NCBI RefSeq assembly: GCF_054482595.1
Contig: NZ_CM137008.1
DNA: 64,000 nt
Strand: one strand, 5' to 3'
Shown here: positions 1 through 64,000 of the stretch, in pieces
Position numbering within the stretch: position 1 is the first letter of the stretch
Layout: every line of letters starts with the position of its first letter
Notes under the pieces: model-generated
What the model was told of the DNA's origin: nothing
What the model saw: the letters and a program-made list of their open reading frames with translations, nothing else
Databases searched by the model: none
Translations under genes and position numbers: made by a program

Positions 1-177
1 ATTACGCAAAATCACCGTGATATTGTTCATGCCGGGAATGGCTTCAACCACATTCGGCATATCCACCAGACGCTGCGCCAGTCGCCAGATCCGTTTCTGG
101 CTAGCCAGCGTCACCGGCGGTTCCAGTTCCAGCACTACCGCCGTTTCACCTATCAGATAACAACGCGCTCGTTGCAC
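1..177 (-). CDS. pxpB: 5-oxoprolinase subunit B (PxpB/YbgJ), N-terminal 59 codons; gene runs off the window start
   Basis: Minus-strand translation from GTG at 175-177 gives (M)[58 protein letters not shown], recognised as the PxpB N-terminus; sits directly downstream of ybgI as in K-12. Not in the ORF track because it is truncated by the window edge. Confidence 0.75.
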
Positions 178-199
178 TTTCGATCCCTCTGATTATTCG

Positions 200-943
200 T
201 TATGCAGGATTAGGAATATCAATAAAGGTCACATCAAGATCGGTATTTTCATTCAGCCACTCGCTCAATGCGCGAATACCACCACGTTCAGTGGCATGGT
301 GACCTGCAGCATAAAAATGCAATCCCTGCTCGCGGGCTGAATGAATGGTCTGTTCAGAAACTTCGCCAGTAATAAAAGCATCCACGCCAAAACGCGCGGC
401 GCTATCGATAAAACTTTGCCCGCCGCCCGTGCACCAGGCGACGCGCTGGACCACCTCAGGTCCGGTATCGCCACACCATAACGGCTTACGTCCCAGACGC
501 GCTTCAATCCAGGAAGCCAGCTCCAGTCCCGGTACAGGCATGGTCAGTTCGCCCCACGGCACCAACGGCTCAATTTCGCCCATGACCGTAATCCCCAGTA
601 ACGCCGCCAGCTGTGCGTTATTGCCCAGCTCAGGATGTGCGTCAAGCGGCAAATGCCAGCCATACAGGTTGATATCATTCGCCAGCAACGTTTTTAAACG
701 GTTACGCTTCATGCCGCGAATGACCGGAGATTCGCCTTTCCAGAAGTAGCCATGATGCACAATGACCGCATCCGCGCCCAGACGCACTGCCTCATCGAGC
801 AAAGCCTGGCTGGCAGTGACACCGGTAACAATTTTTTGCACCGTCTCTTTGCCTTCCACCTGCAAACCATTCGGCGCGTAATCACTAATCGCCGCGCTGT
901 TCAGTTTTTCGTTAATCAGTTGTTCCAGTTCGGTGTTTTTCAT
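200..943 (-). CDS. ybgI: Nif3-family metal-binding protein YbgI (GTP cyclohydrolase 1 type 2 homolog)
   Basis: 247-aa ORF, sequence recognised as E. coli YbgI; divergent from dtpD. Confidence 0.93.
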   Translation of the reverse strand: MKNTELEQLINEKLNSAAISDYAPNGLQVEGKETVQKIVTGVTASQALLDEAVRLGADAVIVHHGYFWKGESPVIRGMKRNRLKTLLANDINLYGWHLPLDAHPELGNNAQLAALLGITVMGEIEPLVPWGELTMPVPGLELASWIEARLGRKPLWCGDTGPEVVQRVAWCTGGGQSFIDSAARFGVDAFITGEVSEQTIHSAREQGLHFYAAGHHATERGGIRALSEWLNENTDLDVTFIDIPNPA

Positions 944-1030
944 CTTCGCGCCTTCCGTATTCTGATAGCTACACCGTTAACATAGCGTTACCTCGCCTGT
1001 TCGTCGATAGCCAATCTTTTGACATATTAA

Positions 1031-2695
<1,665 letters not shown>

Positions 2696-2710
2696 CAGGC
2701 CAGCACCGAT

Positions 2711-2816
2711 GCCTGATGCGACGCTTGACGCGTCTTATCAGGCCTACGTATTTCCTGCAATTTATTGAATTTGCAAAAATTTGTAGGCTGGATAAGGCGT
2801 TCACGCCGCATCCGGC
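2711..2816. repeat. REP/BIME element (two inverted REP copies) between convergent dtpD and phr
   Basis: gcctgatgcgacgcttgacgcgtcttatcaggcctac ... gtaggctggataaggcgttcacgccgcatccggc; matches the E. coli REP consensus. Confidence 0.8.
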
Positions 2817-2844
2817 ATCTGGGCTCGATTGCCTGACGCGTCTG

Positions 2845-4263
2845 TTATTTCCCCTTCCGCGCCGCCTCATACGCTGCCAACGTTTGTACTCTCGCCTCTT
2901 TGTGCTCGACTATCGGTTGCGGATAATCCAGCTTCACACCTGCTTTCTCAGCCCACTTCCACGGCTCATGCACCGATTTCCCCGGTACATTGCGCAGTTC
3001 CGGTAGCCACTGGCGGATAAACTCGCCTTCGCGGTCAAATTTCTCGCCCTGGGTTGTCGGGTTGAAAATACGAAAATACGGCGCTGCATCAGTACCCGTA
3101 GAAGCCGCCCACTGCCAGCCACCGTTATTGGCTGCCGAATCACCATCAATCAGCTGCGACATGAAATATCGCTCGCCTTCGCGCCAGTTGATCAACAAAT
3201 CTTTCACCAGAAAACTGGCTGTAATCATCCGTAGCCTGTTATGCATCCAGCCAGTGCTGTTAAGCTGACGCATGGCAGCATCGACAATCGGGTATCCCGT
3301 TTTGCCTTCCTGCCAGGCCTGTAAATGTGCGGGATTGCTCTGCCACTGCACACGATCCGTCCAGGCAATAAATGGACGATGTTTACACAACGAGGGGTGA
3401 TACGTTATCAGGTGACGGTAAAACTCGCGCCAGATCAGCTCATTAAGCCAGACACTACCGGCCCCACCGTCCAGCGCCTGCGGCTGTTCCGCCAACAGGC
3501 GATGCAAACACTGGCGAGGTGATAACCCGCCCGTTGCCAGGCTGGCGGACAAACGGCTGGTGCCTTCCACTGCCGGAAAATCTCGTTGTTGCTCATACTC
3601 TCCGGCACCGTTCTGGCAAAACTGGCGTAATTGCGCAATCGCCGCTTTTTCTTCCACCGGGAAATGCGCAGTATCGAAAGACTGACGAGGATAATTTAGC
3701 GTAATGGATGGCGCGGGCTTTATCGATCCGCTACTACGAACTTTTGGTGCAGCGACGCACTCCGGCATCCCTTCCCGCAGCCGTTTCAGCCAGGCATTCT
3801 TAAAAGGCGTAAAGACTTTGTACATCTCGTGATTGCCAGTCATCACCGCCCCCGGCGGCAGGATCACGCTGTCATCAAATCCTTCACACACCACGTTACG
3901 CAGCGCTCTTTCAACGTCCACATCCCGCGCCCGCTCATTCACCTCATACTGATAGTTATAAAAAAGATGAGTAACGCTGTTTTCCGCGCACACCTGTTTA
4001 ACTAATTCGACGCTGGCGACAAAGTCATCCACTTCACGGAACAATAAAGGAATACCTTTTTCCGCCAGCGCGATTTGTAGCCCGTTCAGTTGAGCATTGA
4101 TAAGTTCAGCCTGACGCGGCGACATATTATGCGCCGCCCACTGGCGTGGTGTAGCGATATACAACGCCAGCACGCGTGCAGACGAATTGCGGCAGGCGGC
4201 AGCCAGCGCGAGATTATCGTGCAGACGTAAATCCTGGCGAAACCAGACCAGATGGGTAGTCAT
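2845..4263 (-). CDS. phr: Deoxyribodipyrimidine photolyase
   Basis: 472-aa ORF recognised as E. coli photolyase (phrB); start overlaps the ybgA stop by 4 nt. Confidence 0.93.
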   Translation of the reverse strand: MTTHLVWFRQDLRLHDNLALAAACRNSSARVLALYIATPRQWAAHNMSPRQAELINAQLNGLQIALAEKGIPLLFREVDDFVASVELVKQVCAENSVTHLFYNYQYEVNERARDVDVERALRNVVCEGFDDSVILPPGAVMTGNHEMYKVFTPFKNAWLKRLREGMPECVAAPKVRSSGSIKPAPSITLNYPRQSFDTAHFPVEEKAAIAQLRQFCQNGAGEYEQQRDFPAVEGTSRLSASLATGGLSPRQCLHRLLAEQPQALDGGAGSVWLNELIWREFYRHLITYHPSLCKHRPFIAWTDRVQWQSNPAHLQAWQEGKTGYPIVDAAMRQLNSTGWMHNRLRMITASFLVKDLLINWREGERYFMSQLIDGDSAANNGGWQWAASTGTDAAPYFRIFNPTTQGEKFDREGEFIRQWLPELRNVPGKSVHEPWKWAEKAGVKLDYPQPIVEHKEARVQTLAAYEAARKGK

Positions 4264-4769
4264 AAAACTCCTGAATGGCGCAAGTTAATCACACGCGGCC
4301 AAAGTTCGAAATAACGCTGCCCTGAAAGCCAGGCGTCAGGATAAAGCGCCATATAGTGTTTGATACGCATCAGCGGCGCAAGAAGCGGTTGCTCGCCACG
4401 GCGATAACTGTCGATAAGCGCTGCCAGCTGCTGGCGTTCTGTGGAATCAATATGCGGGCGAAAATAACCCTGAACGTGCATCAAAACGTTGGTGTGATCT
4501 CGCGGGTTGGCAGGATGAGAAAGCAAAACAATTACGCGTTGGTAGTACTGGTTGTAATAGTCATCCAGATTTTGCCACCGATGAATATCAGCCACAAACG
4601 GGCCAAGTTTGCGGTATTCCGGCTGGGAATGCGCCAGAAAGACGAGTTTATAGCGGCTGTGATAATCGAGAAGCGCCCCGCGCGTTAAGCCTCGCTCTTT
4701 AAGACGGTGTAACTCCTGCAAAGCAAAAATGCGGATAAGGGTGCTGTCATCAAATCGTTGTAGATTCAT
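4260..4769 (-). CDS. ybgA: DUF1722 protein YbgA, co-transcribed with phr
   Basis: 169-aa ORF recognised as YbgA; 4-nt overlap with the phr start. Confidence 0.9.
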   Translation of the reverse strand: MNLQRFDDSTLIRIFALQELHRLKERGLTRGALLDYHSRYKLVFLAHSQPEYRKLGPFVADIHRWQNLDDYYNQYYQRVIVLLSHPANPRDHTNVLMHVQGYFRPHIDSTERQQLAALIDSYRRGEQPLLAPLMRIKHYMALYPDAWLSGQRYFELWPRVINLRHSGVL

Positions 4770-4942
4770 TACTGCTCCTGAACGGTTTACAGGAGTAAGT
4801 GTAGACGATGGTAAATGAATTTTGTGGGGTTATGCTTTCTTCCCTACCAAGCTGTTATATCCAGTTCAAAAACAATCATTTTACATCATCATCAAAGCAG
4901 CGAATACTTGACCGATTGGTAGTACCGCTGCATATTTCACCA

Positions 4943-5200
4943 TCAATTATATTTTATAATTTGTTGTATTGCTGACTTTATATTGCCAATGACATCCTCA
5001 TCATTAAATTCATTTAATATATTTTTTAGAATAGGATGTAGTTTAATATCACCTAAAATACCTGCCAAAATAATAACTTCATCAAAAATTATGTTTTTTT
5101 GCAGTTCATAAATTATAGCAGTTATAACACGATTATCTTTTCTTTCTGCCAGTCCGCTTATAGCTTCAATTCTGGCACAATCATTCTTATCTGTCAGCAT
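4943..5200 (-). pseudogene. HEAT/ARM-like repeat ORF fragment abutting the ISAs1 element, possible remnant of an Rhs immunity gene
   Basis: 85-aa AT-rich ORF with HEAT-like periodicity (ARIEAISGLAERKDNRVITAIIYELQ...); starts 12 nt below the transposase stop in the same frame; too short to be a complete HEAT-repeat protein. Confidence 0.3.
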
Positions 5201-6490
5201 TCCAGGGCAAGATTACGAAAGCCCGCTCCCCGCAAGGACTGACGCCAGATAGTTTCTGTCCATGGCTGCTTTTCGCATCTTACGTCTTAACCCTGCCTTG
5301 AATACCTTATCATTCGTCAAAATATTAATAGCAATGTGCCGTATCCCTGAAAATAATTCTGCTGCATTTCCTCTTCTTATTTTGCAGTCGTCTTCATTCA
5401 TTACCACGTCCAGACGCCAGTGCAGCTTATTCTCCACGTGCCAGTGGTTTCGGATTGCTGTGGCGAACTTCTCTGCGGTTAAATCAGCAGAACTGATATA
5501 ATATCTGACCGTCATTTCTGGCTCTTTCTTTTGTTCTGCTATTATGGACCGAAAGGAGACTGCCACGCATAATTTCTTCAGCCCTTTCCATTCAAACGTG
5601 AAATCAATAAGTTCATCAGGGACATCGCAAACATTATGAAGACGGATCTCTTCTCTGCCGTGACTCTTTTCACTCATTGCGTAACTGTCATGCTCTGGAT
5701 TATTTAATTCTTTCAGTGGAAATTTTTCCTCAAAGGCTTTATTAAGCCGCCCCTGATTTCCTTTTACAGCGAATAAATAATCACCGCCCTGTTTTTGTAT
5801 CTTCTCTGCGATATCTTTCTGGCAACCCATCGCATCAGTTGTGATAATTTTTCCTTTAATATCCAGCATGTTAAGAAGTTCAGGGATAGCTGTAATCTCA
5901 TTAGATTTCTCATCCGTCTTGATCTGTCCGATGACCAGACTGTGCATTGTTGAGAACGCACTAATGACATGAATCGCTCCCCTGCGGCGACTCTTGTCAT
6001 AAGAGTGCCGGAGCGTTTTTCCATCAATTGCAATGACGTCTTTATCATCTGAAGAATGGCAGTCACGCATCCAGTTAATAAAGCACTCGTGAAATTTTGC
6101 AGGACTGATACAGGATACAACTCTGGCAATGGTATCGTGAACAGGAATACCATTTTCAAAATCACCATATTGCTTCAAAAAATCGAGATGTGTTTCCCCA
6201 AAATCCTCTATATCTTCCCAGCCTTCTGCACCAGAAATAACGGCACAAATAGTCAACAGTAGAATATCCGATAATTTATGCTCCACTTTCCAGGCTTGTC
6301 TGTAATCAGGGATAATAGAAATATGTTCCATCAATTTTTTAAGTTCCATTTTGTTCTCCTTAATTATGTAAGGAGTATTTGATCATGTATAAGCAATAAA
6401 AAACAGCTTCAGGTAATGAGGAATATCTCAATTTTTAAACATAAAATGCGAATTATTTAGTACAAAAAGTGAACTTCTGATGATCTTTCC
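5201..6490 (-). mobile_element. ISAs1-family insertion sequence (E. coli H-repeat/ISEc1-like); boundaries approximate
   Basis: Contains an intact 378-aa ISAs1 transposase ORF; the size expected for an H-repeat is about 1.3 kb. Terminal inverted repeats could not be fixed by eye; only a short shared gcggggag core was seen near both ends. Confidence 0.5.
5213..6349 (-). CDS. ISAs1-family transposase (H repeat-associated protein), full length
   Basis: 378-aa ORF recognised as the H-repeat-associated (YhhI/YdcC-type) transposase family; no frameshift or internal stop. Confidence 0.9.
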
Positions 6491-6987
6491 CTGTGATTGC
6501 TTCCCGTTTCCCGATACGGCGGCGCGGGGAGTCATAAAGGTAAGAAATTTCCAGCAGTACAGCGTCCTATTGTTCACGGCGGTAATGCACCAACCAGTAT
6601 TGGCTATCGTAGTGATAACCGTGTAACCTGCCGCCGCATCGCGTATCTAATGTTCATTCTTTTCCATAAACCGTCCGTACACATTGTGATAGTAAAAATA
6701 CAATACATCTTCGCTGATGCGGTTATTCTGCTGCATGTGGGGAGCGCCGAATACTGCTCCCGGTATGGCCAGTAATTACTATTTAGTACGACGTTAGGGG
6801 GAGTCACTTAATCTCACAGATACTTCAAGTAACAGATGAAAATCGCTCCTGAAATGAAAAAAGAAATTTTTTTGAATGTGTTCCTGTCAAATCAAGTGGT
6901 TTTTTCGTCGATATGTAGAGTCATATTGTACACAAAATTGTTACGAAACACACCTTGGTAAAATATTTGAATCGACTGTACAGTGGA

Positions 6988-7290
6988 TTATTTTGTGTGT
7001 ATTACATTCAACACTTGCCCATCTTTTTTCGCTATTAGTATTGTAAAATTTCCTCCTAAAGTCTTCGGTTGTTTTCCCTCGATTTTCCAACAATTATTGT
7101 CATCTGTAATACTATATGGTTTCTGAAATTCTGCTTTTTCTTTCCCGTATACATATTTAATGTAAACATATGATAATTCCAAAGCCATTTCACGACTATT
7201 TACTAAAATTTCCACTGGATTTTCTTTTCCAAATACTTGTTATGATATTGTAAACAATATCATAATAAGTAATATTAGTGAGTTTCTCAT
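6988..7290 (-). pseudogene. Small secreted-protein gene interrupted by an in-frame TAA at codon 17 (orphan immunity-like remnant?)
   Basis: ATG at 7290-7288 opens MRNSLILLIMILFTIS, then TAA at 7242-7240, then the same frame continues QVFGKENPVEILVNSREMALEL... to the stop at 6988. The ORF-track 75-aa ORF (6988..7215) is the in-frame downstream part, starting at a GTG. Confidence 0.4.
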
Positions 7291-7458
7291 GTTCTACACC
7301 TATCGAATCTCAAAAGCTGTGGGTAAAACATTACATTCAGAATATATGATATTCTTACCATCGGAATCCATTTTTCCAAATCGACCTTCTGGTGTACCTG
7401 GATATCCATTAAGAACATGTTTTTCCGAATGGTTAATTTATTCTCTCAGGAAGATGTT

Positions 7459-8028
7459 TTATTTTTCTTCACTACGAAGCAGTTCATGCTGTATTTTTGT
7501 TAAACATTCGTAAGACTCATCTTTGTTCGGGAGATGTGCTGTCATTCGAGCATAAGTTGGCTTCTCATCTTTAAAATATTTAACCATGATTGAATTATCA
7601 AGGACTGCCAACAACTGAGCTGGATCACTGCTCTTTTTTTGATAGATACCCGCTCTTATATAACTTCTAAACCGATCGCCGAGAAACGCCGTTTTTTCTG
7701 CTGTATTTATCAACTCCTGCAACGTTCCTTTGATGGCATGATTTTCATTAAGGCGTAGTGACCCGACACGAATTAAGAGTCTCGCCCCGCTTGATGTGAA
7801 TTTATTATTTTTACATGTACCCAGTTCTGTTTGCCAATAATACTCACCGATGTCCTCATTCTGATACCATCTCCACATGGCTTTATTATTTAAGACAGGA
7901 AACGCGGAAAAAATAGTACCCTTAGCGAAAATAGTAAAACAATCATGATCTTTAGCTTGTATTTCGCAATCAGCTATAACACCAAAATTAACAAATATCA
8001 TCAGCAAAAAGAACAAAACTCTTTTCAT
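7459..8028 (-). CDS. Putative Rhs immunity protein with N-terminal signal peptide (YbfC-like by length and position)
   Basis: 189-aa ORF whose start overlaps the rhs stop by 4 nt; N-terminus [19 protein letters not shown] resembles a Sec signal peptide; low GC like the rhs 3' end. Confidence 0.6.
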
Positions 8029-8549
8029 TTTCTTATTCCTCTCGATGTTCTCTGTTTCATTTTAGCTAAAATTTCACCCAAATCATCTATCCCTGCTGTT
8101 GCTGGCCCATCGGGTTTATTAATGTCTGGGAATAAATAGGGTTCTGCACAAGTATATCCTGGTGGTAATTGAGTTGTTGGCCAATTTGTCTGTGGCAGGT
8201 AATCACTTGCTGTCTTTGTATCCATCCCTGGATACTGGGGATCATCCTGTGGCGTACAAGTCAGATTTGGTTTTACCCACTTCCTGCAATACAGTGTGTA
8301 GTCGTAAGGGCTTAATGCTCTGAAGAATGTTTTGAAAACATTAGGCGCACTACTGGCCTGGTCAATAGGATATGGCAGTCTTAATTGTTTCGCTATGTCT
8401 GGCAATTTACTTGGATCGGGCGTAGGCGGTTTGTTGGGTCTCGCTCCATATCCGCCATTATTTAAGTGTCCATATTTTGATGCCAGTCCCATTGAATCTA
8501 TATACTGAACCGGATTCAACGGATACTGATAAAAATTCCATCCCCCCTT
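8025..8549 (-). other. Rhs C-terminal toxin domain (174 aa after DPIGL), family not recognised
   Basis: Sharp drop in GC below 8550; residues [43 protein letters not shown]...[17 protein letters not shown]...[11 protein letters not shown]...; three Cys and Pro-rich stretches. Confidence 0.6.
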
Positions 8550-11500
8550 CAGTCCAATCGGATCCTGAGTGATATACCTCCCCTGCAGCGGGTCATAATA
8601 GCGGTGGCGGTTGTAATACAGGCCGGACTCCTCATCATACTGCTGACCCGGCAGGCGGATGAGCTGCTGCAGCTGGTGCGGGTTCTCTTCATTCAGCTGG
8701 TTACCCCATTCATCGTATTCTGCGTACCACGCTGTTGTCCCTTCCGTGCTGATAAGCGCCAGCGGCAGGCCGCGATGGTCGCAGTGGTACAGGTGGATTT
8801 TTCGCGCCGGCGTGTACACCGGGTCCATCTGGTTTTGCATCTGCTTCACCGTCAGGCCGCACGATGCCAGCCAGCGGCGGCTTTCCTCACTCACCCGGTC
8901 AGCCAGGATTTCACTTTCCAGCCGGTCGAGCATCTGCACCAGCACCGGCGGGAACACCACACTGCCACCGTCTTCACCGCCGGACTGCTGAAGGGCATCC
9001 GCCAGGCTGCGGCGCTGCGTTCTGGCCAGTTCACCGGTGGCAGTTTCAACTCTGATGAGTGGTGTGAAGCTCCCCGGCTGATAAATCGTCTGGATGCGGG
9101 TTCTGTCGTTCTGTATCGTGGTCAGGCGGTCGCCATCCCAGCCGTACCAGGTCACTTGCGGTTTCCGTGACAGCGACATCCAGCCCGTCAGGTCCCGTTC
9201 ACGTCGCCATACCCGTTTTGCCACCCTGCGGCCCAGCGGGTCGTAAAGATAGCGGCTTTCGACCAGCGGCTCTGCATATTGTGTCCGCGTGTAGTGCACC
9301 AGCCGGTGCTGACTGTCGTAATGGTACCGGTGGGTGCGCTCATCATCCGTGCGGATAACCCCTTCCGGGATGAGGTCGGTTTTCTCTGTCAGTCTGCCGT
9401 GACGGTCATACCGGTAAAGATAGTGCGCGTCACGGGCGATACGGTTATCCGGCCACATGCTGAGGGTGCTGTCCGGGTGCAGCTCCGGGTCGGGCAGGCG
9501 GTTACCTGCCGGGTCCGTGGCATACGGGATGCGGATATCAAGGTTCGCTGCCGTGGTGTGAACGCCGGTCAGCCTGCCGGAGTCGCTGTAGCTGTAACTC
9601 CGGGTATGGCGCGGGCTGCTGATGCGGATGAGTTCGCCGTTGTCGTTCCAGGTGTAATCGCGGTCAGACTGCAGGCTGTTCAGGTGCTGGCTCTGTAACT
9701 GCCCGGCAGGGGTATAAGCGGTGGTGAGTTCATAATGGCCGAAGCTGCGCAGCGTTTCCCGGTGCAGGCGGTCGCGGGTGAAATCCACCAGCGGTGTGTC
9801 GCCGAGCTTCATGCCTGACAGCCAGCCGCTGCCGTAGGTCAGCCATTCCACGGCGGGCAGGCTGTCCGGTATACAGCGGTTCGCCAGCCCCTGCGCGTTG
9901 TAAGCGTGTCTGGTCTCATGCTGCCAGAGCAGTGCTTCCGTCTGCGGGTGATGCACCGTCTGACGCTCACCGGTCAGGCGGCCTTTCTCATCATACCTGT
10001 AATGCACCGCTACCCGGTGCCCTTCGCTGATATGGCTGATGTCTGTCAGCCAGCCACGTTCGTCATACCGCCACCGCTCTGCGGTTTCACCCTTCACGGT
10101 GCGGTGCGTGAGGCGGTCTGCTTCGTCATAGTGCCAGTGGGTGACCAGACCCTCATCCTCGCTGCGGATAAGTTTGCCGGTCAGGTCGTGGTGATAATGC
10201 TGTGTGCGGCCGTCAAAGCCGGTTTCCTGTATCAGCCGGTCGAGTACATCGTAACGGAAGGTGGTGTGGCTGCCGTTTTCACTGGTCAGGCGGATGACCC
10301 GTCCGGCAGCATCGTATTCCATACTGCGCGTCAGACCGCCCTGCGTGGTACGGATGGCCTTTCCCCACGCATCGTACTGTGTCCCGTTTCTGCTGCCGTC
10401 CGGAGCAATGACGGCGGTCAGGTCACCGGCGGCGTTGTATTCATACCGCATTTCATGGCCCTGCATGTCTTTCACGGCAATTAACCGTCCACGGCTGTCG
10501 TATGCGCGGTACTGACTCAGCCCTTCCTCGCGGTGCACCGCCGTCATCTGCCCGAAACGGTCATGGTCATAACGGGTTACATAACCGGAACAGTCGGTGA
10601 AGCTCAGCAACTGGCCGTAACGGCTCCACGTCATGGTTTTCCGGCTGCCGGTGGCATCGTCCGTTGCGCAGGGTAAGTCACTGTGTGGATTATCATAACG
10701 GTAGCGGGTGATATCGCCGTCAGGGGCGGTTTCCTGAATCAGACGGCCGGATTCATCATATTCCCGGCGCATTTCCAGCCCGTCAGGCCCGGTGGCTGAC
10801 GTTAACTGGCTGTGGTGGTTATAGTAAAATGCCGATGCCCTGCCATCCGGTGTGGTGATGCGCGTGATGAGTCCCGTCACCACATCCGGGCTGTATTCTG
10901 TTGTCCGGCCTGCGGCATCCGTCTGTGCCTTAAGCCTGCCCACCGCATCAAACTGACTCTGCGTGACGCTGCCGTCCGCGTGTTCCTTTTTCACCACCCG
11001 CTTCAGCCCGCCTTCGCCCTGCGTGTGCAGCACTTCACGGCGGTCCAGGCTGTCGGTGATGGTGATGCGGTTTTGCTCATAACAGTAGGTGTAGCTTAAG
11101 CCCGCCGGGTTAAGCTGCTCTGTCACCCGCCCGTCGCTGTCGTAACGGTAACGGATTTCCGGTCGGCCCGTGTGACGGTGCGCCACCATCCGGCCCCGGT
11201 ATTTATCATCGTAAGTAAAGCTGCGCACCTGTGTATTGCTGCGGTCATACACCGCCGCCAGTTCGCCGCGTGGCGTCCAGCCATAGCGCACCAGCGGCGC
11301 GGCTGGCAGGTTGTCCGGGTATTCCGGGTCGTGCGTCAGCCACACGGCAGACAGACGGATGCCGTTGTCCCGGCCATATTCGGTGTAACCCGGCAGGGTA
11401 TCAGGAAAAGCGGACGGTTCCGTCCCGCCGGAAGAGGCCTGCTGCCGGGCTTCTTCTGCCCGCTGCGCCTGCGTGGTCAGTACCAGCCGGAAGTGACGCC

Positions 11501-12224
11501 CGGCACCATCCGTCACGCCGGTGATTTCGCCGCTGAATTCACCGGCGGCTTCGCGGTGGAACGTCTGTGTGCGCCCGAAGCGGTCCACCAGCCCGGTCAG
11601 TACCCGGTACGGCGGCAGCGGCGCAGGCAGCACCTCATCCGCTTCCGGCACCCGCTCACACCAGCCGAGCAGCCACCACGGCCCCTGCGGACTGTTTGTC
11701 GCCAGATAACGATGCGGACTTAAGCGGAGTTCTTCCGGCAGCGCCTGCCAGAGTGCGGCCAGCCGGTGACCTTCATCCAGTTTCGCCACGCCGCCGCGCA
11801 CCAGCCACAGTGACTCGCTGCGGCTGTAACCGTCCTCACCGGGAAACAGGTGCTCAAAATACAGGCTTCTGCCGCCGTTATCACTGAGTATCAGTGTGTT
11901 ATCGCGCAGCTGTAAGCGGATATCCGCAGGCATTTTCCAGCCGGGGCCGAGGCTCCCCACCGGCGCGGGCGTTTTTGTCCGGTAACTGCTGTAGGTGCGG
12001 GAGAGAATGAACGGCAGCGGGGCGGGCAGGGCGATGTCGGTTTCACCGGGAAGGACCTTTGCACCGAGCAGCGGATTGACCGGATGGCCGGACGTCACCC
12101 CGCCGGGGCACACCGAACAGGCCACGCCGGTGGGGGCACCAATACGTACCCCGGCTGAACCCTGGACAATGCTACCGCCATACTGCGTCATGTCGCCCTG
12201 ACGCGCCGCCGGTTTTCCGCTCAT
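8025..12224 (-). CDS. rhsC: Rhs family protein (RhsC by position next to ybfA-kdp) with variable C-terminal toxin domain
   Basis: 1399-aa ORF; N-terminal region with CSVCPGG motif, long YD-repeat core, and DPIGL core-end motif encoded at 8550-8564, followed by a 174-aa C-terminal domain. Confidence 0.9.
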
Positions 12225-12417
12225 CTGCTCATCCTTGTATTATCGGGTTATTTGTCCGCTGACAGGCAAAACCCTACAGATTTATAAGAAAGCCTTAAGT
12301 GAGATATCCGTCAGATAGAAACAATTAGGAAAATATTTATATATATTTCATGAATATATGTTTCGATTGGTATAACGGTGTCTAAATATTCCTCTGAACA
12401 TCTTCCTGATACAAAAA

Positions 12418-12447
12418 ACCGCCAGCGTTTCCGCTGGCGGTTTTCAA
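12418..12447 (-). terminator. Rho-independent terminator downstream of ybfA
   Basis: Minus strand reads ccgccagcg gaaa cgctggcgg followed by a T6 run. Confidence 0.7.
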
Positions 12448-12466
12448 TGTATTCAGAACTCAGCAA

Positions 12467-12673
12467 TCAATAAAAATCACCGGTTGCCTTTTCGGCCTGA
12501 TCCATCCACACCGGTTTATCGCTGGTTTTCGACCAGACGCGATGCAGGTAGCTGTAAAAGCGGGCGCGGTCTTTCCAGAAAAGCATGAAAGGCAGCGCCA
12601 GAACGCCCGCTGCAACCGCATAAGTACGGCGTAAAAAGATAAGCCATGCTGGATATTCTCTGTAGAGTTCCAT
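12467..12673 (-). CDS. ybfA: Small membrane protein YbfA (DUF2517)
   Basis: 68-aa ORF recognised as YbfA; divergent from the kdp operon. Confidence 0.85.
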
Positions 12674-12881
12674 ACTTTTCTCCCCCTTTTGTATCTACCC
12701 GGTGAATGGCACCGGAAAATGAATTTGTTTATCTGATGAAAATAGTACCGCCTTTTGTGTAATTTTACTACTCATCCGACCACTTATTTTTGCTTATTGA
12801 TGGTTTATTTACATTCACCCTGTAATTAAGTTACACAAAAGTTAAATTAATACTAAACATTAGTTAAATCATGGCTTTTGC

Positions 12882-12908
12882 CATTTTTATACTTTTTTTA
12901 CACCCCGT
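12882..12908 (+). promoter_or_regulatory. KdpE operator / kdpFABC promoter region
   Basis: catttttatactttttttacaccccg, the T-rich KdpE-binding sequence, about 80 nt upstream of kdpF. Confidence 0.6.
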
Positions 12909-12984
12909 CCGCAGATTTTTGCGAAATCTTTGCAGCCAGAATTCTACCCTTCCGGTATCACTTTTAGGCCACTGGAGGTGCACT

Positions 12985-13074
12985 GTGAGTGCAGGCGTGA
13001 TAACCGGCGTATTGCTGGTGTTTTTATTACTGGGTTATCTGGTTTATGCCCTGATCAATGCGGAGGCGTTCTGA
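12985..13074 (+). CDS. kdpF: K+-transporting ATPase subunit F
   Basis: GTG start after ggagg; encodes (M)[28 protein letters not shown] (29 aa); its stop overlaps the kdpA ATG. Confidence 0.85.
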
Positions 13075-14747
13075 TGGCTGCGCAAGGGTTCTTACTGATC
13101 GCCACGTTTTTACTGGTGTTAATGGTGCTGGCGCGTCCTTTAGGCAGCGGGCTGGCGCGGCTGATTAATGACATTCCTCTTCCAGGTACAGCGGGCGTTG
13201 AACGCGTACTCTTTAGCGCGCTTGGCGTCTCTGACCGTGAGATGAACTGGAAGCAGTATCTCTCAGCCATTCTTGGCCTGAATATGCTGGGGCTGGCGGT
13301 GCTGTTTTTTATGTTGCTCGGTCAGAACTATCTGCCGCTTAATCCGCAACAACTGCCGGGGCTGTCGTGGGATCTGGCGCTGAATACCGCCGTCAGCTTT
13401 GTCACCAATACCAACTGGCAAGCTTACAGCGGTGAAACCACGTTGAGCTATTTCAGCCAGATGGCGGGTTTAACGGTGCAAAACTTTCTTTCTGCCGCCA
13501 GCGGGATTGCGGTGATTTTTGCCCTCATCCGCGCGTTTACCCGCCAGAGCATGAGCACACTCGGGAATGCCTGGGTCGATCTGCTACGCATCACGTTATG
13601 GGTGCTAGTCCCTGTGGCGTTGTTGATCGCACTGTTTTTTATTCAACAAGGTGCGCTGCAAAACTTTCTGCCCTATCAGGCAGTGAATACCGTTGAAGGA
13701 GCGCAACAGCTGTTACCCATGGGGCCAGTAGCTTCTCAGGAAGCGATCAAGATGCTCGGTACTAACGGCGGTGGCTTCTTTAATGCCAACTCGTCGCATC
13801 CGTTTGAAAACCCAACCGCACTGACCAACTTCGTGCAGATGCTGGCGATCTTCTTGATCCCAACAGCGCTGTGCTTTGCCTTTGGTGAAGTGACGGGCGA
13901 TCGCCGCCAGGGGCGCATGTTGCTGTGGGCGATGTCAGTGATTTTTGTCATCTGCGTAGGCGTGGTGATGTGGGCAGAAGTTCAGGGTAATCCTCATCTG
14001 CTGGCGCTCGGCGCAGACAGCAGCATCAATATGGAAGGTAAAGAGAGCCGTTTCGGCGTGCTGGTCAGTAGCCTGTTTGCGGTCGTGACTACGGCGGCGT
14101 CCTGTGGCGCGGTGATTGCGATGCATGATTCGTTTACCGCTCTCGGTGGCATGGTGCCGATGTGGCTGATGCAAATTGGTGAAGTGGTATTCGGCGGTGT
14201 CGGTTCTGGTCTTTACGGCATGATGCTGTTTGTCCTGCTGGCGGTGTTTATTGCCGGGCTGATGATTGGTCGTACACCGGAATATCTGGGTAAAAAAATC
14301 GACGTACGTGAGATGAAACTGACTGCACTGGCGATTCTGGTCACCCCGACGCTGGTGCTGATGGGCGCGGCGCTGGCAATGATGACCGACGCCGGACGTA
14401 GCGCCATGCTCAACCCTGGCCCGCATGGTTTTAGCGAAGTGCTGTACGCCGTGTCATCCGCCGCTAACAACAACGGCAGCGCCTTTGCCGGATTAAGCGC
14501 CAACTCTCCGTTCTGGAACTGTTTACTGGCGTTCTGCATGTTTGTCGGTCGCTTCGGGGTGATTATCCCGGTGATGGCAATTGCCGGTTCGCTGGTGAGT
14601 AAAAAGAGCCAACCCGCCAGCTCCGGCACGCTGCCAACGCACGGCCCGCTGTTTGTTGGCCTGTTAATCGGCACCGTGTTGCTGGTTGGCGCACTGACCT
14701 TTATCCCTGCCCTGGCGCTTGGTCCGGTGGCGGAATATCTCTCCTGA
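13074..14747 (+). CDS. kdpA: K+-transporting ATPase subunit A
   Basis: 557-aa protein starting [12 protein letters not shown]; the ORF-track 605-aa version is an upstream in-frame extension. Confidence 0.93.
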
Positions 14748-14769
14748 TGATATTGAGTGAGCACTGAAT

Positions 14770-16818
14770 ATGAGTCGTAAACAACTGGCGCTATTCGAAC
14801 CAACACTTGTCGTTCAGGCGCTGAAAGAAGCGGTGAAAAAATTAAACCCGCAGGCGCAATGGCGCAATCCGGTGATGTTTATCGTCTGGATCGGCAGTCT
14901 GCTGACCACCTGTATTAGCATCGCGATGGCAAGCGGTGCGATGCCCGGCAATGCGCTGTTTAGCGCGGCCATTAGCGGTTGGCTGTGGATCACCGTACTG
15001 TTCGCTAATTTCGCCGAGGCGCTGGCAGAAGGCCGCAGTAAAGCGCAGGCCAACAGTCTGAAAGGGGTGAAAAAAACTGCTTTTGCTCGCAAGCTGCGCG
15101 AACCGAAATATGGCGCTGTGGCAGACAAAGTTCCTGCCGATCAACTGCGTAAAGGTGACATCGTGCTGGTAGAAGCTGGCGATATTATCCCCTGCGATGG
15201 TGAAGTCATTGAAGGCGGCGCATCGGTCGATGAAAGCGCCATCACCGGGGAATCGGCACCGGTGATCCGTGAATCCGGTGGCGATTTTGCCTCCGTCACT
15301 GGCGGCACGCGTATTCTTTCTGACTGGCTGGTGATTGAGTGTAGCGTTAACCCCGGCGAGACATTTCTGGATCGGATGATCGCGATGGTGGAAGGCGCAC
15401 AGCGACGTAAAACGCCGAACGAGATTGCCCTGACCATCCTGCTGATTGCCCTGACTATCGTCTTTTTACTGGCAACCGCCACGCTGTGGCCGTTTTCTGC
15501 GTGGGGCGGTAATGCAGTCAGTGTAACGGTACTGGTGGCGCTGCTGGTCTGTCTGATCCCAACCACTATTGGCGGCCTGTTGTCAGCGATCGGCGTCGCC
15601 GGGATGAGTCGGATGCTGGGCGCGAATGTGATTGCCACCAGCGGACGTGCAGTTGAAGCGGCAGGTGACGTTGACGTTCTGCTGCTGGATAAAACCGGCA
15701 CCATCACACTCGGTAACCGTCAGGCATCGGAGTTTATCCCTGCGCAGGGCGTGGATGAAAAAACGCTGGCTGACGCCGCACAACTGGCTTCGCTGGCTGA
15801 TGAAACGCCGGAAGGCCGCAGTATTGTGATCCTCACCAAGCAGCGTTTTAACCTGCGCGAGCGCGATGTGCAGTCGCTCCATGCCACCTTTGTACCGTTT
15901 ACTGCGCAAAGCCGGATGAGCGGGATCAACATCGACAACCGCATGATCCGTAAAGGTTCTGTCGATGCCATTCGCCGCCATGTTGAGGCTAACGGTGGTC
16001 ACTTCCCTGCCGATGTTGATCAAAAAGTCGATCAGGTTGCGCGTCAGGGGGCCACGCCGCTGGTGGTGGTGGAAGGTTCTCGTGTGCTGGGCGTTATTGC
16101 GCTGAAAGATATCGTTAAAGGCGGCATTAAAGAACGCTTCGCGCAACTGCGCCAAATGGGCATTAAAACGGTGATGATTACCGGCGATAACCGTCTGACT
16201 GCCGCCGCGATAGCTGCAGAAGCGGGCGTCGATGATTTCCTCGCCGAAGCGACACCGGAGGCCAAGCTGGCATTGATTCGTCAGTATCAGGCGGAAGGTC
16301 GTTTGGTAGCGATGACCGGCGACGGCACCAACGATGCTCCGGCGCTGGCGCAAGCAGATGTCGCGGTGGCGATGAACTCCGGTACTCAGGCGGCGAAAGA
16401 AGCGGGCAATATGGTGGATCTCGACTCTAACCCGACCAAGTTGATCGAGGTGGTGCACATTGGCAAACAGATGCTGATGACCCGTGGCTCGCTGACCACC
16501 TTCAGCATTGCCAACGATGTGGCGAAATACTTCGCCATTATTCCGGCGGCGTTCGCGGCAACGTATCCGCAGTTAAATGCGCTGAACATCATGCGCCTGC
16601 ATTCGCCCGACTCCGCCATTCTCTGTGCGGTCATTTTCAACGCCTTGATTATCGTCTTTTTGATTCCCCTGGCGTTAAAAGGTGTGAGTTATAAACCGCT
16701 TACCGCTTCTGCCATGTTGCGCCGTAAGTTATGGATTTACGGTCTGGGTGGGCTGCTGGTGCCGTTTATTGGTATCAAAATCATTGATTTACTGCTGACC
16801 GTTTGCGGTCTGGTGTGA
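14770..16818 (+). CDS. kdpB: K+-transporting P-type ATPase subunit B
   Basis: 682 aa with P-type ATPase motifs (DKTGTIT, TGDN, GDGTND). Confidence 0.95.
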
Positions 16819-16826
16819 GGTTTACC

Positions 16827-17399
16827 ATGCGTGGATTACGTCCGGCGTTATCGACATTTATCTTTCTGTTATTGATTACTGGCGGCGTTTACCCGCTGCT
16901 GACCACCGCGCTGGGGCAATGGTGGTTTCCCTGGCAGGCCAACGGTTCGTTGATCCGTGAAGGTGATACGGTGCGCGGTTCGGCATTAATCGGGCAGAAT
17001 TTTACCGACAACGGCTATTTTCAGGGTCGCCCGTCGGCAACGGCAGAAATGCCCTATAATCCACAGGCTTCTGGCGGGAGCAATCTGGCAGTCAGTAACC
17101 CGGAGCTGGATAAACAGATAGCCGCACGCGTTGCCGCATTACGGGCCGCTAACCCGGATGCCAGCACGAGCGTTCCGGTTGAACTGGTGACGGCATCGGC
17201 AAGCGGGCTGGACAATAACATCACCCCACAAGCGGCGGCCTGGCAGATCCCACGCGTAGCGAAAGCGCGTAATCTCAGCGTTGAACAGCTCACGCAACTG
17301 ATCGCAAAATACAGCCAACAACCACTGGTGAAATATATCGGCCAGCCGGTCGTCAACATTGTCGAACTCAATCTGGCGCTGGATAAACTTGATGAATAA
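16827..17399 (+). CDS. kdpC: K+-transporting ATPase subunit C
   Basis: 190 aa from the ATG at 16827 ([16 protein letters not shown]...); the ORF-track start at 16803 is an extension overlapping kdpB. Confidence 0.9.
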
Positions 17400-20076
17400 C
17401 GAACCCTTACGTCCCGACCCCGATCGTCTGCTGGAACAAACTGCCGCGCCGCATCGGGGGAAGCTGAAAGTTTTCTTCGGTGCCTGTGCAGGCGTCGGGA
17501 AGACCTGGGCGATGCTGGCGGAAGCCCAGCGACTGCGGGCGCAAGGGCTGGATATTGTGGTTGGCGTGGTAGAAACCCACGGGCGGAAAGATACCGCCGC
17601 AATGCTGGAAGGGCTGGCTGTTCTGCCGCCAAAACGCCTGGCGTACCGTGGGCGGCACATCAGCGAGTTTGATCTCGATGCTGCCCTCGCCCGCCGTCCG
17701 GCGCTGATCTTAATGGACGAACTGGCGCACAGTAATGCGCCAGGTTCTCGTCATCCTAAACGCTGGCAGGATATCGAAGAACTGCTGGAAGCTGGCATTG
17801 ATGTTTTCACAACCGTCAACGTTCAGCATCTGGAAAGTCTGAATGATGTGGTCAGCGGCGTCACCGGAATTCAGGTACGGGAAACCGTGCCCGATCCTTT
17901 TTTCGATGCCGCCGACGACGTGGTGCTGGTGGACTTGCCCCCGGACGATCTGCGCCAGCGGCTGAAAGAAGGCAAAGTCTATATTGCCGGGCAGGCGGAG
18001 CGCGCCATTGAACATTTTTTCCGCAAAGGCAATCTGATCGCCCTGCGCGAACTGGCACTGCGCCGTACTGCCGATCGCGTTGATGAGCAAATGCGCGCCT
18101 GGCGGGGGCATCCTGGCGAAGAGAAAGTCTGGCACACGCGCGACGCGATCCTTTTATGCATCGGCCATAACACCGGCAGTGAGAAACTGGTCCGCGCGGC
18201 GGCGCGGCTGGCGGCGCGGCTGGGTAGCGTCTGGCACGCGGTGTATGTTGAAACCCCTGCCCTGCATCGCTTACCGGAGAAAAAACGTCGGGCAATTCTC
18301 AGCGCCTTACGTCTGGCGCAGGAGCTGGGCGCGGAGACGGCAACACTTTCTGATCCAGCGGAAGAGAAAGCGGTAGTGCGTTATGCCCGTGAACATAATC
18401 TCGGCAAGATTATTCTCGGTCGCCCAGCCTCGCGCCGCTGGTGGCGTCGGGAAACGTTTGCTGACCGACTGGCGCGCATCGCCCCCGATCTCGATCAGGT
18501 GCTGGTCGCGCTTGATGAACCACCCGCCCGCACGATTAACAACGCGCCGGATAGCCGCTCTTTTAAAGACAAGTGGCGGGTACAGATTCAGGGATGCGTG
18601 GTTGCCGCCGCGTTATGCGCCGTTATCACCTTAATTGCCATGCAGTGGCTGATGGCGTTTGATGCCGCCAACCTGGTGATGCTGTATCTACTTGGCGTGG
18701 TGGTGGTGGCGCTATTTTATGGACGCTGGCCTTCGGTGGTTGCTACCGTCATTAATGTGGTGAGTTTCGATCTCTTTTTTATCGCCCCACGCGGCACGCT
18801 CGCCGTCTCTGATGTGCAATATCTGCTGACCTTCGCGGTGATGTTAACCGTCGGGCTGGTGATCGGGAACCTTACTGCGGGTGTGCGTTATCAGGCACGG
18901 GTAGCCCGTTACCGCGAGCAACGCACACGGCACTTATATGAAATGTCGAAAGCTCTGGCGGTGGGCCGCAGTCCGCAGGACATCGCCGCCACCAGCGAAC
19001 AATTTATTGCCTCCACGTTTCATGCCCGCAGTCAGGTGTTGTTGCCCGATGACAACGGTAAATTGCAGCCGTTAACACATCCGCAAGGAATGACGCCGTG
19101 GGACGATGCCATCGCGCAGTGGAGTTTTGATAAAGGCCTGCCTGCGGGTGCGGGCACCGACACGTTACCCGGCGTGCCGTACCAGATTTTGCCGTTAAAA
19201 AGCGGTGAGAAAACCTACGGGTTGGTGGTGGTGGAACCGGGGAATCTGCGCCAGTTGATGATCCCGGAACAGCAGCGCCTGCTGGAGACGTTTACGCTGT
19301 TAGTCGCCAATGCGCTTGAGCGGCTGACGCTGACCGCCAGCGAAGAACAGGCGCGGATGGCAAGCGAACGTGAACAGATCCGCAACGCCCTGCTGGCGGC
19401 GCTTTCGCATGATTTACGCACTCCGCTCACGGTGTTGTTCGGTCAGGCAGAAATCTTAACGCTCGATCTGGCAAGCGAAGGATCACCCCACGCCCGCCAG
19501 GCCAGCGAGATTCGTCAGCATGTGCTGAACACTACCCGACTGGTGAATAATCTACTGGATATGGCGCGAATTCAGTCCGGCGGCTTTAATTTGAAGAAAG
19601 AGTGGTTAACGCTGGAAGAAGTAGTCGGCAGCGCGCTGCAAATGCTGGAACCGGGTTTATCGTCGCCCATCAATCTTTCTCTGCCAGAACCGCTGACCTT
19701 AATCCACGTTGACGGGCCACTCTTTGAACGGGTGCTGATTAATTTGCTGGAGAACGCAGTGAAATATGCGGGTGTGCAGGCCGAAATTGGTATCGATGCC
19801 CACGTTGAGGGCGAAAATCTACAACTGGATGTCTGGGATAACGGCCCCGGACTTCCGCAAGGCCAGGAGCAGTCGATTTTTGATAAGTTTGCTCGTGGGA
19901 ATAAAGAGTCGGCAGTCCCGGGTGTAGGGCTTGGGCTGGCAATTTGTCGGGCGATTGTGGATGTACACGGCGGCACCATTACCGCGTTCAACCGACCGGA
20001 AGGTGGTGCCTGTTTTCGTGTTACACTTCCCCAGCAAACCGCTCCTGAACTTGAAGAATTTCATGAGGATATGTGA
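17392..20076 (+). CDS. kdpD: Sensor histidine kinase KdpD
   Basis: 894 aa from [16 protein letters not shown]; ATG at 17392 overlaps the kdpC stop; histidine kinase H-box (LSHDLRTPL) and ATPase domain present. Confidence 0.93.
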
Positions 20077-20750
20077 CAAACGTTCTGATTGTTGAAGATG
20101 AACAGGCTATTCGTCGCTTTCTGCGCACGGCGCTGGAGGGCGACGGGATGCGCGTCTATGAGGCCGAAACGCTGCAACGCGGCTTGCTGGAGGCGGCTAC
20201 CCGTAAGCCAGATTTGATTATTCTCGATCTTGGCCTGCCCGATGGTGATGGGATTGAGTTTATCCGCGACCTGCGCCAGTGGAGCGCGGTGCCGGTGATT
20301 GTGCTTTCCGCACGCAGCGAAGAGAGCGACAAAATCGCCGCGCTGGATGCCGGAGCGGATGATTATCTAAGTAAGCCGTTTGGCATTGGCGAATTGCAGG
20401 CCCGTCTGCGCGTCGCTTTACGCCGCCACTCCGCCACCGCCGCGCCCGATCCGCTGGTGAAATTCTCCGATGTTACCGTCGATTTAGCCGCCCGCGTGAT
20501 TCACCGGGGTGAGGAAGAGGTGCATCTCACGCCGATTGAGTTTCGCCTGCTGGCAGTGCTGCTCAACAACGCCGGAAAAGTGCTCACCCAGCGCCAACTC
20601 CTTAACCAGGTGTGGGGGCCAAACGCGGTCGAACACAGTCATTATTTGCGTATTTATATGGGACATCTGCGACAAAAACTGGAGCAAGACCCGGCCCGGC
20701 CTCGCCATTTTATTACTGAAACTGGGATTGGTTATCGGTTTATGCTTTAG
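20073..20750 (+). CDS. kdpE: Response regulator KdpE (OmpR family)
   Basis: 225 aa; GTG start overlapping the kdpD stop (GTGA); receiver domain plus winged-helix C-terminus. Confidence 0.93.
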   Translation: MTNVLIVEDEQAIRRFLRTALEGDGMRVYEAETLQRGLLEAATRKPDLIILDLGLPDGDGIEFIRDLRQWSAVPVIVLSARSEESDKIAALDAGADDYLSKPFGIGELQARLRVALRRHSATAAPDPLVKFSDVTVDLAARVIHRGEEEVHLTPIEFRLLAVLLNNAGKVLTQRQLLNQVWGPNAVEHSHYLRIYMGHLRQKLEQDPARPRHFITETGIGYRFML

Positions 20751-20760
20751 GGGCTGAATT

Positions 20761-20858
<98 letters not shown>

Positions 20859-20868
20859 AGTCATAAGT

Positions 20869-20901
20869 AAAAAAGGGCGATCTTGCGACCGCCCTTTTTT
20901 T
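20869..20901. terminator. Bidirectional rho-independent terminator (kdpE / pgm)
   Basis: aaaaaa-gggcg-atcttgcgac-cgccc-ttttttt: A-run, stem-loop, T-run. Confidence 0.7.
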
Positions 20902-20912
20902 ATTTAATGTGT

Positions 20913-22553
20913 TTACGCGTTTTTCAGAACTTCGCTAACAATCTCAACCGCTTCTTTCTCAATCTGCTTGCGATGTTCTTCACCGAGGAAGCTTTCGCAG
21001 TAGATCTTATATGCGTCTTCCGTGCCTGACGGACGCGCGGCGAACCAGCCGTTGTCAGTCATCACTTTCAGACCGCCAATAGAAGCACCGTTGCCCGGAG
21101 CAGCAGTCAGGCGCGCGGTGATCGGGTCACCAGCCAGGGTGCTGGCGCTCACCATTTCCGGAGACAGCTTAGACAGCGCCGCTTTTTGTGCGGAAGTCGC
21201 AGCTGCCTGCAAACGGTTGTAGCTCGGCGCACCAAAGCGTTTTGCCAGTTCGTTGTAGTGTTCCTGCGGGTTCTTACCGGTGACAGCGGTGATTTCCGCC
21301 GCCAGCAGACACATGATGATGCCGTCTTTGTCGGTGGACCACGGCGTGCCGTCGAAACGCAGGAAGGAAGCCCCTGCGCTCTCTTCGCCGCCAAAGCCGA
21401 AGCTGCCGTCGAACAGACCATCAACAAACCATTTGAAACCTACCGGGACTTCTACCAGTTTACGGCCCAAGTCGTTGACCACACGGTCGATCATCGCAGA
21501 AGAAACCAGCGTTTTACCAACGGCAACATCTTTGCCCCACTGCGGACGATGCTGGAACAGGTAGTTGATTGCCACCGCCAGGTAGTGGTTCGGATTCATC
21601 AAACCTGCCGGAGTGACGATACCGTGACGGTCATAATCCGGGTCGTTAGCAAACGCCAGATCGAACTTATCACGCAGTGCCAGCAGGCCCGCCATCGCAC
21701 ACTCGGAGGAGCAGTCCATACGGATCGCGCCGTCTTTATCAAGGTGCATAAAGCGGAAGGTTTGATCGACCTGATCGTTAACGATGGTCAGGTTGAGGTT
21801 GTAATACTCGCCAATACGCTTCCAGTATTCGATACCGGAACCGCCCAGCGGATCAACGCCAAGCGTCAGGCCCGCTTTCTGAATCGCCGCCATATCAACG
21901 ATATCGGCCAGCCCTTCCACGAACGGCTGCACCAGATCCTGCTCTTTCACATGACCGGATGCCATCGCTTCGTCGAGGGAGATACGCTTCACGCCTTTCA
22001 GGCCATCGGCCAGCAGTGCGTTGGCACGATCTTCCACCACTTTAGTGACGTTGGTATCAGCCGGGCCACCATTTGGCGGATTGTACTTGATACCACCATC
22101 TTCCGGCGGGTTATGGGACGGTGTAATCACGATACCGTCTGCCAGCGGGCCACCTTTTTTATTGTGAACCAGGATGGCATTGGAAACGGCAGGCGTCGGG
22201 GTGAAGCCATTGTTTTCCTGCACAATAACATCTACGCCGTTCGCTGCCAGCACTTCCAGAACGGAAATAAATGCAGGTTCGGACAGGGCGTGAGTATCTT
22301 TACCCACATAGCAAGGGCCAGTGATGCCGTTTTTCGCACGTTCTTCAGCAATTGCCTGAGCGATCGCCAGAATGTGCGGCTCGTTAAAGCTGTGGCGCGC
22401 TGCACTGCCACGGTGACCGGAAGTACCGAATTTCACCGCGTGCTCCGCATTCCCTGCTTCTGGTTTCAGTACATAATATTGCGCCGTCAGTTGGGCGACG
22501 TTAATCAAATCACTCTGTTGTGCAGGTTGGCCTGCACGATTGTGGATTGCCAT
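20913..22553 (-). CDS. pgm: Phosphoglucomutase
   Basis: 546 aa from [12 protein letters not shown] (ATG at 22553); contains the active-site TSGHRG motif; the ORF-track start at 22604 is an extension. Confidence 0.93.
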
Positions 22554-22578
22554 TGCTTTGTCCTTTGTCTGCAACGTT

Positions 22579-23124
22579 TTAGATAGTTCCGCAAACCTTC
22601 TCAATCAATTCCGCCGGGAATTGCATCGACTGCATGATGTGTTCGATCATGCTGCATTTACGGCCGGTGTTGGTGTTGGTGATCACCCAATACGGCGTGC
22701 CTGGCACATGTTTCGGCTTGGTCTGATTACCATTTTTCAGCAGCGTTTGTTCATCTGCCGCAAAGTAAACGCGTGTACGACCGTGCAACGATTCCGTTGC
22801 TTCGGCAAACGCCTGGGCGTCAAGAGAATATAGTGTAGACAACAGCAGCATAAAGCGATTGACCGCTCGCTTTTGCTCTGCGTATTCATCCGAAAGCAGA
22901 AGTTCACGCATTGCGCGAACCTTGTCTTTAATCGTTTTGACCGGCTTCGCTTCGACGATAGCAGGTGACGCAACGCGAACCTCTTTCGTCACCGGAGCAG
23001 CAGGCTGTGATGCGGCGGAAAATTTCAACATACGCCGTAAAATGTCGGATGCGCTCTCGCCGATATGCTTAGTGTGGCTGGCAATATAGCTGTAGAGTTC
23101 ATCATCAACTTCAATCGTTTTCAT
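22579..23124 (-). CDS. seqA: Replication initiation negative regulator SeqA
   Basis: 181 aa from [17 protein letters not shown] (ATG at 23124); the ORF-track 226-aa version is an extension. Confidence 0.93.
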
Positions 23125-23308
23125 CTTAATCCAGTGCAGTGTCTTAGCTGAATACAAGTCGCCAGGAGTATATGAATAAATCCCGGCAGCGGATAGCGTC
23201 AAGCCTGGCTTGCAGAAAAACTCGGAATAAACCTTATTTGTTGCAGCCCTGTGGCACAATGGTCAACATAATACCCTAACCCGACAACGCGAAAAAAAGA
23301 ACTTTGCC

Positions 23309-24073
23309 ATGAAATTGAATATCCGCGCGCAAACTGCACAAAACCAGCACAATAATTCTCCCATCGTTCTTGTCCATGGTCTGTTTGGCAGCCTCGACAA
23401 CCTTGGCGTACTGGCTCGCGATCTGGTAAACGATCACAATATCATCCAGGTTGATATGCGTAACCACGGTCTTTCACCGAGAGATCCGGTAATGAATTAC
23501 CCGACGATGGCGCAGGATCTTGTTGATACCCTGGATGCACTGCAGATCGACAAAGCAACATTTATCGGTCACTCCATGGGCGGTAAAGCGGTAATGGCAC
23601 TTACTGCACTGGCCCCCGATCGCATCGATAAACTGGTGGCGATCGATATCGCACCGGTCGACTATCACGTACGCCGTCATGATGAGATTTTCTCGGCTAT
23701 CAACGCGGTCAGTGAATCGGACGCACAAACTCGCCAGCAAGCAGCAGCAATAATGCGCCAGCATCTTAATGAAGAAGGGGTGATTCAGTTTCTGTTGAAA
23801 TCTTTTGTTGACGGGGAGTGGCGCTTTAACGTGCCGGTATTGTGGGATCAGTATCCGCATATTGTGGGTTGGGAGAAAATCCCGGCATGGGATCACCCTG
23901 CCCTGTTTATCCCTGGTGGTAATTCTCCGTATGTTAGCGAGCAGTACCGTGATGATTTACTGGCACAATTTCCACAGGCACGGGCGCATGTGATTGCAGG
24001 CGCGGGTCACTGGGTCCATGCTGAAAAACCGGATGCGGTATTACGCGCTATCCGTCGCTATCTCAATGATTAA
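23309..24073 (+). CDS. ybfF: Alpha/beta hydrolase esterase YbfF
   Basis: 254 aa with GHSMGG lipase/esterase motif; recognised as YbfF. Confidence 0.9.
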   Translation: MKLNIRAQTAQNQHNNSPIVLVHGLFGSLDNLGVLARDLVNDHNIIQVDMRNHGLSPRDPVMNYPTMAQDLVDTLDALQIDKATFIGHSMGGKAVMALTALAPDRIDKLVAIDIAPVDYHVRRHDEIFSAINAVSESDAQTRQQAAAIMRQHLNEEGVIQFLLKSFVDGEWRFNVPVLWDQYPHIVGWEKIPAWDHPALFIPGGNSPYVSEQYRDDLLAQFPQARAHVIAGAGHWVHAEKPDAVLRAIRRYLND

Positions 24074-24076
24074 CGC

Positions 24077-24096
24077 AACTGATTAAAAACCCAGCG
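24077..24096 (+). promoter_or_regulatory. Candidate LexA box upstream of ybfE
   Basis: aaCTGattaaaaacCCAGcg has the CTG-N10-CAG spacing of an SOS box; ybfE is known as LexA-regulated. Confidence 0.35.
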
Positions 24097-24212
24097 TCCG
24101 CGTCGCTTTCCGCGCGTGGGCGTTGGCGTGACTCATCGCGCTGATGTATTATGGCGCGCTATCCATCCGGGCAGAGGCCTGGCTGATTGTTTCCCCCGAA
24201 GTCACCAAGATC

Positions 24213-24506
24213 ATGGCCAAAGAACAAACGGACCGTACGACATTAGATCTGTTCGCGCACGAGCGTCGACCGGGACGACCGAAAACAAATCCGCTTTCGC
24301 GCGATGAACAGCTGCGTATTAATAAACGCAACCAACTAAAACGCGACAAAGTACGTGGCCTTAAGCGTGTCGAACTGAAGCTGAACGCGGAAGCTGTCGA
24401 GGCGCTGAACGAGCTGGCGGAATCGCGCAATATGAGCCGTAGCGAACTGATCGAAGAGATGTTAATGCAGCAACTGGCGGCGCTGCGTAGTCAGGGCATC
24501 GTTTAA
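24213..24506 (+). CDS. ybfE: LexA-regulated protein YbfE
   Basis: 97 aa from [24 protein letters not shown] (ATG at 24213); the ORF-track 120-aa version is an extension. Confidence 0.85.
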
Positions 24507-24645
24507 ATTTCCACTTTCATGTAGCACAGTGTGCAGTCCTGCTCGTTTGCTGATTCCGCAAGACTGCCTGTTCTGCTATGATTGCCTTTATCCGTGGGCA
24601 ATTTTCCACCCCCATTTCAATAAGTTTCAAGAGGTTATTTCACTC

Positions 24646-25176
24646 ATGGCTATCACTGGCATCTTTTTCGGCAGCGACACCGGTAATACCGAAAATATCG
24701 CAAAAATGATTCAAAAACAGCTTGGTAAAGACGTTGCCGATGTCCATGACATTGCAAAAAGCAGCAAAGAAGATCTGGAAGCTTATGACATTCTGCTGCT
24801 GGGCATCCCAACCTGGTATTACGGCGAAGCGCAGTGTGACTGGGATGACTTCTTCCCGACTCTCGAAGAGATTGATTTCAATGGCAAACTGGTTGCGCTG
24901 TTTGGTTGTGGTGACCAGGAAGATTACGCCGAATATTTCTGCGACGCATTGGGCACCATCCGCGACATCATTGAACCGCGCGGTGCAACCATCGTTGGTC
25001 ACTGGCCAACTGCGGGCTATCATTTCGAAGCATCAAAAGGTCTGGCAGATGACGACCACTTTGTCGGTCTGGCTATCGACGAAGACCGTCAGCCGGAACT
25101 GACCGCTGAACGTGTAGAAAAATGGGTTAAACAGATTTCTGAAGAGTTGCATCTCGACGAAATTCTCAATGCCTGA
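24646..25176 (+). CDS. fldA: Flavodoxin 1
   Basis: 176 aa from [20 protein letters not shown] (ATG at 24646). Confidence 0.93.
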
Positions 25177-25381
25177 TGTGATGCGGCGTAGACTCATGTC
25201 TACGCCGTATTAATAGATAATGCCAATCAAAATAATTGCTACAAATTTGTAACTTTTGCTGTTGTACCTGTACAATGTCCCGGTGTTCAAGTGGCCTTGC
25301 CGTTGTAAATGTAAGCTGTGCCACGTTTTTATTAACAATATTTGCCAGGGACTTGTGGTTTTCATTTAGGCGTGGCAATTC

Positions 25382-25400
25382 TATAATGATACGCATTATC
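25382..25400 (+). promoter_or_regulatory. Fur box in the fur/uof promoter (autoregulation)
   Basis: tATAATGATAcgCATTATC matches the GATAATGATAATCATTATC consensus at 15 of 19 positions and overlaps a TATAAT -10. Confidence 0.6.
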
Positions 25401-25472
25401 TCAAGAGCAAATTCTGTCACTTCTTCTAATGAAGTGAACCGCTTAGTAACAGGACAGATTCCGCATGACTGA
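25386..25472 (+). CDS. uof: Upstream-of-fur leader peptide Uof (28 aa)
   Basis: ATG at 25386 encodes MIRIISRANSVTSSNEVNRLVTGQIPHD; its stop (25470-25472) overlaps the fur start. Confidence 0.7.
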   Translation: MIRIISRANSVTSSNEVNRLVTGQIPHD

Positions 25473-25911
25473 TAACAATACCGCCCTAAAGAAAGCTGGC
25501 CTGAAAGTAACGCTTCCACGTTTAAAAATCCTGGAAGTTCTTCAGGAGCCGGACAACCATCACGTCAGTGCGGAAGATTTATACAAACGTCTGATCGATA
25601 TGGGTGAAGAAATTGGTCTGGCTACGGTATATCGCGTACTGAACCAGTTTGACGACGCTGGTATCGTCACCCGCCACAATTTTGAAGGCGGTAAATCCGT
25701 ATTTGAACTGACACAGCAACATCACCACGATCACCTGATCTGCCTCGACTGCGGCAAGGTTATCGAATTTAGTGATGATTCCATCGAAGCGCGTCAGCGT
25801 GAAATTGCCGCAAAACATGGCATTCGCCTGACTAACCACAGTCTCTATCTTTACGGTCACTGTGCCGAAGGCGATTGCCGCGAAGATGAGCACGCGCACG
25901 AAGGCAAATAA
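25465..25911 (+). CDS. fur: Ferric uptake regulator Fur
   Basis: 148 aa, MTDNNTALKKAGLKVTLPRLKILEVLQ...; His-rich C-terminus. Confidence 0.95.
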   Translation: MTDNNTALKKAGLKVTLPRLKILEVLQEPDNHHVSAEDLYKRLIDMGEEIGLATVYRVLNQFDDAGIVTRHNFEGGKSVFELTQQHHHDHLICLDCGKVIEFSDDSIEARQREIAAKHGIRLTNHSLYLYGHCAEGDCREDEHAHEGK

Positions 25912-25929
25912 GCCAGTCTGAACGAGAAA

Positions 25930-25955
25930 AGCCAACCTGCGGGTTGGCTTTTTTA
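25930..25955 (+). terminator. Rho-independent terminator after fur
   Basis: gccaacc tgcg ggttggc followed by tttttt. Confidence 0.75.
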
Positions 25956-25994
25956 TGCAAGGGAAATAAGAAAAGCGAGAGTTACAGCTCTCAC

Positions 25995-26321
25995 TTATTT
26001 GTTATTACTGCGAATTTCCTGCCAGACCTTATCACAATCGGCTTTCACCGCCTGATCATTTCCGGTTTGCGTTGCACGCAGACACTGCTGATAATCCAGT
26101 ACGCGGACACTTTCCTGGTCGGCAAACTGCTGATGTTGTTTCTCTTTCTTCAGCACGTTTAACACGCTCTGGCAGGCTTCAATTTTTTCCGGCGAACCTT
26201 GTGCGGTGTTGATACAGGCGCTGTATGCCTCTTTCAGACGGCTGTCTTCCTGTGGCGCGGTTGATTGCGCACAAGCTACCAGCCCCGATGCCATCATGGC
26301 GATGAGAATCAGTTTTTTCAT
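25995..26321 (-). CDS. chiQ: Lipoprotein ChiQ (YbfN)
   Basis: 108 aa with lipobox LVAC after the signal sequence; located downstream of chiP. Confidence 0.88.
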   Translation of the reverse strand: MKKLILIAMMASGLVACAQSTAPQEDSRLKEAYSACINTAQGSPEKIEACQSVLNVLKKEKQHQQFADQESVRVLDYQQCLRATQTGNDQAVKADCDKVWQEIRSNNK

Positions 26322-26370
26322 AGCAAATTCCTCAAACGTGCGGCAGGCACAAAACCTGCCGCGTCGGGCA

Positions 26371-27777
26371 TCAGAAGATGGTGAATGGTGCGATTACCAT
26401 AAATTTCACGTCACGCTCATCCTGGAAGATGTTGCCGTAACCACCGCCCCAGCTTGGGATGTCGGAGTGGTTGTCGTATTCGGTGAAGTGCAGTTTGAAC
26501 ATCGTGCCTTTGGCGCGACCGTCCTGAATGGTGTAGACCGCATCCAGGCTGTAGGCAGACTCTTCAATAGTCCGGTTTTTGTCGTAGTACGCATCCGGAT
26601 TGCTCTGCCAGGTCGCAGGTTTAGCATCCCATGCGTAAACGTAGGAAGCGCCGATGGCGAAGCCTGGAAGATTCCAGTTTTTCAGGTCATACATCGCACC
26701 GAAGAAGACCGCTTTTTCGCCGTTGGCGTTGAAGTCAGAACGGTTATCCCACCAGATATCCAGGCGACCGTTCGAAGAAGCGTAGGTTGGAGTCATACGT
26801 TGCAGGAAGTATCCCTGCTGACCGTCAGCTTTAACCCAGGTGCCTTCGAGACGCAAATCCACTACGTCAGCCGCCCGGTAACCAAAGGTCAACGCTTGCA
26901 GCCAGGCGGTGCCGTCATAAAGATCGTTGACGCTGCGATCGTCAACTTTATCGCGGGTACCGTAGAACTGGTAGCTGGTGGTTAACGGGCTACCGGCGAT
27001 ATCAAATTTGTAGCTGGCTTTGGCAAAATATTGATCGATATACCCTTCTGCCTGACCAAATGCCGCTTCCAGTACGAAGTTATTTTTGAAGTCGTATTTC
27101 GCCCCAAGGGAGTGCAGATAATCAACTTTGGTGGTTTTATCGTTCTGATAAAACTCATCCATTTCCAGATGCCACGGTGCTTTGTATTCGTTGGTCCACA
27201 TGTAGGAGAAACTCAACGCACCAGCATCGCCGTAATCAAAATTCGCTCCGGCTTCCGCACCCTGATAAGTACCCGGCATAAAGCTCCAGTGAGGCGCTAA
27301 CAGCGTCTGACCGGTTGGCTGACTATAACCTGCCCTCGCCCAAACCGGACCGTATTTAAATTTGGCCGCAGCTTTATACAGGCTTATACCGCTTTTGTCG
27401 CCGGACCAGTCTTCGTCATAGGCTTTATTACTTTTTGAAAACGCGATTTCGTTCGGGTGAGAGCTGTCGCCGTTTTCCGCCATTTCAATCGCCGTAAACG
27501 CAGCAATATCAAGGCCGAACATATCAGCAGCATAACCGGACTGAAAATCGAGGTTGGCATTCCAGGTGGAGTGAGAAAGGTTGGTTTTGTATTTGTCGCC
27601 GTCGGTAACATCTTTACGGTCGCGTTCACGCTGCCAGTAATATATACCGCCGGTTAAGGTTGAATCGTCGATGAATCCTTCGGCGCGAGCCTCCGGCATT
27701 GCCATAAAGCCCGACATTGCTGTAACACCGGCGATAGCCAGCGCCAGCGTACTACGTTTGCCACTAAACGTACGCAT
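26371..27777 (-). CDS. chiP: Chitoporin ChiP (YbfM), outer-membrane porin
   Basis: 468 aa, signal peptide, beta-barrel-like sequence ending in Phe; recognised as ChiP. Confidence 0.92.
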
Positions 27778-28132
27778 GGGTTAATCCTCTTTGACGTATA
27801 AATTGCTGCACCAAAGGTGAACAGCGAAAAAAAATAAAAATTAAAAAAGTAGCGTTGAGAAAAGTCTCGCTGACTACAGGAACAGACTATTTTTCGCGAC
27901 GCGAATTATCAATCTCTTTCTGTAACCAGAATGTAAGAACATGAGCAACCGCACATATTTTGATGATTTTTGTTACAAGGCTTAAGTTTGCGGTTGAAAG
28001 GCTTGCAGAAGAATAAAAGCGTGAAATTCCAGCAAGATGAAAGCGGTTACATTTTATTTAATTATGTTTTGTGATTTTAAATTTATTTTATGGATAAATT
28101 GCGAAGCGGAATTAATTCGTGAAGAAAAGCAG

Positions 28133-28162
28133 AAAAAAACGCCGCAGACCGCGGCGTTTGGG
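28133..28162 (-). terminator. Rho-independent terminator downstream of glnS
   Basis: Minus strand: acgccgc ggtct gcggcgt followed by a T7 run. Confidence 0.6.
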
Positions 28163-28180
28163 ATTGTTTGCATGTCTCTT

Positions 28181-28341
28181 GCCGGATGCGGCGTGAACGC
28201 CTTATCCGGCCTACAAAAGCACGCAAACTCAATATATTGCAGAGATCATGTAGGCCTGATAAGCGTAGCGCATCAGGCAATTTAGCGTTTGAAACTGTTT
28301 GTCTGTTCCTTGCCGGATGCGACGTAAACGCCCCATCCGGC
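28181..28341. repeat. REP/BIME cluster (three REP copies) between chiP upstream region and glnS
   Basis: gccggatgcggcgtgaacgccttatccggcctac, caggcctgataagcgtagcgcatcagg, gccggatgcgacgtaaacgccccatccggc. Confidence 0.8.
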
Positions 28342-28357
28342 ATAGCGAAACTTAAAA

Positions 28358-30022
28358 TTACTCGCCTACTTTCGCCCAGGTATCACGCAGCCCAACGGTG
28401 CGGTTAAATACCGGTTTTTCCGCCGTAGAATGGCGGCTATCGAGGCAGAAGTAACCTTCACGCTCAAACTGGAATGCTTTACCCGCTACCGCATCTTTCA
28501 GCGACGGTTCAGCAAAGCCCTGTTTGATCACCAGCGATTCCGGGTTAATCACCGACAGGAAATCATCCGCAGCACCTGGGTTAGGCACGCTGAACAGACG
28601 ATCATACAAACGGATTTCAACCGGCAGCGCATGTGCCGCGCTCACCCAGTGAATAACGCCTTTGACTTTACGACCATCAGCCGGATCTTTGCTTAAGGTG
28701 TCGGCGTCATAAGTACAGAAGATGGTGGTGATATTACCTTCGGCATCTTTCTCGACGCGTTCTGCCTTAATCACATAAGCATTACGCAGACGCACTTCTT
28801 TACCGAGCACCAGACGTTTGTACTGCTTGTTAGCTTCTTCGCGGAAATCGGCGCGATCGATCCAAATCTCACCGCTAAACGGCACCTGACGGCTGCCCAT
28901 TTCCGGTTTGTTCGGATGGTTCGGCATGGTAACCATTTCGCCTTCGCCCTGATAGTTTTCGATAACCAGTTTCACCGGATCGATAACCGCCATTGCGCGC
29001 GGCGCATTTTCGTTGAGATCTTCACGGATGCAGGATTCCAGCGACGCCATCTCAATGGTGTTGTCCTGCTTGGTCACGCCGATGCGTTTGCAGAACTCAC
29101 GAATAGAAGCCGCAGTGTAACCACGACGACGCAGACCGGAAATGGTCGGCATACGCGGGTCATCCCAGCCTTCAACGTGCTTATCGGTCACCAGCAGGTT
29201 CAGCTTACGCTTGGACATCACAGTGTATTCCAGATTCAGGCGCGAGAACTCATACTGGCGCGGGTGAACAGGAATGGTGATGTTGTCCAGTACCCAGTCG
29301 TACAGACGACGGTTGTCCTGGAACTCCAGCGTACACAGAGAGTGCGTAATACCTTCCAGCGCATCGCTGATGCAATGGGTGAAGTCGTACATCGGGTAGA
29401 TGCACCACTTGTTGCCAGTCTGGTGGTGTTCAGCAAATTTAATGCGGTACAGCACCGGATCGCGCATCACGATAAACGGTGAAGCCATGTCGATTTTCGC
29501 ACGCAGGCAGGCTTTACCTTCTTCAAAACCGCCGGTACGCATTTTCTCGAACAGCGCCAGGTTCTCTTCAACGCTACGGTCGCGGTACGGGCTGTTTTTA
29601 CCAGGCTGCGTCAGGGTGCCGCGGTATTCGCGGATCTGTTCCGGCGTCAGTTCATCAACGTACGCCAGGCCTTTATTGATCAGTTCGATCGCATAGGCGT
29701 GGAGCTGATCAAAATAATCGGAGGAGTAACGGACGTTACCAGACCAGTGAAAACCTAACCACTCAACGTCGTTTTTGATCGAATCGACATACTCGATATC
29801 TTCTTTTACCGGGTTAGTGTCGTCGAAACGCAGGTTGCACTGGCCTTTATAGTCCTGGGCGATCCCGAAGTTCAGGCAGATAGATTTCGCATGGCCAATA
29901 TGCAGATAGCCATTCGGCTCCGGCGGGAAACGGGTGTGTACTGTGGTGTGCTTACCACTGGCCAGATCTTCATCGATGATCTGACGGATAAAGTTAGTCG
30001 GGCGGGCTTCTGCCTCACTCAT
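28358..30022 (-). CDS. glnS: Glutaminyl-tRNA synthetase
   Basis: 554 aa with class I HIGH motif (HIGHAKS) and MSK (VMSKR) motif. Confidence 0.95.
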
Positions 30023-30183
30023 CGTGGATTCCTCAAAGCGTAAACAACGTATAACGGCGTATGATCTTATAAGCGGGACAGGCTGACAACTGTTAGTTAG
30101 TGAAAATCGAAAATCTCACTGAGATTATGGGGATGATTGATGAAAAAAAAAGCGGCAGAGAAGATCTCCACCGCTTGTCATTG

Positions 30184-30215
30184 TTGGATGCGACGCTCAA
30201 GCGTCGCATCAGGCA
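30184..30215. repeat. REP-like palindrome downstream of nagE
   Basis: ggatgcgacgctcaagcgtcgcatc, a perfect hairpin of REP type. Confidence 0.55.
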
Positions 30216-30224
30216 TAAAGCAGA

Positions 30225-32171
30225 TTACTTTTTGATTTCATACAGCGGTGTTTGACCCGCCACAACATGGCCCTGAGCTTTAATGATCAAGCCACTGAAA
30301 TCGTCGATATTACTGCAAACCACTGGGCTAATCATCGAGCGGGCGTTAGCGTTCAGGTAATCCAGATCCATTTCCAGAATCGGTTGTCCTGCGCTTACCT
30401 GCGCGCCCTCTTCCACCAGACGTTTAAAGCCTTTACCTTCCAGCGCTACGGTGTCGATACCCATATGGACGACGATCTCCGCACCTTTTTCGGTTTCCAG
30501 ACAGAACGCGTGGTTGGTGTTGAAGATTTTCACGATTGTCCCTGCGGCTGGTGATACGACGATTTTATCTGTCGGTTTCACCGCCACACCGTCACCCACC
30601 GCTTTGCTGGCGAATGCTTCGTCAGGAACCTGATCCAGTGCCACGACATCACCGGTAATCGGCGATACCAGCTCCGCGATAGATACCGCGTTTGGTACAG
30701 CCTGCGGTTTTGCTACAGGAGCGGTAGTTGCCGGAGCAGTTTCAGCAGAGGCAGCTGCTACCGGACCGCGGGCAACGACTTTCTTCATCGCATCGCCGAT
30801 GGATTCTGCTTTCGCGCCAACAATCACCTGAATAGTCTGTTTGTTCAGTTTTACTACCCCAGAAGCCCCCAGACGTTTACACATCGTATCGTTAACGCGG
30901 GCAGAGTCAGCCACGGTAAGGCGCAGACGGGTGATACAGGCGTCAATTGCTTTCAGGTTGTCAGTGCCGCCAACCGCAGCAATATAGTTGGTCGCCAGTT
31001 GATTGAGGCCTTCTTCAGTGTTGCTGTTGGCTTCTTCAGTAACGATCTCGTCTTCTTTATCTTCACGACCCGGCGTTTTCAGGTTGAACATGCGGATAAC
31101 CAAACTGAACACCACGAAGTAGATAGCGAAGAAGACAACACCCATAACCAGCAGCATCCAGACGTTCTGGCTGGCGGCCGGCAGGTTATACATCAACGCG
31201 TAGTCGATAGCCCCCGCAGAGAAAGAGAAGCCGGCATGGATACCCAGCAGCGTTGCCACAAACAGGCTGATACCGGTCAGCAGTGCGTGCAGGAGGTACA
31301 GCAGCGGAGCAAGGAACATGAACAGGAATTCCAGCGGCTCAGTCACACCGGTCAGGAACGCAGTAACAGCAACAGAAAGCAGCATCCCGCCAACCATCGG
31401 ACGACGCTCTTTCGGTGCTGCGAAGTACATCGCCAGCGCCGCACCCGGCAGGCCGAACATCATGATCGGGAAGAAGCCGGACATGAACATCCCCGCGGTG
31501 CCGTCACCAGCGTAGAAACGGTTGATGTCGCCGTGGAAAACCGTACCCGCCGCGTTGGTGAATTCACCAATCTGGAACCAGGCGATGGTGTTCAGCACCT
31601 GATGCAGACCGGTTGGGATCAGCAGACGGTTGATGAAACCAAAGATACCGGAACCCAGCGCGCCCGCAGAAACGATCCACTCGCCGCCTGCATGGATAGC
31701 GTGCTGTACCGGCGGCCAGACGTAACCAAAAATGGCCGCCAGCACCAGACAGAAGAAGCCGGTGGCGATCGGCACAAAGCGTTTGCCGCCGAAGAAGCTC
31801 AGGAAGTCCGGCAGTTTAATATCGGACCAACGGTTATAGGCTGCGCCACCAACCAGACCGGTAATGATACCCGCCAGTACACCCATGTTAATTTCTGGGT
31901 TGATGGTCACCATCGCTTTGGTTAACACAAAGTAACCTACCGCACCCGCCAGCGCCGCCGCACCTGCGCTGTCTTTCGACCAGCTGGATGCCACACCGAT
32001 GGCGAAGATTAATGCGAGGTTATCAAAAATCGCACCGCCCGCCTGGGCAATAAACGCAACGTTAAGTAAATCTGGCTGACCGAATCGCAGCAACAGTGCC
32101 GCCACCGGCAGCACCGCGATAGGGAGCTGTAACGCCCTACCGAGTCGCTGGAAAAAACCTAAAATATTCAT
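30225..32171 (-). CDS. nagE: PTS N-acetylglucosamine-specific EIICBA component
   Basis: 648 aa; EIIC membrane domain plus EIIB and EIIA domains. Confidence 0.95.
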   Translation of the reverse strand: MNILGFFQRLGRALQLPIAVLPVAALLLRFGQPDLLNVAFIAQAGGAIFDNLALIFAIGVASSWSKDSAGAAALAGAVGYFVLTKAMVTINPEINMGVLAGIITGLVGGAAYNRWSDIKLPDFLSFFGGKRFVPIATGFFCLVLAAIFGYVWPPVQHAIHAGGEWIVSAGALGSGIFGFINRLLIPTGLHQVLNTIAWFQIGEFTNAAGTVFHGDINRFYAGDGTAGMFMSGFFPIMMFGLPGAALAMYFAAPKERRPMVGGMLLSVAVTAFLTGVTEPLEFLFMFLAPLLYLLHALLTGISLFVATLLGIHAGFSFSAGAIDYALMYNLPAASQNVWMLLVMGVVFFAIYFVVFSLVIRMFNLKTPGREDKEDEIVTEEANSNTEEGLNQLATNYIAAVGGTDNLKAIDACITRLRLTVADSARVNDTMCKRLGASGVVKLNKQTIQVIVGAKAESIGDAMKKVVARGPVAAASAETAPATTAPVAKPQAVPNAVSIAELVSPITGDVVALDQVPDEAFASKAVGDGVAVKPTDKIVVSPAAGTIVKIFNTNHAFCLETEKGAEIVVHMGIDTVALEGKGFKRLVEEGAQVSAGQPILEMDLDYLNANARSMISPVVCSNIDDFSGLIIKAQGHVVAGQTPLYEIKK

Positions 32172-32290
32172 CTTATTCCCCCTACGAGAACCCTATTTGG
32201 CTCGTTTAAAGCCGTATTTTTATTGTGCTGCAAATTGTACTGCCGATGTTCTGTAATCAGATTGTTAGATCATCTGCCACAGAGTGTGTG

Positions 32291-32316
32291 AAAATTTAAT
32301 TCGTATCGCAAATTAA
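32291..32316. promoter_or_regulatory. NagC operator-like palindrome in the nagE-nagB divergent control region
   Basis: aaatttaattcgtatcgcaaattaaa, a near-palindrome centred between the divergent nag promoters. Confidence 0.45.
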
Positions 32317-32327
32317 ACGCGTGTCTT

Positions 32328-32343
32328 TTGTGAGTTTTGTCAC
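32328..32343. promoter_or_regulatory. CRP binding site in the nagE-nagB intergenic region
   Basis: TGTGAgttttgTCACc matches the TGTGA-N6-TCACA consensus. Confidence 0.6.
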
Positions 32344-32503
32344 CAAATATCGTTATCATTACTCCCTTTTACTGGCTAAACCAGAAAACTTATTTTATCA
32401 TTCAAAAAATCAGGTCGGATTGACGCCTGTCTGCGCAAATCCAGGTTACGCTTAAAGATGCCTAATCCGCCAACGGCTTACATTTTACTTATTGAGGTGA
32501 ATA

Positions 32504-34512
<2,009 letters not shown>

Positions 34513-34520
34513 GAGAAAGT

Positions 34521-35741
34521 ATGACACCAGGCGGACAAGCTCAGATAGGTAATGTTGATCTCGTAAAACAGCTTAACAGCGCGGCGGTTTATCGCCTGAT
34601 TGACCAGTACGGGCCAATCTCGCGGATTCAGATTGCCGAGCAAAGCCAGCTTGCCCCCGCCAGCGTAACCAAAATTACGCGTCAGCTTATCGAACGCGGG
34701 CTGATCAAAGAAGTTGATCAGCAGGCCTCCACCGGGGGCCGCCGCGCTATCTCCATCGTCACCGAAACCCGCAATTTCCACGCAATCGGCGTACGGCTTG
34801 GTCGTCACGACGCCACCATCACCCTGTTTGATCTCAGCAGCAAAGTGCTGGCAGAAGAACATTACCCGCTACCGGAACGTACCCAGCAAACGCTGGAACA
34901 TGCCCTGTTGAATGCCATTGCTCAGTTTATTGATAGCTACCAGCGCAAACTGCGCGAGCTGATCGCGATTTCGGTGATCCTGCCAGGGCTTGTTGACCCG
35001 GACAGCGGCAAAATTCATTACATGCCGCATATTCAGGTAGAAAACTGGGGGCTGGTAGAAGCACTGGAAGAACGTTTTAAAGTGACCTGTTTCGTTGGTC
35101 ACGATATCCGTAGTCTGGCGCTGGCGGAGCACTACTTCGGTGCAAGTCAGGATTGCGAAGACTCCATTCTGGTGCGTGTCCATCGCGGAACCGGGGCCGG
35201 GATTATCTCTAACGGGCGCATTTTTATTGGCCGCAACGGCAACGTCGGTGAAATTGGCCATATTCAGGTCGAACCGCTGGGTGAACGCTGCCACTGCGGC
35301 AACTTTGGCTGCCTGGAAACTATCGCTGCCAACGCCGCTATTGAACAACGGGTGTTGAATCTGTTAAAGCAGGGCTACCAGAGCCGCGTGCCGCTGGACG
35401 ACTGCACCATCAAAACTATCTGCAAAGCCGCGAACAAAGGCGATAGCCTGGCCTCGGAAGTGATTGAGTATGTCGGTCGTCATCTGGGCAAAACCATCGC
35501 CATTGCTATCAACTTATTTAATCCGCAAAAAATTGTTATTGCCGGTGAAATCACCGAAGCCGATAAAGTGCTGCTCCCTGCTATTGAAAGCTGCATTAAT
35601 ACCCAGGCGCTGAAGGCGTTTCGCACTAATCTGCCGGTGGTACGTTCTGAGCTGGATCACCGCTCGGCAATCGGCGCTTTTGCGCTGGTAAAACGCGCCA
35701 TGCTCAACGGTATTTTGCTCCAGCATTTGCTGGAAAATTAA
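34521..35741 (+). CDS. nagC: NagC transcriptional regulator (ROK family)
   Basis: 406 aa; N-terminal HTH, ROK Zn motif (CHCGNFGCLE). Confidence 0.95.
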   Translation: MTPGGQAQIGNVDLVKQLNSAAVYRLIDQYGPISRIQIAEQSQLAPASVTKITRQLIERGLIKEVDQQASTGGRRAISIVTETRNFHAIGVRLGRHDATITLFDLSSKVLAEEHYPLPERTQQTLEHALLNAIAQFIDSYQRKLRELIAISVILPGLVDPDSGKIHYMPHIQVENWGLVEALEERFKVTCFVGHDIRSLALAEHYFGASQDCEDSILVRVHRGTGAGIISNGRIFIGRNGNVGEIGHIQVEPLGERCHCGNFGCLETIAANAAIEQRVLNLLKQGYQSRVPLDDCTIKTICKAANKGDSLASEVIEYVGRHLGKTIAIAINLFNPQKIVIAGEITEADKVLLPAIESCINTQALKAFRTNLPVVRSELDHRSAIGAFALVKRAMLNGILLQHLLEN

Positions 35742-35788
35742 TGTGCTTTTATAGTGGCGCTTATTGTTGTCAATATTCTGGGTAGTCC

Positions 35789-36541
35789 ATGACCATTAAA
35801 AATGTAATTTGCGATATCGACGGCGTGCTGATGCACGATAACGTCGCCGTACCGGGTGCAGCGGAATTTTTGCACGGGATTATGGATAAAGGCCTGCCGC
35901 TGGTGTTGCTGACCAACTATCCTTCGCAGACCGGGCAAGATCTGGCGAACCGCTTTGCCACTGCCGGTGTCGATGTGCCGGATAGCGTGTTTTATACCTC
36001 TGCGATGGCGACTGCCGATTTCCTGCGTCGCCAGGAAGGCAAGAAAGCGTATGTGGTGGGCGAAGGCGCACTGATTCATGAACTGTACAAAGCCGGTTTC
36101 ACTATTACCGATGTGAACCCTGATTTTGTGATTGTTGGCGAAACGCGTTCCTACAACTGGGACATGATGCATAAAGCGGCCTATTTCGTCGCTAACGGTG
36201 CACGCTTTATCGCCACCAACCCGGACACCCACGGGCGCGGTTTTTATCCCGCTTGTGGCGCGTTGTGTGCAGGGATTGAGAAAATCTCCGGGCGCAAACC
36301 GTTCTATGTTGGTAAGCCCAGCCCGTGGATCATCCGCGCGGCATTAAACAAAATGCAGGCGCATTCGGAAGAAACGGTGATTGTCGGCGATAACTTGCGC
36401 ACCGACATTCTGGCGGGCTTCCAGGCGGGTCTGGAGACGATTCTGGTGCTTTCTGGTGTTTCATCGCTCGACGATATCGACAGTATGCCGTTCCGCCCAA
36501 GCTGGATTTACCCGTCGGTCGCTGAAATCGACGTTATCTGA
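35789..36541 (+). CDS. nagD: UMP phosphatase NagD/UmpH (HAD superfamily)
   Basis: 250 aa; DIDGVL HAD motif I. Confidence 0.93.
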   Translation: MTIKNVICDIDGVLMHDNVAVPGAAEFLHGIMDKGLPLVLLTNYPSQTGQDLANRFATAGVDVPDSVFYTSAMATADFLRRQEGKKAYVVGEGALIHELYKAGFTITDVNPDFVIVGETRSYNWDMMHKAAYFVANGARFIATNPDTHGRGFYPACGALCAGIEKISGRKPFYVGKPSPWIIRAALNKMQAHSEETVIVGDNLRTDILAGFQAGLETILVLSGVSSLDDIDSMPFRPSWIYPSVAEIDVI

Positions 36542-36797
36542 ATAGCAACCACGTCTCAGGGCGTGGTTTCTTATTTTTACCCATCATTAAAATCATCCCA
36601 TTCAATAAAACTCGCCAAAAATTATCGATCCATCAATAAATACATCACCACACCCTCCCCTTTTTCACAAATCAGCAATCACCATTACGTTTTTTATTTT
36701 TGCACTGCCAAATCGCTTGCGCACGGTGCTGCTTTGCGGCATTTTTTTAAACAAGCAAACACAACAAGCAACAAATACCAGGTTAACGGAGAAGGTT

Positions 36798-38462
36798 ATG
36801 TGTTCAATTTTTGGCGTATTCGATATCAAAACAGACGCAGTTGAGCTGCGTAAGAAAGCACTCGAGCTGTCACGCCTGATGCGTCATCGTGGCCCGGACT
36901 GGTCCGGTATTTATGCCAGCGATAACGCCATTCTCGCCCACGAACGTCTGTCAATTGTTGACGTTAACGCGGGGGCGCAACCTCTCTACAACCAACAAAA
37001 AACTCATGTGCTGGCGGTAAACGGTGAAATCTACAACCACCAGGCACTGCGCGCCGAATATGGCGATCGTTATCAGTTCCAGACCGGATCTGACTGCGAA
37101 GTGATCCTCGCGCTGTATCAGGAAAAAGGGCCGGAATTTCTCGACGACTTGCAGGGCATGTTTGCCTTTGCCCTGTACGACAGCGAAAAAGATGCATATC
37201 TGATTGGTCGCGACCATCTGGGGATCATCCCACTGTATATGGGCTATGACGAGCACGGTCAGCTGTATGTGGCCTCAGAAATGAAAGCCCTGGTGCCAGT
37301 TTGCCGCACGATTAAAGAGTTCCCGGCGGGGAGCTATTTGTGGAGTCAGGACGGCGAAATCCGTTCTTATTATCATCGCGACTGGTTCGACTTTGATGCA
37401 GTGAAAGATAACGTGACCGACAAAAACGAGCTGCGTCAGGCACTGGAAGATTCCGTTAAAAGCCATCTGATGTCTGACGTTCCTTACGGTGTGCTGCTCT
37501 CGGGTGGTCTGGATTCCTCAATTATTTCCGCGATCACCAAGAAATACGCCGCCCGTCGCGTGGAAGATCAGGAACGCTCTGAAGCCTGGTGGCCGCAATT
37601 ACACTCCTTTGCTGTAGGTCTGCCGGGTTCACCGGATCTGAAAGCAGCCCAGGAAGTGGCAAACCATCTGGGCACGGTGCATCACGAAATTCACTTCACT
37701 GTACAGGAAGGTCTGGATGCCATCCGCGACGTGATTTACCACATCGAAACCTATGATGTGACAACTATTCGCGCTTCAACACCGATGTATTTAATGTCGC
37801 GTAAGATCAAGGCAATGGGCATTAAAATGGTGCTGTCCGGTGAAGGTTCTGATGAAGTGTTTGGCGGTTATCTTTACTTCCACAAAGCACCGAATGCCAA
37901 AGAACTGCATGAAGAGACGGTGCGTAAACTGCTGGCCCTGCATATGTATGACTGCGCGCGCGCCAACAAAGCGATGTCAGCCTGGGGCGTGGAAGCACGC
38001 GTTCCGTTCCTCGACAAAAAATTCCTTGATGTGGCGATGCGCATTAACCCGCAGGATAAAATGTGCGGTAACGGCAAAATAGAAAAACACATCCTGCGTG
38101 AATGTTTTGAGTCATACCTGCCCGCAAGCGTGGCCTGGCGGCAGAAAGAGCAGTTCTCCGATGGCGTCGGTTACAGTTGGATCGACACCCTGAAAGAAGT
38201 GGCGGCGCAGCAGGTTTCTGATCAGCAACTGGAAACTGCCCGCTTCCGCTTCCCGTACAACACGCCAACCTCAAAAGAAGCGTATCTGTACCGGGAGATC
38301 TTTGAAGAACTGTTCCCGCTTCCGAGCGCCGCTGAGTGCGTGCCTGGCGGTCCTTCCGTCGCGTGTTCTTCCGCTAAAGCGATTGAGTGGGATGAGGCGT
38401 TCAAGAAAATGGACGATCCGTCTGGTCGTGCGGTTGGCGTTCACCAGTCGGCGTATAAGTAA
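36798..38462 (+). CDS. asnB: Asparagine synthetase B (glutamine-hydrolysing)
   Basis: 554 aa from MCSIFGVF (N-terminal Cys nucleophile after Met); ATG at 36798 preceded by ggaga; SGGLDSS PP-loop present. The ORF-track start at 36717 is an extension. Confidence 0.95.
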   Translation: MCSIFGVFDIKTDAVELRKKALELSRLMRHRGPDWSGIYASDNAILAHERLSIVDVNAGAQPLYNQQKTHVLAVNGEIYNHQALRAEYGDRYQFQTGSDCEVILALYQEKGPEFLDDLQGMFAFALYDSEKDAYLIGRDHLGIIPLYMGYDEHGQLYVASEMKALVPVCRTIKEFPAGSYLWSQDGEIRSYYHRDWFDFDAVKDNVTDKNELRQALEDSVKSHLMSDVPYGVLLSGGLDSSIISAITKKYAARRVEDQERSEAWWPQLHSFAVGLPGSPDLKAAQEVANHLGTVHHEIHFTVQEGLDAIRDVIYHIETYDVTTIRASTPMYLMSRKIKAMGIKMVLSGEGSDEVFGGYLYFHKAPNAKELHEETVRKLLALHMYDCARANKAMSAWGVEARVPFLDKKFLDVAMRINPQDKMCGNGKIEKHILRECFESYLPASVAWRQKEQFSDGVGYSWIDTLKEVAAQQVSDQQLETARFRFPYNTPTSKEAYLYREIFEELFPLPSAAECVPGGPSVACSSAKAIEWDEAFKKMDDPSGRAVGVHQSAYK

Positions 38463-38472
38463 GAAATGCGAA

Positions 38473-38505
38473 ACAGCCCCGGTGAAATCCGGGGCTGTTT
38501 CAGTT
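38473..38505 (+). terminator. Terminator after asnB
   Basis: acagccccgg tgaaat ccggggctgt followed by a T-rich tail. Confidence 0.6.
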
Positions 38506-38773
38506 ATTGAGGTGCTTGTTAATTCTGATATGCAGTAAGGAAATGTTCCGGGTTTGCCACATCACTGTTTGACAACTCATCACTGTAGGCCAGTATTTCA
38601 TAGATTAATTTCCCACCACTATTGTTGAATTCCGAATTTCATCCTGTACGACAAAAGAATGGCTGTAGGGTGGGGAAAAAACACAAAGTAAACAATAATT
38701 GACGAATATAGCGCCACGCTGTTCGCAACCTAACCAAACAGTCACTTTCGAGCAATTTTCCTTGAAAAAGAGG

Positions 38774-38802
38774 TTGACGCTGCAAGGCTCTATACGCATA
38801 AT
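38774..38802 (+). promoter_or_regulatory. Sigma-70 promoter of the tRNA operon with GC-rich discriminator
   Basis: TTGACG, 17-nt spacer, CATAAT, then gcgccccgc; about 40 nt upstream of the first tRNA. Confidence 0.6.
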
Positions 38803-38842
38803 GCGCCCCGCAACGCCGATAAGGTATCGCGAAAAAAAAGAT

Positions 38843-38919
38843 GGCTACGTAGCTCAGTTGGTTAGAGCACATCACTCATAATGATGGGGTCACAGGTTCG
38901 AATCCCGTCGTAGCCACCA
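38843..38919 (+). tRNA. metT: tRNA-Met (elongator, anticodon CAU)
   Basis: ggctacgtagctcagttggttagagcacatcactCATaatgatggggtcacaggttcgaatcccgtcgtagccacca; cloverleaf, CCA end. Confidence 0.93.
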
Positions 38920-38927
38920 TCTTTTTT

Positions 38928-39012
38928 GCGGGAGTGGCGAAATTGGTAGACGCACCAGATTTAGGTTCTGGCGCCGCAAGGTGTGCGAGTTCAAGTCTCG
39001 CCTCCCGCACCA
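38928..39012 (+). tRNA. leuW: tRNA-Leu (anticodon UAG), long variable arm
   Basis: gcgggagtggcgaaattggtagacgcaccagattTAGgttctgg...ctcccgcacca. Confidence 0.9.
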
Positions 39013-39035
39013 TTCACCAGAAAGCGTTGTACGGA

Positions 39036-39110
39036 TGGGGTATCGCCAAGCGGTAAGGCACCGGTTTTTGATACCGGCATTCCCTGGTTCGAATCCAGGT
39101 ACCCCAGCCA
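39036..39110 (+). tRNA. glnU: tRNA-Gln (anticodon UUG)
   Basis: tggggtatcgccaagcggtaaggcaccggtttTTGataccgg...accccagcca. Confidence 0.9.
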
Positions 39111-39144
39111 TCTTCTTCGAGTAAGCGGTTCACCGCCCGGTTAT

Positions 39145-39219
39145 TGGGGTATCGCCAAGCGGTAAGGCACCGGTTTTTGATACCGGCATTCCCTGGTTCG
39201 AATCCAGGTACCCCAGCCA
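39145..39219 (+). tRNA. glnW: tRNA-Gln (anticodon UUG), duplicate copy
   Basis: Same sequence as the preceding tRNA-Gln(UUG). Confidence 0.9.
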
Positions 39220-39234
39220 TCGAAGAAACAATCT

Positions 39235-39311
39235 GGCTACGTAGCTCAGTTGGTTAGAGCACATCACTCATAATGATGGGGTCACAGGTTCGAATCCCGT
39301 CGTAGCCACCA
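39235..39311 (+). tRNA. metU: tRNA-Met (elongator, CAU), duplicate copy
   Basis: Identical to the metT copy. Confidence 0.9.
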
Positions 39312-39359
39312 AATTCTGAATGTGTCGAATACGTTCGGCAAATTCAAAAACCAATTTGT

Positions 39360-39434
39360 TGGGGTATCGCCAAGCGGTAAGGCACCGGATTCTGATTCCG
39401 GCATTCCGAGGTTCGAATCCTCGTACCCCAGCCA
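39360..39434 (+). tRNA. glnV: tRNA-Gln (anticodon CUG, wild-type)
   Basis: ...caccggattCTGattccgg...; anticodon CUG, so not a supE allele. Confidence 0.9.
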
Positions 39435-39471
39435 ATTTATTCAAGACGCTTACATCGTAAGTGCGCCCAGT

Positions 39472-39546
39472 TGGGGTATCGCCAAGCGGTAAGGCACCGG
39501 ATTCTGATTCCGGCATTCCGAGGTTCGAATCCTCGTACCCCAGCCA
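39472..39546 (+). tRNA. glnX: tRNA-Gln (anticodon CUG), duplicate copy
   Basis: Same sequence as the glnV copy. Confidence 0.9.
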
Positions 39547-39553
39547 CATTAAA

Positions 39554-39584
39554 AAAGCTCGCTTCGGCGAGCTTTTTGCTTTTC
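39554..39584 (+). terminator. Rho-independent terminator of the tRNA operon
   Basis: aaagctcgc ttcg gcgagcttt followed by ttgctttt. Confidence 0.75.
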
Positions 39585-39596
39585 TGCGTTCATTCA

Positions 39597-39690
39597 ATGT
39601 CGAATGCGATGTTGACACGTCTTATCCTTCAATGTCGGATGCGACGCTGCCGCGTCTTATCCGACCTACGGTTGGCACGCATCCGGCAAT
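39597..39690. repeat. REP/BIME cluster between the tRNA operon and ubiF
   Basis: ttcaatgtcgaatgcgatgttgacacgtcttatcc / ttcaatgtcggatgcgacgctgccgcgtcttatccgacctac / gcatccggcaatg. Confidence 0.7.
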
Positions 39691-39699
39691 GTTGTAAGG

Positions 39700-40875
39700 C
39701 TACAACCCTAACGCATATTTCAGCGCCTGACGTTTCAACACGCCAGCACGCTCCGCCGCCATCAAACCAAGATTACGCACAAAACGCAGCGGCGGCAGAT
39801 TATTACTGAATCCGGCATAAAACAGATCCATACCACTTTGCATAATGAAGTTATCCGCCATGCGCCGCATCTGGTAACGCTTGAGGACAGGATAACTGGC
39901 CCACGCTTCACCGTAGCTGCGGGCATTCACCAGAACATCAATCAGGGCATCGACATCACGATAACCAAGATTCACCCCCTGCCCCGCCAGCGGATGGATG
40001 GTATGCGCGGCATCGCCCACCAGCGCAAGCCCCGGCTGCACATACTGCAACGCATGTCGGCGCGTCAGCGGAAACGCACCAGCGGCAAGCGGTGTAACGT
40101 AACCCAGACGCGACGGGAAATGCTTCGCGATTTCCGCCTGGAGTTGCGCCATATTCATATTCTGCAACTGGCGAATACGCGCCGGAGAGTCATACCACAC
40201 CAGCGATGCCCAGTTATCAAACAACGGCAGAAACGCACGCGGTCCGTCCGGGGTAAATTGCTGCCAGGTGCTGTCGCCGGGATCGTTCTCACACTGTACG
40301 CTAATCAACATACACGACTGCGCATACTGCCAGGCATGAACGCCAATTCCCGCCATCTGCCGCACCTGCGAATTTGCGCCGTCGGCACCAATCACCAGTT
40401 TCGCGCGGATCGTTTCACCGCCCTTCAGTTCCAGCTCCTGAAGATCATTATGGCGATGCAGCGCAATCAGCGAGCCTGGCACACGTAACGTTACTTTCGG
40501 ATGCGCTTCCAGCGCCTGCCACAACGCCTGTTGCAGGACGGTGTTTTCCACCATATAGCCAAGCAGCGGCAGCTTAAGTTCAGCGGCGTCAAACACCACA
40601 TGCGCCGTTTCCCACTCCCACGTTTCCAGTCTGCGGTAAGGATGGCAACGCATAGCCTGTACTGCATCCCAGACCCCTAACCCTTTAAGCAATGATACCG
40701 AAGCCGCGCTGATCGCTGAGATCCGCACATCCGGCTGGCTGTCAGCGACAAACGGTGCAGGTTCTGCGTGCTCGATCACCGTTACCGAAAATCCGTGCTG
40801 TGCCAGCCCCAGCGCCAGTGCGCCGCCGACCATTCCTCCGCCGACAATGGCAATTTCCGTTGGTTGATTTGTCAT
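39700..40875 (-). CDS. ubiF: 2-octaprenyl-3-methyl-6-methoxy-1,4-benzoquinol hydroxylase (FAD monooxygenase)
   Basis: 391 aa from the ATG at 40875 (MTNQPTEIAIVGGGMVGG, FAD-binding GxGxxG); the ORF-track start two codons upstream is a TTG. Confidence 0.9.
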   Translation of the reverse strand: MTNQPTEIAIVGGGMVGGALALGLAQHGFSVTVIEHAEPAPFVADSQPDVRISAISAASVSLLKGLGVWDAVQAMRCHPYRRLETWEWETAHVVFDAAELKLPLLGYMVENTVLQQALWQALEAHPKVTLRVPGSLIALHRHNDLQELELKGGETIRAKLVIGADGANSQVRQMAGIGVHAWQYAQSCMLISVQCENDPGDSTWQQFTPDGPRAFLPLFDNWASLVWYDSPARIRQLQNMNMAQLQAEIAKHFPSRLGYVTPLAAGAFPLTRRHALQYVQPGLALVGDAAHTIHPLAGQGVNLGYRDVDALIDVLVNARSYGEAWASYPVLKRYQMRRMADNFIMQSGMDLFYAGFSNNLPPLRFVRNLGLMAAERAGVLKRQALKYALGL

Positions 40876-41020
40876 GGTCAATCATCCTGTTAGCAATATG
40901 CTTTAAGTTTACAGGATTTTTACCCCTAAGGGCTGATAACGCTCATACTGGTCACAACGGCAGCAAAGCATTACACTATGCGCCCTGCATTCCTGGCTAC
41001 TATTTCGCAAGAGCAAGTCG

Positions 41021-42445
41021 ATGACCAAAAAACTCCATATTAAAACCTGGGGCTGTCAGATGAACGAGTACGATTCATCGAAGATGGCCGATCTGCTGGA
41101 TGCCACCCACGGCTATCAACTGACCGACGTGGCGGAAGAAGCGGATGTGCTGCTGCTGAACACCTGCTCAATCCGCGAGAAGGCTCAGGAAAAAGTCTTC
41201 CATCAGTTGGGTCGCTGGAAACTGTTAAAAGAGAAGAATCCAGACCTGATTATCGGCGTCGGTGGCTGCGTGGCATCGCAAGAAGGCGAGCACATTCGCC
41301 AGCGCGCCCACTATGTCGATATTATTTTTGGGCCGCAAACGCTGCACCGTCTGCCGGAGATGATCAACTCCGTGCGCGGCGACCGCAGCCCGGTTGTAGA
41401 TATCAGCTTCCCGGAAATCGAGAAGTTTGACCGTCTACCGGAACCGCGCGCCGAAGGGCCGACCGCGTTTGTCTCCATCATGGAAGGCTGCAATAAATAT
41501 TGTACCTACTGCGTGGTGCCTTACACCCGTGGTGAAGAGGTAAGCCGTCCGTCTGACGATATTCTGTTTGAGATTGCCCAGCTTGCTGCTCAGGGCGTGC
41601 GTGAAGTCAACCTGCTCGGTCAGAACGTGAACGCCTGGCGTGGTGAAAACTACGACGGCACCACCGGATCGTTTGCCGATCTGCTGCGTCTGGTTGCTGC
41701 GATCGACGGGATCGATCGTATTCGCTTTACCACCAGCCATCCGATCGAATTCACCGACGATATCATCGAAGTGTACCGCGACACGCCTGAGCTGGTGAGC
41801 TTCCTGCATCTGCCGGTACAAAGCGGTTCCGATCGCATTCTGAACCTGATGGGCCGTACTCACACGGCGCTGGAGTACAAAGCGATCATCCGTAAACTGC
41901 GTGCGGCGCGTCCGGATATTCAGATCAGTTCTGACTTCATTGTTGGCTTCCCTGGCGAAACCACCGAAGACTTCGAGAAAACGATGAAGCTGATTGCCGA
42001 CGTCAATTTCGACATGAGCTACAGCTTTATCTTCTCTGCACGTCCGGGGACGCCCGCCGCCGATATGGTGGATGATGTTCCGGAAGAAGAGAAGAAGCAG
42101 CGTCTGTATATTCTGCAAGAGCGCATTAATCAGCAAGCGATGGCGTGGAGCCGCCGGATGCTCGGCACCACCCAGCGTATTCTGGTAGAAGGTACATCGC
42201 GTAAGAGCATCATGGAGCTTTCCGGGCGTACGGAAAATAACCGCGTGGTCAACTTCGAAGGCACGCCGGATATGATCGGTAAATTCGTCGATGTAGAAAT
42301 TACCGACGTCTACCCGAACTCTCTGCGCGGTAAAGTGGTGCGAACTGAAGATGAAATGGGTCTGCGCATGGCAGAAACACCGGAGTCGGTGATTGCCCGC
42401 ACCCGCAAAGAAAACGACCTTGGCGTGGGTTATTATCAGCCGTAA
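41021..42445 (+). CDS. miaB: tRNA-i6A37 methylthiotransferase MiaB (radical SAM)
   Basis: 474 aa; CNKYCTYC radical-SAM cysteine motif. Confidence 0.95.
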
Positions 42446-42597
42446 TTCTCAGGCCTGCCGTTCCGGTGGGCCTTGTTTTTTCTCTCTTTATCCCCATCAT
42501 TATCGCAATGCTTGCGCCTTTTTCCTGTGGCGTGAATAATTTCCTTATAGGCCGGTGAATGTTCAGCTTCCGGCGGCATACAGATAAGAGGAACGGT

Positions 42598-43638
42598 TTG
42601 AACATAGACACTCGCGAAATCACCCTGGAGCCAGCAGACAACGCGCGTCTGTTGAGCCTGTGCGGCCCGTTTGATGACAACATCAAGCAGCTCGAACGCC
42701 GTCTCGGCATCGAGATCAATCGCCGCGATAACCACTTTAAACTGACCGGCCGTCCGATTTGCGTCACCGCTGCGGCAGACATTCTGCGTAGCCTGTATGT
42801 CGATACAGCCCCGATGCGCGGTCAGATTCAGGATATCGAACCGGAACAGATCCACCTTGCGATTAAAGAAGCGCGAGTACTGGAGCAAAGTGCGGAGAGC
42901 GTGCCGGAGTACGGCAAAGCGGTCAATATCAAAACCAAACGCGGCGTAATTAAGCCGCGCACGCCAAACCAGGCGCAGTACATCGCCAATATTCTCGACC
43001 ATGACATTACCTTCGGCGTTGGCCCGGCGGGTACGGGTAAAACCTACCTGGCAGTGGCTGCGGCAGTTGATGCCCTGGAGCGTCAGGAGATTCGCCGTAT
43101 TCTGCTGACTCGTCCGGCGGTCGAAGCCGGTGAGAAACTGGGCTTCCTGCCTGGCGATTTAAGCCAGAAAGTAGACCCGTATCTGCGCCCGCTGTACGAC
43201 GCGCTGTTTGAAATGCTGGGCTTTGAGAAAGTTGAGAAACTGATTGAGCGCAACGTTATTGAAGTCGCGCCGCTGGCCTATATGCGTGGTCGTACGCTGA
43301 ACGACGCGTTTATCATTCTCGATGAGAGCCAGAACACCACCATCGAACAGATGAAGATGTTCCTGACCCGTATCGGTTTTAACTCAAAAGCGGTTATCAC
43401 CGGCGACGTCACACAGATCGACCTGCCGCGTAATACTAAATCAGGCTTACGTCACGCCATCGAAGTGCTGGCCGATGTCGAAGAGATCAGCTTTAACTTC
43501 TTCCACAGCGAAGACGTGGTTCGTCACCCTGTGGTGGCGCGTATCGTTAACGCCTATGAAGCCTGGGAAGAAGCCGAACAAAAACGAAAAGCGGCGCTGG
43601 CGGCAGAACGCAAGCGCGAAGAACAGGAACAAAAATGA
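42598..43638 (+). CDS. ybeZ: PhoH-like ATPase YbeZ
   Basis: 346 aa from a TTG at 42598 preceded by aagaggaa; Walker A GPAGTGKT. The ORF-track ATG at 42559 would give 359 aa; the start is ambiguous. Confidence 0.85.
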
Positions 43639-44102
43639 GTCAGGTGATCCTCGATTTACAACTGGCATGTGAAGATAATTCCGGGTTACCGGAAGAGAGC
43701 CAGTTTCAAACATGGCTGAATGCGGTGATCCCGCAGTTTCAGGAAGAATCGGAAGTGACTATTCGCGTGGTCGATACCGCCGAAAGCCACAGTCTGAATC
43801 TGACCTATCGCGGTAAGGATAAGCCGACCAACGTGCTCTCCTTCCCGTTTGAAGTGCCGCCTGGCATGGAAATGTCGCTACTGGGCGATCTGGTTATCTG
43901 CCGTCAGGTGGTTGAGAAGGAAGCTCAGGAGCAAGGCAAACCACTGGAGGCGCACTGGGCGCATATGGTGGTGCACGGCAGTCTGCATTTGTTAGGTTAC
44001 GATCACATCGAAGATGACGAAGCAGAAGAAATGGAAGCCCTCGAAACAGAGATTATGCTTGCTCTGGGCTATGAGGATCCGTACATTGCCGAGAAAGAAT
44101 AA
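43635..44102 (+). CDS. ybeY: Endoribonuclease YbeY (16S rRNA maturation)
   Basis: 155 aa; HxxxH...H metal motif ([11 protein letters not shown]); start overlaps the ybeZ stop (ATGA). Confidence 0.93.
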
Positions 44103-44191
44103 TTTGCCAGGCATTTGACTGGCAGACGTCCCCGCCGTTGGTGATTAACGACGGCGTTTTGATTAACTAACATGAGAACCCATACGACGCC

Positions 44192-45070
44192 ATGAGCGAC
44201 GACAATTCACACAGTAGTGACACGATAAGCAACAAGAAGGGATTTTTCTCCCTGTTACTCAGCCAACTTTTCCACGGTGAACCGAAAAACCGTGACGAAC
44301 TGCTGGCGCTGATCCGTGATTCCGGGCAGAACGACCTTATCGACGAAGATACGCGCGATATGCTCGAAGGGGTGATGGACATCGCAGACCAACGCGTTCG
44401 CGACATCATGATCCCCCGCTCCCAGATGATTACCCTGAAACGCAACCAGACGCTGGACGAATGCCTTGATGTCATCATCGAGTCCGCCCACTCACGTTTC
44501 CCGGTGATTAGCGAAGACAAAGATCACATTGAAGGGATTCTGATGGCGAAAGACTTGCTGCCGTTTATGCGCAGCGATGCTGAAGCCTTCAGCATGGACA
44601 AAGTGTTACGTCAGGCGGTTGTCGTTCCTGAAAGTAAGCGCGTAGACCGGATGCTGAAAGAGTTTCGCTCTCAGCGTTACCACATGGCGATCGTTATTGA
44701 CGAATTCGGTGGGGTTTCCGGTCTGGTGACCATTGAAGACATCCTGGAACTAATTGTTGGTGAGATTGAAGACGAGTATGACGAAGAAGATGATATCGAC
44801 TTCCGTCAGCTGAGTCGTCATACCTGGACCGTGCGCGCACTGGCTTCCATTGAAGACTTCAACGAAGCGTTCGGCACCCACTTTAGCGATGAAGAGGTTG
44901 ACACTATCGGTGGTCTGGTGATGCAGGCATTTGGGCATCTTCCGGCGCGTGGCGAAACTATCGACATCGACGGTTACCAGTTCAAAGTGGCGATGGCCGA
45001 CAGTCGGCGTATTATTCAGGTTCATGTCAAAATCCCGGATGACTCACCCCAGCCGAAGCTGGATGAATAA
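44192..45070 (+). CDS. corC: CorC/YbeX magnesium/cobalt efflux-associated protein (CBS-pair plus CorC_HlyC domains)
   Basis: 292 aa recognised as YbeX/CorC. Confidence 0.92.
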
Positions 45071-45094
45071 AACCGAAACTGGATAGATAACTAC

Positions 45095-46633
45095 ATGGCT
45101 TTTGCCTCATTAATTGAACGCCAGCGCATTCGCCTGCTGCTGGCGTTATTATTCGGTGCCTGCGGAACGCTGGCCTTCTCTCCTTACGATGTCTGGCCTG
45201 CGGCGATTATTTCGCTGATGGGGCTTCAGGCGTTGACCTTTAACCGCCGTCCACTCCAGTCTGCCGCTATTGGCTTTTGCTGGGGATTTGGCCTCTTTGG
45301 CAGCGGTATTAACTGGGTCTATGTCAGCATCGCGACCTTTGGCGGGATGCCTGGCCCGGTTAACATCTTCCTGGTGGTGCTGCTGGCGGCGTATTTGTCG
45401 CTGTATACCGGACTGTTTGCTGGCGTGCTGTCGCGTCTGTGGCCGAAAACCACCTGGCTGCGCGTGGCGATTGCCGCCCCTGCTCTCTGGCAAGTGACCG
45501 AGTTTCTGCGTGGTTGGGTACTGACCGGCTTCCCGTGGTTACAGTTCGGCTATAGCCAGATTGATGGCCCGTTAAAAGGGCTGGCACCAATAATGGGCGT
45601 GGAAGCCATTAACTTCCTGCTGATGATGGTTAGCGGCCTGCTGGCACTGGCGTTAGTCAAACGCAACTGGCGTCCGCTGGTGGTGGCCGTCGTGCTGTTT
45701 GCCCTTCCCTTCCCGCTGCGTTACATCCAATGGTTTACCCCGCAACCGGAGAAAACCATTCAGGTTTCGATGGTTCAGGGCGATATTCCGCAATCACTGA
45801 AATGGGATGGAGATCAGCTTCTTAATACGCTGAAGATTTACTACAACGCAACGGCACCGCTGATGGGCAAATCATCGTTGATTATCTGGCCGGAGTCGGC
45901 GATAACCGATCTGGAAATTAATCAGCAACCGTTCCTCAAAGCACTGGACGGTGAGTTGCGCGATAAAGGGAGTACGCTGGTAACCGGGATTGTCGACGCG
46001 CGCCTCAATAAGCAGAACCGCTACGATACCTACAACACCATTATCACGCTGGGTAAAGGTGCACCGTACAGCTACGAATCAGCCGATCGCTATAACAAAA
46101 ACCATCTGGTGCCGTTTGGCGAGTTTGTCCCGCTGGAGTCGATTCTGCGTCCGTTAGCACCGTTCTTTGATCTGCCGATGTCGTCGTTCAGCCGTGGGCC
46201 ATATATCCAGCCGCCGCTGTCAGTAAACGGTATTGAGCTTACTGCGGCTATTTGCTACGAGATCATTCTCGGCGAGCAAGTGCGCGATAACTTCCGCCCG
46301 GATACCGACTATCTGCTGACTATCTCCAACGATGCGTGGTTTGGTAAGTCTATTGGTCCATGGCAGCACTTCCAGATGGCGCGAATGCGTGCGCTGGAGC
46401 TGGCGCGCCCACTGTTGCGCAGCACCAACAACGGCATTACGGCGGTGATTGGCCCGCAGGGTGAGATTCAGGCGATGATCCCGCAGTTCACCCGCGAGGT
46501 GTTAACCACTAACGTGACGCCGACCACCGGACTCACACCATACGCACGTACCGGCAACTGGCCGCTGTGGGTGCTGACGGCACTGTTTGGTTTTGCTGCT
46601 GTGTTGATGAGTCTGCGTCAGCGACGTAAATAA
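45095..46633 (+). CDS. lnt: Apolipoprotein N-acyltransferase
   Basis: 512 aa; N-terminal transmembrane region plus C-terminal nitrilase-like domain. Confidence 0.93.
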
Positions 46634-47029
46634 TCCCTTCTTATCGTGCCGGAATACATCCCATATTTCGGCACGCTCACCGGATGCGGCATCAGTGCAT
46701 TATCCGGATAACAATATTCTCCTATCCAACTTTGGCACATCTATTGCTTTGTTATACAAGGCAAAGCTTTAACCAGCATCAGTACAACCCGGTTGCACCG
46801 CAGCAATCCACCGGTAGCACCAAAAGAGTGCATTTTAAGAATTTTGCTTCGGAATGGTGCGGTGCACCTCGCAAAAACAAACAATAAAACATCAATATCT
46901 TTACATTTAACCAAACTAAATGTTACCTAACAGTCACAACACTGCACAATAAAGTTGCAGACGATAACAACACAAACACTCACAACGAGTATCCATGCGT
47001 TCTTAACGCAGAAGATAAAGGAGTTGGAT

Positions 47030-47938
47030 ATGCAATTACGTAAACCTGCCACAGCAATCCTGGCCCTGGCGCTTTCCGCAGGACTGGCACAGGCAGATGA
47101 CGCCGCCCCGGTAGCGGGCAGTACGCTGGACAAAATCGCCAAAAACGGCGTGATTGTCGTCGGTCACCGTGAATCTTCAGTACCTTTCTCTTATTACGAC
47201 AATCAGCAAAAAGTGGTGGGTTACTCGCAGGATTACTCCAACGCCATTGTTGAAGCAGTGAAAAAGAAACTCAACAAACCGGACTTGCAGGTGAAACTGA
47301 TTCCGATCACCTCACAAAACCGTATTCCTCTTCTGCAAAACGGCACTTTCGATTTTGAATGTGGTTCTACCACCAACAACGTCGAACGCCAAAAACAGGC
47401 GGCTTTCTCTGACACTATTTTCGTGGTCGGTACGCGCCTGTTGACCAAAAAGGGCGGCGATATCAAAGATTTTGCCGACCTGAAAGGCAAAGCCGTAGTC
47501 GTCACTTCCGGCACTACCTCTGAAGTTTTGCTCAACAAACTGAATGAAGAGCAAAAAATGAATATGCGCATCATCAGCGCCAAAGATCACGGTGACTCTT
47601 TCCGTACCCTGGAAAGCGGTCGTGCCGTTGCCTTTATGATGGATGATGCTCTGCTGGCCGGTGAACGTGCGAAAGCGAAGAAACCAGACAACTGGGATAT
47701 CGTCGGCAAGCCGCAGTCTCAGGAAGCCTATGGTTGCATGTTGCGTAAAGACGATCCGCAGTTCAAAAAGCTGATGGATGACACTATCGCTCAGGTGCAG
47801 ACCTCCGGTGAAGCGGAAAAATGGTTTGATAAATGGTTCAAAAATCCCATTCCGCCGAAAAACCTGAACATGAATTTCGAACTGTCAGACGAAATGAAAG
47901 CACTGTTCAAAGAACCGAATGACAAAGCACTGAACTAA
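47030..47938 (+). CDS. gltI: Glutamate/aspartate ABC transporter periplasmic binding protein
   Basis: 302 aa from MQLRKPATAILALALSAGLAQA (signal peptide); ATG at 47030. Confidence 0.93.
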   Translation: MQLRKPATAILALALSAGLAQADDAAPVAGSTLDKIAKNGVIVVGHRESSVPFSYYDNQQKVVGYSQDYSNAIVEAVKKKLNKPDLQVKLIPITSQNRIPLLQNGTFDFECGSTTNNVERQKQAAFSDTIFVVGTRLLTKKGGDIKDFADLKGKAVVVTSGTTSEVLLNKLNEEQKMNMRIISAKDHGDSFRTLESGRAVAFMMDDALLAGERAKAKKPDNWDIVGKPQSQEAYGCMLRKDDPQFKKLMDDTIAQVQTSGEAEKWFDKWFKNPIPPKNLNMNFELSDEMKALFKEPNDKALN

Positions 47939-47941
47939 TTA

Positions 47942-48095
47942 CAAGAACCAGGGGCGGAAATTCTAGCCCTCTCGATTGTTACGTAGCACGGACAGACTAT
48001 ACGCCTGATGGTCGTTCCCCATCGGGCCTGAAAACCGCAATACGCTGGGTAACAATCTTCGAGGGTAGCAGTTAACGCTGCTACCCTCTTTTTTC
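47942..48095 (+). ncRNA. sroC: SroC small RNA region (gltI-gltJ intergenic spacer) with 3' terminator hairpin
   Basis: 169-nt spacer ending in gagggtagcag ttaac gctgctaccctc followed by tttttt (48061-48095); the position matches where SroC is processed from the gltIJKL mRNA. Confidence 0.5.
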
Positions 48096-48107
48096 TGGAG
48101 TAGATTT

Positions 48108-48848
48108 ATGTCTATAGACTGGAACTGGGGTATTTTTTTACAACAAGCCCCGTTCGGCAACACCACCTATCTTGGTTGGATCTGGAGTGGTTTTCAGGTG
48201 ACGATCGCTTTGTCGATCTGCGCCTGGATTATCGCTTTCCTCGTCGGTTCATTTTTCGGCATTTTACGTACCGTTCCAAACCGTTTTCTCTCCGGTCTGG
48301 GTACGTTGTATGTCGAACTGTTCCGCAACGTGCCGTTGATTGTGCAATTCTTTACCTGGTATCTGGTGATCCCGGAGCTGTTGCCGGAGAAAATCGGCAT
48401 GTGGTTTAAGGCCGAGCTGGATCCCAATATTCAGTTTTTCCTTTCATCCATGCTCTGCCTGGGGCTGTTTACCGCCGCCCGTGTTTGCGAACAGGTACGC
48501 GCCGCGATTCAGTCGCTGCCGCGCGGGCAAAAAAATGCCGCGCTGGCTATGGGTCTGACGCTGCCGCAGGCTTACCGCTACGTACTGCTGCCTAATGCTT
48601 ATCGCGTTATCGTCCCGCCGATGACCTCAGAGATGATGAACCTGGTGAAAAACTCCGCCATCGCCTCGACCATCGGTCTGGTAGATATGGCAGCGCAGGC
48701 AGGTAAATTGCTCGACTACTCGGCTCACGCCTGGGAGTCGTTTACCGCCATTACGCTGGCGTATGTATTGATTAACGCTTTTATCATGCTGGTGATGACG
48801 CTGGTTGAACGTAAAGTTCGCCTGCCCGGCAACATGGGGGGCAAATAA
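48108..48848 (+). CDS. gltJ: Glutamate/aspartate ABC transporter permease
   Basis: 246 aa, polytopic membrane protein. Confidence 0.93.
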
Positions 48849-49522
48849 TGTACGAGTTTGACTGGAGTTCCATTGTTCCTTCCCTGCCATATCTGCTCGA
48901 CGGGCTGGTGATCACGCTGAAAATCACCGTCACGGCAGTCGTGATTGGTATTTTGTGGGGCACCATGCTGGCGGTGATGCGCTTGTCCAGCTTTGCGCCC
49001 GTAGCGTGGTTTGCCAAAGCCTACGTTAACGTATTCCGCTCGATTCCTTTAGTTATGGTTTTGCTGTGGTTTTACCTGATCGTGCCGGGTTTTCTGCAAA
49101 ACGTGCTGGGATTATCACCAAAAAATGATATCCGTTTAATTTCGGCGATGGTGGCGTTTTCGATGTTTGAAGCGGCCTACTATTCAGAGATTATCCGTGC
49201 CGGTATTCAAAGTATTTCTCGTGGTCAGTCGAGCGCCGCGCTGGCGTTGGGAATGACTCACTGGCAGACGATGAAACTGATTATTCTGCCGCAGGCGTTC
49301 CGCGCGATGGTGCCGCTGCTGCTCACTCAGGGCATCGTACTGTTCCAGGATACCTCGCTGGTGTATGTGTTATCTCTGGCCGATTTCTTCCGTACCGCCT
49401 CAACCATTGGTGAGCGTGATGGCACGCAGGTTGAGATGATCCTGTTTGCCGGATTTGTTTATTTCGTTATTAGCCTTAGCGCGTCGTTGTTGGTCAGCTA
49501 CTTGAAAAGAAGGACAGCATAA
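48848..49522 (+). CDS. gltK: Glutamate/aspartate ABC transporter permease
   Basis: 224 aa, polytopic membrane protein; start overlaps the gltJ stop. Confidence 0.93.
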
Positions 49523-50247
49523 TGATTACCCTGAAAAATGTTTCAAAATGGTATGGTCACTTTCAGGTGCTGACCGACTGCTCAACCGAAGTGAAAAAAG
49601 GCGAAGTGGTGGTGGTTTGCGGCCCGTCTGGTTCCGGCAAATCAACGCTGATTAAAACCGTCAACGGCCTCGAACCAGTGCAGCAAGGTGAAATCACCGT
49701 CGATGGTATCGTGGTTAACGACAAGAAAACCGATCTGGCAAAGCTGCGTTCTCGCGTCGGGATGGTATTCCAACATTTCGAGCTGTTCCCTCATCTGTCG
49801 ATTATCGAAAACCTGACCCTGGCGCAGGTGAAAGTGCTTAAACGCGATAAAGCACCGGCTCGTGAAAAAGCATTGAAATTGCTGGAGCGCGTGGGACTTT
49901 CCGCACATGCCAATAAATTTCCGGCGCAGCTTTCCGGCGGCCAGCAGCAGCGTGTGGCAATTGCTCGCGCATTGTGTATGGATCCTATTGCGATGCTGTT
50001 CGACGAACCCACATCGGCACTAGACCCGGAGATGATCAACGAAGTACTGGACGTGATGGTGGAACTGGCGAACGAGGGGATGACCATGATGGTGGTGACC
50101 CACGAAATGGGCTTTGCCCGTAAAGTGGCGAATCGGGTGATCTTTATGGATGAGGGTAAAATTGTTGAAGACTCGCCGAAAGATGCGTTCTTCGATGATC
50201 CGAAATCGGACCGCGCAAAAGACTTCCTCGCGAAAATCCTGCATTAA
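49522..50247 (+). CDS. gltL: Glutamate/aspartate ABC transporter ATP-binding protein
   Basis: 241 aa; Walker [10 protein letters not shown] and ABC signature LSGGQQQR. Confidence 0.95.
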
Positions 50248-50364
50248 TCACTCTGGCGCGCATACCCAATTGCGCGCCATCTCACGCTTTATCGTTTCGC
50301 CCCTCGTATCTGTTACATCCTGGCGTTACCCTTGTCGCAAAGAAGCACACAACAAGGAGCAACA

Positions 50365-51300
50365 ATGGCACTGCCAATTCTGTTAGATTGCGACCCAGGT
50401 CATGATGACGCTATCGCAATAGTTCTCGCCCTCGCCTCACCAGAGCTTGATGTCAAAGCAATTACGTCTTCCGCCGGAAACCAGACACCAGAAAAAACCT
50501 TACGCAATGTTCTGCGTATGCTGACCTTGCTTAATCGCACCGATATTCCGGTGGCAGGCGGCGCGGTAAAACCGTTAATGCGTGAGTTGATTATCGCGGA
50601 CAATGTGCACGGCGAAAGCGGTCTCGACGGCCCGGCATTACCGGAACCGACGTTTGCACCGCAAAAGTGTACGGCGGTGGAGCTGATGGCGAAAACGCTA
50701 CGTGAAAGTGCGGAACCTGTCACCATTGTTTCTACCGGACCGCAAACTAACGTTGCTTTGCTGCTCAATAGCCATCCGGAACTGCATAGCAAAATTGCCC
50801 GTATCGTGATTATGGGCGGCGCAATGGGGCTGGGTAACTGGACGCCTGCGGCTGAATTTAATATTTACGTTGACCCGGAAGCGGCAGAAATTGTCTTCCA
50901 GTCAGGGATCCCGGTGGTGATGGCCGGTCTGGATGTTACTCACAAAGCGCAAATCCACGTTGAGGACACCGAGCGTTTCCGCGCGATTGGTAACCCGGTT
51001 TCAACCATTGTTGCCGAACTGCTGGATTTCTTCCTCGAATATCATAAAGACGAAAAATGGGGCTTTGTCGGCGCACCGCTGCATGACCCATGCACCATCG
51101 CCTGGCTGTTGAAACCCGAGTTGTTTACCACTGTTGAGCGCTGGGTTGGCGTGGAAACACAGGGGAAATATACCCAGGGGATGACGGTTGTTGATTATTA
51201 TTATCTGACTGGCAATAAACCGAATGCCACTGTAATGGTCGATGTTGATCGTCAGGGCTTTGTTGATTTACTGGCTGATCGTCTGAAATTTTACGCTTAA
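50365..51300 (+). CDS. rihA: Pyrimidine-specific ribonucleoside hydrolase RihA
   Basis: 311 aa from [16 protein letters not shown] (nucleoside hydrolase DxDxxxDD motif); ATG at 50365. Confidence 0.93.
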
Positions 51301-51384
51301 CACACGTCATTGATTAAGATCACCACGCGTTACCTGGGTGGTCTTAATCTGTTTATCTCTTTTTTTTTTCAAGATATAAATGCA

Positions 51385-53055
51385 ATGGATAATGCAGAAC
51401 TCGCCATTGGTATCGATCTCGGTACTACCAATAGTTTAATTGCCGTCTGGAAAGACGGTGCCGCGCAATTAATTCCAAATAAGTTCGGTGAATATTTAAC
51501 ACCATCCATAATTAGCATGGATGAAAATAATCATATTTTAGTCGGAAAACCGGCTGTATCACGGCGTACTTCGCATCCGGATAAAACGGCAGCGTTATTT
51601 AAACGTGCAATGGGCAGTAATACCAACTGGCAGTTAGGCAGCGACACATTTAACGCGCCAGAACTGTCCTCTTTGGTATTACGCTCATTAAAAGAAGATG
51701 CCGAAGAATTTCTGCAACGTCCGATTAAAGATGTGGTGATCTCTGTTCCGGCTTATTTCAGCGATGAACAACGCAAGCATACCCGTTTAGCAGCGGAGTT
51801 AGCCGGTTTAAATGCGGTACGCTTAATTAATGAACCCACAGCAGCTGCGATGGCGTATGGCCTGCATACCCAACAAAATACCCGTTCGCTGGTGTTTGAT
51901 CTCGGTGGCGGCACGTTTGACGTTACGGTGCTTGAGTACGCCACGCCGGTGATTGAAGTTCACGCCTCCGCTGGCGACAACTTCCTCGGTGGCGAAGATT
52001 TTACCCATATGCTGGTCGATGAGGTTTTAAAACGCGCGGATGTCGCCAGGACCACGCTTAACGAGAGTGAACTGGCAGCCTTGTATGCCTGTGTGGAAGC
52101 GGCAAAATGTAGCAATCAATCGCCAATGCACATTCGCTGGCAGTACCAGGATGAAACGCGGGAATGCGAATTTTACGAGAACGAACTGGAAGATTTGTGG
52201 TTGCCGCTGCTCAATCGCTTGCGAGTGCCGATTGAACAGGCGTTGCGCGATGCGCGTCTGAAGCCGAGTCAAATCGACAGTCTGGTGCTGGTTGGCGGCG
52301 CGTCACAAATGCCGCTGGTGCAGCGAATCGCCGTGCGTCTGTTTGGCAAATTACCGTATCAAAGTTACGATCCGAGCACCATTGTCGCGCTGGGCGCAGC
52401 AATCCAGGCAGCCTGCCGCTTACGCAGTGAAGATATTGAAGAAGTGATCCTCACTGATATTTGCCCTTACTCGTTGGGCGTTGAGGTTAACCGCCAGGGC
52501 GTTTCCGGCATTTTCTCGCCGATTATTGAACGAAACACCACTGTGCCCGTGTCGCGTGTAGAAACTTATTCAACCATGCACCCGGAACAGGATTCAATTA
52601 CGGTTAACGTCTATCAGGGAGAAAACCACAAAGTTAAAAACAACATTCTGGTGGAATCCTTCGATGTGCCGTTGAAGAGAACCGGGGCTTATCAGTCGAT
52701 TGATATTCGCTTTAGTTATGATATCAACGGTTTGCTTGAAGTTGACGTGCTTCTGGAAGACGGCAGCGTTAAGTCCAGAGTGATTAACCACAGCCCGGTA
52801 ACATTGAGCGCGCAGCAGATTGAAGAGAGTCGGACGCGGTTATCCGCATTGAAAATTTATCCGCGCGATATGCTCATCAACCGCACCTTTAAGGCCAAAC
52901 TGGAAGAGTTGTGGGCGCGGGCGCTGGGTGACGAGCGAGAAGAGATTGGCCGGGTGATCACCGATTTTGATGCGGCGCTGCAGTCAAACGATATGGCCCG
53001 CGTCGATGAGGTCAGGCGGCGGGCGAGCGTTTATTTAGCCATTGAGATCCCATAA
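51385..53055 (+). CDS. hscC: Hsp70-family chaperone HscC
   Basis: 556 aa from MDNAELAIGIDLGTTNS (Hsp70 N-terminal signature); ATG at 51385. Confidence 0.93.
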   Translation: MDNAELAIGIDLGTTNSLIAVWKDGAAQLIPNKFGEYLTPSIISMDENNHILVGKPAVSRRTSHPDKTAALFKRAMGSNTNWQLGSDTFNAPELSSLVLRSLKEDAEEFLQRPIKDVVISVPAYFSDEQRKHTRLAAELAGLNAVRLINEPTAAAMAYGLHTQQNTRSLVFDLGGGTFDVTVLEYATPVIEVHASAGDNFLGGEDFTHMLVDEVLKRADVARTTLNESELAALYACVEAAKCSNQSPMHIRWQYQDETRECEFYENELEDLWLPLLNRLRVPIEQALRDARLKPSQIDSLVLVGGASQMPLVQRIAVRLFGKLPYQSYDPSTIVALGAAIQAACRLRSEDIEEVILTDICPYSLGVEVNRQGVSGIFSPIIERNTTVPVSRVETYSTMHPEQDSITVNVYQGENHKVKNNILVESFDVPLKRTGAYQSIDIRFSYDINGLLEVDVLLEDGSVKSRVINHSPVTLSAQQIEESRTRLSALKIYPRDMLINRTFKAKLEELWARALGDEREEIGRVITDFDAALQSNDMARVDEVRRRASVYLAIEIP

Positions 53056-53061
53056 TCACGG

Positions 53062-53096
53062 CTGCCGGATGCGGCGTAAATGCTGCATCCGGCATC
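53062..53096. repeat. REP palindrome between hscC and djlC
   Basis: gccggatgcggcgtaaatgctgcatccggc. Confidence 0.7.
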
Positions 53097-53114
53097 GGCG
53101 CAAAAAACACATCG

Positions 53115-54566
53115 TCAACTAAACAACATCGCGATTTTGCCGAGAGCATAACCTATCACCAGCACCGTTAAGCTGATTTTGATAATGCTGATAATGCTCT
53201 GTGGTTTTTCATCCTCATCATTTTTTTCTTCATGGTTTTCAGGTGTTGGCTCATCGACATCTTCATCCTCCGGCTCGAGTTTTACTTTCGTCAACAGCAT
53301 CCGGGTGATAATGGCCTCTAATGGATGAGCATCTCCTCCTTCCAGCCTTGTATTGAGACGGGCCAGCATCTCTTGTTTCGGAAACGCTTCAAGTACTACC
53401 TGTTCCGCTACCCGATACAAATCCAGTAACGGTGAATCTTCTTCTGTCTCGCTACCGACTCTCGATTTCCACCACGCCCATGCTTTGCGTTTGAAGAATA
53501 ACGACTCAATAAACGATTGACCTAACGGCGATAGTTTTCCGTTATGTAAAATTTCCGCCCATAACAGACGCGTCCGGGCGCTCTCACCAGGAACATATTT
53601 CAACGGTTTACCTTGCGCATCTACCATGCTCCGCGCTTCGATAACCATCACTAATAACGCGAAATAATCCGGGCAATGTTGTGCGCTCCACTGCAACAAC
53701 AAATTATCGGCTTGTGTAGATGGGTAACTTTCCCAGTACGCGCAGAGATCGGCAAGCAGGCTTTCCCCCTCGCCGCAGTACAAACGTTGTGCACACTGGT
53801 AATACCGGGCATCTTCGCTTTCTGGTTTTTCCGTTTGCCACTGTTGGGCAACAGGAATGAGTTCCGCCATACCTGTTTGCACCGAGCTGTACCAGCGCAA
53901 CAGTTTGCGATGCAACTTCGCATCATCAGGAATTAACCACGGACCTGCCATCGCCAAAAACGCAGTGACATAGTCAGGATGGTAACGACAGCAACGTTCC
54001 AGCGCGAAGTAATACTCAACAGTCTGGTTCTGCAACGCAATGGGATATTCCAGAAGGCTAAGGAAATCGAAACAATCACCAGCCTGAATGGCCTCAAGAA
54101 AAGCCTCCCTTTCTTCCTCATCCATTCCTACGCTGTCATTAAACGAATGCCAGTTCAAACGCTCTGCCAGCAAAGAAGCACAATTTAATGAAAGATATCG
54201 CGCTTCTTTAGCGATTGCACACAGCGGCCAGCGTAATTGATCGACATCCTCCATGTTCCAGGTATTTAATTGCTGAATAAATTTCTGCCAGGCGGAAGGC
54301 TGAAAACGATCACTTTCTGAATCCAGTAATGTCCTGAATGCACGTAGTATTTCATGTTCAGCGGCGGCATCTTTTTCTTCATCATCTGCTTCCTCGACAG
54401 GATTTACCGCCAGTCGCAGCGCCTCTTCATAGGCCTGGCGTAATGCTTTAAACCCCTGCGGATCGGTTTCGGGATGACATAACGGTAAGCGAGCAAGATA
54501 AGCCTGGCGGATAATGTCTATTTGCGTCGTGCTTTCAATTTCGAGGATTTGCCAACATGTTTTCAT
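53115..54566 (-). CDS. djlC: J-domain membrane co-chaperone DjlC (YbeV)
   Basis: 483 aa; N-terminal J-domain with HPE variant of the HPD motif ([11 protein letters not shown]), C-terminal transmembrane segment; start overlaps the ybeU stop. Confidence 0.9.
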
Positions 54567-55270
54567 AGGTCGCTCACATCCTTAAGCGTTACCGGGCATT
54601 CAGGCTGGACAGTTAATGGTTGCCAGGGAAGCGTGGCATAGAAACGATCGCTTCCCGCAGCCAGCTCTTCGAACATCCGACTCCCGGCGCTATCGTATTT
54701 GTACAGGGTTAGCGCCTCGCGTGGCGAAGCGTTGTCTTCGCATTGAGAAGATTGCCAGTAGAGACGCCCTAGTGAATAGGCGGAAAAATAGTGCATCCAG
54801 CTGTGATAGTAATGGTGAGCTCGTACATAGACGCGCGATTGCAGCCATAAACTCTCGTCTTCCGTCAGCCACTTGTTGAGCACACCAACCCGTGATAAAA
54901 AACCCATCCGCACATAATCCCAGGCTTTGATTCCCCCTTCCCCACAGCACATAGCGGTTTGGGCAACGAACTGGGTATAAATCAACCCTCTCTCCGAGCC
55001 ACCAGCAATTAATGCTTTCCACTCTTCAGGGGAAGAGCGATGCCATGTCAGATATAAGCCAGCTAAATCATTGGCATGACCATCATCAGTCATCTGATAA
55101 ATAGTCTGAATTAAATCATCACGATTATTTATTCCCCAGGATGATGAGAGATCGAATTCTTTTATCCCGGTATACATTTTTGGCGAGTCATGCGCGGGTT
55201 TGCAACCCTGATTAAGTATTTCCATGGGCGCAGAAAGCGCAAAAAGAAGATATTGTTCTTCCTTATTCAT
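54563..55270 (-). CDS. ybeU: DUF1266 protein YbeU
   Basis: 235 aa, paralog of YbeR; translationally coupled to djlC. Confidence 0.88.
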
Positions 55271-55371
55271 TTGTTAATAATCCCTTAAGTGCATTAACTG
55301 ACTACTTTTTTATTATTGATGAGTATAAACTTGACGCTTTCAAAATAAAAAGAAAATCGAAGCATTCACAC

Positions 55372-55926
55372 ATGAATAAAAAATTAATGTATATATTCGC
55401 AATTTTTATAGTTGCAGCAATTACCTGTATTAGCCAACCCAAGAAAACGACGTTGCGTGATAAAGCCATGGTGAATTATGCCTTTGATTATTTAAGCTCA
55501 CCGGGCAGTCTTCCATTCACCACGGCAGCCACGGAGCTTTCCGCGATTCATGGTCACTCAACGTCGCAATATCGCCTTGGAGAATTTTATCTTCATGGTA
55601 GCGACGGTAAACCACTGGATTATACACAGGCGAGATACTGGTATGAGCAATCAGCGGAACAGGAAAATCCACGCGCGCAAAGTAAACTGGGGTGGATCTA
55701 CCTCAAAGGTCTGGGGGTCAAACCCGACACCCGTAAAGCAATTCTCTGGTATAAGGAAGCAGCTGAACAAGGGTATGCTCATGCTCAATATACTTTAGGT
55801 TTGATCTACAGAAATGGCTCAGGTATTAATGTTAACCATTATGAATCTCAAAAATGGTTAAAACTGGCCGCCAAACAACATTACAAAAATGCGGAAAGAT
55901 TACTTGCCGGGCTTCCCGCACATTAA
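55372..55926 (+). CDS. ybeT: Sel1-repeat protein YbeT
   Basis: 184 aa; N-terminal hydrophobic segment then Sel1-like repeats ([15 protein letters not shown]..., [15 protein letters not shown]...). Confidence 0.88.
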
Positions 55927-55935
55927 CGTCGAATG

Positions 55936-57363
55936 TCACCCGAACAGATGGAGTATTTTCCCTATCAAACCAGCAAAGATAAAAATATAGAAAATAATTT
56001 TAATGATGCCCAGACAGCCTGGCCCACCATCGTCAACGGGCATTGGCTGCGGTTGCGGCTCCGGTTCAACAGTTTGCTTCTCGGTAAAATTCGCCGCCTG
56101 AATTAATAATCGACGAATAATTAATGCTTCCAGTGGACAACGATTTTCTGCATCAAGACGGCTTACGATCGGCATTAATGATTCTTCTGTTGGTTGGCTG
56201 GCCTGCACTAATTGTTTGGCAACTAAATATAATGGCCATAAGGGATGTTCTGTATCACGCGTGAGTGAGATCCGCGGCTTACGTCCTTTGTGCAAAACCA
56301 TCTCGACCAGAGAACGCCCCAGCGCAGAGAGTTTTTCATCACTGAGTATTTCGTATAAATGAAAACGCGTACGAGCGCTGTCACCAGGGACATAAAGTAG
56401 CGGTTTTCCCTGATCGTTAACCAGTTCACGAGCTTCAATCATCATCACCACTAACGGGTAATAATCGACCCGATGCTGACGGCACCATTGCAATATTAAA
56501 GCATCCGCCTGGGTGGAGGGATACTCGCGCCAGTAGTCACAAAGTTCTGCCAGCAAGCTTTCGCCTTCTCCACAATAGACGCGTTGTGCGTATTCATAAT
56601 AACGCGCATCTTCATTATCAGATTCAGCTTCCCGCCACGACCGGGCGTAATCCAGGAGTTCGGGAATTCCCAGGCGACCTGCGCTATACCAGCGGAGTAA
56701 ATTTCCGTGCAGTTTTGCATCATCGGGGATAATCACTGCGCGATGTTGCGCTAAATACAATGTCAGCCATTCTGGATGCGATGACCAAATCCGAGCGAAC
56801 ATTTGGTAAAAATCGATGGTGTCATTTTGCACGGCAACGGGCAGATGCAGAATGGTCTGGAAGTTAAAAACATTCCCCTTCGCAATGGCATATAAAAAGG
56901 ATTCCAGTTCTTCTTCGTCTATTTCCCCGGTATTTTCCTCCTGTAACCACCGCAATCTTTCTGCTAATAACACCACGCACTCGAAGGATAAATGGGCAGT
57001 GTTCATGGCTATTGTGCACAGCGACCAGCGTAATTCATCAATCTCATCCATCGAGCAATAATTTAATTGCTGAATGAATCGCTGCCAGGCGGAGGGCAGA
57101 AAACGTTCACTATCAGAGGCAAGTAACGCACTAAAGGCGAGCAGAATTTCATGTTCTGCTACCTCATATTCTTCTGGTTGCCAAACAGATTTAGCAGGCG
57201 ACTGCGCAATCCGGAGCGCTTCCTCATACGCCTGACGAAGTTGTTTAAAACCCTGCGGATCGGTTTCTGGATGAAAGGACGGTAACAGCGCCAGATAAGC
57301 GCGGCGGATAATATCGACGTCAGTCGTTTCCTCTATGTTGAGGATCTTCCAGCAATTTTTCAT
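55936..57363 (-). CDS. djlB: J-domain membrane co-chaperone DjlB (YbeS)
   Basis: 475 aa, paralog of DjlC ([11 protein letters not shown]); C-terminal transmembrane segment; start overlaps the ybeR stop. Confidence 0.9.
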
Positions 57364-58067
57364 AGGTCGCTCATATCCTTAAGCGTTTCCGGGCATGTGG
57401 GGTAGTCAGCCAGTGGTTGCCAGGGTAAGGTCGCGTAATATGCATCGTCACTGGCAAATAATTGATAAAACATATCATTGCCGGAATCGTCGTATTCTTT
57501 ACGCGCTAAGAATTCACGTAATAAAGGCAGATTATCATCTTCGGGAGACTGCCAATATTGCCGACCAAAGGTATAACCGGCAAAGTATTGCCGCCAGTTA
57601 CTATAATAACGTAGAGCCCGTAGATGAATACGCGACTGGATCCATAGACTTTCTTCTTCACTCAACCAGTTATTAAGTACGCCCATTCGACTTAAAAAAC
57701 CCATCCGGACATAATCCCATGCTTTAATTCCTCCCTCACCACAGCATTCGGCTGTGCTGGCGACAAATTGCGCATAAGCCTGACCTTGCTCATTTAATTC
57801 AGCAAGATAGTCACGCCATTCACATGGAGAATAACGAAACCAGCGGTGATAAAACCCTGCCAACCGCGCGGCATGACCGTTATCGATCATTCGGTGAATT
57901 GTGCGCAGCAGGTCATCACGGTCATCAATTCCCCAGGAGGAAGAAAGGTCAAAAAAGCATGTACCTAAATACATTTTGGGGGATGAATGCGAAGGTAAAC
58001 AGCATTCATTGCGTATTTCCATCGGAGTGGAAAGTGCAAACAATATTTTTTGCGACTCCATGTCCAT
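57360..58067 (-). CDS. ybeR: DUF1266 protein YbeR
   Basis: 235 aa, paralog of YbeU. Confidence 0.88.
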
Positions 58068-58230
58068 ATAATTTATCCTTAAACATTCATTTAATGAATG
58101 TAAACTACATTACGAGGCTCATTTATTTATACTTTTCTGACACAACATAATACGCATAAAATAAGACTTACGCAAAAACGGAACACATAAAAATATAATA
58201 TGCTTTATCTGCAACCATAAGGAAATGATA

Positions 58231-59208
58231 ATGATTTTTACGTCAAGTTGCTGCGATAATTTGTCAATAGATGAGATTATCGAACGTGCTGAACAAGGCG
58301 ATAGTGAGGCTCAATATATTGTTGGGTTTTATTATAATCGCGATAGCGCAATTGACTCTCCGGACGACGAAAAGGCCTTTTACTGGCTGAAGCTGGCCGC
58401 TGAGCAAGGTCATTGTGAAGCACAGTATTCCTTAGGGCAAAAGTATACCGAGGATAAAAGCCGTCATAAAGATAATGAGCAAGCCATCTTCTGGCTGAAA
58501 AAAGCTGCCCTACAAGGCCATACTTTCGCTTCCAACGCCCTTGGCTGGATACTGGATCGTGGAGAAGACCCCAACTATAAAGAAGCGGTTGCCTGGTATC
58601 AGATAGCCGCGGAGAGCGGAATGTCTTATGCGCAAAATAATCTTGGGTGGATGTACAGAAATGGCAACGGAGTCGCACAAGACTATACGCTGGCATTTTT
58701 CTGGTACAAACAAGCTGCATTACAAGGCCATAGTGACGCGCAAAACAATCTGGCCGATCTTTATGAAGACGGAAAAGGCGTTGCTCAAAACGAGACACTC
58801 GCCGCATTCTGGTATTTGAAAAGCGCACAGCAGGGTAATCGGCACGCCCAGTTTCAAATTGCATGGGATTATAACGCTGGCGAAGGGGTGGACCAGGACT
58901 ATAAGCAAGCGATGTACTGGTATCTGAAGGCTGCCGCTCAGGGGAGCGTCGGCGCTTACGTCAACATCGGTTATATGTATAAACACGGACAAGGCGTTGA
59001 GAAAGATTATCAGGCTGCCTTTGAATGGTTTACGAAAGCCGCTGAATGCAATGACGCCACTGCCTGGTATAACCTGGCCATTATGTATCACTACGGAGAA
59101 GGAAGACCTGTCGATCTCCGACAGGCTCTCGACCTGTATCGTAAAGTTCAGTCATCCGGAACCAGAGATGTCAGTCAGGAAATTCGTGAGACTGAAGATT
59201 TACTGTAG
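58231..59208 (+). CDS. ybeQ: Sel1-repeat protein YbeQ
   Basis: 325 aa from the second ATG (MIFTSSCC...), which has better spacing to aagga; at least seven Sel1-like repeats. Confidence 0.88.
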   Translation: MIFTSSCCDNLSIDEIIERAEQGDSEAQYIVGFYYNRDSAIDSPDDEKAFYWLKLAAEQGHCEAQYSLGQKYTEDKSRHKDNEQAIFWLKKAALQGHTFASNALGWILDRGEDPNYKEAVAWYQIAAESGMSYAQNNLGWMYRNGNGVAQDYTLAFFWYKQAALQGHSDAQNNLADLYEDGKGVAQNETLAAFWYLKSAQQGNRHAQFQIAWDYNAGEGVDQDYKQAMYWYLKAAAQGSVGAYVNIGYMYKHGQGVEKDYQAAFEWFTKAAECNDATAWYNLAIMYHYGEGRPVDLRQALDLYRKVQSSGTRDVSQEIRETEDLL

Positions 59209-59277
59209 AGATAAAAACAAGGGCCGGGGAATTTCATTCGGCCCATATTCTCTTTATTGCTGTGCGAAATCAGACTA

Positions 59278-59760
59278 TTACGGCTCGAACGGGCGTCTCT
59301 GGAACTGATCATGACCACATTTCGGGCATAGCGTCAGCACTTCCGGTGTGTAGATCGGGAGATGGAAGTGACATTTCTCGCAGACCAGATTTCCCAGCCC
59401 GACCACTTCTCCGCTGTGATAAACCCCATGATGATTGAGGTCCTGGAAAACTTCGCGCCATTCAAGCTGCGTTTTATCGGTGATATCTGCCAGCTCCTGC
59501 CACAAGCTTTCTTTAATCACCCGCATAAAGACGCTGTCAGATTCTTCTTTCAGGCTCTCTTCATAGCTCATGGCGAACTCTTCCAGGTCACGTCTGACAG
59601 CTCGCGTCAGCTCATCGACCTCGGTTCGCGTTAACTCCCCTGTTTTTATTACGCGCTCGCGCGCCTGTTCCACCAGTGCGTCGATATCACGTTCGCCATT
59701 GCGCAGGCGTTCGCTCAGTGACGCAACCAGTTCACGGTAATATTGAGCAACCTTGTTCAT
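59278..59760 (-). CDS. ybeL: Zinc-ribbon protein YbeL (DUF1451)
   Basis: 160 aa; C-terminal CEKCHFH...CPKCGH zinc ribbon. Confidence 0.9.
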   Translation of the reverse strand: MNKVAQYYRELVASLSERLRNGERDIDALVEQARERVIKTGELTRTEVDELTRAVRRDLEEFAMSYEESLKEESDSVFMRVIKESLWQELADITDKTQLEWREVFQDLNHHGVYHSGEVVGLGNLVCEKCHFHLPIYTPEVLTLCPKCGHDQFQRRPFEP

Positions 59761-59995
59761 CGTTTCATCTCCCGGGTCGTTAACTGACTATAATAATAGA
59801 CGTTCTTTGTTCCTTGCTTTGCTAATACGCCCACAAACTCTGTAAATTAATGTATGAATAATCCGGGCATCATTTCAACGTCGAGTGCGCGAAAGGCTGT
59901 TTTGACGCGGACGTTTGGGCTATGCTATGCGGATCTGAAAAACCACCTCTAACGCTACTTTTGTAGCCGTAATGAAAACAGGACCACTGGCTGCC

Positions 59996-62578
59996 ATGCA
60001 AGAGCAATACCGCCCGGAAGAGATAGAATCCAAAGTACAGCTTCATTGGGATGAGAAGCGCACATTTGAAGTAACCGAAGACGAGAGCAAAGAGAAGTAT
60101 TACTGCCTGTCTATGCTTCCCTATCCTTCTGGTCGACTACACATGGGCCACGTACGTAACTACACCATCGGTGACGTGATCGCCCGTTACCAGCGCATGC
60201 TGGGCAAAAACGTTCTGCAGCCGATCGGCTGGGACGCGTTTGGTCTGCCTGCGGAAGGCGCGGCGGTGAAAAACAACACCGCTCCGGCACCGTGGACGTA
60301 CGACAACATCGCGTATATGAAAAACCAGCTCAAAATGCTGGGCTTTGGTTATGACTGGAGCCGCGAGCTGGCAACCTGTACGCCGGAATACTACCGTTGG
60401 GAACAGAAATTCTTCACCGAGCTGTATAAAAAAGGCCTGGTATATAAGAAGACTTCTGCGGTCAACTGGTGCCCGAACGACCAGACCGTACTGGCGAACG
60501 AACAAGTTATCGACGGCTGCTGCTGGCGCTGCGATACCAAAGTTGAACGTAAAGAGATCCCGCAGTGGTTTATCAAAATCACTGCTTACGCTGACGAGCT
60601 GCTCAACGATCTGGATAAACTGGATCACTGGCCAGACACCGTTAAAACCATGCAGCGTAACTGGATCGGTCGTTCCGAAGGCGTGGAAATCACCTTCAAC
60701 GTTAACGACTATGACAACACGCTGACCGTTTACACTACCCGCCCGGACACCTTTATGGGTTGTACCTACCTGGCGGTAGCTGCGGGTCATCCGCTGGCGC
60801 AGAAAGCGGCAGAAAATAATCCTGAACTGGCGGCCTTTATTGACGAATGCCGTAACACCAAAGTTGCCGAAGCTGAAATGGCGACGATGGAGAAAAAAGG
60901 CGTCGATACTGGCTTTAAAGCTGTTCACCCATTAACGGGCGAAGAAATTCCCGTTTGGGCAGCAAACTTCGTATTGATGGAGTACGGCACGGGCGCAGTT
61001 ATGGCGGTTCCGGGTCACGACCAGCGCGACTACGAGTTTGCCTCTAAATACGGCCTGAACATCAAACCGGTTATCCTGGCAGCTGACGGCTCTGAGCCAG
61101 ATCTTTCTCAACAAGCCCTGACTGAAAAAGGCGTGCTGTTCAACTCTGGCGAGTTCAACGGTCTTGACCATGAAGCGGCCTTCAACGCCATCGCCGATAA
61201 ACTGACTGCGATGGGCGTTGGCGAGCGTAAAGTGAACTACCGCCTGCGCGACTGGGGTGTTTCCCGTCAGCGTTACTGGGGCGCGCCGATTCCGATGGTG
61301 ACGCTGGAAGACGGTACCGTAATGCCGACCCCGGACGACCAGCTGCCGGTGATCCTGCCGGAAGATGTGGTAATGGACGGCATTACCAGCCCGATTAAAG
61401 CAGATCCGGAGTGGGCGAAAACTACCGTTAACGGTATGCCAGCACTGCGTGAAACCGACACTTTCGACACCTTTATGGAGTCCTCCTGGTACTATGCGCG
61501 CTACACTTGCCCGCAGTACAAAGAAGGTATGCTGGATTCCGAAGCGGCTAACTACTGGCTGCCGGTGGATATCTACATTGGTGGTATCGAACACGCCATT
61601 ATGCACCTGCTCTACTTCCGCTTCTTCCACAAACTGATGCGTGATGCAGGCATGGTGAACTCTGACGAACCAGCGAAACAGTTGCTGTGTCAGGGTATGG
61701 TGCTGGCAGATGCCTTCTACTATGTTGGCGAAAACGGCGAACGTAACTGGGTTTCCCCGGTTGATGCTATCGTTGAACGTGACGAGAAAGGCCGTATCGT
61801 GAAAGTGAAAGATGCGGCAGGCCATGAACTGGTTTATACCGGCATGAGCAAAATGTCCAAGTCGAAGAACAACGGTATCGACCCGCAGGTGATGGTTGAA
61901 CGTTACGGCGCGGACACCGTTCGTCTGTTTATGATGTTTGCTTCTCCGGCTGATATGACTCTCGAATGGCAGGAGTCCGGCGTGGAAGGGGCTAACCGCT
62001 TCCTGAAACGTGTCTGGAAACTGGTGTACGAGCATACTGCGAAAGGTGATGTTGCGGCACTGAACGTTGATGCACTGACTGAAGATCAGAAAGCGCTGCG
62101 TCGCGATGTGCATAAAACTATCGCTAAAGTGACCGATGATATCGGCCGTCGTCAGACCTTCAACACCGCAATTGCGGCGATTATGGAGCTGATGAACAAA
62201 CTGGCGAAAGCACCGACCGATGGCGAGCAGGATCGCGCTCTGATGCAGGAAGCACTGCTGGCCGTTGTCCGTATGCTTAACCCGTTCACCCCGCACATTT
62301 GCTTCACGCTGTGGCAGGAACTGAAAGGCGAAGGCGATATCGACAACGCGCCGTGGCCGGTTGCTGACGAAAAAGCGATGGTGGAAGACTCCACGCTGGT
62401 CGTGGTGCAGGTTAACGGTAAAGTCCGTGCCAAAATCACCGTTCCGGTGGACGCAACGGAAGAACAGGTTCGCGAACGTGCTGGCCAGGAACATCTGGTA
62501 GCAAAATATCTTGATGGCGTTACTGTACGTAAAGTGATTTACGTACCAGGTAAACTCCTCAATCTGGTCGTTGGCTAA
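59996..62578 (+). CDS. leuS: Leucyl-tRNA synthetase
   Basis: 860 aa from [11 protein letters not shown] (ATG at 59996); HMGH and KMSKS motifs. Confidence 0.95.
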
Positions 62579-62592
62579 GCGCGGGAGGAAGC

Positions 62593-63174
62593 GTGCGATA
62601 TCTGGCAACATTGTTGTTATCTCTGGCGGTGTTAATCACCGCCGGGTGTGGCTGGCATCTGCGTGACACCACGCAGGTTCCTTCCACTATGAAGGTCATG
62701 ATCCTGGACTCAGGCGATCCGAACGGGCCATTAAGCCGTGCGGTGCGTAACCAGTTACGTCTGAATGGTGTCGAGTTGCTTGATAAAGAAACCACGCGTA
62801 AGGACGTTCCATCCCTGCGTTTGGGTAAAGTGAGCATCGCGAAAGATACCGCATCGGTATTCCGTAACGGTCAAACAGCAGAGTATCAGATGATCATGAC
62901 GGTGAATGCGACCGTGTTGATCCCCGGCCGTGATATCTACCCGATTAGCGCCAAAGTCTTCCGTTCGTTCTTTGATAACCCGCAAATGGCGTTAGCGAAA
63001 GATAACGAACAAGACATGATCGTAAAAGAGATGTACGACCGTGCTGCCGAACAGCTGATTCGTAAGCTGCCAAGCATCCGTGCTGCGGATATTCGTTCCG
63101 ACGAAGAACAGACGTCGACCACAACGGATACTCCGGCAACGCCTGCACGCGTCTCCACCACGCTGGGTAACTGA
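62593..63174 (+). CDS. lptE: LPS assembly lipoprotein LptE (RlpB)
   Basis: 193 aa; GTG start; lipobox LITAGC. Confidence 0.92.
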
Positions 63175-64000
63175 TGATTCGGTTGTACCCGGAACAACTC
63201 CGCGCGCAGCTCAATGAAGGGCTGCGCGCGGCGTATCTTTTACTTGGTAACGATCCTCTGTTATTGCAGGAAAGCCAGGACGCTGTTCGTCAGGTAGCTG
63301 CGGCACAAGGATTCGAAGAACACCACACTTTTTCCATTGATCCCAACACTGACTGGAATGCGATCTTTTCGTTATGCCAGGCTATGAGTCTGTTTGCCAG
63401 TCGACAAACGCTATTGCTGTTGTTACCAGAAAACGGACCGAATGCGGCGATCAATGAACAACTTCTCACACTCACCGGACTTCTGCATGACGACCTGCTG
63501 TTGATCGTCCGCGGTAATAAATTAAGCAAAGCGCAAGAAAATGCCGCCTGGTTTACTGCTCTTGCGAATCGCAGCGTGCAGGTGACCTGTCAGACACCGG
63601 AGCAGGCTCAGCTTCCCCGCTGGGTTGCTGCGCGCGCAAAACAACTCAACTTAGAACTGGATGACGCTGCAAATCAGGTGCTCTGCTACTGTTATGAAGG
63701 TAACCTGCTGGCGCTGGCCCAGGCACTGGAGCGTTTATCGCTGCTCTGGCCAGACGGCAAACTGACATTACCGCGCGTTGAACAGGCGGTGAATGATGCC
63801 GCGCATTTCACCCCTTTTCATTGGGTTGATGCTTTGTTGATGGGAAAAAGTAAGCGCGCGTTGCATATTCTTCAGCAACTGCGTCTGGAAGGCAGCGAGC
63901 CGGTTATTTTGTTGCGCACATTACAACGTGAACTGTTGTTACTGGTTAACCTGAAACGCCAGTCTGCCCATACGCCACTGCGTGCGTTGTTTGATAAGCA
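63174..64000 (+). CDS. holA: DNA polymerase III delta subunit, 5' portion; gene runs off the window end
   Basis: ATG at 63174 overlaps the lptE stop (TGATG); translation [39 protein letters not shown]...; no stop within the window. Confidence 0.9.
   Translation, partial: MIRLYPEQLRAQLNEGLRAAYLLLGNDPLLLQESQDAVRQVAAAQGFEEHHTFSIDPNTDWNAIFSLCQAMSLFASRQTLLLLLPENGPNAAINEQLLTLTGLLHDDLLLIVRGNKLSKAQENAAWFTALANRSVQVTCQTPEQAQLPRWVAARAKQLNLELDDAANQVLCYCYEGNLLALAQALERLSLLWPDGKLTLPRVEQAVNDAAHFTPFHWVDALLMGKSKRALHILQQLRLEGSEPVILLRTLQRELLLLVNLKRQSAHTPLRALFDK

Follow-up and report, generated by a model that had tools for sequence, protein, structure and literature searches.

The published SOS box upstream of Escherichia coli ybfE: a weak LexA-like site overlapping the ybfF stop-codon cluster and a conserved hairpin

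Does LexA control ybfE of E. coli through the SOS-box-like motif that lies just behind the preceding gene, ybfF, and if not, why is the motif there? The DNA that we analysed is a stretch of 64,000 nucleotides (64 kb) from RefSeq assembly GCF_054482595.1, contig NZ_CM137008.1, called the window below. It is E. coli sequence: the 1.2 kb around the motif are matched in 5,424 of 5,426 complete genomes, and across 24060..24215 the window does not differ from K-12 MG1655. The genes run in the order pgm (−), seqA (−), ybfF (+), ybfE (+), fldA (+) and fur (+), with the motif between ybfF and ybfE:

23309–24073, + strand: coding sequence of the esterase gene ybfF, ending with the stop codon TAA at 24071–24073.
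24077–24096, no strand assigned: LexA-box-like 20-mer AACTGATTAAAAACCCAGCG, the published ybfE SOS box (K-12 coordinates 712015..712034).
24213–24506, + strand: coding sequence of ybfE, 97 aa, from the RefSeq start ATG at 24213; Pfam RHH_1, E 1.7e-10.

The RefSeq product names are 'esterase' for ybfF and 'LexA regulated protein' for ybfE, and the Pfam match makes YbfE a ribbon-helix-helix (CopG-type) protein. The ATG at 24213 is the conserved start of ybfE as well as the RefSeq one. A 120-aa frame from ATG 24144 (24144..24506), which corresponds to an older ybfE start, was discarded because this ATG sits inside the conserved block around the −10 hexamer of the ybfE promoter. Conway et al. (PMC4161252) place the gene in an operon, ybfE-fldA-uof-fur, served by three promoters, and describe ybfE as expressed in log phase and shut off in stationary phase.

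The window reads aaCTGattaaaaacCCAGcg at 24077..24096, with CTG at 24079–24081 and CAG at 24092–24094 separated by exactly 10 bases, and the 20-mer begins three bases past the ybfF stop and 136 nt ahead of the ybfE ATG. The original prediction, that a CTG-N10-CAG motif with the spacing of a LexA operator lies immediately after ybfF and upstream of ybfE, thus agrees with the DNA in sequence, coordinates and spacing. A full-text search of the literature returned no match to the 20-mer; its 16-mer core CTGATTAAAAACCCAG was matched in one paper, and is identical to the ybfE LexA box in PMC2585105, where the box is credited to Fernandez de Henestrosa et al. 2000. The published operator therefore does not map elsewhere, and the motif is none other than the weak LexA (SOS) box that earlier work had reported for E. 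coli ybfE: the same site as in K-12, identical in its DNA and with an agreeing heterology index (HI). That ybfE is known as LexA-regulated, as had also been claimed, holds in the sense that both the RefSeq product name and tables of SOS genes say so. What we add to the published box is its context, namely a centre near −73, an overlap with the ybfF stop-codon cluster and with the arm of a hairpin, and an occurrence in few genera. The feature itself is known and ordinary, and because it was described as early as 2000 and gave ybfE its RefSeq product name, finding it again has little discovery value.

For scoring, we reconstructed a Lewis-type matrix of HI values, using the 18 published LexA boxes of PMC3009722 (Table 4). 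With this matrix, the ybfE box scores 10.82, compared with a published value of 11 that PMC11228462 quotes from Courcelle et al. 2001. The score lies below the limit of about 15 under which boxes are reported to bind LexA, as quoted in PMC11002266, and polB, at 12–13, binds; yet it is weak. The Kd values of native operators span 8–170 nM. Leave-one-out scoring of the training boxes gave 11.8 for dinB and 12.6 for polB. The largest penalties of the ybfE box fall on A at position 6 (3.43), G at position 20 (2.12) and T at position 7 (1.82): the box reads CTGA where CTGT is usual, an A at position 6 occurs in none of the 18 boxes, and the right flank is poor.

The box is the top-scoring 20-mer in the window, although narrowly, with five other sites between 11.4 and 12.3, among them scores of 11.44, 11.62, 12.19 and 12.25. 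First-order Markov simulations of 64 kb held a mean of 0.35 equally good sites, with at least one in 32% of simulations, which corresponds to about one such site per 190 kb, or roughly 25 per genome. A symmetrised matrix gave the box an HI of 13.16, with 0.57 sites expected and at least one in 45% of simulations. The box is therefore present as described, but by sequence statistics alone it is no more than chance would supply. Taken alone, CTG-N10-CAG is common: the window has 27 copies where dinucleotide shuffles lead one to expect 13.4, and none of 100 shuffles reaches 27. This excess probably comes from codon usage, as CTG (Leu) on one strand is CAG on the other, and the bare pattern is therefore useless as an indicator of SOS boxes in E. 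coli coding DNA. Elsewhere in the window, GCCTGTATGTCGATACAGCC at 42791..42810 forms a neat CTGTAT-N4-ATACAG palindrome with an HI of 12.25; it maps about 58 nt inside the coding sequence of ybeZ (PhoH-like), and in all likelihood resembles a LexA site by chance, an illustration of the background rate.

A score in the binding range, reached by the best site of the window at an intergenic position upstream of a gene that is listed and named as LexA-regulated and whose box is published, is what a working operator could look like. LexA bound at about −73 would then lower transcription of ybfE-fldA-uof-fur in the Escherichia/Citrobacter lineage, for instance through interference with the contacts that polymerase makes upstream, and its fast dissociation would release the operon early in the SOS response. 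We consider such a weak operator the main rival of the account preferred below, though on balance less likely, and the chance rate of one equally good site per 190 kb already speaks against it. The ybfE box has the CTG-N10-CAG frame and AT-rich centre in common with the strong operators of recA, sulA, umuDC, sbmC and tisB/istR, the gammaproteobacterial LexA motif being TACTG(TA)5CAGTA. These strong operators have HI values of 0.3–6 and carry CTGT, in contrast to the 10.8 and CTGA of the ybfE box, which in its HI is more like the weak genuine boxes of polB (~13), dinB (9.4), ftsK (9.2), uvrD (8.5) and dinG (8.6). It also differs in distance: all 18 boxes of PMC3009722 lie at most 100 nt upstream of their genes, whereas the ybfE box starts 136 nt upstream.

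Whether LexA bound there could act on transcription depends on where the promoter lies:

24123–24152, + strand: ybfE sigma-70 promoter TTGGCG-18-TATTAT, with the −35 hexamer at 24123–24128 and the −10 hexamer at 24147–24152, located by consensus scan.

This is the sole promoter-like site that the consensus scan found in 23900..24300; no promoter overlapping the box was found there. Genomic SELEX placed a constitutive ybfE promoter of RpoD holoenzyme, with the same hexamers, between ybfF and ybfE (Shimada et al., PMC3946193). We compared 80 orthologous loci, drawn from Enterobacteriaceae and Erwiniaceae; in those of Enterobacteriaceae, two blocks, CGTTGGC and CTGATGTAT(G/T)ATGGCGCGCT, hardly change at all. 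The site thus has recognisable hexamers, a spacer within 16–18 bp, RpoD binding and conservation, and because of its near-invariant blocks and the SELEX match we take TTGGCG-18-TATTAT to be the real ybfE promoter, from which we infer a transcription start at ~24159. The prediction tool used by Culyba et al. gave no sigma-70 promoter for ybfE, and the kinetics of their reporter were odd (PMC5999292).

Between the last base of the box, 24096, and the −35 hexamer at 24123 lie 26 bp, so that the centre of the box falls at about −73 from the inferred start. The box is therefore outside the core promoter, and outside the zone in which a repressor would exclude polymerase; as judged against this inferred start, it neither overlaps the −35, the −10 or the start nor lies just downstream of them. 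No second LexA-like site with which it might cooperate was found in 24040..24249, where the next best HI is 21.5. A box clear of the sole recognisable conserved promoter tells against a working operator. A LexA dimer may bind this box weakly and dissociate quickly and, since it would sit near −73, 26 bp above the −35 of a promoter that the holoenzyme uses unaided, its binding would be expected to leave ybfE transcription largely or wholly unaffected.

Several other elements were considered by eye and set aside. The A-run, at about −70 to −74, is too far upstream for an UP element; a Fur box has 9 of 19 consensus matches, and its matching part is not conserved; a CRP site has 3 of 5 matches per half; the spacing of an IHF core is one off; and the RYYAAAY and GCAC parts of a SoxS/MarA marbox do not fit. 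As separate observations on the promoter region, the invariant stretch around the −10 is a block of 20 nt, GCTGATGTAT(T/G)ATGGCGCGCT, at 24139..24158, much longer than the hexamer alone would call for, and TGAT(G/T) occurs three times in the spacer and leader, at 24080, 24142 and 24184. As YbfE is a ribbon-helix-helix protein, this block or these repeats could, speculatively, be its own operator.

The work of Fernandez de Henestrosa and colleagues in 2000 is said to have assigned ybfE to LexA on the basis of Northern blots, with lexA+, lexA(Def) and lexA(Ind−) as the genetic backgrounds. A ybfE promoter-gfp fusion, in a study that measured 28 native LexA operators, was UV-inducible (PMC5999292), as would be expected of an operator. 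RNA-seq from 2024 that included a lexA3 strain tells against one: azidothymidine (AZT) induced ybfE 4-fold with a lexA-dependence ratio of 0.74 in this single condition, meaning that lexA3 did not reduce ybfE expression and that the induction is LexA-independent (PMC11228462). Strong SOS genes, by comparison, have a LexA dependence of 6.6- to 50-fold, and even the genes with weak genuine boxes have a reproducible lexA dependence after AZT of 1.7- to 6.9-fold. Ciprofloxacin likewise brought no induction of ybfE in two studies, the log2 changes in K-12 being 0.09 to −0.43 (PMC11002266), and the ybfE transcript not being among those changed in EHEC 2 h after ciprofloxacin. A tiling-array study does not have ybfE among its motif-bearing UV-induced genes, in a search that spanned only 100 nt upstream (PMC3009722). 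Taken at face value, ybfE would respond to DNA damage mainly through LexA-independent routes.

If LexA binding had maintained the box, the two half-sites should be retained among relatives. We compared 60-mers that run from upstream of the box to just beyond the −35 hexamer in the 80 loci; 72 of them are distinct, and the 45 that were aligned have no gaps at all.

24079–24081, no strand assigned: left CTG half-site, within TAACTGATTAA; T and G present in every one of the 45 distinct orthologous sequences, C in 29 of 45.
24092–24094, no strand assigned: right CAG half-site, in the 5′ arm of the hairpin and paired with TTGG of the −35 region; C in 32, A in 30 and G in 26 of 45.

Numbered along the box, the invariant positions are T4, G5, A9–A12 and C19, followed by CGTTGGC, and those that vary (C3, C16, A17 and G18) are critical for LexA. 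At the orthologous position, only 15 of the 80 loci have the two triplets intact, all of them Escherichia, Citrobacter or Yokenella, and beyond these genera the site is not conserved. The HI, 10.8 in Escherichia, ranges from 13.5 to 25.8 outside it: 13.5 in Citrobacter (AACTGATTAAAAACTCAGCG), 15.1 in Yokenella, 15.5 in Enterobacter (TTG in place of a triplet), 17.1 in Salmonella (CAT), 21.3 in Kluyvera (ATG..CAT) and 25.8 in Klebsiella oxytoca, where nothing is recognisable at the position. All Escherichia that were sampled retain the triplets, as do most Citrobacter, which is the pattern that an operator confined to this lineage would leave; the 20-mer is also unchanged in every E. coli strain sampled and in E. 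albertii, against some variation in the bases around it, with substitutions too few for significance.

Salmonella is informative here. Its ybfE goes up with nalidixic acid, and SOS boxes were found for polB, uvrD, dinG, yigN and dinP (dinB) but not for ybfE (PMC8072944). Such induction of ybfE from a locus with no SOS box fits the CAT at the orthologous site, and the loss of the box with the damage induction retained is a further point against an operator. Together, the position of the box, its poor conservation and the recent expression data suggest that LexA has little control over ybfE. The claim that the box is positioned to regulate ybfE therefore survives in part: the box is the published one, with an HI in the binding range, while its centre near −73, its restriction to few genera and the LexA-independent induction by AZT are at odds with a regulatory role.

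What is conserved at the box instead follows two other elements. On the left, the whole family shares TGATTAAAAA, whose distance from the −35 hexamer is constant even though the length of the ybfF C-terminus varies. The sequence TAACTGATTAA around the left half holds stop codons in all three frames, and in several genera the ybfF stop is, by the alignment, the TGA of cTGAtt. On the right, the box runs into a stable hairpin:

24091–24126, + strand: GC-rich hairpin with arms at 24091–24102 and 24115–24126, the 3′ arm holding part of the ybfE −35 hexamer (TTGGCG).

An 81-nt segment folds with a minimum free energy of −30.6 kcal/mol (z −2.8), its stem spanning about 24089..24129, and the hairpin itself starts 16 nt past the ybfF stop codon. 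Since the inner stems vary from genus to genus, RNAalifold recovered no more than a trivial 5-pair helix from the 60-column alignment; we therefore specified a 12-pair helix by hand (alignment columns 22–33 with 46–57, that is, window 24091–24102 with 24115–24126) and tested it against shuffles and slid controls. This helix is paired in 77.6% of the cells of the 45 sequences, compared with 27–55% when the partner is slid. Four of its pairs have changed on both sides, and none of 500 shuffles reaches the observed pairing or covariation; the shuffles ignore relatedness, so that the slid control is the more telling of the two. Read as + strand RNA, the helix has 80 G-U wobbles, compared with 26 for the − strand. 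Folding is also better on + for 31 of the 45 sequences, so that the structure most likely belongs to RNA, at the 3′ end of the ybfF mRNA. Within the helix, CCAGCG from the right half of the box pairs with the invariant CGTTGG, and the variants seen at box positions 16–18 (CAG, CAA, CGG) are those that pairing with UUG permits. To judge from this pairing, the E. coli CAG is explicable without LexA.

A stable, GC-rich and covarying hairpin near the ybfF stop, conserved across Enterobacteriaceae, recalls an intrinsic terminator, from which it differs in that the U-run is missing on the + strand, where the stem is followed by GUGACUCAUCG. For this reason, it is not a textbook terminator of ybfF. 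Read on the minus strand, the hairpin is followed by GUUUUUAAUCA / GTTTTTAATCAG with the U-run UUUUUAAUCA, at a place where no gene ends. A simple terminator scan called the hairpin on neither strand, and an Rfam scan of 23000..25600 returned no family, only a snoRNA match at E 0.72 that is meaningless. A 3′-end structure of ybfF and an antisense terminator are the candidate roles. We note a promoter-like sequence on the minus strand at 24630..24601 in the ybfE-fldA spacer, TTGAAA-18-GAAAAT, which matches the consensus at 9 of 12 positions only; transcription from this site, should it occur, would run antisense to ybfE and towards the hairpin and the T-run at ~24129..24080.

These features allow the reading that TGATTAAAAA and the hairpin form a functional element of their own, unrelated to LexA: an intrinsic terminator on the minus strand, made of the hairpin and the GUUUUUAAUCA behind it, that would end a transcript antisense across ybfE, or a site for another factor such as YbfE. 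The invariance of T4, G5 and A9–A12 in 45 of 45 sequences, at a gap-free distance from the −35 despite a variable ybfF C-terminus, is what such an element would require, and the minus-strand fold is still stable (mean −17.6 kcal/mol). The antisense version could draw on the promoter-like site in the ybfE-fldA spacer, and the version with YbfE on the TGAT(G/T) repeats and the RHH_1 fold of the protein. We nevertheless judge this element improbable, as the wobbles and the better folding point to the + strand, the scanned region matches no Rfam family, no report of an antisense RNA was found in the literature and the minus-strand promoter has no more than its 9 consensus matches of 12.

The account towards which we lean, by a modest preference, is that the box is a weak LexA-like sequence present in few genera, a by-product of the ybfF stop/A-run block and the hairpin arm, with little regulatory effect. 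The left half and the A-run would belong to the family-wide TGATTAAAAA block at the ybfF stop-codon cluster, and the right half, CCAGCG, would be the 5′ arm of the conserved + strand RNA hairpin, paired with CGTTGG of the −35 region. Such a by-product has to be reconciled with the listing of ybfE as LexA-regulated in the literature and RefSeq, the UV-inducible reporter, an HI of 10.8 that is better than that of the genuine target polB, and the invariance of the 20-mer in E. coli and E. albertii. A more far-reaching version, which we put forward tentatively and think rather unlikely in its full form, is that the 'LexA box' is an evolutionary accident on an older, family-wide device, in which the covarying hairpin holds TGATTAAAAA at a fixed, gap-free distance from the −35; one or two substitutions in the ancestor of Escherichia and Citrobacter would then have completed CTG-N10-CAG. 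Candidate roles for the older device are a ybfF 3′-end structure that insulates or couples the promoter of ybfE-fldA-uof-fur, an antisense terminator, and an autoregulatory site for YbfE.

For users of SOS data the consequence is one of caution: the place of ybfE in the LexA regulon may be doubtful, and this affects regulon lists, panels of SOS reporters and the product name.

Downstream of the promoter, the 5′ leader of ybfE (24160..24212) contains a further feature:

24167–24182, + strand: small leader hairpin CCGGGCAGAGGCCTGG, followed by conserved CTGATTGTTTCCCCCGAAGTCAC; a terminator-like match in the scan.

RNAalifold on a MAFFT alignment of this leader found no consensus structure. The CCGGGCAGAGGCCTGG stem changes between genera and is self-complementary by eye, CTGATTGTTTCCCCCGAAGTCAC is strongly conserved across them, and the region may be a leader or attenuator.

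Follow-up and report, generated by a model that had tools for sequence, protein, structure and literature searches.

Organization of the uof-fur locus

The fur gene occupies positions 25465–25911 on the plus strand of the window (the whole 64-kb stretch of DNA that was analyzed) and encodes a protein of 148 aa (NCBIfam NF006999, 309 bits). Reaching into its start is uof (b4637), an ORF of 28 codons plus a TGA stop codon on the same strand (25386–25472). Fur acts as the master regulator of iron; its leader ORF is a textbook case, in bacteria, of a regulatory upstream ORF under sRNA control. Read directly, the sequence around the ORF is ...TCTATAATGATACGCATTATCTCA...CCGCATGACTGATAAC; the window also reads ...GGCAATTCTATAATGATACGCATTATCTCAAGAGCA...GATTCCGCATGACTGATAAC... 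The 28 sense codons between the ATG at 25386–25388 and the in-frame TGA at 25470–25472 translate to MIRIISRANSVTSSNEVNRLVTGQIPHD, with UCA as codon 6 (25401–25403). Both genes overlap by 8 nt, ATGACTGA; the fur ATG begins at 25465 and the uof stop codon ends 5 nt past it.

An earlier note on this DNA had described a 28-codon ORF that overlaps the fur start and stops 5 nt into the gene. Direct reading bears out both statements. The limits given there, 25380–25473, contain the ORF, and run 6 nt too far in the 5' direction and 1 nt too far in the 3' direction. The remark that an ORF list shows uof merely as the tail of a longer ORF is also accurate, the longer one being a TTG-started ORF of 78 aa (25236–25472).

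The spacer from the end of fldA into fur (311 nt) is 100% identical to that of E. coli K-12 MG1655, so that window positions follow from K-12 coordinates (NC_000913.3) as 736111 minus the coordinate. The K-12 RefSeq annotation places uof (b4637, “RyhB-regulated fur leader peptide”) at 710639–710725 and fur at 710200–710646, with the same 8-nt overlap. The peptide matches the equivalog family NF011344 (fur leader peptide) over positions 1–28 of 28 with 85.2 bits, above the cut-off of 71. Gene order is as in K-12, with ybfF, ybfE and fldA upstream of uof-fur, and chiQ and chiP downstream on the opposite strand. The region was found in 5424 of 5426 complete E. coli genomes; even the most divergent copies among the E. 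coli matches listed, at 98.1% identity, are annotated as uof. Alignment, annotation and family match thus agree with the name that the ORF had been given. It is the known E. coli uof, and there is nothing new in its sequence. In shuffled spacers, the frame from the uof ATG to fur stays open in about 26% of cases, and the length of the ORF is therefore unremarkable by chance. The ORF is meaningful because it is identical to an annotated, experimentally studied gene, not because of such statistics.

The Fur-repressed promoter overlaps the uof start codon

The proximal fur promoter (25359–25387, plus strand) consists of a -35 element, TTTTCA (25359–25364), a 17-nt spacer and a -10 element, TATAAT (25382–25387), and is the top sigma-70 match of the region (10/12). 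A Fur box, TATAATGATACGCATTATC (25382–25400), takes in the -10 hexamer together with the uof ATG and the proximal transcription start site (TSS). With 16 of 19 positions matching the consensus GATAATGATAATCATTATC, it is the top match on both strands of the 64-kb window. Other Fur-box-like matches in the window are located far from fur, at 51187 (15/19) and 53181 (14/19). The uof start codon begins inside the -10 hexamer and lies inside the Fur box, as the earlier note had said. With a Fur-box match over both the -10 hexamer and position 25395, the TSS, the site has the arrangement of a Fur-repressed promoter, in agreement with the literature.

The TSS itself has been mapped by SMRT-Cappable-seq (Yan 2018, PMC6131387 Suppl. 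Data 2). The operon ‘b0683’, which starts at NC_000913.3 710716 on the reverse strand, holds fur (b0683) alone. This TSS corresponds to window position 25395 (plus strand), the first base of uof codon 4, and lies 9 nt beyond the A of the start codon. Since the -10 hexamer is located at 25382–25387, transcription begins a few bases later, downstream of the ATG that overlaps the hexamer, and the proximal transcript therefore cannot encode uof. Published work describes the same geometry: in Sinha et al. 2018 (PMC6191717), Pfur is “located within the uof ORF” and a distinct promoter, Puof, is found upstream. Jaworska et al. 2021 (PMC7867234) likewise have Puof as a promoter of its own upstream; in their account both TSSs of fur fall inside uof, and the -10 element of Pfura is covered by the Fur box. 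The claim that the Fur box covers the promoter of uof does not hold, since the promoter under the box starts transcription 9 nt downstream of the uof ATG and its transcript lacks the uof start. With the start codon of uof under the Fur box and within the promoter's -10 region, the autoregulated promoter yields a uof-less transcript, and models or annotations in which Fur box, uof and fur follow one another as a single linear unit are wrong.

A TSS downstream of the uof ATG would also be expected if uof were a largely incidental ORF. Its ATG would then come from the TATAATGA in the -10 hexamer and the Fur box, and its scarcity of stop codons from constraint on promoter, operator, hairpin and Shine-Dalgarno (SD) site; most Fur would be made from the uof-less transcript via the gene's own ribosome-binding site. 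We consider this quite improbable. Long transcripts that contain uof exist, and further evidence for and against this explanation is given below.

Upstream promoters provide the uof-carrying transcripts

Transcripts carrying uof originate at promoters upstream of the proximal fur promoter. Two such operons are listed by SMRT-Cappable-seq (PMC6131387): b0684/b4637/b0683, from the fldA promoter (TSS 711521), and b0685/b0684/b4637/b0683, from the ybfE promoter (TSS 711951). Judged by these TSSs, the read-through operons of fldA and ybfE include the start codon of uof, and the fur-only transcript lacks it. The fldA coding sequence, for flavodoxin 1, is found at 24646–25176 (plus strand; K-12 annotation 710935–711465). 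It is followed by a terminator (25184–25214, plus strand), a hairpin of the form CGGCGTAGAC-tcat-GTCTACGCCG with mapped RNA 3' ends behind it, namely Term-seq 710897 (window 25214) and the SMRT-Cappable-seq termination site 710899 (window 25212). Most fldA transcripts stop at about the latter position. The stem shows compensatory changes between genera; a simple terminator scan missed the hairpin.

A third source is probably a distal promoter candidate, TTGTAA-N18-TACAAT (25247–25276, plus strand; 9/12 in the promoter scan), which would correspond to the published Puof. Its predicted TSS, at about 25283–25285, is roughly 100 nt upstream of the uof ATG. Just upstream of this candidate is an OxyR-like site (25213–25249, plus strand), matching 14 of the 20 specified positions of ATAGnTnnnAnCTATn7ATAGnTnnnAnCTAT. 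Site and candidate promoter are nearly invariant in 10 genera, and the promoter's CTGTACAAT is invariant in them. OxyR activation of fur is cited in PMC12683245, and it may act through this site. A proximal TSS past the uof ATG, together with TSSs further upstream, defines two classes of fur mRNA: long ones with a translatable uof, and a short, Fur-repressible one without it.

RyhB pairing and translation initiation

According to Vecerek et al. 2007, as far as summarized in passages of PMC7534054, PMC12683245 and PMC11550727, translation of fur is coupled to the 28-codon uof, and RyhB blocks uof initiation, which lowers Fur synthesis. The stop/start overlap seen here is an arrangement suited to such coupling, as had been pointed out before; that uof is translated and that fur translation depends on it is described in the secondary literature and does not come from this sequence. 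Passages in PMC7466049 and PMC11448259 further report that the UCA at codon 6 makes decoding dependent on the Fe-S enzyme MiaB. Codon 6 in the window is TCA (Ser), to be read by MiaB-modified tRNA-Ser.

A complement to the RyhB seed is predicted at 25404–25419 (plus strand), with an RNAduplex energy of -11.9 kcal/mol against the K-12 ryhB sequence. In the predicted duplex, the core GAGCAA (25405–25410) pairs with RyhB U42-C47, and RyhB G44 and C45 are opposite C25408 and G25407. The RyhB G44C C45G swap abolishes repression of uof/fur (PMC6191717), in agreement with the pairing predicted at 25407–25408. Prediction tools do poorly at recovering the extended pairing that has been published (PMC3018821). 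Full-length RNAduplex runs of RyhB against the spacer gave unrealistic “duplexes” of 80–130 nt, and a sliding 40-nt seed scan ranked an upstream site (25256–25290, -18.6) above the published one, for which reason the RyhB analysis was confined to the uof region.

The SD-like site of fur, CAGGAC (25450–25455, plus strand), precedes the ATG by 9 nt and forms an anti-SD duplex of -4.0 kcal/mol. The value for uof is -4.6 kcal/mol with a 10-nt spacer, and the median of all ATGs in the window is -2.9. Both start sites have weak SD-like sequences with long spacers. The ACAGGAC in front of fur is nearly invariant among the Enterobacteriaceae loci (L003–L065).

A conserved hairpin in the leader RNA

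The 5'-UTR contains a hairpin, UCACUUC-uucuaau-GAAGUGA (25417–25437, plus strand), with a stem of 7 bp that lies within uof codons 11–18 and is part of the minimum free energy fold. All Enterobacteriaceae loci (L003–L065) have a hairpin at this distance from fur, with or without an intact uof. The stems differ in a compensating manner (ACUUC/GAAGU, GCUCC/GGAGC, CGCUCA/UGAGCG, GCCC/GGGC), and per-sequence folding shows the hairpin to be more stable than shuffled sequences, with z mostly about -2 to -6. Per-sequence folding and shuffles were used because RNAalifold, run on a MAFFT alignment, failed to recover the hairpin, as unequal loop lengths misalign the 5' arms. Whole-leader folds showed no extra stability relative to shuffles (z = +0.19 and -0.43). 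An Rfam scan of 24400–26400 (E ≤ 1) returned irrelevant sub-threshold matches alone, none of them over the uof/fur leader or the hairpin.

A long-range helix of 17 bp is predicted in the long transcript between 25357–25375 (the proximal -35 region as RNA) and fur codons 6–11 (25481–25497), and was considered as a basis for the coupling. It reaches about -20 kcal/mol in E. coli and E. albertii and is no better than controls in other genera. As it is strong in Escherichia only, it was dropped as a general mechanism.

In published Term-seq tables, a very strong RNA 3' end (scores 137086 and 180817) falls on the U of the fur AUG, at 710645 (window 25466). It is flagged “uORF” and as not Rho-dependent. 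No terminator-like structure precedes this 3' end, and the main text of the Term-seq paper makes no mention of fur. Either a product of processing or a stable fragment of the leader could give rise to this end.

Hairpin, 3' end and RyhB site can also be combined into regulation at the RNA level that does without uof translation. RyhB would pair at 25404–25419 on the abundant short fur mRNA and destabilize or silence it directly, and the hairpin and a processing site at the fur AUG would shape the fate of the mRNA. The short mRNA does carry the seed complement, because the latter lies downstream of the proximal TSS. Sinha et al. 2018 (PMC6191717) found that RyhB lowered the short fur mRNA and not the uof-fur mRNA, an effect that fits poorly to a mechanism acting solely through uof initiation. 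The compensatory changes in a hairpin common to all Enterobacteriaceae loci, uof-less ones included, and the strength of the 3' end at 25466 point in the same direction. However, the seed duplex is modest (-11.9 kcal/mol) and located about 50 nt upstream of the fur SD site, the hairpin has no Rfam match and only a putative function, and the published model, as given in passages of PMC7534054, puts repression on blocked uof initiation. On balance, regulation of this kind as the main control in this segment seems unlikely.

Conservation of the uof frame in Enterobacterales

We compared 80 fur loci of Enterobacterales. The TATAAT hexamer is present in 77 of them, and it is followed by the G that completes an ATG (TATAATG) in 72, whether the ORF is open or not. 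The -35 element at 17-nt spacing is mostly TTTTCA, and the Fur-box half GA(G/T)ACGCAT is almost invariant, also in genera with a broken ORF. The elements conserved across the 80 loci are the -35 element, TATAATG, the Fur box, the hairpin and the fur SD site.

The fate of the ORF that starts at the conserved ATG is far more variable. It ends at ATGACTGA in 36 of the 80 loci and in the window, upstream of fur in 24, and at an ATGA on the fur start in seven. In four loci it is in frame with fur, and in one it runs on through a lost stop codon. The in-frame loci are those of Enterobacter sp. R1 (L056), Buttiauxella izardii (L057), B. agrestis (L059) and Dryocola (L062), where no stop codon separates the TATAATG ATG, about 66–69 nt upstream, from fur; an N-terminally extended Fur of 172–173 aa is formally possible there.

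Single-base indels in the hairpin loop cut the ORF to 14–16 codons, which then end 30–39 nt before fur. Such 1-nt indels were found in Salmonella enterica subsp. arizonae, Citrobacter sedlakii, Klebsiella oxytoca and Raoultella, and six assemblies with a Salmonella-type Fur of 150 aa have them as well. In the Salmonella-type loci (L083–L088 and L027; 78 nt upstream of fur), promoter, Fur box, hairpin and SD site are retained. The loop of the hairpin has lost 1 nt, which leaves the uof homologue with 16 codons, MIRIILSAISVTSLMK, and its end 27 nt short of the fur ATG. Stop/start coupling in the manner of E. coli cannot operate in these loci.

Several observations are what an incidental ORF would leave behind. 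TATAATG is retained in 72 of 80 loci irrespective of the state of the ORF, and the ORF is cut short in Salmonella-type and Klebsiella loci with all other elements kept. The peptide is poorly conserved save at its 3' end, which shows equal conservation as DNA in loci with a closed ORF, and UCA6 is kept in Escherichia and Citrobacter and not beyond. The uof SD site is weak, and an ORF of this length arises in about 26% of shuffles. Conservation of the uof ATG is explicable by the -10 hexamer and the Fur box, because the ATG does not vary even in loci with a broken ORF; promoter and operator would account for it, and it could be the act of translating uof, not the peptide, that matters.

Other observations speak against an incidental origin. 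The frame test covered 73 sequences, the window and 72 loci. The frame of the ATG stays open as far as the start of fur in 49 of the 73, compared with 31 of 73 for the +2 frame and 26% for shuffled spacers. Indels of 3 nt keep the frame, giving versions of 28, 29 and 30 codons. These counts and indels are suggestive of some selection for an open frame, a signal that is weak given shared ancestry. Lineages also reach fur in different frames, at ATGACTGA, at ATGA or in frame with the gene. Published genetics and toeprinting report coupling and RyhB action on uof, according to passages in PMC6191717, PMC7534054 and PMC12683245. As judged from these genomes, the uof-fur overlap is a lineage-restricted arrangement.

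Proposed control of Fur synthesis

The E. coli arrangement very probably combines coupled translation on long transcripts with a short, Fur-repressible transcript that lacks uof. On the long transcripts, from the ybfE, fldA and distal “Puof” promoters, the last probably activated by OxyR, ribosomes would start at the uof AUG and read its 28 codons. By translational coupling, those terminating at the UGA at 25470–25472 would favor initiation at fur, whose own start site is weak. RyhB, made when Fur is inactive, would pair across the uof initiation region and so reduce translation of uof and hence of fur, and the UCA at codon 6 would tie uof decoding to the Fe-S enzyme MiaB. The second class of transcript would start at 25395 from the TTTTCA-N17-TATAAT promoter, be repressible by Fur and keep the RyhB seed complement. 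As the uof AUG is absent from it, translation of fur on this short transcript is independent of uof; we infer that coupling is limited to the long transcripts. To this reading the sequence contributes the identity of the ORF, its geometry, the Fur box and the RyhB complementarity, published data contribute the TSSs, and the literature contributes coupling, the RyhB block and the MiaB effect.

A broader proposal, which we put forward tentatively and hold to be rather doubtful, is that promoter choice sets the mode of translational control of Fur. The proximal promoter would give a uof-less mRNA translated from fur's own weak site, and the upstream promoters, reported as responsive to oxidative stress (OxyR and SoxS), would give uof-coupled mRNAs dependent on RyhB and MiaB, that is, on iron. 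Promoter, Fur box and covarying hairpin would then form the conserved core, and uof coupling would be a lineage-restricted addition, absent in Salmonella and Klebsiella.

The rediscovery of uof, a known and annotated gene, in an E. coli window adds nothing new. What is useful is the correction that the autoregulated promoter gives a transcript without uof. The comparative data warn against presuming uof coupling in Salmonella or Klebsiella. A question visible in the literature is the share of Fur synthesis that passes through uof, given the effect of RyhB on the short mRNA (PMC6191717).

Comparison with known systems

In comparison to uof of K-12 (YP_001491546.1; Vecerek, Moll and Blasi 2007), the DNA is the same, and so are the ORF of 28 codons, its overlap of 8 nt with fur, UCA as codon 6, the complementarity to RyhB and the gene context fldA-fur-chiQ-chiP. 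There are zero sequence differences, and the sole departure is the earlier note's account of the uof promoter. Similar systems are thrL and ivbL, which are targets of GcvB (PMC7534054). Each resembles uof in that an sRNA targets initiation at a short upstream ORF, the translation of which sets the expression of the gene behind it. However, thrL and ivbL act by transcription attenuation, whereas uof, without a terminator/antiterminator pair, is described as acting by the overlap of its stop codon with the start of fur.

Follow-up and report, generated by a model that had tools for sequence, protein, structure and literature searches.

The window, a stretch of 64,000 nucleotides, contains exactly seven tRNA genes, all of which ARAGORN places on the + strand. 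All seven are matched by the Rfam model RF00005 with scores of 57.6–71.1 bits, where the gathering score is 29, and with E-values from 4e-11 to 8e-15, a signal far above chance. The genes, with the elements that flank them, are arranged as follows.

38469–38502, + strand: hairpin, likely the asnB terminator; 14-pair stem with nine G–C pairs, just 3′ of the asnB stop codon
38764–38773, + strand: A-tract GAAAAAGAGG, abutting the −35 hexamer on its 5′ side (sequence)
38774–38779, + strand: −35 hexamer TTGACG (consensus scan)
38797–38802, + strand: −10 hexamer CATAAT, separated from the −35 hexamer by a 17-bp spacer (consensus scan)
38803–38809, + strand: G+C-rich discriminator GCGCCCC, 3′ of the −10 hexamer and 5′ of the predicted start site (sequence)
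38810–38842, + strand: predicted 5′ leader of about 33 nt from the predicted start site (alignment), removed by RNase P, with GCAACGCCGATAAGGT invariant and an A-tract 5′ of metT
38843–38919, + strand: metT, elongator tRNA-Met(CAU), with encoded CCA, identical in K-12 (ARAGORN, Rfam)
38928–39012, + strand: leuW, tRNA-Leu(UAG), with encoded CCA (ARAGORN, Rfam, K-12 alignment)
39036–39110, + strand: glnU, tRNA-Gln(UUG) (ARAGORN, Rfam, string comparison)
39145–39219, + strand: glnW, tRNA-Gln(UUG), a base-for-base duplicate of glnU (ARAGORN, Rfam)
39235–39311, + strand: metU, elongator tRNA-Met(CAU), a base-for-base duplicate of metT (ARAGORN, Rfam)
39360–39434, + strand: glnV, tRNA-Gln(CUG), with the wild-type anticodon (ARAGORN, Rfam, string comparison)
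39472–39546, + strand: glnX, tRNA-Gln(CUG), an exact duplicate of glnV and wild type; suppressor strains carry supE44 here (ARAGORN, Rfam)
39552–39586, + strand: Rho-independent terminator, an 11-bp stem in which AAAAAGCTCGC pairs with GCGAGCTTTTT around a TTCG loop, with GCTTTTCTG directly 3′ of it

Gene content and identity of the locus

The order and anticodons of the seven genes are those that a first-pass annotation had read from the letters of the DNA, and ARAGORN and Rfam agree on every one of them. The segment that it had delimited, 38774–39584, spans exactly the interval from the −35 hexamer to the U-tract of the terminator. Direct string comparison bears out its further claim that the Met and both Gln species are present as identical repeats: metT equals metU, glnU equals glnW and glnV equals glnX, each pair with exact string identity. 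The two Gln species differ from each other at 7 of 75 positions, which comprise the wobble base, one anticodon-stem pair and two T-stem pairs, with both sides of each pair flipped. The 3′ CCA is encoded in the genome in all seven genes, and the metT product is the elongator tRNA-Met (PMC6265465). The leucine tRNA of the operon, Leu(UAG), is the CUA-reading species. A search for hidden protein genes at the operon found none, the only open reading frames being mechanical ones that overlap the tRNAs.

The surroundings are those of an ordinary E. coli chromosome, with ybgI/dtpD, kdp, speF, fur, glnS, nag and asnB on one side of the operon and ubiF, miaB, ybeZYX, lnt, gltIJKL and leuS on the other. 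A 1,151-bp query covering the locus has matches in 5,424 of 5,426 complete E. coli genomes and matches several E. coli chromosomes, including those of E2865 and CFSAN027350, at 100% identity. K-12 W3110, with 99.1% identity over this segment, has the same gene order, anticodons and flanking genes (asnB on the same strand and ubiF convergent), and its seven tRNA sequences, promoter hexamers, discriminator, leader and terminator are all identical to those of the window. Over the 1,151 bp, ten differences separate the two sequences, each a substitution or a 1-nt indel, and all are confined to the region 5′ of the promoter and to the metT–leuW, metU–glnV and glnV–glnX spacers. The window comes from an E. 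coli lineage other than K-12, and the locus is the orthologue of the long-known seven-tRNA metT operon of E. coli, which is textbook material. Its sequence dates from 1981, when Nakajima, Ozeki and Shimura gave the first description of the operon (Cell 1981; pmid 6163550); the processing of its transcript was worked out in 2007–2008, and tests of its essentiality followed in 2018 and 2024.

Promoter, leader and terminator

A consensus scan of positions 38000–40400 found a single promoter-like site, at 38774–38802, but shuffled sequences give 2.4 ± 1.7 such sites, and the count alone is not significant. The hexamers of this site match the consensus at 10 of 12 positions, and the region upstream of it has a G+C content of 38–40%. 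Orthologous loci were taken from PLSDB (Klebsiella aerogenes, Enterobacter hormaechei, K. pneumoniae, Yersinia pseudotuberculosis and Providencia alcalifaciens), and their upstream regions were aligned with that of E. coli (n = 6). TTGAC of the −35 element, the −10 hexamer CATAAT and the discriminator GCGCCCC are invariant in all six loci, and a run of five to six A residues occupies the position of the A-tract in each. This A-tract may resemble the proximal subsite of an UP element. The invariant block GCATAATGCGCCCCGCAACGCCGATAAGGT extends from the −10 hexamer through about 20–25 early transcribed bases and is unchanged from Escherichia to Yersinia and Providencia. Drift across genera is seen in the 17 bp that separate the −35 and −10 hexamers, in the far-upstream sequence and in the spacers between the tRNA genes. 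Support for the promoter thus comes from its position and its cross-genus footprint, which are much stronger evidence than the consensus match, and the first-pass assignment of TTGACG-17-CATAAT with a GC-rich discriminator holds at the site where it was placed.

The predicted start site, at the 5′ end of the leader, fits the processing data from the literature: an RNase P mutant accumulates a precursor of about 125 nt containing metT with its unprocessed 5′ end (PMC2241853), a size that agrees with a leader of 30–40 nt. Within the leader, a predicted hairpin has an inner stem that is invariant and an outer stem that is broken in Providencia, a pattern that speaks neither for nor against the structure.

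The same annotation had described the promoter as being of a stringent type, and at the level of sequence this description fits. The 9-nt discriminator block GCGCCCCGC of the K-12 tyrT promoter is identical to that of the metT promoter, and the discriminator is invariant in the five other Enterobacterales aligned. Both promoters contain ATGCGCCCCGC across the end of the −10 element and the discriminator, and both carry the motif CCGATAAGG in the early transcribed region, offset by 1 nt, whereas the tyrT hexamers are TTTACA-16-TATGAT. We take tyrT to be the classic stringently controlled tRNA promoter (the work of Travers and of Lamond and Travers). By resemblance, the metT promoter would belong to the stringent-type class and may be under ppGpp/DksA control. 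A literature search for direct evidence that the metT promoter is under stringent or Fis control yielded nothing usable.

At the 3′ end, the terminator had been called strong, and this is the case: the hairpin at 39552–39577 has a predicted folding energy of −17.9 kcal/mol (z = −3.76) and is followed by a U-rich tract. The hairpin is kept in five genera, with compensatory changes at 2 of 13 predicted pairs in this small sample and with the core pairs retained. At the opposite end, the hairpin at 38469–38502 may form the upstream boundary, or insulator, of the tRNA transcription unit. Since genes, anticodons, promoter and terminator were all called correctly from the raw sequence, the metT operon serves as a positive control for such annotation.

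Transcription, processing and essentiality

The single promoter and single terminator suggest that the seven genes of the window form one co-transcribed unit. In K-12, northern blots revealed a full-length transcript with all seven tRNAs; RNase E takes off the terminator in vivo and splits away the two distal genes, glnV and glnX. Cuts by RNase P part the first five tRNAs from one another and make the mature 5′ ends, and the 3′ ends are completed by RNases T, PH and D (PMC2241853). The operon holds every copy of the elongator Met(CAU), Leu(UAG), Gln(UUG) and Gln(CUG) genes and cannot be deleted unless a plasmid supplies it (PMC11480407; PMC6265465). Thus, the operon is essential because it is the sole source of four anticodons.

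Concerted evolution among orthologous loci

Four of the five orthologues are flanked by asnB and ubiF, and that of Providencia by the gene for the N-acetylglucosamine repressor. That the PLSDB matches represent a plasmid-borne, mobile form of the operon was considered and rejected, as these records are mislabelled chromosomes or chromosomal fragments, or a noisy 28.8-kb contig; they serve here purely as orthologues. The order Met-Leu-Gln-Gln-Met-Gln(-Gln) is kept in Klebsiella, Enterobacter, Yersinia and Providencia, with a single Gln(CUG) gene in Yersinia and a Gln(UUG) gene in the last slot in Providencia. In Yersinia, metT and metU are identical to each other and each differs from its E. 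coli counterpart at four positions; likewise, glnU and glnW are identical to each other and each differs at eight. The two Klebsiella Met copies share the same single change. The spacers vary in both length and sequence between genera, while the paralogues match within each species. Paralogues that are alike within species and divergent between them require recombination or gene conversion between the copies.

Copy-number variation among E. coli genomes

The identical genes of the window form exact direct repeats of 75–77 nt (100% identity), spaced 109, 112 and 392 bp apart, and the first-pass annotation had expected them to make the locus prone to recombinational changes in copy number. We searched 5,426 complete E. 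coli genomes with junction-specific queries, the sequences of which were predicted from unequal crossing-over. The junction expected from collapse of glnU and glnW to one Gln(UUG) gene is present in up to 65 of the 5,426 genomes, and that expected from collapse of glnV and glnX to one Gln(CUG) gene in up to 139, including E24377A; these counts do not represent independent events, as many records are clonally related. For the one-Gln(UUG) form, all 25 of the 25 matches listed carry three annotated Gln genes, and the lineages range from canine and bovine isolates through laboratory derivatives of K-12 and B. The one-Gln(CUG) junction was read directly in strain Ec387.

Expanded forms also occur. 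A three-copy query, ranked by best E-value, matched at least 15 records with three Gln(UUG) genes at 100% identity, and this form was confirmed by annotation and ARAGORN in the BL21(DE3) and XL1-Blue assemblies. Three Gln(CUG) genes are present in at least five genomes. Representatives of the six-gene form are E24377A, MG1655p and strain 1943, and those of the eight-gene form are BL21(DE3) (GCF_019754155.1), XL1-Blue (GCF_019645995.1), PI7 and FDN-11. A flanked junction query for the Gln(UUG) triplication was dropped, because overlapping pieces were joined in some normal genomes and ties masked true matches. The seven-gene form is retained by about 96% of complete E. coli genomes.

Six-gene and eight-gene forms of the expected structure are thus present among the genome records, and on this ground, together with the concerted evolution between genera, the locus can be regarded as prone to recombination. 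Because E. coli tRNA genes had earlier been reported to vary by ±1 copy (PMC4539685), our result confirms rather than discovers this behaviour, and the observation that about 4% of complete E. coli assemblies are off by one Gln tRNA gene is a modest addition to what is known of the operon.

Two assemblies depart further from the seven-gene form. In CEA224S, the promoter is fused straight to the terminator and an exact 705-bp tRNA block is absent, with the lysT tRNA operon intact. Relocation of the operon to the plasmid of this strain was considered and rejected: pCEA224S has no annotated tRNA and the chromosome has no second copy of the operon. In IAL7250, only Met-Gln(CUG)-Gln(CUG) is left, with leuW and glnU/glnW missing, an arrangement that fits collapse between metT and metU. 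Because the operon is essential (PMC11480407), both deletions are most likely assembly errors or, for CEA224S, possibly a polishing error.

The supE44 position

The first-pass annotation had singled out glnV as carrying a wild-type CUG anticodon. The anticodon is right, but the choice of gene was slightly off target, as the amber suppressor supE44 maps to the seventh gene, glnX (PMC11148124). Both glnV and glnX of the window have CUG. A CUA anticodon is found at the glnX position in EV36-5a and XL1-Blue, and in both strains the RefSeq annotation omits this gene. The supE (CUA) allele of glnX is silently dropped by annotation pipelines.

Alternative explanations

The copy-number differences could in principle be artefacts of assembly or polishing at a short tandem repeat, with no real recombination behind them. 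The eight-gene form appears in five laboratory strains from one submitter, which belong to two unrelated lineages (K-12 derivatives and BL21(DE3)), whereas other K-12 records have seven genes. Furthermore, neither CEA224S, without the whole block, nor IAL7250, without leuW and glnU/glnW, would be expected to be viable (PMC11480407), and the CEA224S plasmid record is rich in frameshifted pseudogenes, which points to a noisy assembly. Some of the variants are therefore probably artefacts. As an account of the variation as a whole, however, this explanation is on the unlikely side, since the six-gene forms are spread over numerous unrelated lineages deposited by numerous submitters, the reference genome E24377A among them, and their junctions are exactly those predicted for recombination inside identical genes. 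Moreover, related genera show fixed differences in copy number, such as the single Gln(CUG) gene of Yersinia, the within-species identity and between-species divergence of the paralogues need recombination, and the earlier report of ±1 variation (PMC4539685) points the same way.

Two further readings concern the operon itself. If an internal promoter 5′ of metU drove Met-Gln-Gln, the locus would consist of two transcription units descended from a duplicated ancestral module, and the gene order does resemble a duplicated Met-(Leu)-Gln-Gln/Met-Gln-Gln module; a metU–glnV–glnX intermediate is also seen in RNase E mutants (PMC2241853). This intermediate, however, arises by an RNase P cut at the 5′ end of metU, and the full-length seven-tRNA transcript was detected in the same work (PMC2241853). 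In the window, the consensus scan found no promoter-like site between 38803 and 39546, and the spacer that precedes metU after glnW is just 15 nt, which together make a second unit very improbable. Equally, one copy of each identical pair might be a silent or redundant pseudogene, leaving an operon of effectively four tRNAs; strains with a single Gln(UUG) or a single Gln(CUG) gene exist, and E. coli is viable on plasmid-supplied metU alone (PMC6265465). Yet the duplicates are base-identical and share one transcript, none of the copies has a damaged cloverleaf, a missing CCA or a reduced Rfam score, each is present in processing intermediates (PMC2241853), and the seven genes are kept in most genomes, and we give silent copies almost no credence.

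Discussion

Our preferred reading, that the window carries the known metT operon, with one promoter, stepwise processing, sole-source products and recombination between its repeats, has in our estimation a probability of about 0.97. According to this reading, transcription would start from the single sigma-70 promoter (TTGACG-17-CATAAT) about 33 nt 5′ of metT. The discriminator GCGCCCC and the upstream A-tract would place this promoter in the class that serves rRNA and tRNA genes, and by analogy with that class its output would be higher at faster growth and lower under ppGpp/DksA. A polycistronic transcript of about 770 nt would stop at the intrinsic terminator; as published for K-12, RNase E would act first, at the terminator and at glnV/glnX, RNase P would next generate the mature 5′ ends, and exonucleases would trim the 3′ ends to the encoded CCA. 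The exact direct repeats would provide substrates for unequal crossing-over and gene conversion, and recombination between them would keep the paralogues identical within a species, with the occasional gain or loss of one Gln gene.

A more speculative proposal, which we think unlikely, is that the conserved block from the −10 hexamer into the leader, which tyrT shares in part, is a functional module that does more than an ordinary G+C-rich discriminator, or that the six-, seven- and eight-gene forms reflect selected tuning of CAA/CAG decoding and not neutral turnover. Candidate roles for such a module include an element of the initial transcribed region that sets sensitivity to ppGpp/DksA or to supercoiling, and a leader RNA that acts after its release by RNase P. 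The 3′ETS of leuZ acts as a released RNA and offers a parallel for the possible role of the leader.

With about 4% of genomes carrying Gln-gene variants and a few assemblies lacking essential genes, the locus is a handy sentinel for both short-repeat recombination and assembly errors. Other E. coli operons, such as glyVXY, lysT-valT-lysW-valZ-lysYZQ and argQZYV, likewise have tandem tRNA genes of identical sequence that are transcribed together. Unlike these repeated-gene tRNA operons, the metT operon contains all copies of four anticodons, and with these four wholly in one unit, the copy number of a gene may drop to one but not to zero (PMC11480407).

Gene content of the metT operon across E. 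coli assemblies

In two E. coli assemblies, the operon lacks tRNA genes. In strain CEA224S (NZ_CP166080.1, locus L002 4200–4260), the seven-tRNA block is exactly absent, with the promoter and leader joined directly to the terminator. A search of the rest of the chromosome and the plasmid found no Gln tRNA, and the lysT tRNA operon is intact. Because a real loss would be non-viable, this gap probably reflects a local error in assembly or polishing. In strain IAL7250 (NZ_CM130729.1, locus L008 693–1003), the operon is reduced to Met-Gln(CUG)-Gln(CUG), the form expected from a metT/metU collapse that deletes leuW, glnU and glnW. Since the tRNAs encoded by these three genes are essential, the reduced form is likely to reflect a collapse during assembly.

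Three Gln(UUG) genes are present in all five common laboratory strains deposited by one submitter (BL21(DE3), XL1-Blue, XL10-Gold, Stbl4 and TOP10), whereas other K-12 records carry two. The loci examined for this form were those of BL21(DE3) (GCF_019754155.1, L006) and XL1-Blue (GCF_019645995.1, L007), and the additional gene in this single-submitter set could be either real or a pipeline artefact.

The seventh gene, glnX, has a supE-type CUA anticodon in EV36-5a (L003 1372–1446) and XL1-Blue (L007 1245–1319). In both strains, this gene is called 'Pyl' by ARAGORN and is missing entirely from the RefSeq annotation.

The last operon slot across genera

The content of the last operon slot differs among genera. 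In Enterobacter hormaechei (L014 1082–1156), the Gln(CUG) gene in seventh place differs from the sixth gene at 10 positions. The Yersinia operon (L016) contains one Gln(CUG) gene, and the Providencia operon (L017) has none, its last slot being occupied by Gln(UUG) (L017 1140–1214).

The E. hormaechei sequence comes from a record labelled as a plasmid (CP103578.1, pMB8072_1, 517 kb; typed IncFIB/IncHI2A), which holds the chromosomal asnB–tRNA operon–ubiF segment. Several further PLSDB 'plasmids', 0.3–5 Mb in size, clearly represent chromosomes or pieces of them.

Spacer hairpins and the downstream element

Three elements were located within and immediately downstream of the operon:

39312–39359, hairpin in the metU–glnV spacer (−11.4 kcal/mol, z = −3.3 by folding)
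39435–39471, hairpin in the glnV–glnX spacer
39590–39690, REP/BIME-type element in the interval from the operon terminator to the stop codon of ubiF

RNase E has been reported to cut in both of these spacers (PMC2241853). Alignment with K-12 revealed that the changes in the glnV–glnX spacer spare the hairpin stem, lying either in the loop or outside the paired region; in the metU–glnV spacer, one change lies in the loop and one disrupts a stem pair. The REP/BIME-type element contains two direct repeats of 35 nt each, and its Rfam matches to naRNA4, on both strands, are weak and below threshold.

Other features of the window

The window also contains the following features:

2740–2782, minus strand, ES036/CssrF (Rfam gathering-level match, 73.4 bits)
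about 28357–30022, glnS, Gln-tRNA synthetase gene, ~9 kb upstream of the operon
41021–42445, miaB, tRNA-modification enzyme MiaB, downstream of the operon
about 43600–44100, ybeY, RNase YbeY, downstream of the operon
47934–48096, plus strand, sRNA SroC in the gltI–gltJ region (Rfam gathering-level match, 170.8 bits)
62000–64000, leuS, Leu-tRNA synthetase gene, downstream of the operon

The operon is the source of all Gln tRNAs and of the Leu(UAG) tRNA, and the translation-related glnS, miaB, ybeY and leuS lie nearby. Their closeness to the operon, already known from the E. coli map, is probably coincidental. Between lnt and gltI (46630–46785), a ~2.1-kb segment found in strain E2865 is missing from the window; the E2865 annotation gives this segment as a pseudogene of a rhomboid-family protease, carrying an internal stop.

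Conservation of the promoter–leader block

Alignment revealed that the −10 hexamer, the discriminator and ~20 nt of the 5′ leader (38795–38830; GCATAATGCGCCCCGCAACGCCGATAAGGT) are unchanged from E. coli through to Yersinia and Providencia, unlike the inter-tRNA spacers, which drift between genera. This degree of conservation in the 5′ leader is higher than a simple spacer would require. Two elements of the metT operon promoter region, ATGCGCCCCGC and CCGATAAGG, are shared with the K-12 tyrT promoter.

Follow-up and report, generated by a model that had tools for sequence, protein, structure and literature searches.

The stretch of DNA analyzed here (64,000 nucleotides of contig NZ_CM137008.1 in RefSeq assembly GCF_054482595.1, hereafter the window) almost certainly encodes, at positions 47934-48096 of the + strand, SroC, the small RNA that associates with Hfq and originates from the 3′ end of the gltI transcript. 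A scan of the whole window with Rfam 15 placed family RF00369 (sroC) at exactly these positions and along the full length of the model (1-163/163), scoring 170.8 bits where the gathering threshold is 45 (E = 7e-36). The 163-nt sequence agrees with the ncRNA sroC of E. coli K-12 (b4763) at 162 of the 163 bases. RF00369 is the only family above threshold at this locus, and a permissive Rfam scan did not reveal another family of weight. In this study, the call is based on sequence identity, structure, covariation, gene position, terminator anatomy, and the intact pairing sites for the sRNA GcvB, and nothing was found in the sequence evidence that speaks against the identity of the RNA. The original prediction that the spacer between gltI and gltJ represents the SroC sponge RNA is therefore borne out by the full-length family match, by the alignment with the K-12 gene, and by the presence of both GcvB-pairing sites. 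The RNA is an already known one at its known place, and the window does not provide new biology in this respect.

The boundaries of the RNA differ slightly from those of the spacer. SroC is read from the coding strand in the interval that separates the stop codon of gltI from the start codon of gltJ; its 5′ end is located 5 nt inside gltI (47934), and its 3′ end falls within the U-tract of a terminator (48096). The same arrangement is found in the curated record of K-12 MG1655, in which sroC (b4763) occupies 686681-686843 between gltJ and gltI and overlaps gltI by 5 nt. The range originally proposed for the RNA, 47939-48107, contains most of SroC; however, it misses the first 5 nt (47934-47938) and includes 11 nt (48097-48107) that belong to the translation-initiation region of gltJ and are outside SroC.

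The genes in this part of the window occur in the order lnt, gltI, gltJ, gltK, gltL, and rihA, with the + strand coding throughout, and lnt (45095-46633) is the upstream neighbor of gltI. The parental coding sequence of SroC, gltI, occupies 47030-47938 of the + strand according to its match with NF008063 and the RefSeq annotation. Its product (47030-47935, 302 aa) aligns with NF008063, the NCBIfam model of the glutamate/aspartate substrate-binding protein, over 1-302/302 with 666.9 bits. The mechanically called open reading frame begins with a TTG at 46955. Because the product that starts at the ATG at 47030 covers the entire model, this ATG, and not the TTG, is the real start of gltI. The gltK product matches the GltK equivalog model, and E. 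coli records of RefSeq with 100% identity to the window across the gltI-gltJ region carry annotations for both gltI and gltJ. The stop codon of gltI (TAA) is at 47936-47938 and the ATG of gltJ is at 48108-48110; therefore, the spacer extends from 47939 to 48107 and measures 169 nt, precisely as had been predicted. The initiation region of gltJ (48097-48110, + strand), which is identified by sequence, by the open reading frame, and by the identical RefSeq records, consists of the ribosome-binding site GGAG (48097-48100) followed after 7 nt by the start codon of the gltJ reading frame (48108-48848, + strand). No open reading frame of at least 20 aa occurs on the + strand within the spacer. On the − strand, a mechanically called GTG reading frame of 67 aa (47963-48166) is antisense to SroC and to the start of gltJ. 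This frame is without annotation in both of the RefSeq records examined, the curated K-12 record and NZ_AP018488.1, and nothing suggests that it is a gene.

The predicted fold of SroC is considerably more stable than expected for its composition. The minimum free energy (MFE) of the 163 nt is -64.1 kcal/mol (z = -5.86), none of the 200 shuffled sequences is as stable, and the MFE structure coincides with the centroid structure. A single-stranded 5′ leader of 17 nt is followed by stem-loop 1 (SL1; 47951-47970, + strand), which is supported by the MFE fold, the K-12 alignment, and the Rfam structure line. Stem-loop 2 (SL2; 47974-48057, + strand) is an extended, interrupted hairpin in which both GcvB contact sites reside, and it is supported by the MFE fold, covariation, and RNAalifold. 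The third element, identified by a terminator scan, is a Rho-independent terminator (48061-48096, + strand) composed of a 12-bp stem at 48061-48088, six T residues at 48089-48094, and a final CT. The stem contains 7 G-C pairs among its 12 pairs, is closed by the loop TAAC, holds a perfect inverted repeat of 11 nt, and has a free energy of -21.3 kcal/mol when folded alone. Among the 10 terminator-like sites detected between 46600 and 50500, this hairpin ranks highest in stem pairs and in G-C pairs. The claim of a strong hairpin with a U-tract immediately before the ribosome-binding site of gltJ thus proved accurate, since the stem, the T6 run, and the CT lead directly into GGAG. The terminator at 48061-48096 is predicted to form the 3′ end of SroC.

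The length of the terminator stem is not uniform among lineages. Compared with the loci L004-L065 from other species, the hairpin at 48061-48088 contains an additional CAG...CTG plus loop, and a similar extension is found in Kluyvera. The stem measures 12 bp (-21.3 kcal/mol) in the window, whereas it measures 9 bp (approximately -13.2 kcal/mol) in Citrobacter, Salmonella, Klebsiella, Enterobacter, and others. The longer stem of Escherichia, in comparison with Salmonella and Citrobacter, is due to 9 nt inserted in the region of the loop, and the lengthening of the hairpin in Escherichia and Kluyvera accounts for the poor Rfam alignment across the terminator. Judging from these stem lengths, read-through into gltJKL could differ among the lineages.

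In Salmonella, Miyakoshi, Chao and Vogel (2015, PMC4474525) demonstrated by structure probing and compensatory mutation that SroC pairs with GcvB via two sites of 7-8 nt. One site is located in the internal bulge of SL2 and the other, 14 nt away, at its tip, and the two touch distant parts of GcvB. The compensatory pairs are C63/G160 and C87/G14, and point mutations in both sites abolish the destabilization of GcvB and leave the stability of SroC unaffected (PMC4474525). Both sites can be recognized in the window by complementarity. The first, GGACAGAC (47990-47997, + strand; SroC nt 57-64), lies in the internal bulge of SL2 and is perfectly complementary to nt 156-163 of K-12 GcvB (region R3 in SL4), with a duplex energy of -15.3 kcal/mol. 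The second, TCGTTCC, or UCGUUCC in the RNA (48012-48018, + strand; SroC nt 79-85), forms the 7-nt apical loop of SL2 and is perfectly complementary to nt 13-19 of K-12 GcvB (SL1), with a duplex energy of -10.9 kcal/mol. The spacing between GGACAGAC and TCGTTCC is exactly 14 nt, as in the published RNA (PMC4474525). Moreover, the register places C47993 opposite G160 of GcvB and C48017 opposite G14, and these two residues correspond to the sites of the published mutations C63 and C87 with a constant offset of 3 nt in the Salmonella SroC numbering. The duplex energies refer to restricted windows; whole-molecule RNAduplex predictions of SroC, or of the gltI 5′ UTR, against GcvB are over-extended and meaningless.

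Short complementarity by itself constitutes weak evidence for pairing, because a second match of 8 nt, equally long, occurs by chance between SroC and the terminator stem of GcvB, and because complementary 7-mers between the two RNAs are only modestly in excess (6 compared with 1.9 in shuffled sequences, p ~0.04). The two sites carry weight because they coincide with the sites that have been mapped experimentally. The gene gcvB is located outside the 64-kb window, and we infer GcvB as the partner from further genomes of E. coli. Of 5426 complete genomes, 5425 contain gcvB, and NZ_AP018488.1, which matches the window at 100% identity across the gltI-gltJ region, has a gcvB that is 100% identical to that of K-12.

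GcvB also represses gltI itself via a C/A-rich site in the 5′ UTR (PMC4474525). In the window, a C/A-rich element in the gltI 5′ UTR (46955-46987, + strand) is complementary to the G/U-rich region R1 of GcvB (approximately nt 63-94), with a perfect run of 10 nt, several 7-mers, and a duplex energy of -36.2 kcal/mol. This element is the putative site of GcvB repression of gltI, which would close a feed-forward loop. A similar second CA-rich copy, AACAGTCACAAC, occurs at 46929-46940. According to a review, SroC additionally sponges the sRNA MgrR and represses fliE and flhBAE. Our search for pairing between SroC and MgrR returned runs of at least 6 nt that were short or confined to the MgrR terminator stem, and none of them could be interpreted.

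A scan for the two-site pattern, in which one genome per species was used (298 Gb) and a gap of 12-16 nt was allowed, identified 64 loci, and the gap was exactly 14 nt in all 64. In 63 of these loci the pattern belongs to an Enterobacteriaceae species and is located directly downstream of a gltI homologue, with gltJ next wherever the sequence extends that far. The genera include Escherichia, Salmonella, Citrobacter, Klebsiella, Raoultella, Enterobacter, Kluyvera, Kosakonia, Pluralibacter, Phytobacter, Yokenella, Lelliottia, Trabulsiella, and others. The remaining locus (L021:8226-8388, − strand), on a contig labelled as an uncultured Prevotella MAG, was rejected as a chance match; its flanks are unlike SroC or gltI/gltJ, and about one chance match is expected for this pattern over 298 Gb.

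The alignment of relatives consists of 61 distinct sequences that were chosen by the presence of both pairing sites; the sites are therefore invariant in this alignment as a consequence of the selection, and no conclusion on their conservation can be drawn from it. The evidence is instead provided by the stems. Over the 61 sequences, 89.8% of the cells of the named structure are paired, compared with 38-49% in slid controls; 20 pairs are changed on both sides, and the observed score was not attained in any of 500 shuffles. In the apical stem of SL2, 97.1% of the cells over the 61 sequences are paired, and both partners have changed in 5 of the 9 pairs. Across at least 15 genera, the stem between and around the sites thus covaries, the sequence of the loop is retained, and the position within the spacer is fixed. 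RNAalifold independently recovered the apical SL2 stem and the terminator. When applied to the MAFFT alignment, however, it did not recover SL1 or the basal helices of SL2 and proposed a small non-covarying helix instead; we consider the pair counts for the named structure to be the better test.

Several relatives have insertions in the spacer. Approximately 120 additional nt are located between the gltI stop and SL1 in L022, L024, L039, L062, and L065, and in L013, L014, and L061 additional sequence follows SL2 and displaces or replaces the usual terminator. The species concerned belong to some Citrobacter, Phytobacter, Pluralibacter, Yokenella, and related groups. The length and the 3′ end of SroC may differ in such species.

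Within E. coli, the sole difference from K-12 inside SroC is a transition, T47964 in place of C, which converts a G-C pair of SL1 into G.U. The Rfam structure and the MFE fold both retain this pair, and the substitution is thus predicted to preserve the structure. The exact 41-nt SL1 allele with T47964 occurs in 537 of the 5426 complete E. coli genomes, O157:H7 strains among them, and it is SL1 that varies among the SroC sequences of Escherichia. The positions 47927-47963 are identical to K-12, and just upstream in gltI there is one synonymous difference. The gltI-gltJ region is present in 5421 of the 5426 genomes, and the spacer is absent from the other 5 according to megablast. The segment 47985-48096 (112 nt), which comprises most of SL2, both pairing sites, and the terminator, reaches an identity of 99% or more in 5297 of the 5421 genomes. 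Two copies of the spacer in this genome collection are located on plasmids. Upstream of gltI, K-12 MG1655 carries an IS5D element at the position that matches 46927-46930 (CTAA), 100 nt before the gltI ATG, whereas the lnt-gltI intergenic region of the window is uninterrupted and without IS5D; the window therefore does not come from MG1655.

The tip of SL2 resembles a repetitive extragenic palindrome (REP). At 48003-48029 (+ strand), the sequence GCCTGATG-N10-ATCGGGCCT constitutes a REP-like palindromic unit, as judged from its likeness to a REP of the same window. That REP, at 28252-28278 on the − strand, reads GCCTGATG-CGCTACGCTT-ATCAGGCCT and shares its arms and an interior length of 10 nt with the SL2 tip. 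Because the SL2 tip shares the arms and the layout of the REP, the GcvB-binding loop lies inside a REP-like palindrome. This observation agrees with EcoCyc, which, according to a 2025 paper (PMC12306157), lists SroC as REP-containing. The REP consensus is an imperfect palindrome with the arms GCC[G/T]GATG ... ATC[C/A]GGCCTAC that occurs in many copies per genome. The SL2 tip matches the REP of the window in arms and spacing but differs in its interior and in its 3′ tail (CCTGAA, not CCTAC). REP elements are also found after binding-protein genes in ABC operons. Unlike these elements, the SL2 tip has an interior, GTCGTTCCCC, that lacks REP character and contains the GcvB site, and it is present as a single copy within a larger conserved fold. 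In other genera, the tip stem has diverged from the REP sequence by covariation, and the orthologues are not REP-like. The GcvB-binding loop may have arisen by exaptation of a REP element such as those that follow binding-protein genes.

The REPs at 2711-2745 and 28181-28212, both on the + strand, were included in the comparison. The tail of the former is overlapped by the 3′ end of a match with the sRNA ES036 (CssrF; Rfam, 2740-2782, − strand), which is above threshold with 73.4 bits and may represent a REP-associated RNA. A sub-threshold match (21.9 bits against 59.5) with naRNA4 (CssrE), a REP-derived nucleoid-associated RNA, is located at 46648-46709 (− strand) and covers the hairpins just past the lnt stop, where inverted repeats occur at 46645-46675. 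Elsewhere in the window, Rfam identifies a cluster of seven tRNA genes (38843-39543, + strand), of which two pairs and one more have identical scores, consistent with a repeated tRNA operon of the Met/Leu/Gln type.

The termination, the RNase E processing, the binding of Hfq, the decay of GcvB, and the physiology described below are taken from published experiments and not from this analysis. A monocistronic gltI RNA arises at a leaky Rho-independent terminator, past which gltJKL is still transcribed (PMC4474525). The 5′ end of SroC carries a monophosphate and does not coincide with a transcription start site, and its formation needs RNase E and an upstream leader of at least 20 nt (PMC4474525). 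The decay of GcvB requires Hfq, RNase E, and both pairing sites (PMC4474525). Published work in E. coli and Salmonella describes a stable SroC of approximately 160 nt, with a half-life of more than 16 min in E. coli. In the same species, expression of SroC shortens GcvB's half-life from more than 16 min to approximately 3.8 min, and GcvB-SroC chimeras reach approximately 70% of the GcvB reads of RIL-seq in stationary phase. Delta-sroC strains have also been used in E. coli. The main text of a paper on 3′-end mapping in E. coli (PMC7815308) does not mention sroC or gltI.

Applied to the window, this scheme predicts that transcription from the gltIJKL promoter would stop in part at 48061-48096 and produce the monocistronic gltI RNA, and that read-through would supply gltJKL. 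RNase E, guided by Hfq and acting from a 5′-monophosphate end, would trim the gltI RNA to the stable SroC of 163 nt. The SL2 bulge (GGACAGAC) and the apical loop (UCGUUCC) would then pair with the two distant parts of GcvB, this pairing would expose GcvB to RNase E, and the level of GcvB would fall. With less GcvB, its many target mRNAs for amino-acid and peptide transporters would be relieved of repression, and gltI would be among them via the element at 46955-46987.

At first glance, the spacer might serve as a mere attenuator or mRNA stabilizer that keeps the periplasmic binding protein GltI above the membrane components GltJKL, with the RNA fragment as an inert by-product of decay. A strong terminator directly precedes the gltJ ribosome-binding site, the SL2 tip is REP-like, and REPs stabilize upstream mRNA in other binding-protein operons; the literature agrees, moreover, that the terminator sets the ratio of gltI to gltJKL (PMC4474525). 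However, a role in stoichiometry is compatible with the role of SroC but is no substitute for it. The two GcvB sites are undamaged, the intervening stem covaries around a retained loop in at least 15 genera, and the published site mutations described above separate the loss of GcvB destabilization from the stability of SroC. In Salmonella, furthermore, a mutant of both sites reportedly loses the control of GcvB with the levels of GltI and GltJKL unchanged. We therefore regard an inert fragment as highly improbable. It is even harder to believe that SroC is not a processing product but an independent gene with its own promoter in the 3′ end of gltI. The 3′-UTR sRNAs DapZ and MicL do arise in this manner, but the monophosphate at the published 5′ end, which is not a start site, and the requirement for RNase E and a leader of at least 20 nt argue against it, and a consensus scan, in itself a weak argument, found 0 sigma-70-like sites on the + strand in 46600-50500.

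A different proposal would leave SroC in place and add to it: the spacer could also be a regulated terminator, in which a cis element or a trans factor tunes both the output of SroC and the expression of gltJKL. The authors of PMC4474525 raised this possibility. Invariant or near-invariant blocks, for example CCCTCTCGATTG and AATCTTCGAGGGTAG, exist outside the GcvB contact sites, and conserved non-contact blocks are located at 47969-47978 (CTCTCGATTG) and 48054-48063 (AATCTTCGAG). The strength of the terminator also varies by lineage, from the longer form in Escherichia (12 bp, -21.3 kcal/mol; Kluyvera similar) to the shorter one (9 bp, -13.2 kcal/mol). However, the conserved blocks belong mostly to the base of SL2 and to the terminator, where structural constraint alone would suffice, and their invariant pairs do not give a covariation signal either way. 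An alternative antiterminator fold is not evident, the MFE and centroid structures being the same, and the Rfam scan did not match a riboswitch or leader family; the sole sub-threshold overlap, a terminator-like match with a Listeria sRNA (25.1 bits against 45), was rejected. We consider it unlikely, if less so than the two preceding proposals, that termination between gltI and gltJ is under regulation and not a constant leak and that the lengthened stem in Escherichia and Kluyvera is part of such control. If this were true, the choice between SroC release and read-through into gltJKL would be set at this point, and the level of GcvB would be set with it.

The preferred reading, in which the locus encodes SroC as a processed sponge RNA, matters in the window for annotation only. 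The original prediction that coding-sequence annotation overlooks the RNA holds for NZ_AP018488.1, the pipeline-annotated (PGAP) E. coli record that we checked, but not for the curated K-12 record, in which sroC is annotated. Because NZ_AP018488.1 lists no RNA gene in the spacer, a view restricted to coding sequences misses a functional regulator. SroC is a textbook case of crosstalk between mRNAs via an RNA sponge, and its target, GcvB, governs one of the largest sRNA regulons in enteric bacteria.

Compared with the known representatives of SroC (RF00369, K-12 b4763, and the Salmonella RNA of PMC4474525), the RNA of the window shares the locus, the length of 163 nt, the fold of SL1, long SL2, and terminator, the two GcvB sites 14 nt apart, and the 5′ end inside gltI. 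The difference from the SroC of Salmonella and Citrobacter is the longer terminator stem of Escherichia, 12 bp against 9 bp. Compared with CpxQ, SdhX, NarS, and OppZ, SroC is likewise released by RNase E from the 3′ end of an mRNA and bound by Hfq, and it likewise shares the terminator of its host transcript, carries a 5′ monophosphate, and is stable. However, SroC originates from a terminator inside an operon and not at the operon end, and its main target is an sRNA (GcvB, and MgrR according to the review) and not an mRNA.

Follow-up and report, generated by a model that had tools for sequence, protein, structure and literature searches.

The run of ten T residues at 51360–51369 in the hscC leader is, judged from alignments and an allele census, a rare allele of recent origin, derived from the conserved polypyrimidine stretch just downstream of rihA. 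We think it likely that the tract is a mildly indel-prone, near-neutral polymorphism in an unstructured U-rich leader, in which premature termination keeps output low, and that it is no phase-variation switch. Nothing suggests a role for T10 in switching expression. The window referred to throughout is the whole 64-kb stretch of DNA that was analysed.

Position and origin of the T10 tract

The window has the E. coli locus order gltJKL–rihA–hscC–djlC. A 501-nt query around the tract was 100% identical to XH990 and matched 5,418 of 5,426 complete genomes, whose annotation names the neighbouring genes rihA and hscC. The features of the region are:

50365..51300, plus strand: rihA coding sequence (pyrimidine ribonucleoside hydrolase), ending at 51300; its 3′ part holds the hscC transcription start sites (TSSs)
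about 51183, plus strand: equivalent of the second K-12 RegulonDB TSS, at −201 (mapped from PMC10469882 Supplementary Table S5)
51196..51208, plus strand: −10-like hexamer TATTAT (51196–51201) and the equivalent of the EDL933 TSS, the A at 51208 (PMC10469882, sequence)
51295, plus strand: equivalent of the K-12 RegulonDB TSS 89 nt upstream of the ATG (PMC10469882 Supplementary Table S5)
51312..51349, plus strand: conserved stem-loop with a 13-bp stem, GAUUAAGAUCACC/GGUGGUCUUAAUC, predicted at about −17.9 kcal/mol (folding)
51352, plus strand: equivalent of the K-12 Term-seq 3′ end (MG1655 683425, −32 from the ATG; PMC7815308)
51360..51369, plus strand: T10 tract, derived allele of ancestral TTTTTCTTT (sequence, alignments, allele census)
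51370..51384, plus strand: AU-rich pre-start region CAAGATATAAATGCA, with an out-of-frame ATG at 51380 (sequence)
51385..53055, plus strand: hscC coding sequence, an Hsp70-family chaperone of 556 aa opening MDNAELAIGIDLGTTNS (ORF, PGAP)

In the first-pass annotation the tract lies 15 nt ahead of the hscC start codon. This is exact: a gap of 15 nt separates T10 from the ATG at 51385, and the PGAP start in XH990 lies at the equivalent position. PGAP gives rihA a length of 936 nt in K-12, XH990 and others.

T10 is the sole run of at least 10 in the window; the next-longest homopolymers are an A9 at 30143 and two A8 runs. Because T runs of at least 10 are expected 0.04 times in the window with independent bases and 0.14 times under a first-order Markov model, the tract exceeds the length predicted by composition alone. 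It is a true allele and not the error of one sequence, since 18 independent complete genomes share the exact T10 together with identical 40-nt flanks. Among the shorter runs, the A9 (30143–30151) occupies the nagE–glnS spacer, and an A8 upstream of chiP (27827–27834) is A6 in ECNB21-M121.

The allele census was based on 5,426 complete E. coli genomes, in 4,413 of which the hscC leader is present; the queries were 88–91 nt long, so that the 99% identity band admits exact matches only. Eighteen of the 4,413 leaders carried exactly T10 and three carried T9 (ECNB21-M121, APEC37 and ES5). The remaining leaders had an interrupted 9-nt tract, mostly the K-12 allele TTTTTCTTT (T5CT3), which alignments of the rihA–hscC spacer also placed in O157:H7 and ST131. 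Exact T8 or T11 was found in 0 of the 4,413 leader-bearing E. coli genomes, and spans of T12 or T13 length were absent among the matches listed, the top-ranked ones of the E. coli leader census. All 58 interrupted alleles that were sampled evenly down the ranking spanned 89 nt, with no length change. C-interrupted tracts were also seen on alignment in E. whittamii, E. albertii and two further Escherichia species; outside E. coli the tract was always pyrimidine and interrupted (TTTTTCCTT, CTTTTCTTT, TTTTTCTTT and, in E. albertii, the 10-nt TTTTTTCCTT). A metagenome scan for pure-T alleles of at least 8 gave zero matches: among the 53 metagenome contigs with the locus, none had a pure-T tract and 50 had T5CT3. 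This outcome is expected, because only 53 contigs carry the locus and the pure-T frequency is about 0.5%.

The simplest path to T10 would have two steps, in which a C>T transition first joined T5 to T3 as T9 and slippage then added one T, given that TTTTTCTTT is usual in E. coli and that the C-interruption recurs in other Escherichia. Interruptions stabilise microsatellite tracts, and the two forms of the hscC tract resemble interrupted and pure microsatellites in this respect: TTTTTCTTT was constant in length in the 58 leaders sampled, and the pure tract is T9 or T10 on three backgrounds.

The tract stands near one edge of a presence/absence island (~51304–59250) that comprises hscC, djlC, ybeU, ybeT, djlB, ybeR and ybeQ. 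About 1,005 of 5,418 genomes have rihA and lack the hscC leader; in PMV-1, ybeL and leuS directly follow rihA, and homology ends 3–6 nt past the rihA stop. The GC content of the block from hscC to ybeQ is mildly low (0.40–0.52), which gave us little reason to invoke foreign-DNA silencing. An exact peptide-pattern search retrieved non-Escherichia relatives of HscC, ~43–44% identical, from Lachnospiraceae/Eubacterium gut MAGs and not from other Enterobacteriaceae, which hints at a horizontal origin of the island and may be a sampling effect of the exact peptide patterns. A 737-bp contig of Rheinheimera sp. A13L encodes an HscC 99% identical to that of E. coli and is probably E. coli contamination. 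Shortened matches of the IS1 type occurred at the tract in two genomes. In PSJ-32-1 (NZ_AP027642) an IS1 end (GGTAATGCTGCCAACTTACTG...) follows the third T of the tract, equivalent to window position 51362; ybeT comes directly after IS1, and hscC, djlC and ybeU are deleted.

Probable length variation of the pure tract

T10 occurs on three 10-kb backgrounds, which differ from the window as follows:

Background A: window-like, 0–1 differences; ~13 T10 genomes
Background B: 95 differences; T10 in JX21CE8 and 23CRST027
Background C: 149 differences; T10 in 1504D004 and 1604D011

The C>T change probably arose once, because A, B and C share a core (~50832–52410) that is SNP-free except for a B-specific SNP at 51490. 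Each background also has a T9 partner: APEC37 on A, ECNB21-M121 on B and ES5 on C. Over 4 kb, ECNB21-M121 differs from B by the tract and one SNP, and ES5 differs from C in the same way. APEC37 differs from A over 4 kb by three 1-nt indels only; frameshifts are flagged in its gltL and djlC. We treat the T9 of APEC37 as a probable assembly error because these neighbouring genes carry frameshift flags. ES5 and ECNB21-M121 have no frameshift-flagged genes within 48 kb, and both keep the lengths of the A9 at 30143 and the A8 at 38832; ES5 keeps every other alignable run of at least 7 as well. Since these two assemblies are free of such flags and retain their long runs, their T9 is probably real, with a homopolymer assembly error being conceivable.

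A different reading of the same genomes is that there is no real length variation at all, with T10 fixed on a single hscC haplotype, which it marks, and each T9 a homopolymer under-call in a long-read assembly. The state of APEC37, with its three 1-nt indels over 4 kb and its flagged gltL and djlC, is what this reading would lead one to expect, and T10 is the longest run of the region and the most error-prone site even in good assemblies. However, ES5 and ECNB21-M121 show neither frameshift flags in 48 kb nor loss of the A9 at 30143 or the A8 at 38832, and a T9 is what one would expect as a step from TTTTTCTTT to T10. We regard an invariant T10 as unlikely.

The first-pass annotation had expected a tract of this kind to vary in length. 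Comparison across strains agrees, as the pure tract is not invariant: the 21 genomes that carry it comprise T10 (18) and T9 (3), both found on three flanking haplotypes. The presence of T9 and T10 on each of the three implies at least two independent length changes, if the T9 of ES5 and ECNB21-M121 is real. In the B and C pairs the tract changed once while ~1 SNP accrued per 4 kb, which suggests, very roughly, that tract change outpaces per-site substitution a few thousandfold. By this rough reckoning the tract would be mildly hypermutable, far below true contingency loci. The 18:3 excess of T10 over T9 on three backgrounds could reflect weak selection for T10 and not neutrality.

Could slippage in the tract nevertheless alter promoter geometry or leader function, and so switch or tune hscC and its J-protein partners between cells? 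The tract is pure and of a length at which slippage can occur, and each of three haplotypes has both T9 and T10. However, there are two lengths only, at 18:3. The ~13 near-identical background-A genomes span several hosts and countries and carry T10 without exception; T9 is found on this background in one case, the error-prone assembly APEC37. A non-slipping, interrupted tract is present in 99.5% of strains. The tract can be 10 nt (E. albertii) or 9 nt (E. coli) long, both being tolerated, and predicted folding is independent of the allele. The suggestion that the tract modulates the hscC system is likewise not upheld across strains: ~99.5% of hscC-bearing E. coli have a C-interrupted tract without length variation, and the other Escherichia species examined are C-interrupted too.

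Comparison with known systems leads to a similar picture. Phase-variable tracts include poly-C in the Bordetella fim promoters, poly-G in the spacers of Neisseria porA and opc, and poly-A in Mycoplasma vlp promoters. Like these contingency tracts, the hscC tract is a pure mononucleotide run near a gene start, polymorphic in length among close relatives. Unlike them, it lies outside both the ORF and the promoter spacer and has 9 or 10 units only, and its pure form is present in ~0.5% of strains (21/4,413), so that it is not a conserved feature of the gene. In mismatch-repair-proficient hosts, slippage of a run this long is slower by orders of magnitude; the host of the hscC tract is such a species, in contrast to the setting of contingency loci. 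The features of a contingency locus are therefore represented in part: a pure run long enough to slip (about ≥9 for A/T) and a length that differs among close isolates are present, whereas the tract is not conserved species-wide and sits in neither an ORF nor a promoter spacer. We classify the hscC T10 as an ordinary indel-prone homopolymer polymorphism.

Transcription start, stem-loop and 3′ end of the leader

Published maps for K-12 and EDL933 place the starts of hscC transcripts 89–201 nt upstream, inside rihA. The RegulonDB distances for K-12 are 89 and 201 (PMC10469882 Supplementary Table S5), and the EDL933 Cappable-seq TSS 764706(−) is assigned to hscC in all condition columns, with a distance of 176 (PMC10469882, supplementary file 6). 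The hexamer TATTAT lies at exactly −12 to −7 of this −176 TSS, when the coordinate mapping allows for the 1 extra T of the window. The MG1655 Cappable-seq supplements list nothing for this site, and the hscC promoters reported elsewhere are in silico sigma70 and sigma32 predictions only (PMC3861889). All transcript maps used come from strains with an interrupted allele. The earlier assignment of the tract to the “promoter/5′UTR” is thus right in its second half: the tract is in the transcribed leader and not in a promoter spacer, because transcription starts, in the published maps, 89, 176 and 201 nt ahead of the ATG.

A sigma-70 scan gave the same answer, in that no credible −35/−10 pair brackets the tract, and the region held 4 promoter-like matches vs 4.0 expected from shuffles. 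The promoter version of the switch could draw on a −35-like TTTTCA, which includes the last four Ts, and a GATAAT at 16-nt spacing. We rejected this pair, from which transcription would begin past the ATG, within the ORF, and which belongs to a set of hits equal to the shuffled expectation. With the mapped TSSs 89–201 nt upstream, the tract does not lie between a −35 and a −10. Combined with the allele distribution, these data make a contingency switch at hscC very improbable in our view. Manual inspection also led us to discard TATAAA (51375–51380) as a −10 element; it has no usable −35, and its start would fall on or after the ATG.

Downstream of the mapped starts the leader RNA passes through the stem-loop at 51312–51349. 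The 95-nt region around it has a folding z of −3.1. Its stem arms are invariant in five Escherichia species except for one E. albertii change, the loop varies freely, and the base of the stem is AU-rich. An Rfam search of 51100–51600 with E-values up to 1 returned no match. We also considered a weak hairpin (51351–51381) that would enclose the tract and dismissed it, since B2 E. coli, E. whittamii and E. albertii carry changes in its 5′ arm (GUUUAU) that are not compensated.

A strong RNA 3′ end has been mapped to the foot of the stem-loop in K-12. The 61-nt Term-seq context sequence aligns to window 51302–51362 and puts this end at 51352, which is 3 nt past the stem; the tract begins 8 nt further on. 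The 3′ end averages 91,024 reads, as against 42,928 for SroC, an sRNA nearby (Adams et al. 2021, PMC7815308). It has a Rho score of 3.19 and a “Yes” for significant Rho termination region (PMC7815308, supplementary files 1, 3); its intrinsic terminator score of 1.99 is below the authors' cutoff of 3.0, and it is bicyclomycin-sensitive (PMC7815308). The Rho score peaks at 6.5 (p = 1.9e-15) at 683379(−), +14 of hscC (PMC7815308, supplementary file 2), which corresponds to about window 51399; these scores were computed in 800-nt windows, within which an element is not localisable. Exonucleases trim Rho-terminated RNAs back (Adams et al. 2021, PMC7815308), and a 3′ end at the foot of the hairpin fits with this. 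The −32 site is absent from the main text of Adams et al. 2021 (PMC7815308). In the ± bicyclomycin Term-seq catalogue of that study it is listed as an “upstream ORF” 3′ end in a significant Rho region, and to this extent hscC is like the other entries; unlike the catalogued Rho leaders, its tract lies downstream of the mapped end and is U-rich, not C-rich.

The 3′ end at 51352 (~91,000 reads) is more abundant than that of SroC (~43,000). A stable RNA of ~58–170 nt, from the hscC leader or the rihA 3′ UTR, is suggested. In the literature we found no sRNA for the rihA–hscC spacer, and rihA appeared only as a UhpU target.

The stem-loop raises the question of whether the tract is the distal tail of a terminator, in which case the lengthening to U10 would make termination or pausing stronger, both behind rihA and in the hscC leader, and lower hscC expression. 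A stable, conserved hairpin is indeed followed by UGUUUAUCUC and then by the tract, and the strong K-12 3′ end lies at this hairpin. Intrinsic terminators release RNA 7–9 nt past the stem. T10, however, starts 10 nt after the stem, behind nine proximal nucleotides (UGUUUAUCU) of which six are U, and the RNA 3′ end is 8 nt before the tract. The site was not called by a terminator scan, the base of the stem is AU-rich, and the intrinsic score of 1.99 against a cutoff of 3.0 is accompanied by bicyclomycin sensitivity (PMC7815308). The stem-loop of an intrinsic terminator is present, while a U-tract within 0–2 nt of the stem and independence of Rho are not. T10 is quite unlikely to be a terminator tail because it is 10 nt from the stem, the RNA ends upstream of it and the site is Rho-sensitive.

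The sensitivity to Rho bears on a further possibility, that the tract belongs to a rut element. Rho would then bind the pyrimidine-rich, G-poor RNA before the AUG, and the C>T change would lose a YC, weaken loading and raise hscC in the T9/T10 lineage. The change removes 1 of the 5 YC dinucleotides between hairpin and AUG, these 35 nt contain only 3 G, and K-12 has a significant Rho region here (3.19 at −32, 6.5 at +14). A rut site is typically some 70–80 nt of unstructured RNA that is rich in C and poor in G. However, the stretch, which is predicted to be unpaired, is U-rich and not C-rich, with 4 C in 35 nt and a C/G of at most 1.33 in 78-nt windows, and the 800-nt score windows cannot localise an element. 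Moreover, Rho usually terminates 100–200 nt downstream of rut (PMC7815308), so that the rut is more likely to lie upstream, in the 3′ end of rihA. We consider a rut at the tract improbable.

Translation start and a model for hscC expression

The hscC start region is weak by sequence. No Shine-Dalgarno of the GGAG/GAGG type is present at −20 to −1, and the CAAGATATAAATGCA region hardly differs between Escherichia species, the one change being in E. albertii. The out-of-frame ATG (51380–51382) precedes the hscC ATG by 5 nt and begins an ORF of 19 codons, which extends across the start of hscC; the context AAATGCAATGG of this ATG is invariant across all Escherichia species compared. The tract itself, at −16 to −25, is predicted to be a single-stranded U-rich stretch without a Shine-Dalgarno downstream, about 80% unpaired in predicted ensembles. 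Predicted MFE, ensemble energy and accessibility of the start region (0.53–0.54) were the same for T5CT3, T9, T10 and T11. Modulation of hscC through RNA structure or start-site accessibility thus finds no counterpart in the predicted effect of the alleles.

These properties resemble those of S1-dependent leaders. Initiation on the U-rich leader of rnd is reportedly S1-dependent, and U-rich leaders are said to act in S1-dependent initiation more generally. By analogy, hscC would share with such enhancers a single-stranded U-rich stretch 16–25 nt upstream, the lack of a Shine-Dalgarno and an AU-rich start. Unlike in these enhancers, the common hscC allele is already U-rich and T10 adds little.

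We favour a model in which the leader RNA passes the conserved stem-loop, at whose foot the abundant, bicyclomycin-sensitive 3′ end forms in K-12, and in which the tract may serve mainly as unstructured U-rich leader where the 30S subunit and ribosomal protein S1 can land at a weak start. This S1/standby role we infer from the position and composition of the tract only. Poor initiation would expose the nascent RNA, and because initiation is poor Rho may cut most hscC transcription short, which would keep HscC scarce. The model fits the bicyclomycin data, the failure to detect HscC in growing cells (below 0.1 μM; PMC8215388) and the growth inhibition caused by its overexpression (PMC3861889).

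Within this model the change from UUUUUCUUU to U10 is expected to be neutral or to bring a small quantitative shift at most, because predicted structure and accessibility are unchanged. The 10-nt tract of E. albertii and the 9-nt tract of E. coli would show that both spacings are tolerated. A bolder proposal joins two ideas: that the hscC leader is a translation-coupled, Rho-dependent attenuator that nearly silences a toxic, sigma70-binding Hsp70, and that slippage between U9 and U10 resets or heritably varies its set-point, through better S1/30S capture or weaker Rho loading, making the tract an incipient contingency locus. We think it highly improbable that both parts hold together.

The tract offers a natural illustration of how a stable pyrimidine stretch becomes a homopolymer of variable length once a single interrupting base is lost. 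It also carries a practical warning about T9/T10 discrepancies between assemblies at this site. More is to be gained from the surroundings than from the tract itself: a long leader with its start inside rihA, a conserved stem-loop, a Rho-sensitive 3′ end and a start without a Shine-Dalgarno. These features of the leader may explain why HscC is barely detectable, and they would be useful as constructs for studying how this poorly understood chaperone is controlled.

What the first reader, a model, noticed from the sequence alone, without database searches (positions are those of the whole stretch)
53115..59208. Tandemly duplicated three-gene modules (DUF1266, J-domain membrane protein, Sel1-repeat protein) next to hscC
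Two paralogous modules follow hscC: ybeU-djlC with divergent ybeT, and ybeR-djlB with divergent ybeQ. In both, the DUF1266 gene overlaps the djl start by 4 nt, and the junction sequence is nearly identical at nucleotide level (ttttcataggtcgctcaYatccttaagcgttWccgggcat). The J-domains carry HPE rather than the canonical HPD. The function of the DUF1266 and Sel1 partners is unknown; the architecture resembles a specialised chaperone or substrate-targeting system.
Basis: partly seen in the sequence, partly recalled or inferred. Interest (0 to 1): 0.55.

Follow-up and report, generated by a model that had tools for sequence, protein, structure and literature searches.

The report
HscC chaperone islet with DUF1266 partners
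This is the already annotated E. coli hscC–djlC–djlB chaperone locus, and the one fresh point is that the uncharacterised DUF1266 proteins (YbeU/YbeR) are always encoded next to this Hsp70 and its J-protein, in distant bacteria too, which makes them a testable clue to what HscC does.

Summary
The sequence observations are correct. The window carries hscC, djlC, ybeU, ybeT, djlB, ybeR and ybeQ. Both 4-nt ATGA overlaps, the near-identical 40-nt junction and HPE in both J-domains are present.

The duplicated unit is the two-gene DUF1266–djl bicistron, not a three-gene module:
- YbeT and YbeQ share only generic Sel1 similarity.
- The two upstream regions are unrelated.
- Salmonella has the duplication without ybeT.

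HscC/DjlC cooperation, DjlC tail-anchoring and the HPE variant are all published, so the locus is already known.

What my survey adds:
- About 57 gammaproteobacterial loci, one Paenibacillus locus and five of five sampled distant DUF1266 proteins have the same trio: an HscC-type Hsp70, a Djl-type J-protein (HPE where read; NPE in two loci) and DUF1266.
- Where the DNA was read, the DUF1266 and djl genes overlap by 1–17 nt.
- One protein fuses J(HPE), TPR and DUF1266 in a single chain.
- Outside Enterobacteriaceae Djl is 655–950 aa long. The non-proteobacterial forms carry TPR repeats.
- Separate Sel1 genes occur only in Escherichia and Salmonella.

DUF1266 is a confidently modelled all-alpha fold with no solved relative.

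In E. coli the whole 8-kb block is dispensable: full in 68% of complete genomes, one module deleted in about 14%, absent in 18%.

Best reading: Djl·DUF1266 is a two-subunit co-chaperone for HscC. The biochemical role of DUF1266 remains inferred.

The parts
51301..59277 (.). Whole dispensable block between the rihA stop and the ybeL stop (hscC to ybeQ).
   Evidence: 965 of 5426 complete E. coli genomes have rihA and ybeL separated by only a 39-bp hairpin sequence instead of this block.
51385..53055 (+). hscC, a specialised Hsp70 (556 aa).
   Evidence: RefSeq annotation. NCBIfam Hsp70 hits fall below the DnaK and HscA cut-offs. ATPase stimulation by DjlC is from the literature.
53056..53114 (.). 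59-bp convergent spacer between hscC and djlC with a GC-rich inverted repeat (GCCGGATGCGGC...GCATCCGGC).
   Evidence: Read directly from the sequence. The consensus terminator scan did not call it.
53115..54566 (-). djlC, a tail-anchored J-protein (483 aa): J-domain, TPR-like helical solenoid, disordered linker, C-terminal TM helix.
54402..54566 (-). DjlC J-domain. HPE codons lie at 54468-54476.
53121..53201 (-). DjlC C-terminal transmembrane helix.
   Evidence: Kyte-Doolittle 2.12. AF2 helix 456-482. Tail-anchoring was shown experimentally (Peschke 2018, cited).
54563..55270 (-). ybeU, a DUF1266 protein (235 aa).
   Evidence: Pfam PF06889, E 3.6e-45. AF2 model pLDDT 93, pTM 0.91, all-alpha.
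54560..54599 (-). ybeU/djlC junction: ATGA overlap at 54563-54566 with an AAGGA motif 12 nt upstream of the djlC ATG.
55372..55926 (+). ybeT, a small Sel1-repeat protein (184 aa) with a hydrophobic N-terminus. It lies between the two modules and is found only in Escherichia.
   Evidence: It is absent from the Salmonella locus.
55936..57363 (-). djlB, paralogue of djlC (475 aa). HPE codons at 57265-57273; TM helix at 55945-56019.
57360..58067 (-). ybeR, a DUF1266 paralogue of ybeU (235 aa).
57357..57396 (-). ybeR/djlB junction: ATGA overlap at 57360-57363, 38 of 40 nt identical to the ybeU/djlC junction.
   Evidence: A natural ybeR::djlC hybrid recombined in this region.
58225..59208 (+). ybeQ, a cytoplasmic protein with 8 Sel1 repeats (327 aa; RefSeq start at 58231).
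   Evidence: Pfam Sel1 ×8. The Salmonella orthologue is 50% identical and sits at the same position.

Best explanation
**What it is.** The region is the E. coli HscC chaperone islet. It holds the specialised Hsp70 HscC plus two diverged tandem copies of a bicistron. Each bicistron encodes a DUF1266 protein (YbeU, YbeR) and, translationally coupled to it, an HscC-specific J-protein (DjlC, DjlB). The J-proteins are tail-anchored in the membrane and carry HPE.

**Shown here.** DUF1266 is a conserved third component of HscC/Djl systems across Gammaproteobacteria, a Paenibacillus and other distant lineages. The duplicated unit is two genes. The Sel1 genes are late additions found only in Escherichia and Salmonella.

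**Inferred mechanism.**
- The ATGA overlap yields DUF1266 and Djl in roughly equal amounts, and they form one co-chaperone.
- DUF1266 docks on the TPR-like solenoid of Djl and supplies the cargo- or ligand-recognition surface.
- The HPE J-domain recruits ATP-bound HscC and triggers hydrolysis, so that HscC clamps whatever DUF1266 holds.
- In Proteobacteria this happens at the cytoplasmic face of the inner membrane, through a C-terminal TM helix or DUF805 domain. The four non-proteobacterial-type versions checked (L072, L076, L080, L081) have no TM segment and look soluble.
- The two E. coli modules would then be two specificities feeding one Hsp70.
- YbeQ may supply in trans the TPR surface that the shortened enterobacterial Djl lost. 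This last step is the most speculative.
For: **Identity of the locus:**

**Published basis:** DjlC, but not DnaJ, CbpA or HscB, stimulates the HscC ATPase. Deleting hscC, or djlB and djlC together, gives Cd2+ sensitivity. DjlC is tail-anchored (review PMC8215388). HPE is the one tolerated HPD variant and is found in DjlB and DjlC.

**Conserved trio:**
- 57 loci from Escherichia, Klebsiella, Rahnella, Erwinia, Pectobacterium, Limnobaculum, Gilliamella, Pseudomonas, Marinobacter and Bowmanella have DUF1266 followed by Djl.
- hscC follows wherever the contig extends far enough: convergent in most, on the same strand in Marinobacter.
- The DUF1266 and djl reading frames overlap by a few nucleotides in these loci (most often the ATGA arrangement), and the Djl proteins carry HPE, with YPE in one.

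**Other phyla, different gene order:**
- Paenibacillus aceti has hscC, then a J(HPE)-TPR protein of 872 aa, then DUF1266, all overlapping.
- Five of five sampled distant stand-alone DUF1266 proteins sit in Hsp70 / J-DjlB_C_2nd(-TPR) / DUF1266 clusters.

**Fusion:** P0257 is J(HPE) + TPR + DUF1266 in one chain.

**Co-duplication:** Salmonella has both DUF1266-djl pairs in the same order.

**Structure:** DjlC is a J-domain plus a TPR-like solenoid plus a TM helix.

**Co-inheritance in E. coli:** the block is full in 3691 genomes and empty in 965 of 5426.
Against: - No interaction was measured or modelled here. The structure tool gives no interface read-out and both jobs went on the single proteins.
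- The same DUF1266 residues (W45, H65, W117, D118, R121, E139, W158, G168, W172) are conserved in many secreted or lipoprotein members. These have no Hsp70 nearby. The domain therefore has an intrinsic function, and it could be a client or effector rather than an adaptor.
- I surveyed only from the DUF1266 side. Djl/HscC pairs without DUF1266 may exist.
- Two distant loci have NPE instead of HPE, so ATPase stimulation may not be universal.
- The block is absent from 18% of E. coli and is H-NS-silenced in K-12. HscC and the Djl proteins were below proteomic detection. Any role is therefore conditional.
- The YbeQ in-trans idea rests only on co-location in two genera.
Confidence: 0.55

Rival explanations
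1. DUF1266 is the dedicated client or effector of the system, as IscU is for HscB/HscA. Djl binds it through its helical domain and hands it to HscC. HscC then remodels or releases it, so DUF1266's own ligand-binding or enzymatic activity is what is being controlled.
For: - The invariant polar and aromatic residues of DUF1266 are also kept in exported family members that cannot meet an Hsp70. This points to an autonomous activity.
- The operon logic matches the iscU-hscB-hscA arrangement, known from the literature summarised.
- The conserved trio fits this reading as well as the adaptor reading.
Against: - The J-TPR-DUF1266 single-chain fusion is more typical of two parts of one co-chaperone than of a client fused to its own J-protein.
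- No HscC-binding motif was identified.
- No fold relative hints at an activity.
Confidence: 0.25
2. DUF1266 is a CbpM-like modulator. It binds the Djl J-domain or solenoid and gates access of HscC, keeping the system off until a signal arrives.
For: - There is a precedent: the specific, co-transcribed inhibitor CbpM acts on the J-protein CbpA in E. coli.
- Tight translational coupling fits stoichiometric control.
Against: - CbpM is encoded downstream of its J-protein, whereas DUF1266 lies upstream in Proteobacteria and downstream elsewhere.
- The DUF1266 domain also occurs widely without any J-protein, which is unexpected for a dedicated J-domain inhibitor.
- Pfam shows nothing but DUF1266 in these proteins.
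Confidence: 0.1
3. The block is a horizontally mobile accessory system, such as an anti-phage or stress-defence module, rather than a housekeeping chaperone.
For: - Presence/absence polymorphism with a clean empty site.
- GC content of 43-49% against 51% for the window.
- H-NS-repressed and SlyA-induced in K-12.
- ybeT was a top TraDIS hit under phage challenge.
- A BrxR/WYL regulator lies 1.3 kb upstream of the trio in one distant locus, and there is a weak JetD_C hit near another.
Against: - No PADLOC family matches any of the seven proteins beyond noise.
- The ybeT knockout behaved like wild type with the phage.
- The locus sits at the same chromosomal site in Escherichia species, Salmonella and Klebsiella spallanzanii, so it is ancestral and was lost, not recently gained.
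- Flanking genes in the other genera I read are ordinary.
- There are no mobility genes apart from secondary IS insertions.
Confidence: 0.05

Closest known systems
E. coli HscC/DjlC (Hsc62/Hsc56), the 'third Hsp70 system', with DjlB as presumed second J-protein
   Same: It is this very locus. It has the specialised Hsp70, the exclusive HPE J-proteins and the tail anchor.
   Different: In the literature I could search, only one paper mentions DUF1266. No paper treats YbeU/YbeR or YbeT/YbeQ as functional parts of the system.
HscA-HscB-IscU (Fe-S cluster Hsp70 system)
   Same: A specialised Hsp70 has an exclusive class C J-protein. The non-J helical domain of that J-protein binds one dedicated small partner, and all three are co-encoded.
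   Different: There are no Fe-S genes here. The J-motif is HPE and the J-protein is membrane-anchored. The partner is an all-alpha protein with no solved relative, and IscU did not appear among the fold matches. The trio is dispensable in E. coli.
CbpA-CbpM
   Same: A J-protein is co-transcribed with a specific small partner protein.
   Different: CbpA works with DnaK. Pfam finds only DUF1266 in YbeU. Gene order differs. The DUF1266 partnership spans phyla, whereas CbpM is conserved only in gammaproteobacteria.
Eukaryotic TPR-containing J-proteins (DNAJC3/P58IPK, DNAJC7)
   Different: Here the J-domain is N-terminal and carries HPE, and the partner Hsp70 is HscC. The resemblance is at the fold-class level only.
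Membrane-tethered J-proteins that localise an Hsp70 (Tim14/Pam18 with Tim16/Pam16; bacterial DjlA)
   Different: DUF1266 is not J-like. No translocon is associated. The anchor is C-terminal.

Membership tests
J-domain proteins (DjlB, DjlC) | J-domain fold: a helix II - loop - helix III hairpin. | tested here: met
J-domain proteins (DjlB, DjlC) | Canonical HPD tripeptide in the loop. | tested here: not met
   Both proteins have HPE, as do the orthologues read. The literature treats HPE as the one functional variant. Pfam DnaJ scores only E 0.036 for DjlC.
J-domain proteins (DjlB, DjlC) | Stimulates the ATPase of a partner Hsp70. | not testable with these tools
   Reported for DjlC with HscC (Kluck 2002, via review). 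For DjlB it is assumed, not shown.
Hsp70, HscC subfamily | Full-length Hsp70 architecture that is distinct from DnaK and HscA. | tested here: met
   NCBIfam DnaK and HscA models hit at E 1e-113 to 1e-115, but with about 380 bits against cut-offs of 620-820. RefSeq names it HscC.
DUF1266 (PF06889) | Match to the Pfam profile over its full length. | tested here: met
   YbeU matches at E 3.6e-45 over model positions 2-175 of 175. All 92 aligned relatives match.
Sel1-repeat proteins (YbeT, YbeQ) | Tandem Sel1 repeats (PF08238). | tested here: met
   YbeQ has 8 repeats at E ≤ 4e-4. PF08238 is recorded on the YbeT cluster.
Tail-anchored inner-membrane proteins | A single TM helix at the extreme C-terminus and no signal peptide. 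| tested here: met
   Kyte-Doolittle maxima of 2.12 at residue 458 (DjlC) and 2.39 at residue 450 (DjlB). AF2 helix at 456-482. Membrane insertion is published for DjlC.
   Two of the three genes are paralogous. The Sel1 genes share only repeat-level similarity. The intergenic regions are unrelated. Salmonella has the duplication without ybeT.
Known anti-phage defence systems (PADLOC) | Profile match of any component protein. | tested here: not met
   There are no hits apart from two E > 5e-4 partial matches of the Sel1 proteins to a PtuA model.

The most novel reading that the evidence does not exclude
HscC, an HPE-type Djl J-protein and DUF1266 form an ancient three-component Hsp70 machine shared by Proteobacteria, a Paenibacillus (Bacillota) and other distant lineages. 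DUF1266, an unsolved all-alpha fold with an invariant W/H/D/R/E site, is the missing specificity element or dedicated client that explains what HscC is for. The E. coli duplication would then provide two such specificities at the inner membrane.
Probability: 0.5. Interest if true: 0.55.

Novelty: already known. Interest (0 to 1): 0.36.

Why it matters
HscC is the one E. coli Hsp70 with no known client or physiological role. Only Cd2+ and UV sensitivity phenotypes are on record.

A partner protein that is co-encoded with the HscC-specific J-protein in all 57 gammaproteobacterial loci, the Paenibacillus locus and the five distant loci I examined, overlaps its reading frame wherever the DNA was read, and is sometimes fused to it gives a concrete first experiment. 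That experiment is to test the YbeU-DjlC and YbeR-DjlB interactions and their effect on HscC, which is more direct than open-ended client screens.

The survey also corrects the picture of the locus. The repeat unit is two genes, and the Sel1 genes are peripheral.

Natural E. coli variants are ready-made genetic material for such tests: genomes with the block full, with one module, with the hybrid module, or empty.

Tried and rejected
- **PADLOC and NCBIfam scans of all seven proteins.** Nothing specific for Djl or DUF1266.
- **Fold searches of the YbeU model.**
  - Foldseek against AFDB50 returned only DUF1266 proteins.
  - No functional lead came from the fold.
- **First genome-wide scan.** It was repeated with 8 sequences.
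- **Hsp70 genes near DUF1266 in Chitinophaga.** I first took these as support. They turned out to be a canonical DnaK and a lipoprotein-type DUF1266 4 kb apart, so I rejected them as coincidence.
- **Search for similarity between the two divergent promoter regions.** None above shuffles.
- **Promoter and terminator consensus scan of the region.** Fewer sites than in shuffles, so uninformative.
- **Literature.**
  - Barriot et al. 2020 is not held.
  - A search on 'HscC' alone was swamped by hypopharyngeal carcinoma papers.
  - No paper links HscC to phage defence.
- **Phage lead for ybeT.** The TraDIS hit was not reproduced by the knockout in the source paper.
- **Fused YbeU-linker-DjlC structure job.** I considered it and did not run it, because the tool reports no interface or PAE. 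Both jobs went on the separate proteins instead.


Full report
**1. What is in the window.**

ORF listing and translation give seven genes:

| Gene | Coordinates | Strand |
|---|---|---|
| hscC | 51385-53055 | + |
| djlC | 53115-54566 | - |
| ybeU | 54563-55270 | - |
| ybeT | 55372-55926 | + |
| djlB | 55936-57363 | - |
| ybeR | 57360-58067 | - |
| ybeQ | 58225-59208 | + |

- The stretch is 100% identical to E. coli O157:H16 strain Santai. It is about 97.6% identical to K-12. RefSeq gives exactly these names, and the flanks are rihA and ybeL-leuS.
  - ATGA overlaps lie at 54563-54566 and 57360-57363.
  - The 40-nt motif occurs exactly twice, at 54560-54599 and 57357-57396.
  - HPE lies at residues 31-33 of both Djl proteins.

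**2. How far the duplication goes.**

- YbeU and YbeR are 59.6% identical. DjlC and DjlB are 50.3% identical over their full length.
- The Sel1 genes do not behave as a duplicated third member:
  - YbeT (184 aa) and YbeQ (327 aa, eight Sel1 repeats) align at 32% over repeats only.
  - YbeT has a hydrophobic N-terminus (Kyte-Doolittle 2.0). YbeQ has none.
  - Other Sel1 proteins in the YbeT search score 34-43%, so YbeQ is not a closer relative than they are. Full-length YbeT relatives in that search carry only Escherichia names or come from unnamed metagenome contigs.
  - The two divergent upstream regions are no more alike than shuffled sequence.
- Salmonella is decisive. Between ybeL and rihA it has:
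  - a ybeQ-like gene (50% identity);
  - then DUF1266, djl, DUF1266, djl back to back, with no ybeT;
  - then a convergent hscC.
- The repeat unit is therefore the DUF1266-djl bicistron, and the duplication predates the Escherichia/Salmonella split.
- Three of four cross-species comparisons favour orthology: YbeU-SalDUF2 63% against 60%, YbeR-SalDUF1 66% against 60%, and DjlC-SalDjl2 57% against 50%.
- DjlB is the exception, at 46-47% to SalDjl1 against 50% to DjlC. Faster divergence or partial gene conversion cannot be excluded.

**3. The junction.**

- Overall the paralogues use the same codon for the same amino acid 44% of the time.
- In the last ten codons of ybeU/ybeR this is 8 of 8. That is about 0.001 for this window taken alone, and weaker once one allows for the ~50 windows examined.
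- The conserved stretch holds AAGGA 12 nt upstream of the djl ATG, plus the ATGA stop-start. It fits a constraint on translational coupling, or a short gene-conversion tract.
- It is also a recombination substrate. One natural E. coli (L003) carries a ybeR::djlC hybrid module whose crossover lies in this junction and J-domain region. That strain has lost ybeU, ybeT and djlB.

**4. What is already known.**

- The review PMC8215388 states the following:
  - DjlB is assumed to work with HscC as well.
  - DjlC is inserted in the plasma membrane as a tail-anchored protein.
  - ΔhscC and ΔdjlB ΔdjlC strains are Cd2+-sensitive.
  - All three proteins are below proteomic detection.
- HPE in DjlB and DjlC is explicitly discussed in PMC10410713 and PMC13254874.
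- ybeT and ybeU-djlC are H-NS-repressed and SlyA-induced.
- By contrast, DUF1266 appears in a single paper of the searchable library.
- No paper treats ybeU, ybeR, ybeT or ybeQ functionally.

**5. The DUF1266 partnership is the real regularity.**

- A direct search of YbeU against 1.84 billion representative proteins finds only 361 relatives.
- A scan of 100,044 species genomes with a YbeU-like alignment gave 67 loci.
- In the 57 gammaproteobacterial loci that hold both genes, the order is DUF1266 then djl. These come from Escherichia species, Klebsiella spallanzanii, Rahnella, Erwinia, Pectobacterium, Limnobaculum, Gilliamella, Pseudomonas, Marinobacter and Bowmanella.
- In those loci the two reading frames overlap by a few nucleotides, most often in the ATGA arrangement.
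- hscC follows wherever the contig is long enough. It is convergent in most and on the same strand in Marinobacter.
- The Djl proteins whose start could be read have HPE. One Escherichia has YPE.
- Outside Enterobacteriaceae the gammaproteobacterial Djl is about 890 aa. It has a J-domain, a long helical region and a C-terminal DUF805 membrane domain.
- The 472-490-aa single-TM form is an enterobacterial shortening.
- tblastn found no separate Sel1 gene outside Escherichia, and the Salmonella locus added only ybeQ.

**6. Beyond Proteobacteria.**

- Paenibacillus aceti encodes an HscC-like Hsp70, then a J(HPE)-TPR protein of 872 aa, then DUF1266. Successive genes overlap by 1 and 8 nt.
- I then sampled five distant stand-alone cytoplasmic DUF1266 representatives (27-32% identity to YbeU). 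All five sit in the same trio:
  - P0170 has the proteobacterial order.
  - P0213, P0201, P0221 and P0241 have the order Hsp70, then J/DjlB_C_2nd/TPR, then DUF1266.
- HPE is present in three of the Djl proteins I read. Two have NPE.
- The four non-proteobacterial-type Djl proteins checked (L072, L076, L080, L081) have no TM segment.
- One protein, P0257, fuses J(HPE), TPR and DUF1266 in a single 497-aa chain. P0235 and P0254 are TPR-DUF1266 fusions.
- TPR-type repeats therefore do belong to this system, but normally inside Djl.

**7. The DUF1266 family is wider than the trio.**

- Many members have signal peptides or lipoboxes, or are fused to Cu_amine_oxidN1, SLH, LRR or peptidase domains.
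- The Chitinophaga examples are lipoproteins that happen to lie 4 kb from a canonical dnaK.
- The same residues are conserved throughout: R121 and G168 are invariant, and W45, H65, W117, D118, E139, W158 and W172 are at least 90% conserved.
- This argues that the domain has its own binding or catalytic site.

**8. Structures.**

- YbeU models confidently (pLDDT 93, pTM 0.91) as a 12-helix all-alpha protein. Model numbering is one less than protein numbering, because my reference trimmed the start codon.
- DjlC (pLDDT 85) has four parts:
  - a disordered segment at 433-454;
  - a TM helix at 456-482.

**9. Population picture in E. coli (5426 complete genomes).**

| State of the block | Genomes |
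|---|---|
| Whole block present | 3691 |
| Partial match; sampled examples show one 2807-bp deletion (window 56064-58870) removing most of djlB, all of ybeR and the 5' part of ybeQ | about 757 |
| Clean empty site: rihA and ybeL separated by a 39-bp hairpin sequence | 965 |

- The same site is occupied in other Escherichia species, Salmonella and K. spallanzanii, so the block is ancestral and has been lost repeatedly.
- It is therefore dispensable. Its GC content is 43-49% against 51% for the window.
- No PADLOC defence profile matches any of the proteins.

**10. Interpretation.**

Shown:
- The locus is the known HscC system.
- The duplicated unit is two genes.
- DUF1266 is a conserved, overlapping and occasionally fused partner of HscC-specific J-proteins across phyla.
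- The Sel1 genes are peripheral.

Inferred:
- Djl and DUF1266 form one co-chaperone. DUF1266 provides the recognition surface on the Djl solenoid, and the HPE J-domain loads HscC.
- This happens at the inner membrane in Proteobacteria.

The main rival is that DUF1266 is the dedicated client, as IscU is for HscB/HscA. The conserved site in exported family members keeps that reading alive. A CbpM-like gate and a defence role are less likely.

None of these was tested physically here. The survey also ran only from the DUF1266 side.

**11. Verdict.**

- The finding describes an annotated, partly characterised locus, and its headline features (HscC link, J-proteins, HPE) are published. I therefore rate it 'already known'.
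- Its residual value is a specific, cheaply testable hypothesis about the orphan Hsp70 HscC.

Noticed in passing
window 51301-59277; L004:2101-2139: The whole hscC-ybeQ block is a presence/absence polymorphism. 965 of 5426 complete E. coli genomes have only a 39-bp hairpin sequence (CAACTCGCCGGATGACATTACGTCATCCGGCACCATTCA) between rihA and ybeL. No direct repeats mark the boundaries.
   Followed up: yes
window 56064-58870; L002: Several complete E. coli genomes share a 2807-bp deletion; about 757 genomes have only a partial match, but how many of them carry this deletion was not counted. It removes most of djlB, all of ybeR and the 5' part of ybeQ. The ybeU-djlC-hscC module and ybeT stay intact.
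   Followed up: partly
L003:4820-6084 (NZ_AP038238): A natural ybeR::djlC hybrid module was made by unequal recombination between the paralogues in the conserved junction and J-domain region. ybeU, ybeT and djlB are lost, djlC is frameshifted and an IS1 lies next to ybeQ.
   Followed up: partly
L006:3648-5986 (Escherichia sp. MOD1-EC7003): A third Djl-like gene (29% identity to DjlC, C-terminal TM) is followed by a 321-aa protein with a signal peptide. They are inserted between ybeL and ybeQ, and no DUF1266 gene was detected beside them.
   Followed up: no
L073:15082-16320 (Salmonella): A 412-aa gene with no Pfam hit sits between hscC and rihA in Salmonella, on the same strand as hscC. It has no counterpart in the E. 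coli window.
   Followed up: no
L080:3808-5994 and L081:4037-6004; L008:10705-12153: The J-motif drifts further in some lineages. Two distant Djl proteins that still sit between an Hsp70 and DUF1266 have NPE instead of HPE. One Escherichia sp. DjlC has YPE.
   Followed up: no
C-termini of DUF1266 proteins in L011-L065; window 54566-54600: Proteobacterial Djl-linked DUF1266 proteins carry a conserved C-terminal tail after the core LPW motif: [KR]P-x-SL-x-E-x-DWS, or [11 protein letters not shown] in enterics. The Firmicute-type and exported members lack it. It could be a docking peptide, and it coincides with the translational-coupling region.
   Followed up: partly
L081:161-1021; contig of P0201: A BrxR/WYL-type regulator lies 1.3 kb upstream of one distant Hsp70-Djl-DUF1266 trio. 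A weak JetD_C hit lies 3 kb downstream of another. This is a faint defence-island flavour, not seen around the gammaproteobacterial loci I read.
   Followed up: no
L010:10001-10387; AFDB entry A0A077ZGN2: There is probable E. coli contamination in public data. One case is a 98%-identical ybeU fragment at the end of a 'Paenibacillus sp. USDA918EY' contig. The other is a 95%-identical match inside a 932-aa 'Trichuris trichiura DnaJ-like' protein.
   Followed up: no
window 51310-51384: The hscC reading frame is open from a TTG at 51310, which would give 581 aa. RefSeq and the orthologue alignments use the ATG at 51385, giving 556 aa starting MDNAELAIGIDLGTTNS.
   Followed up: partly
window 53056-53114: The 59-bp convergent spacer between hscC and djlC holds a GC-rich inverted repeat (GCCGGATGCGGC...GCATCCGGC). 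It resembles the palindrome at the empty site and looks REP-like. The terminator scan did not call it.
   Followed up: no
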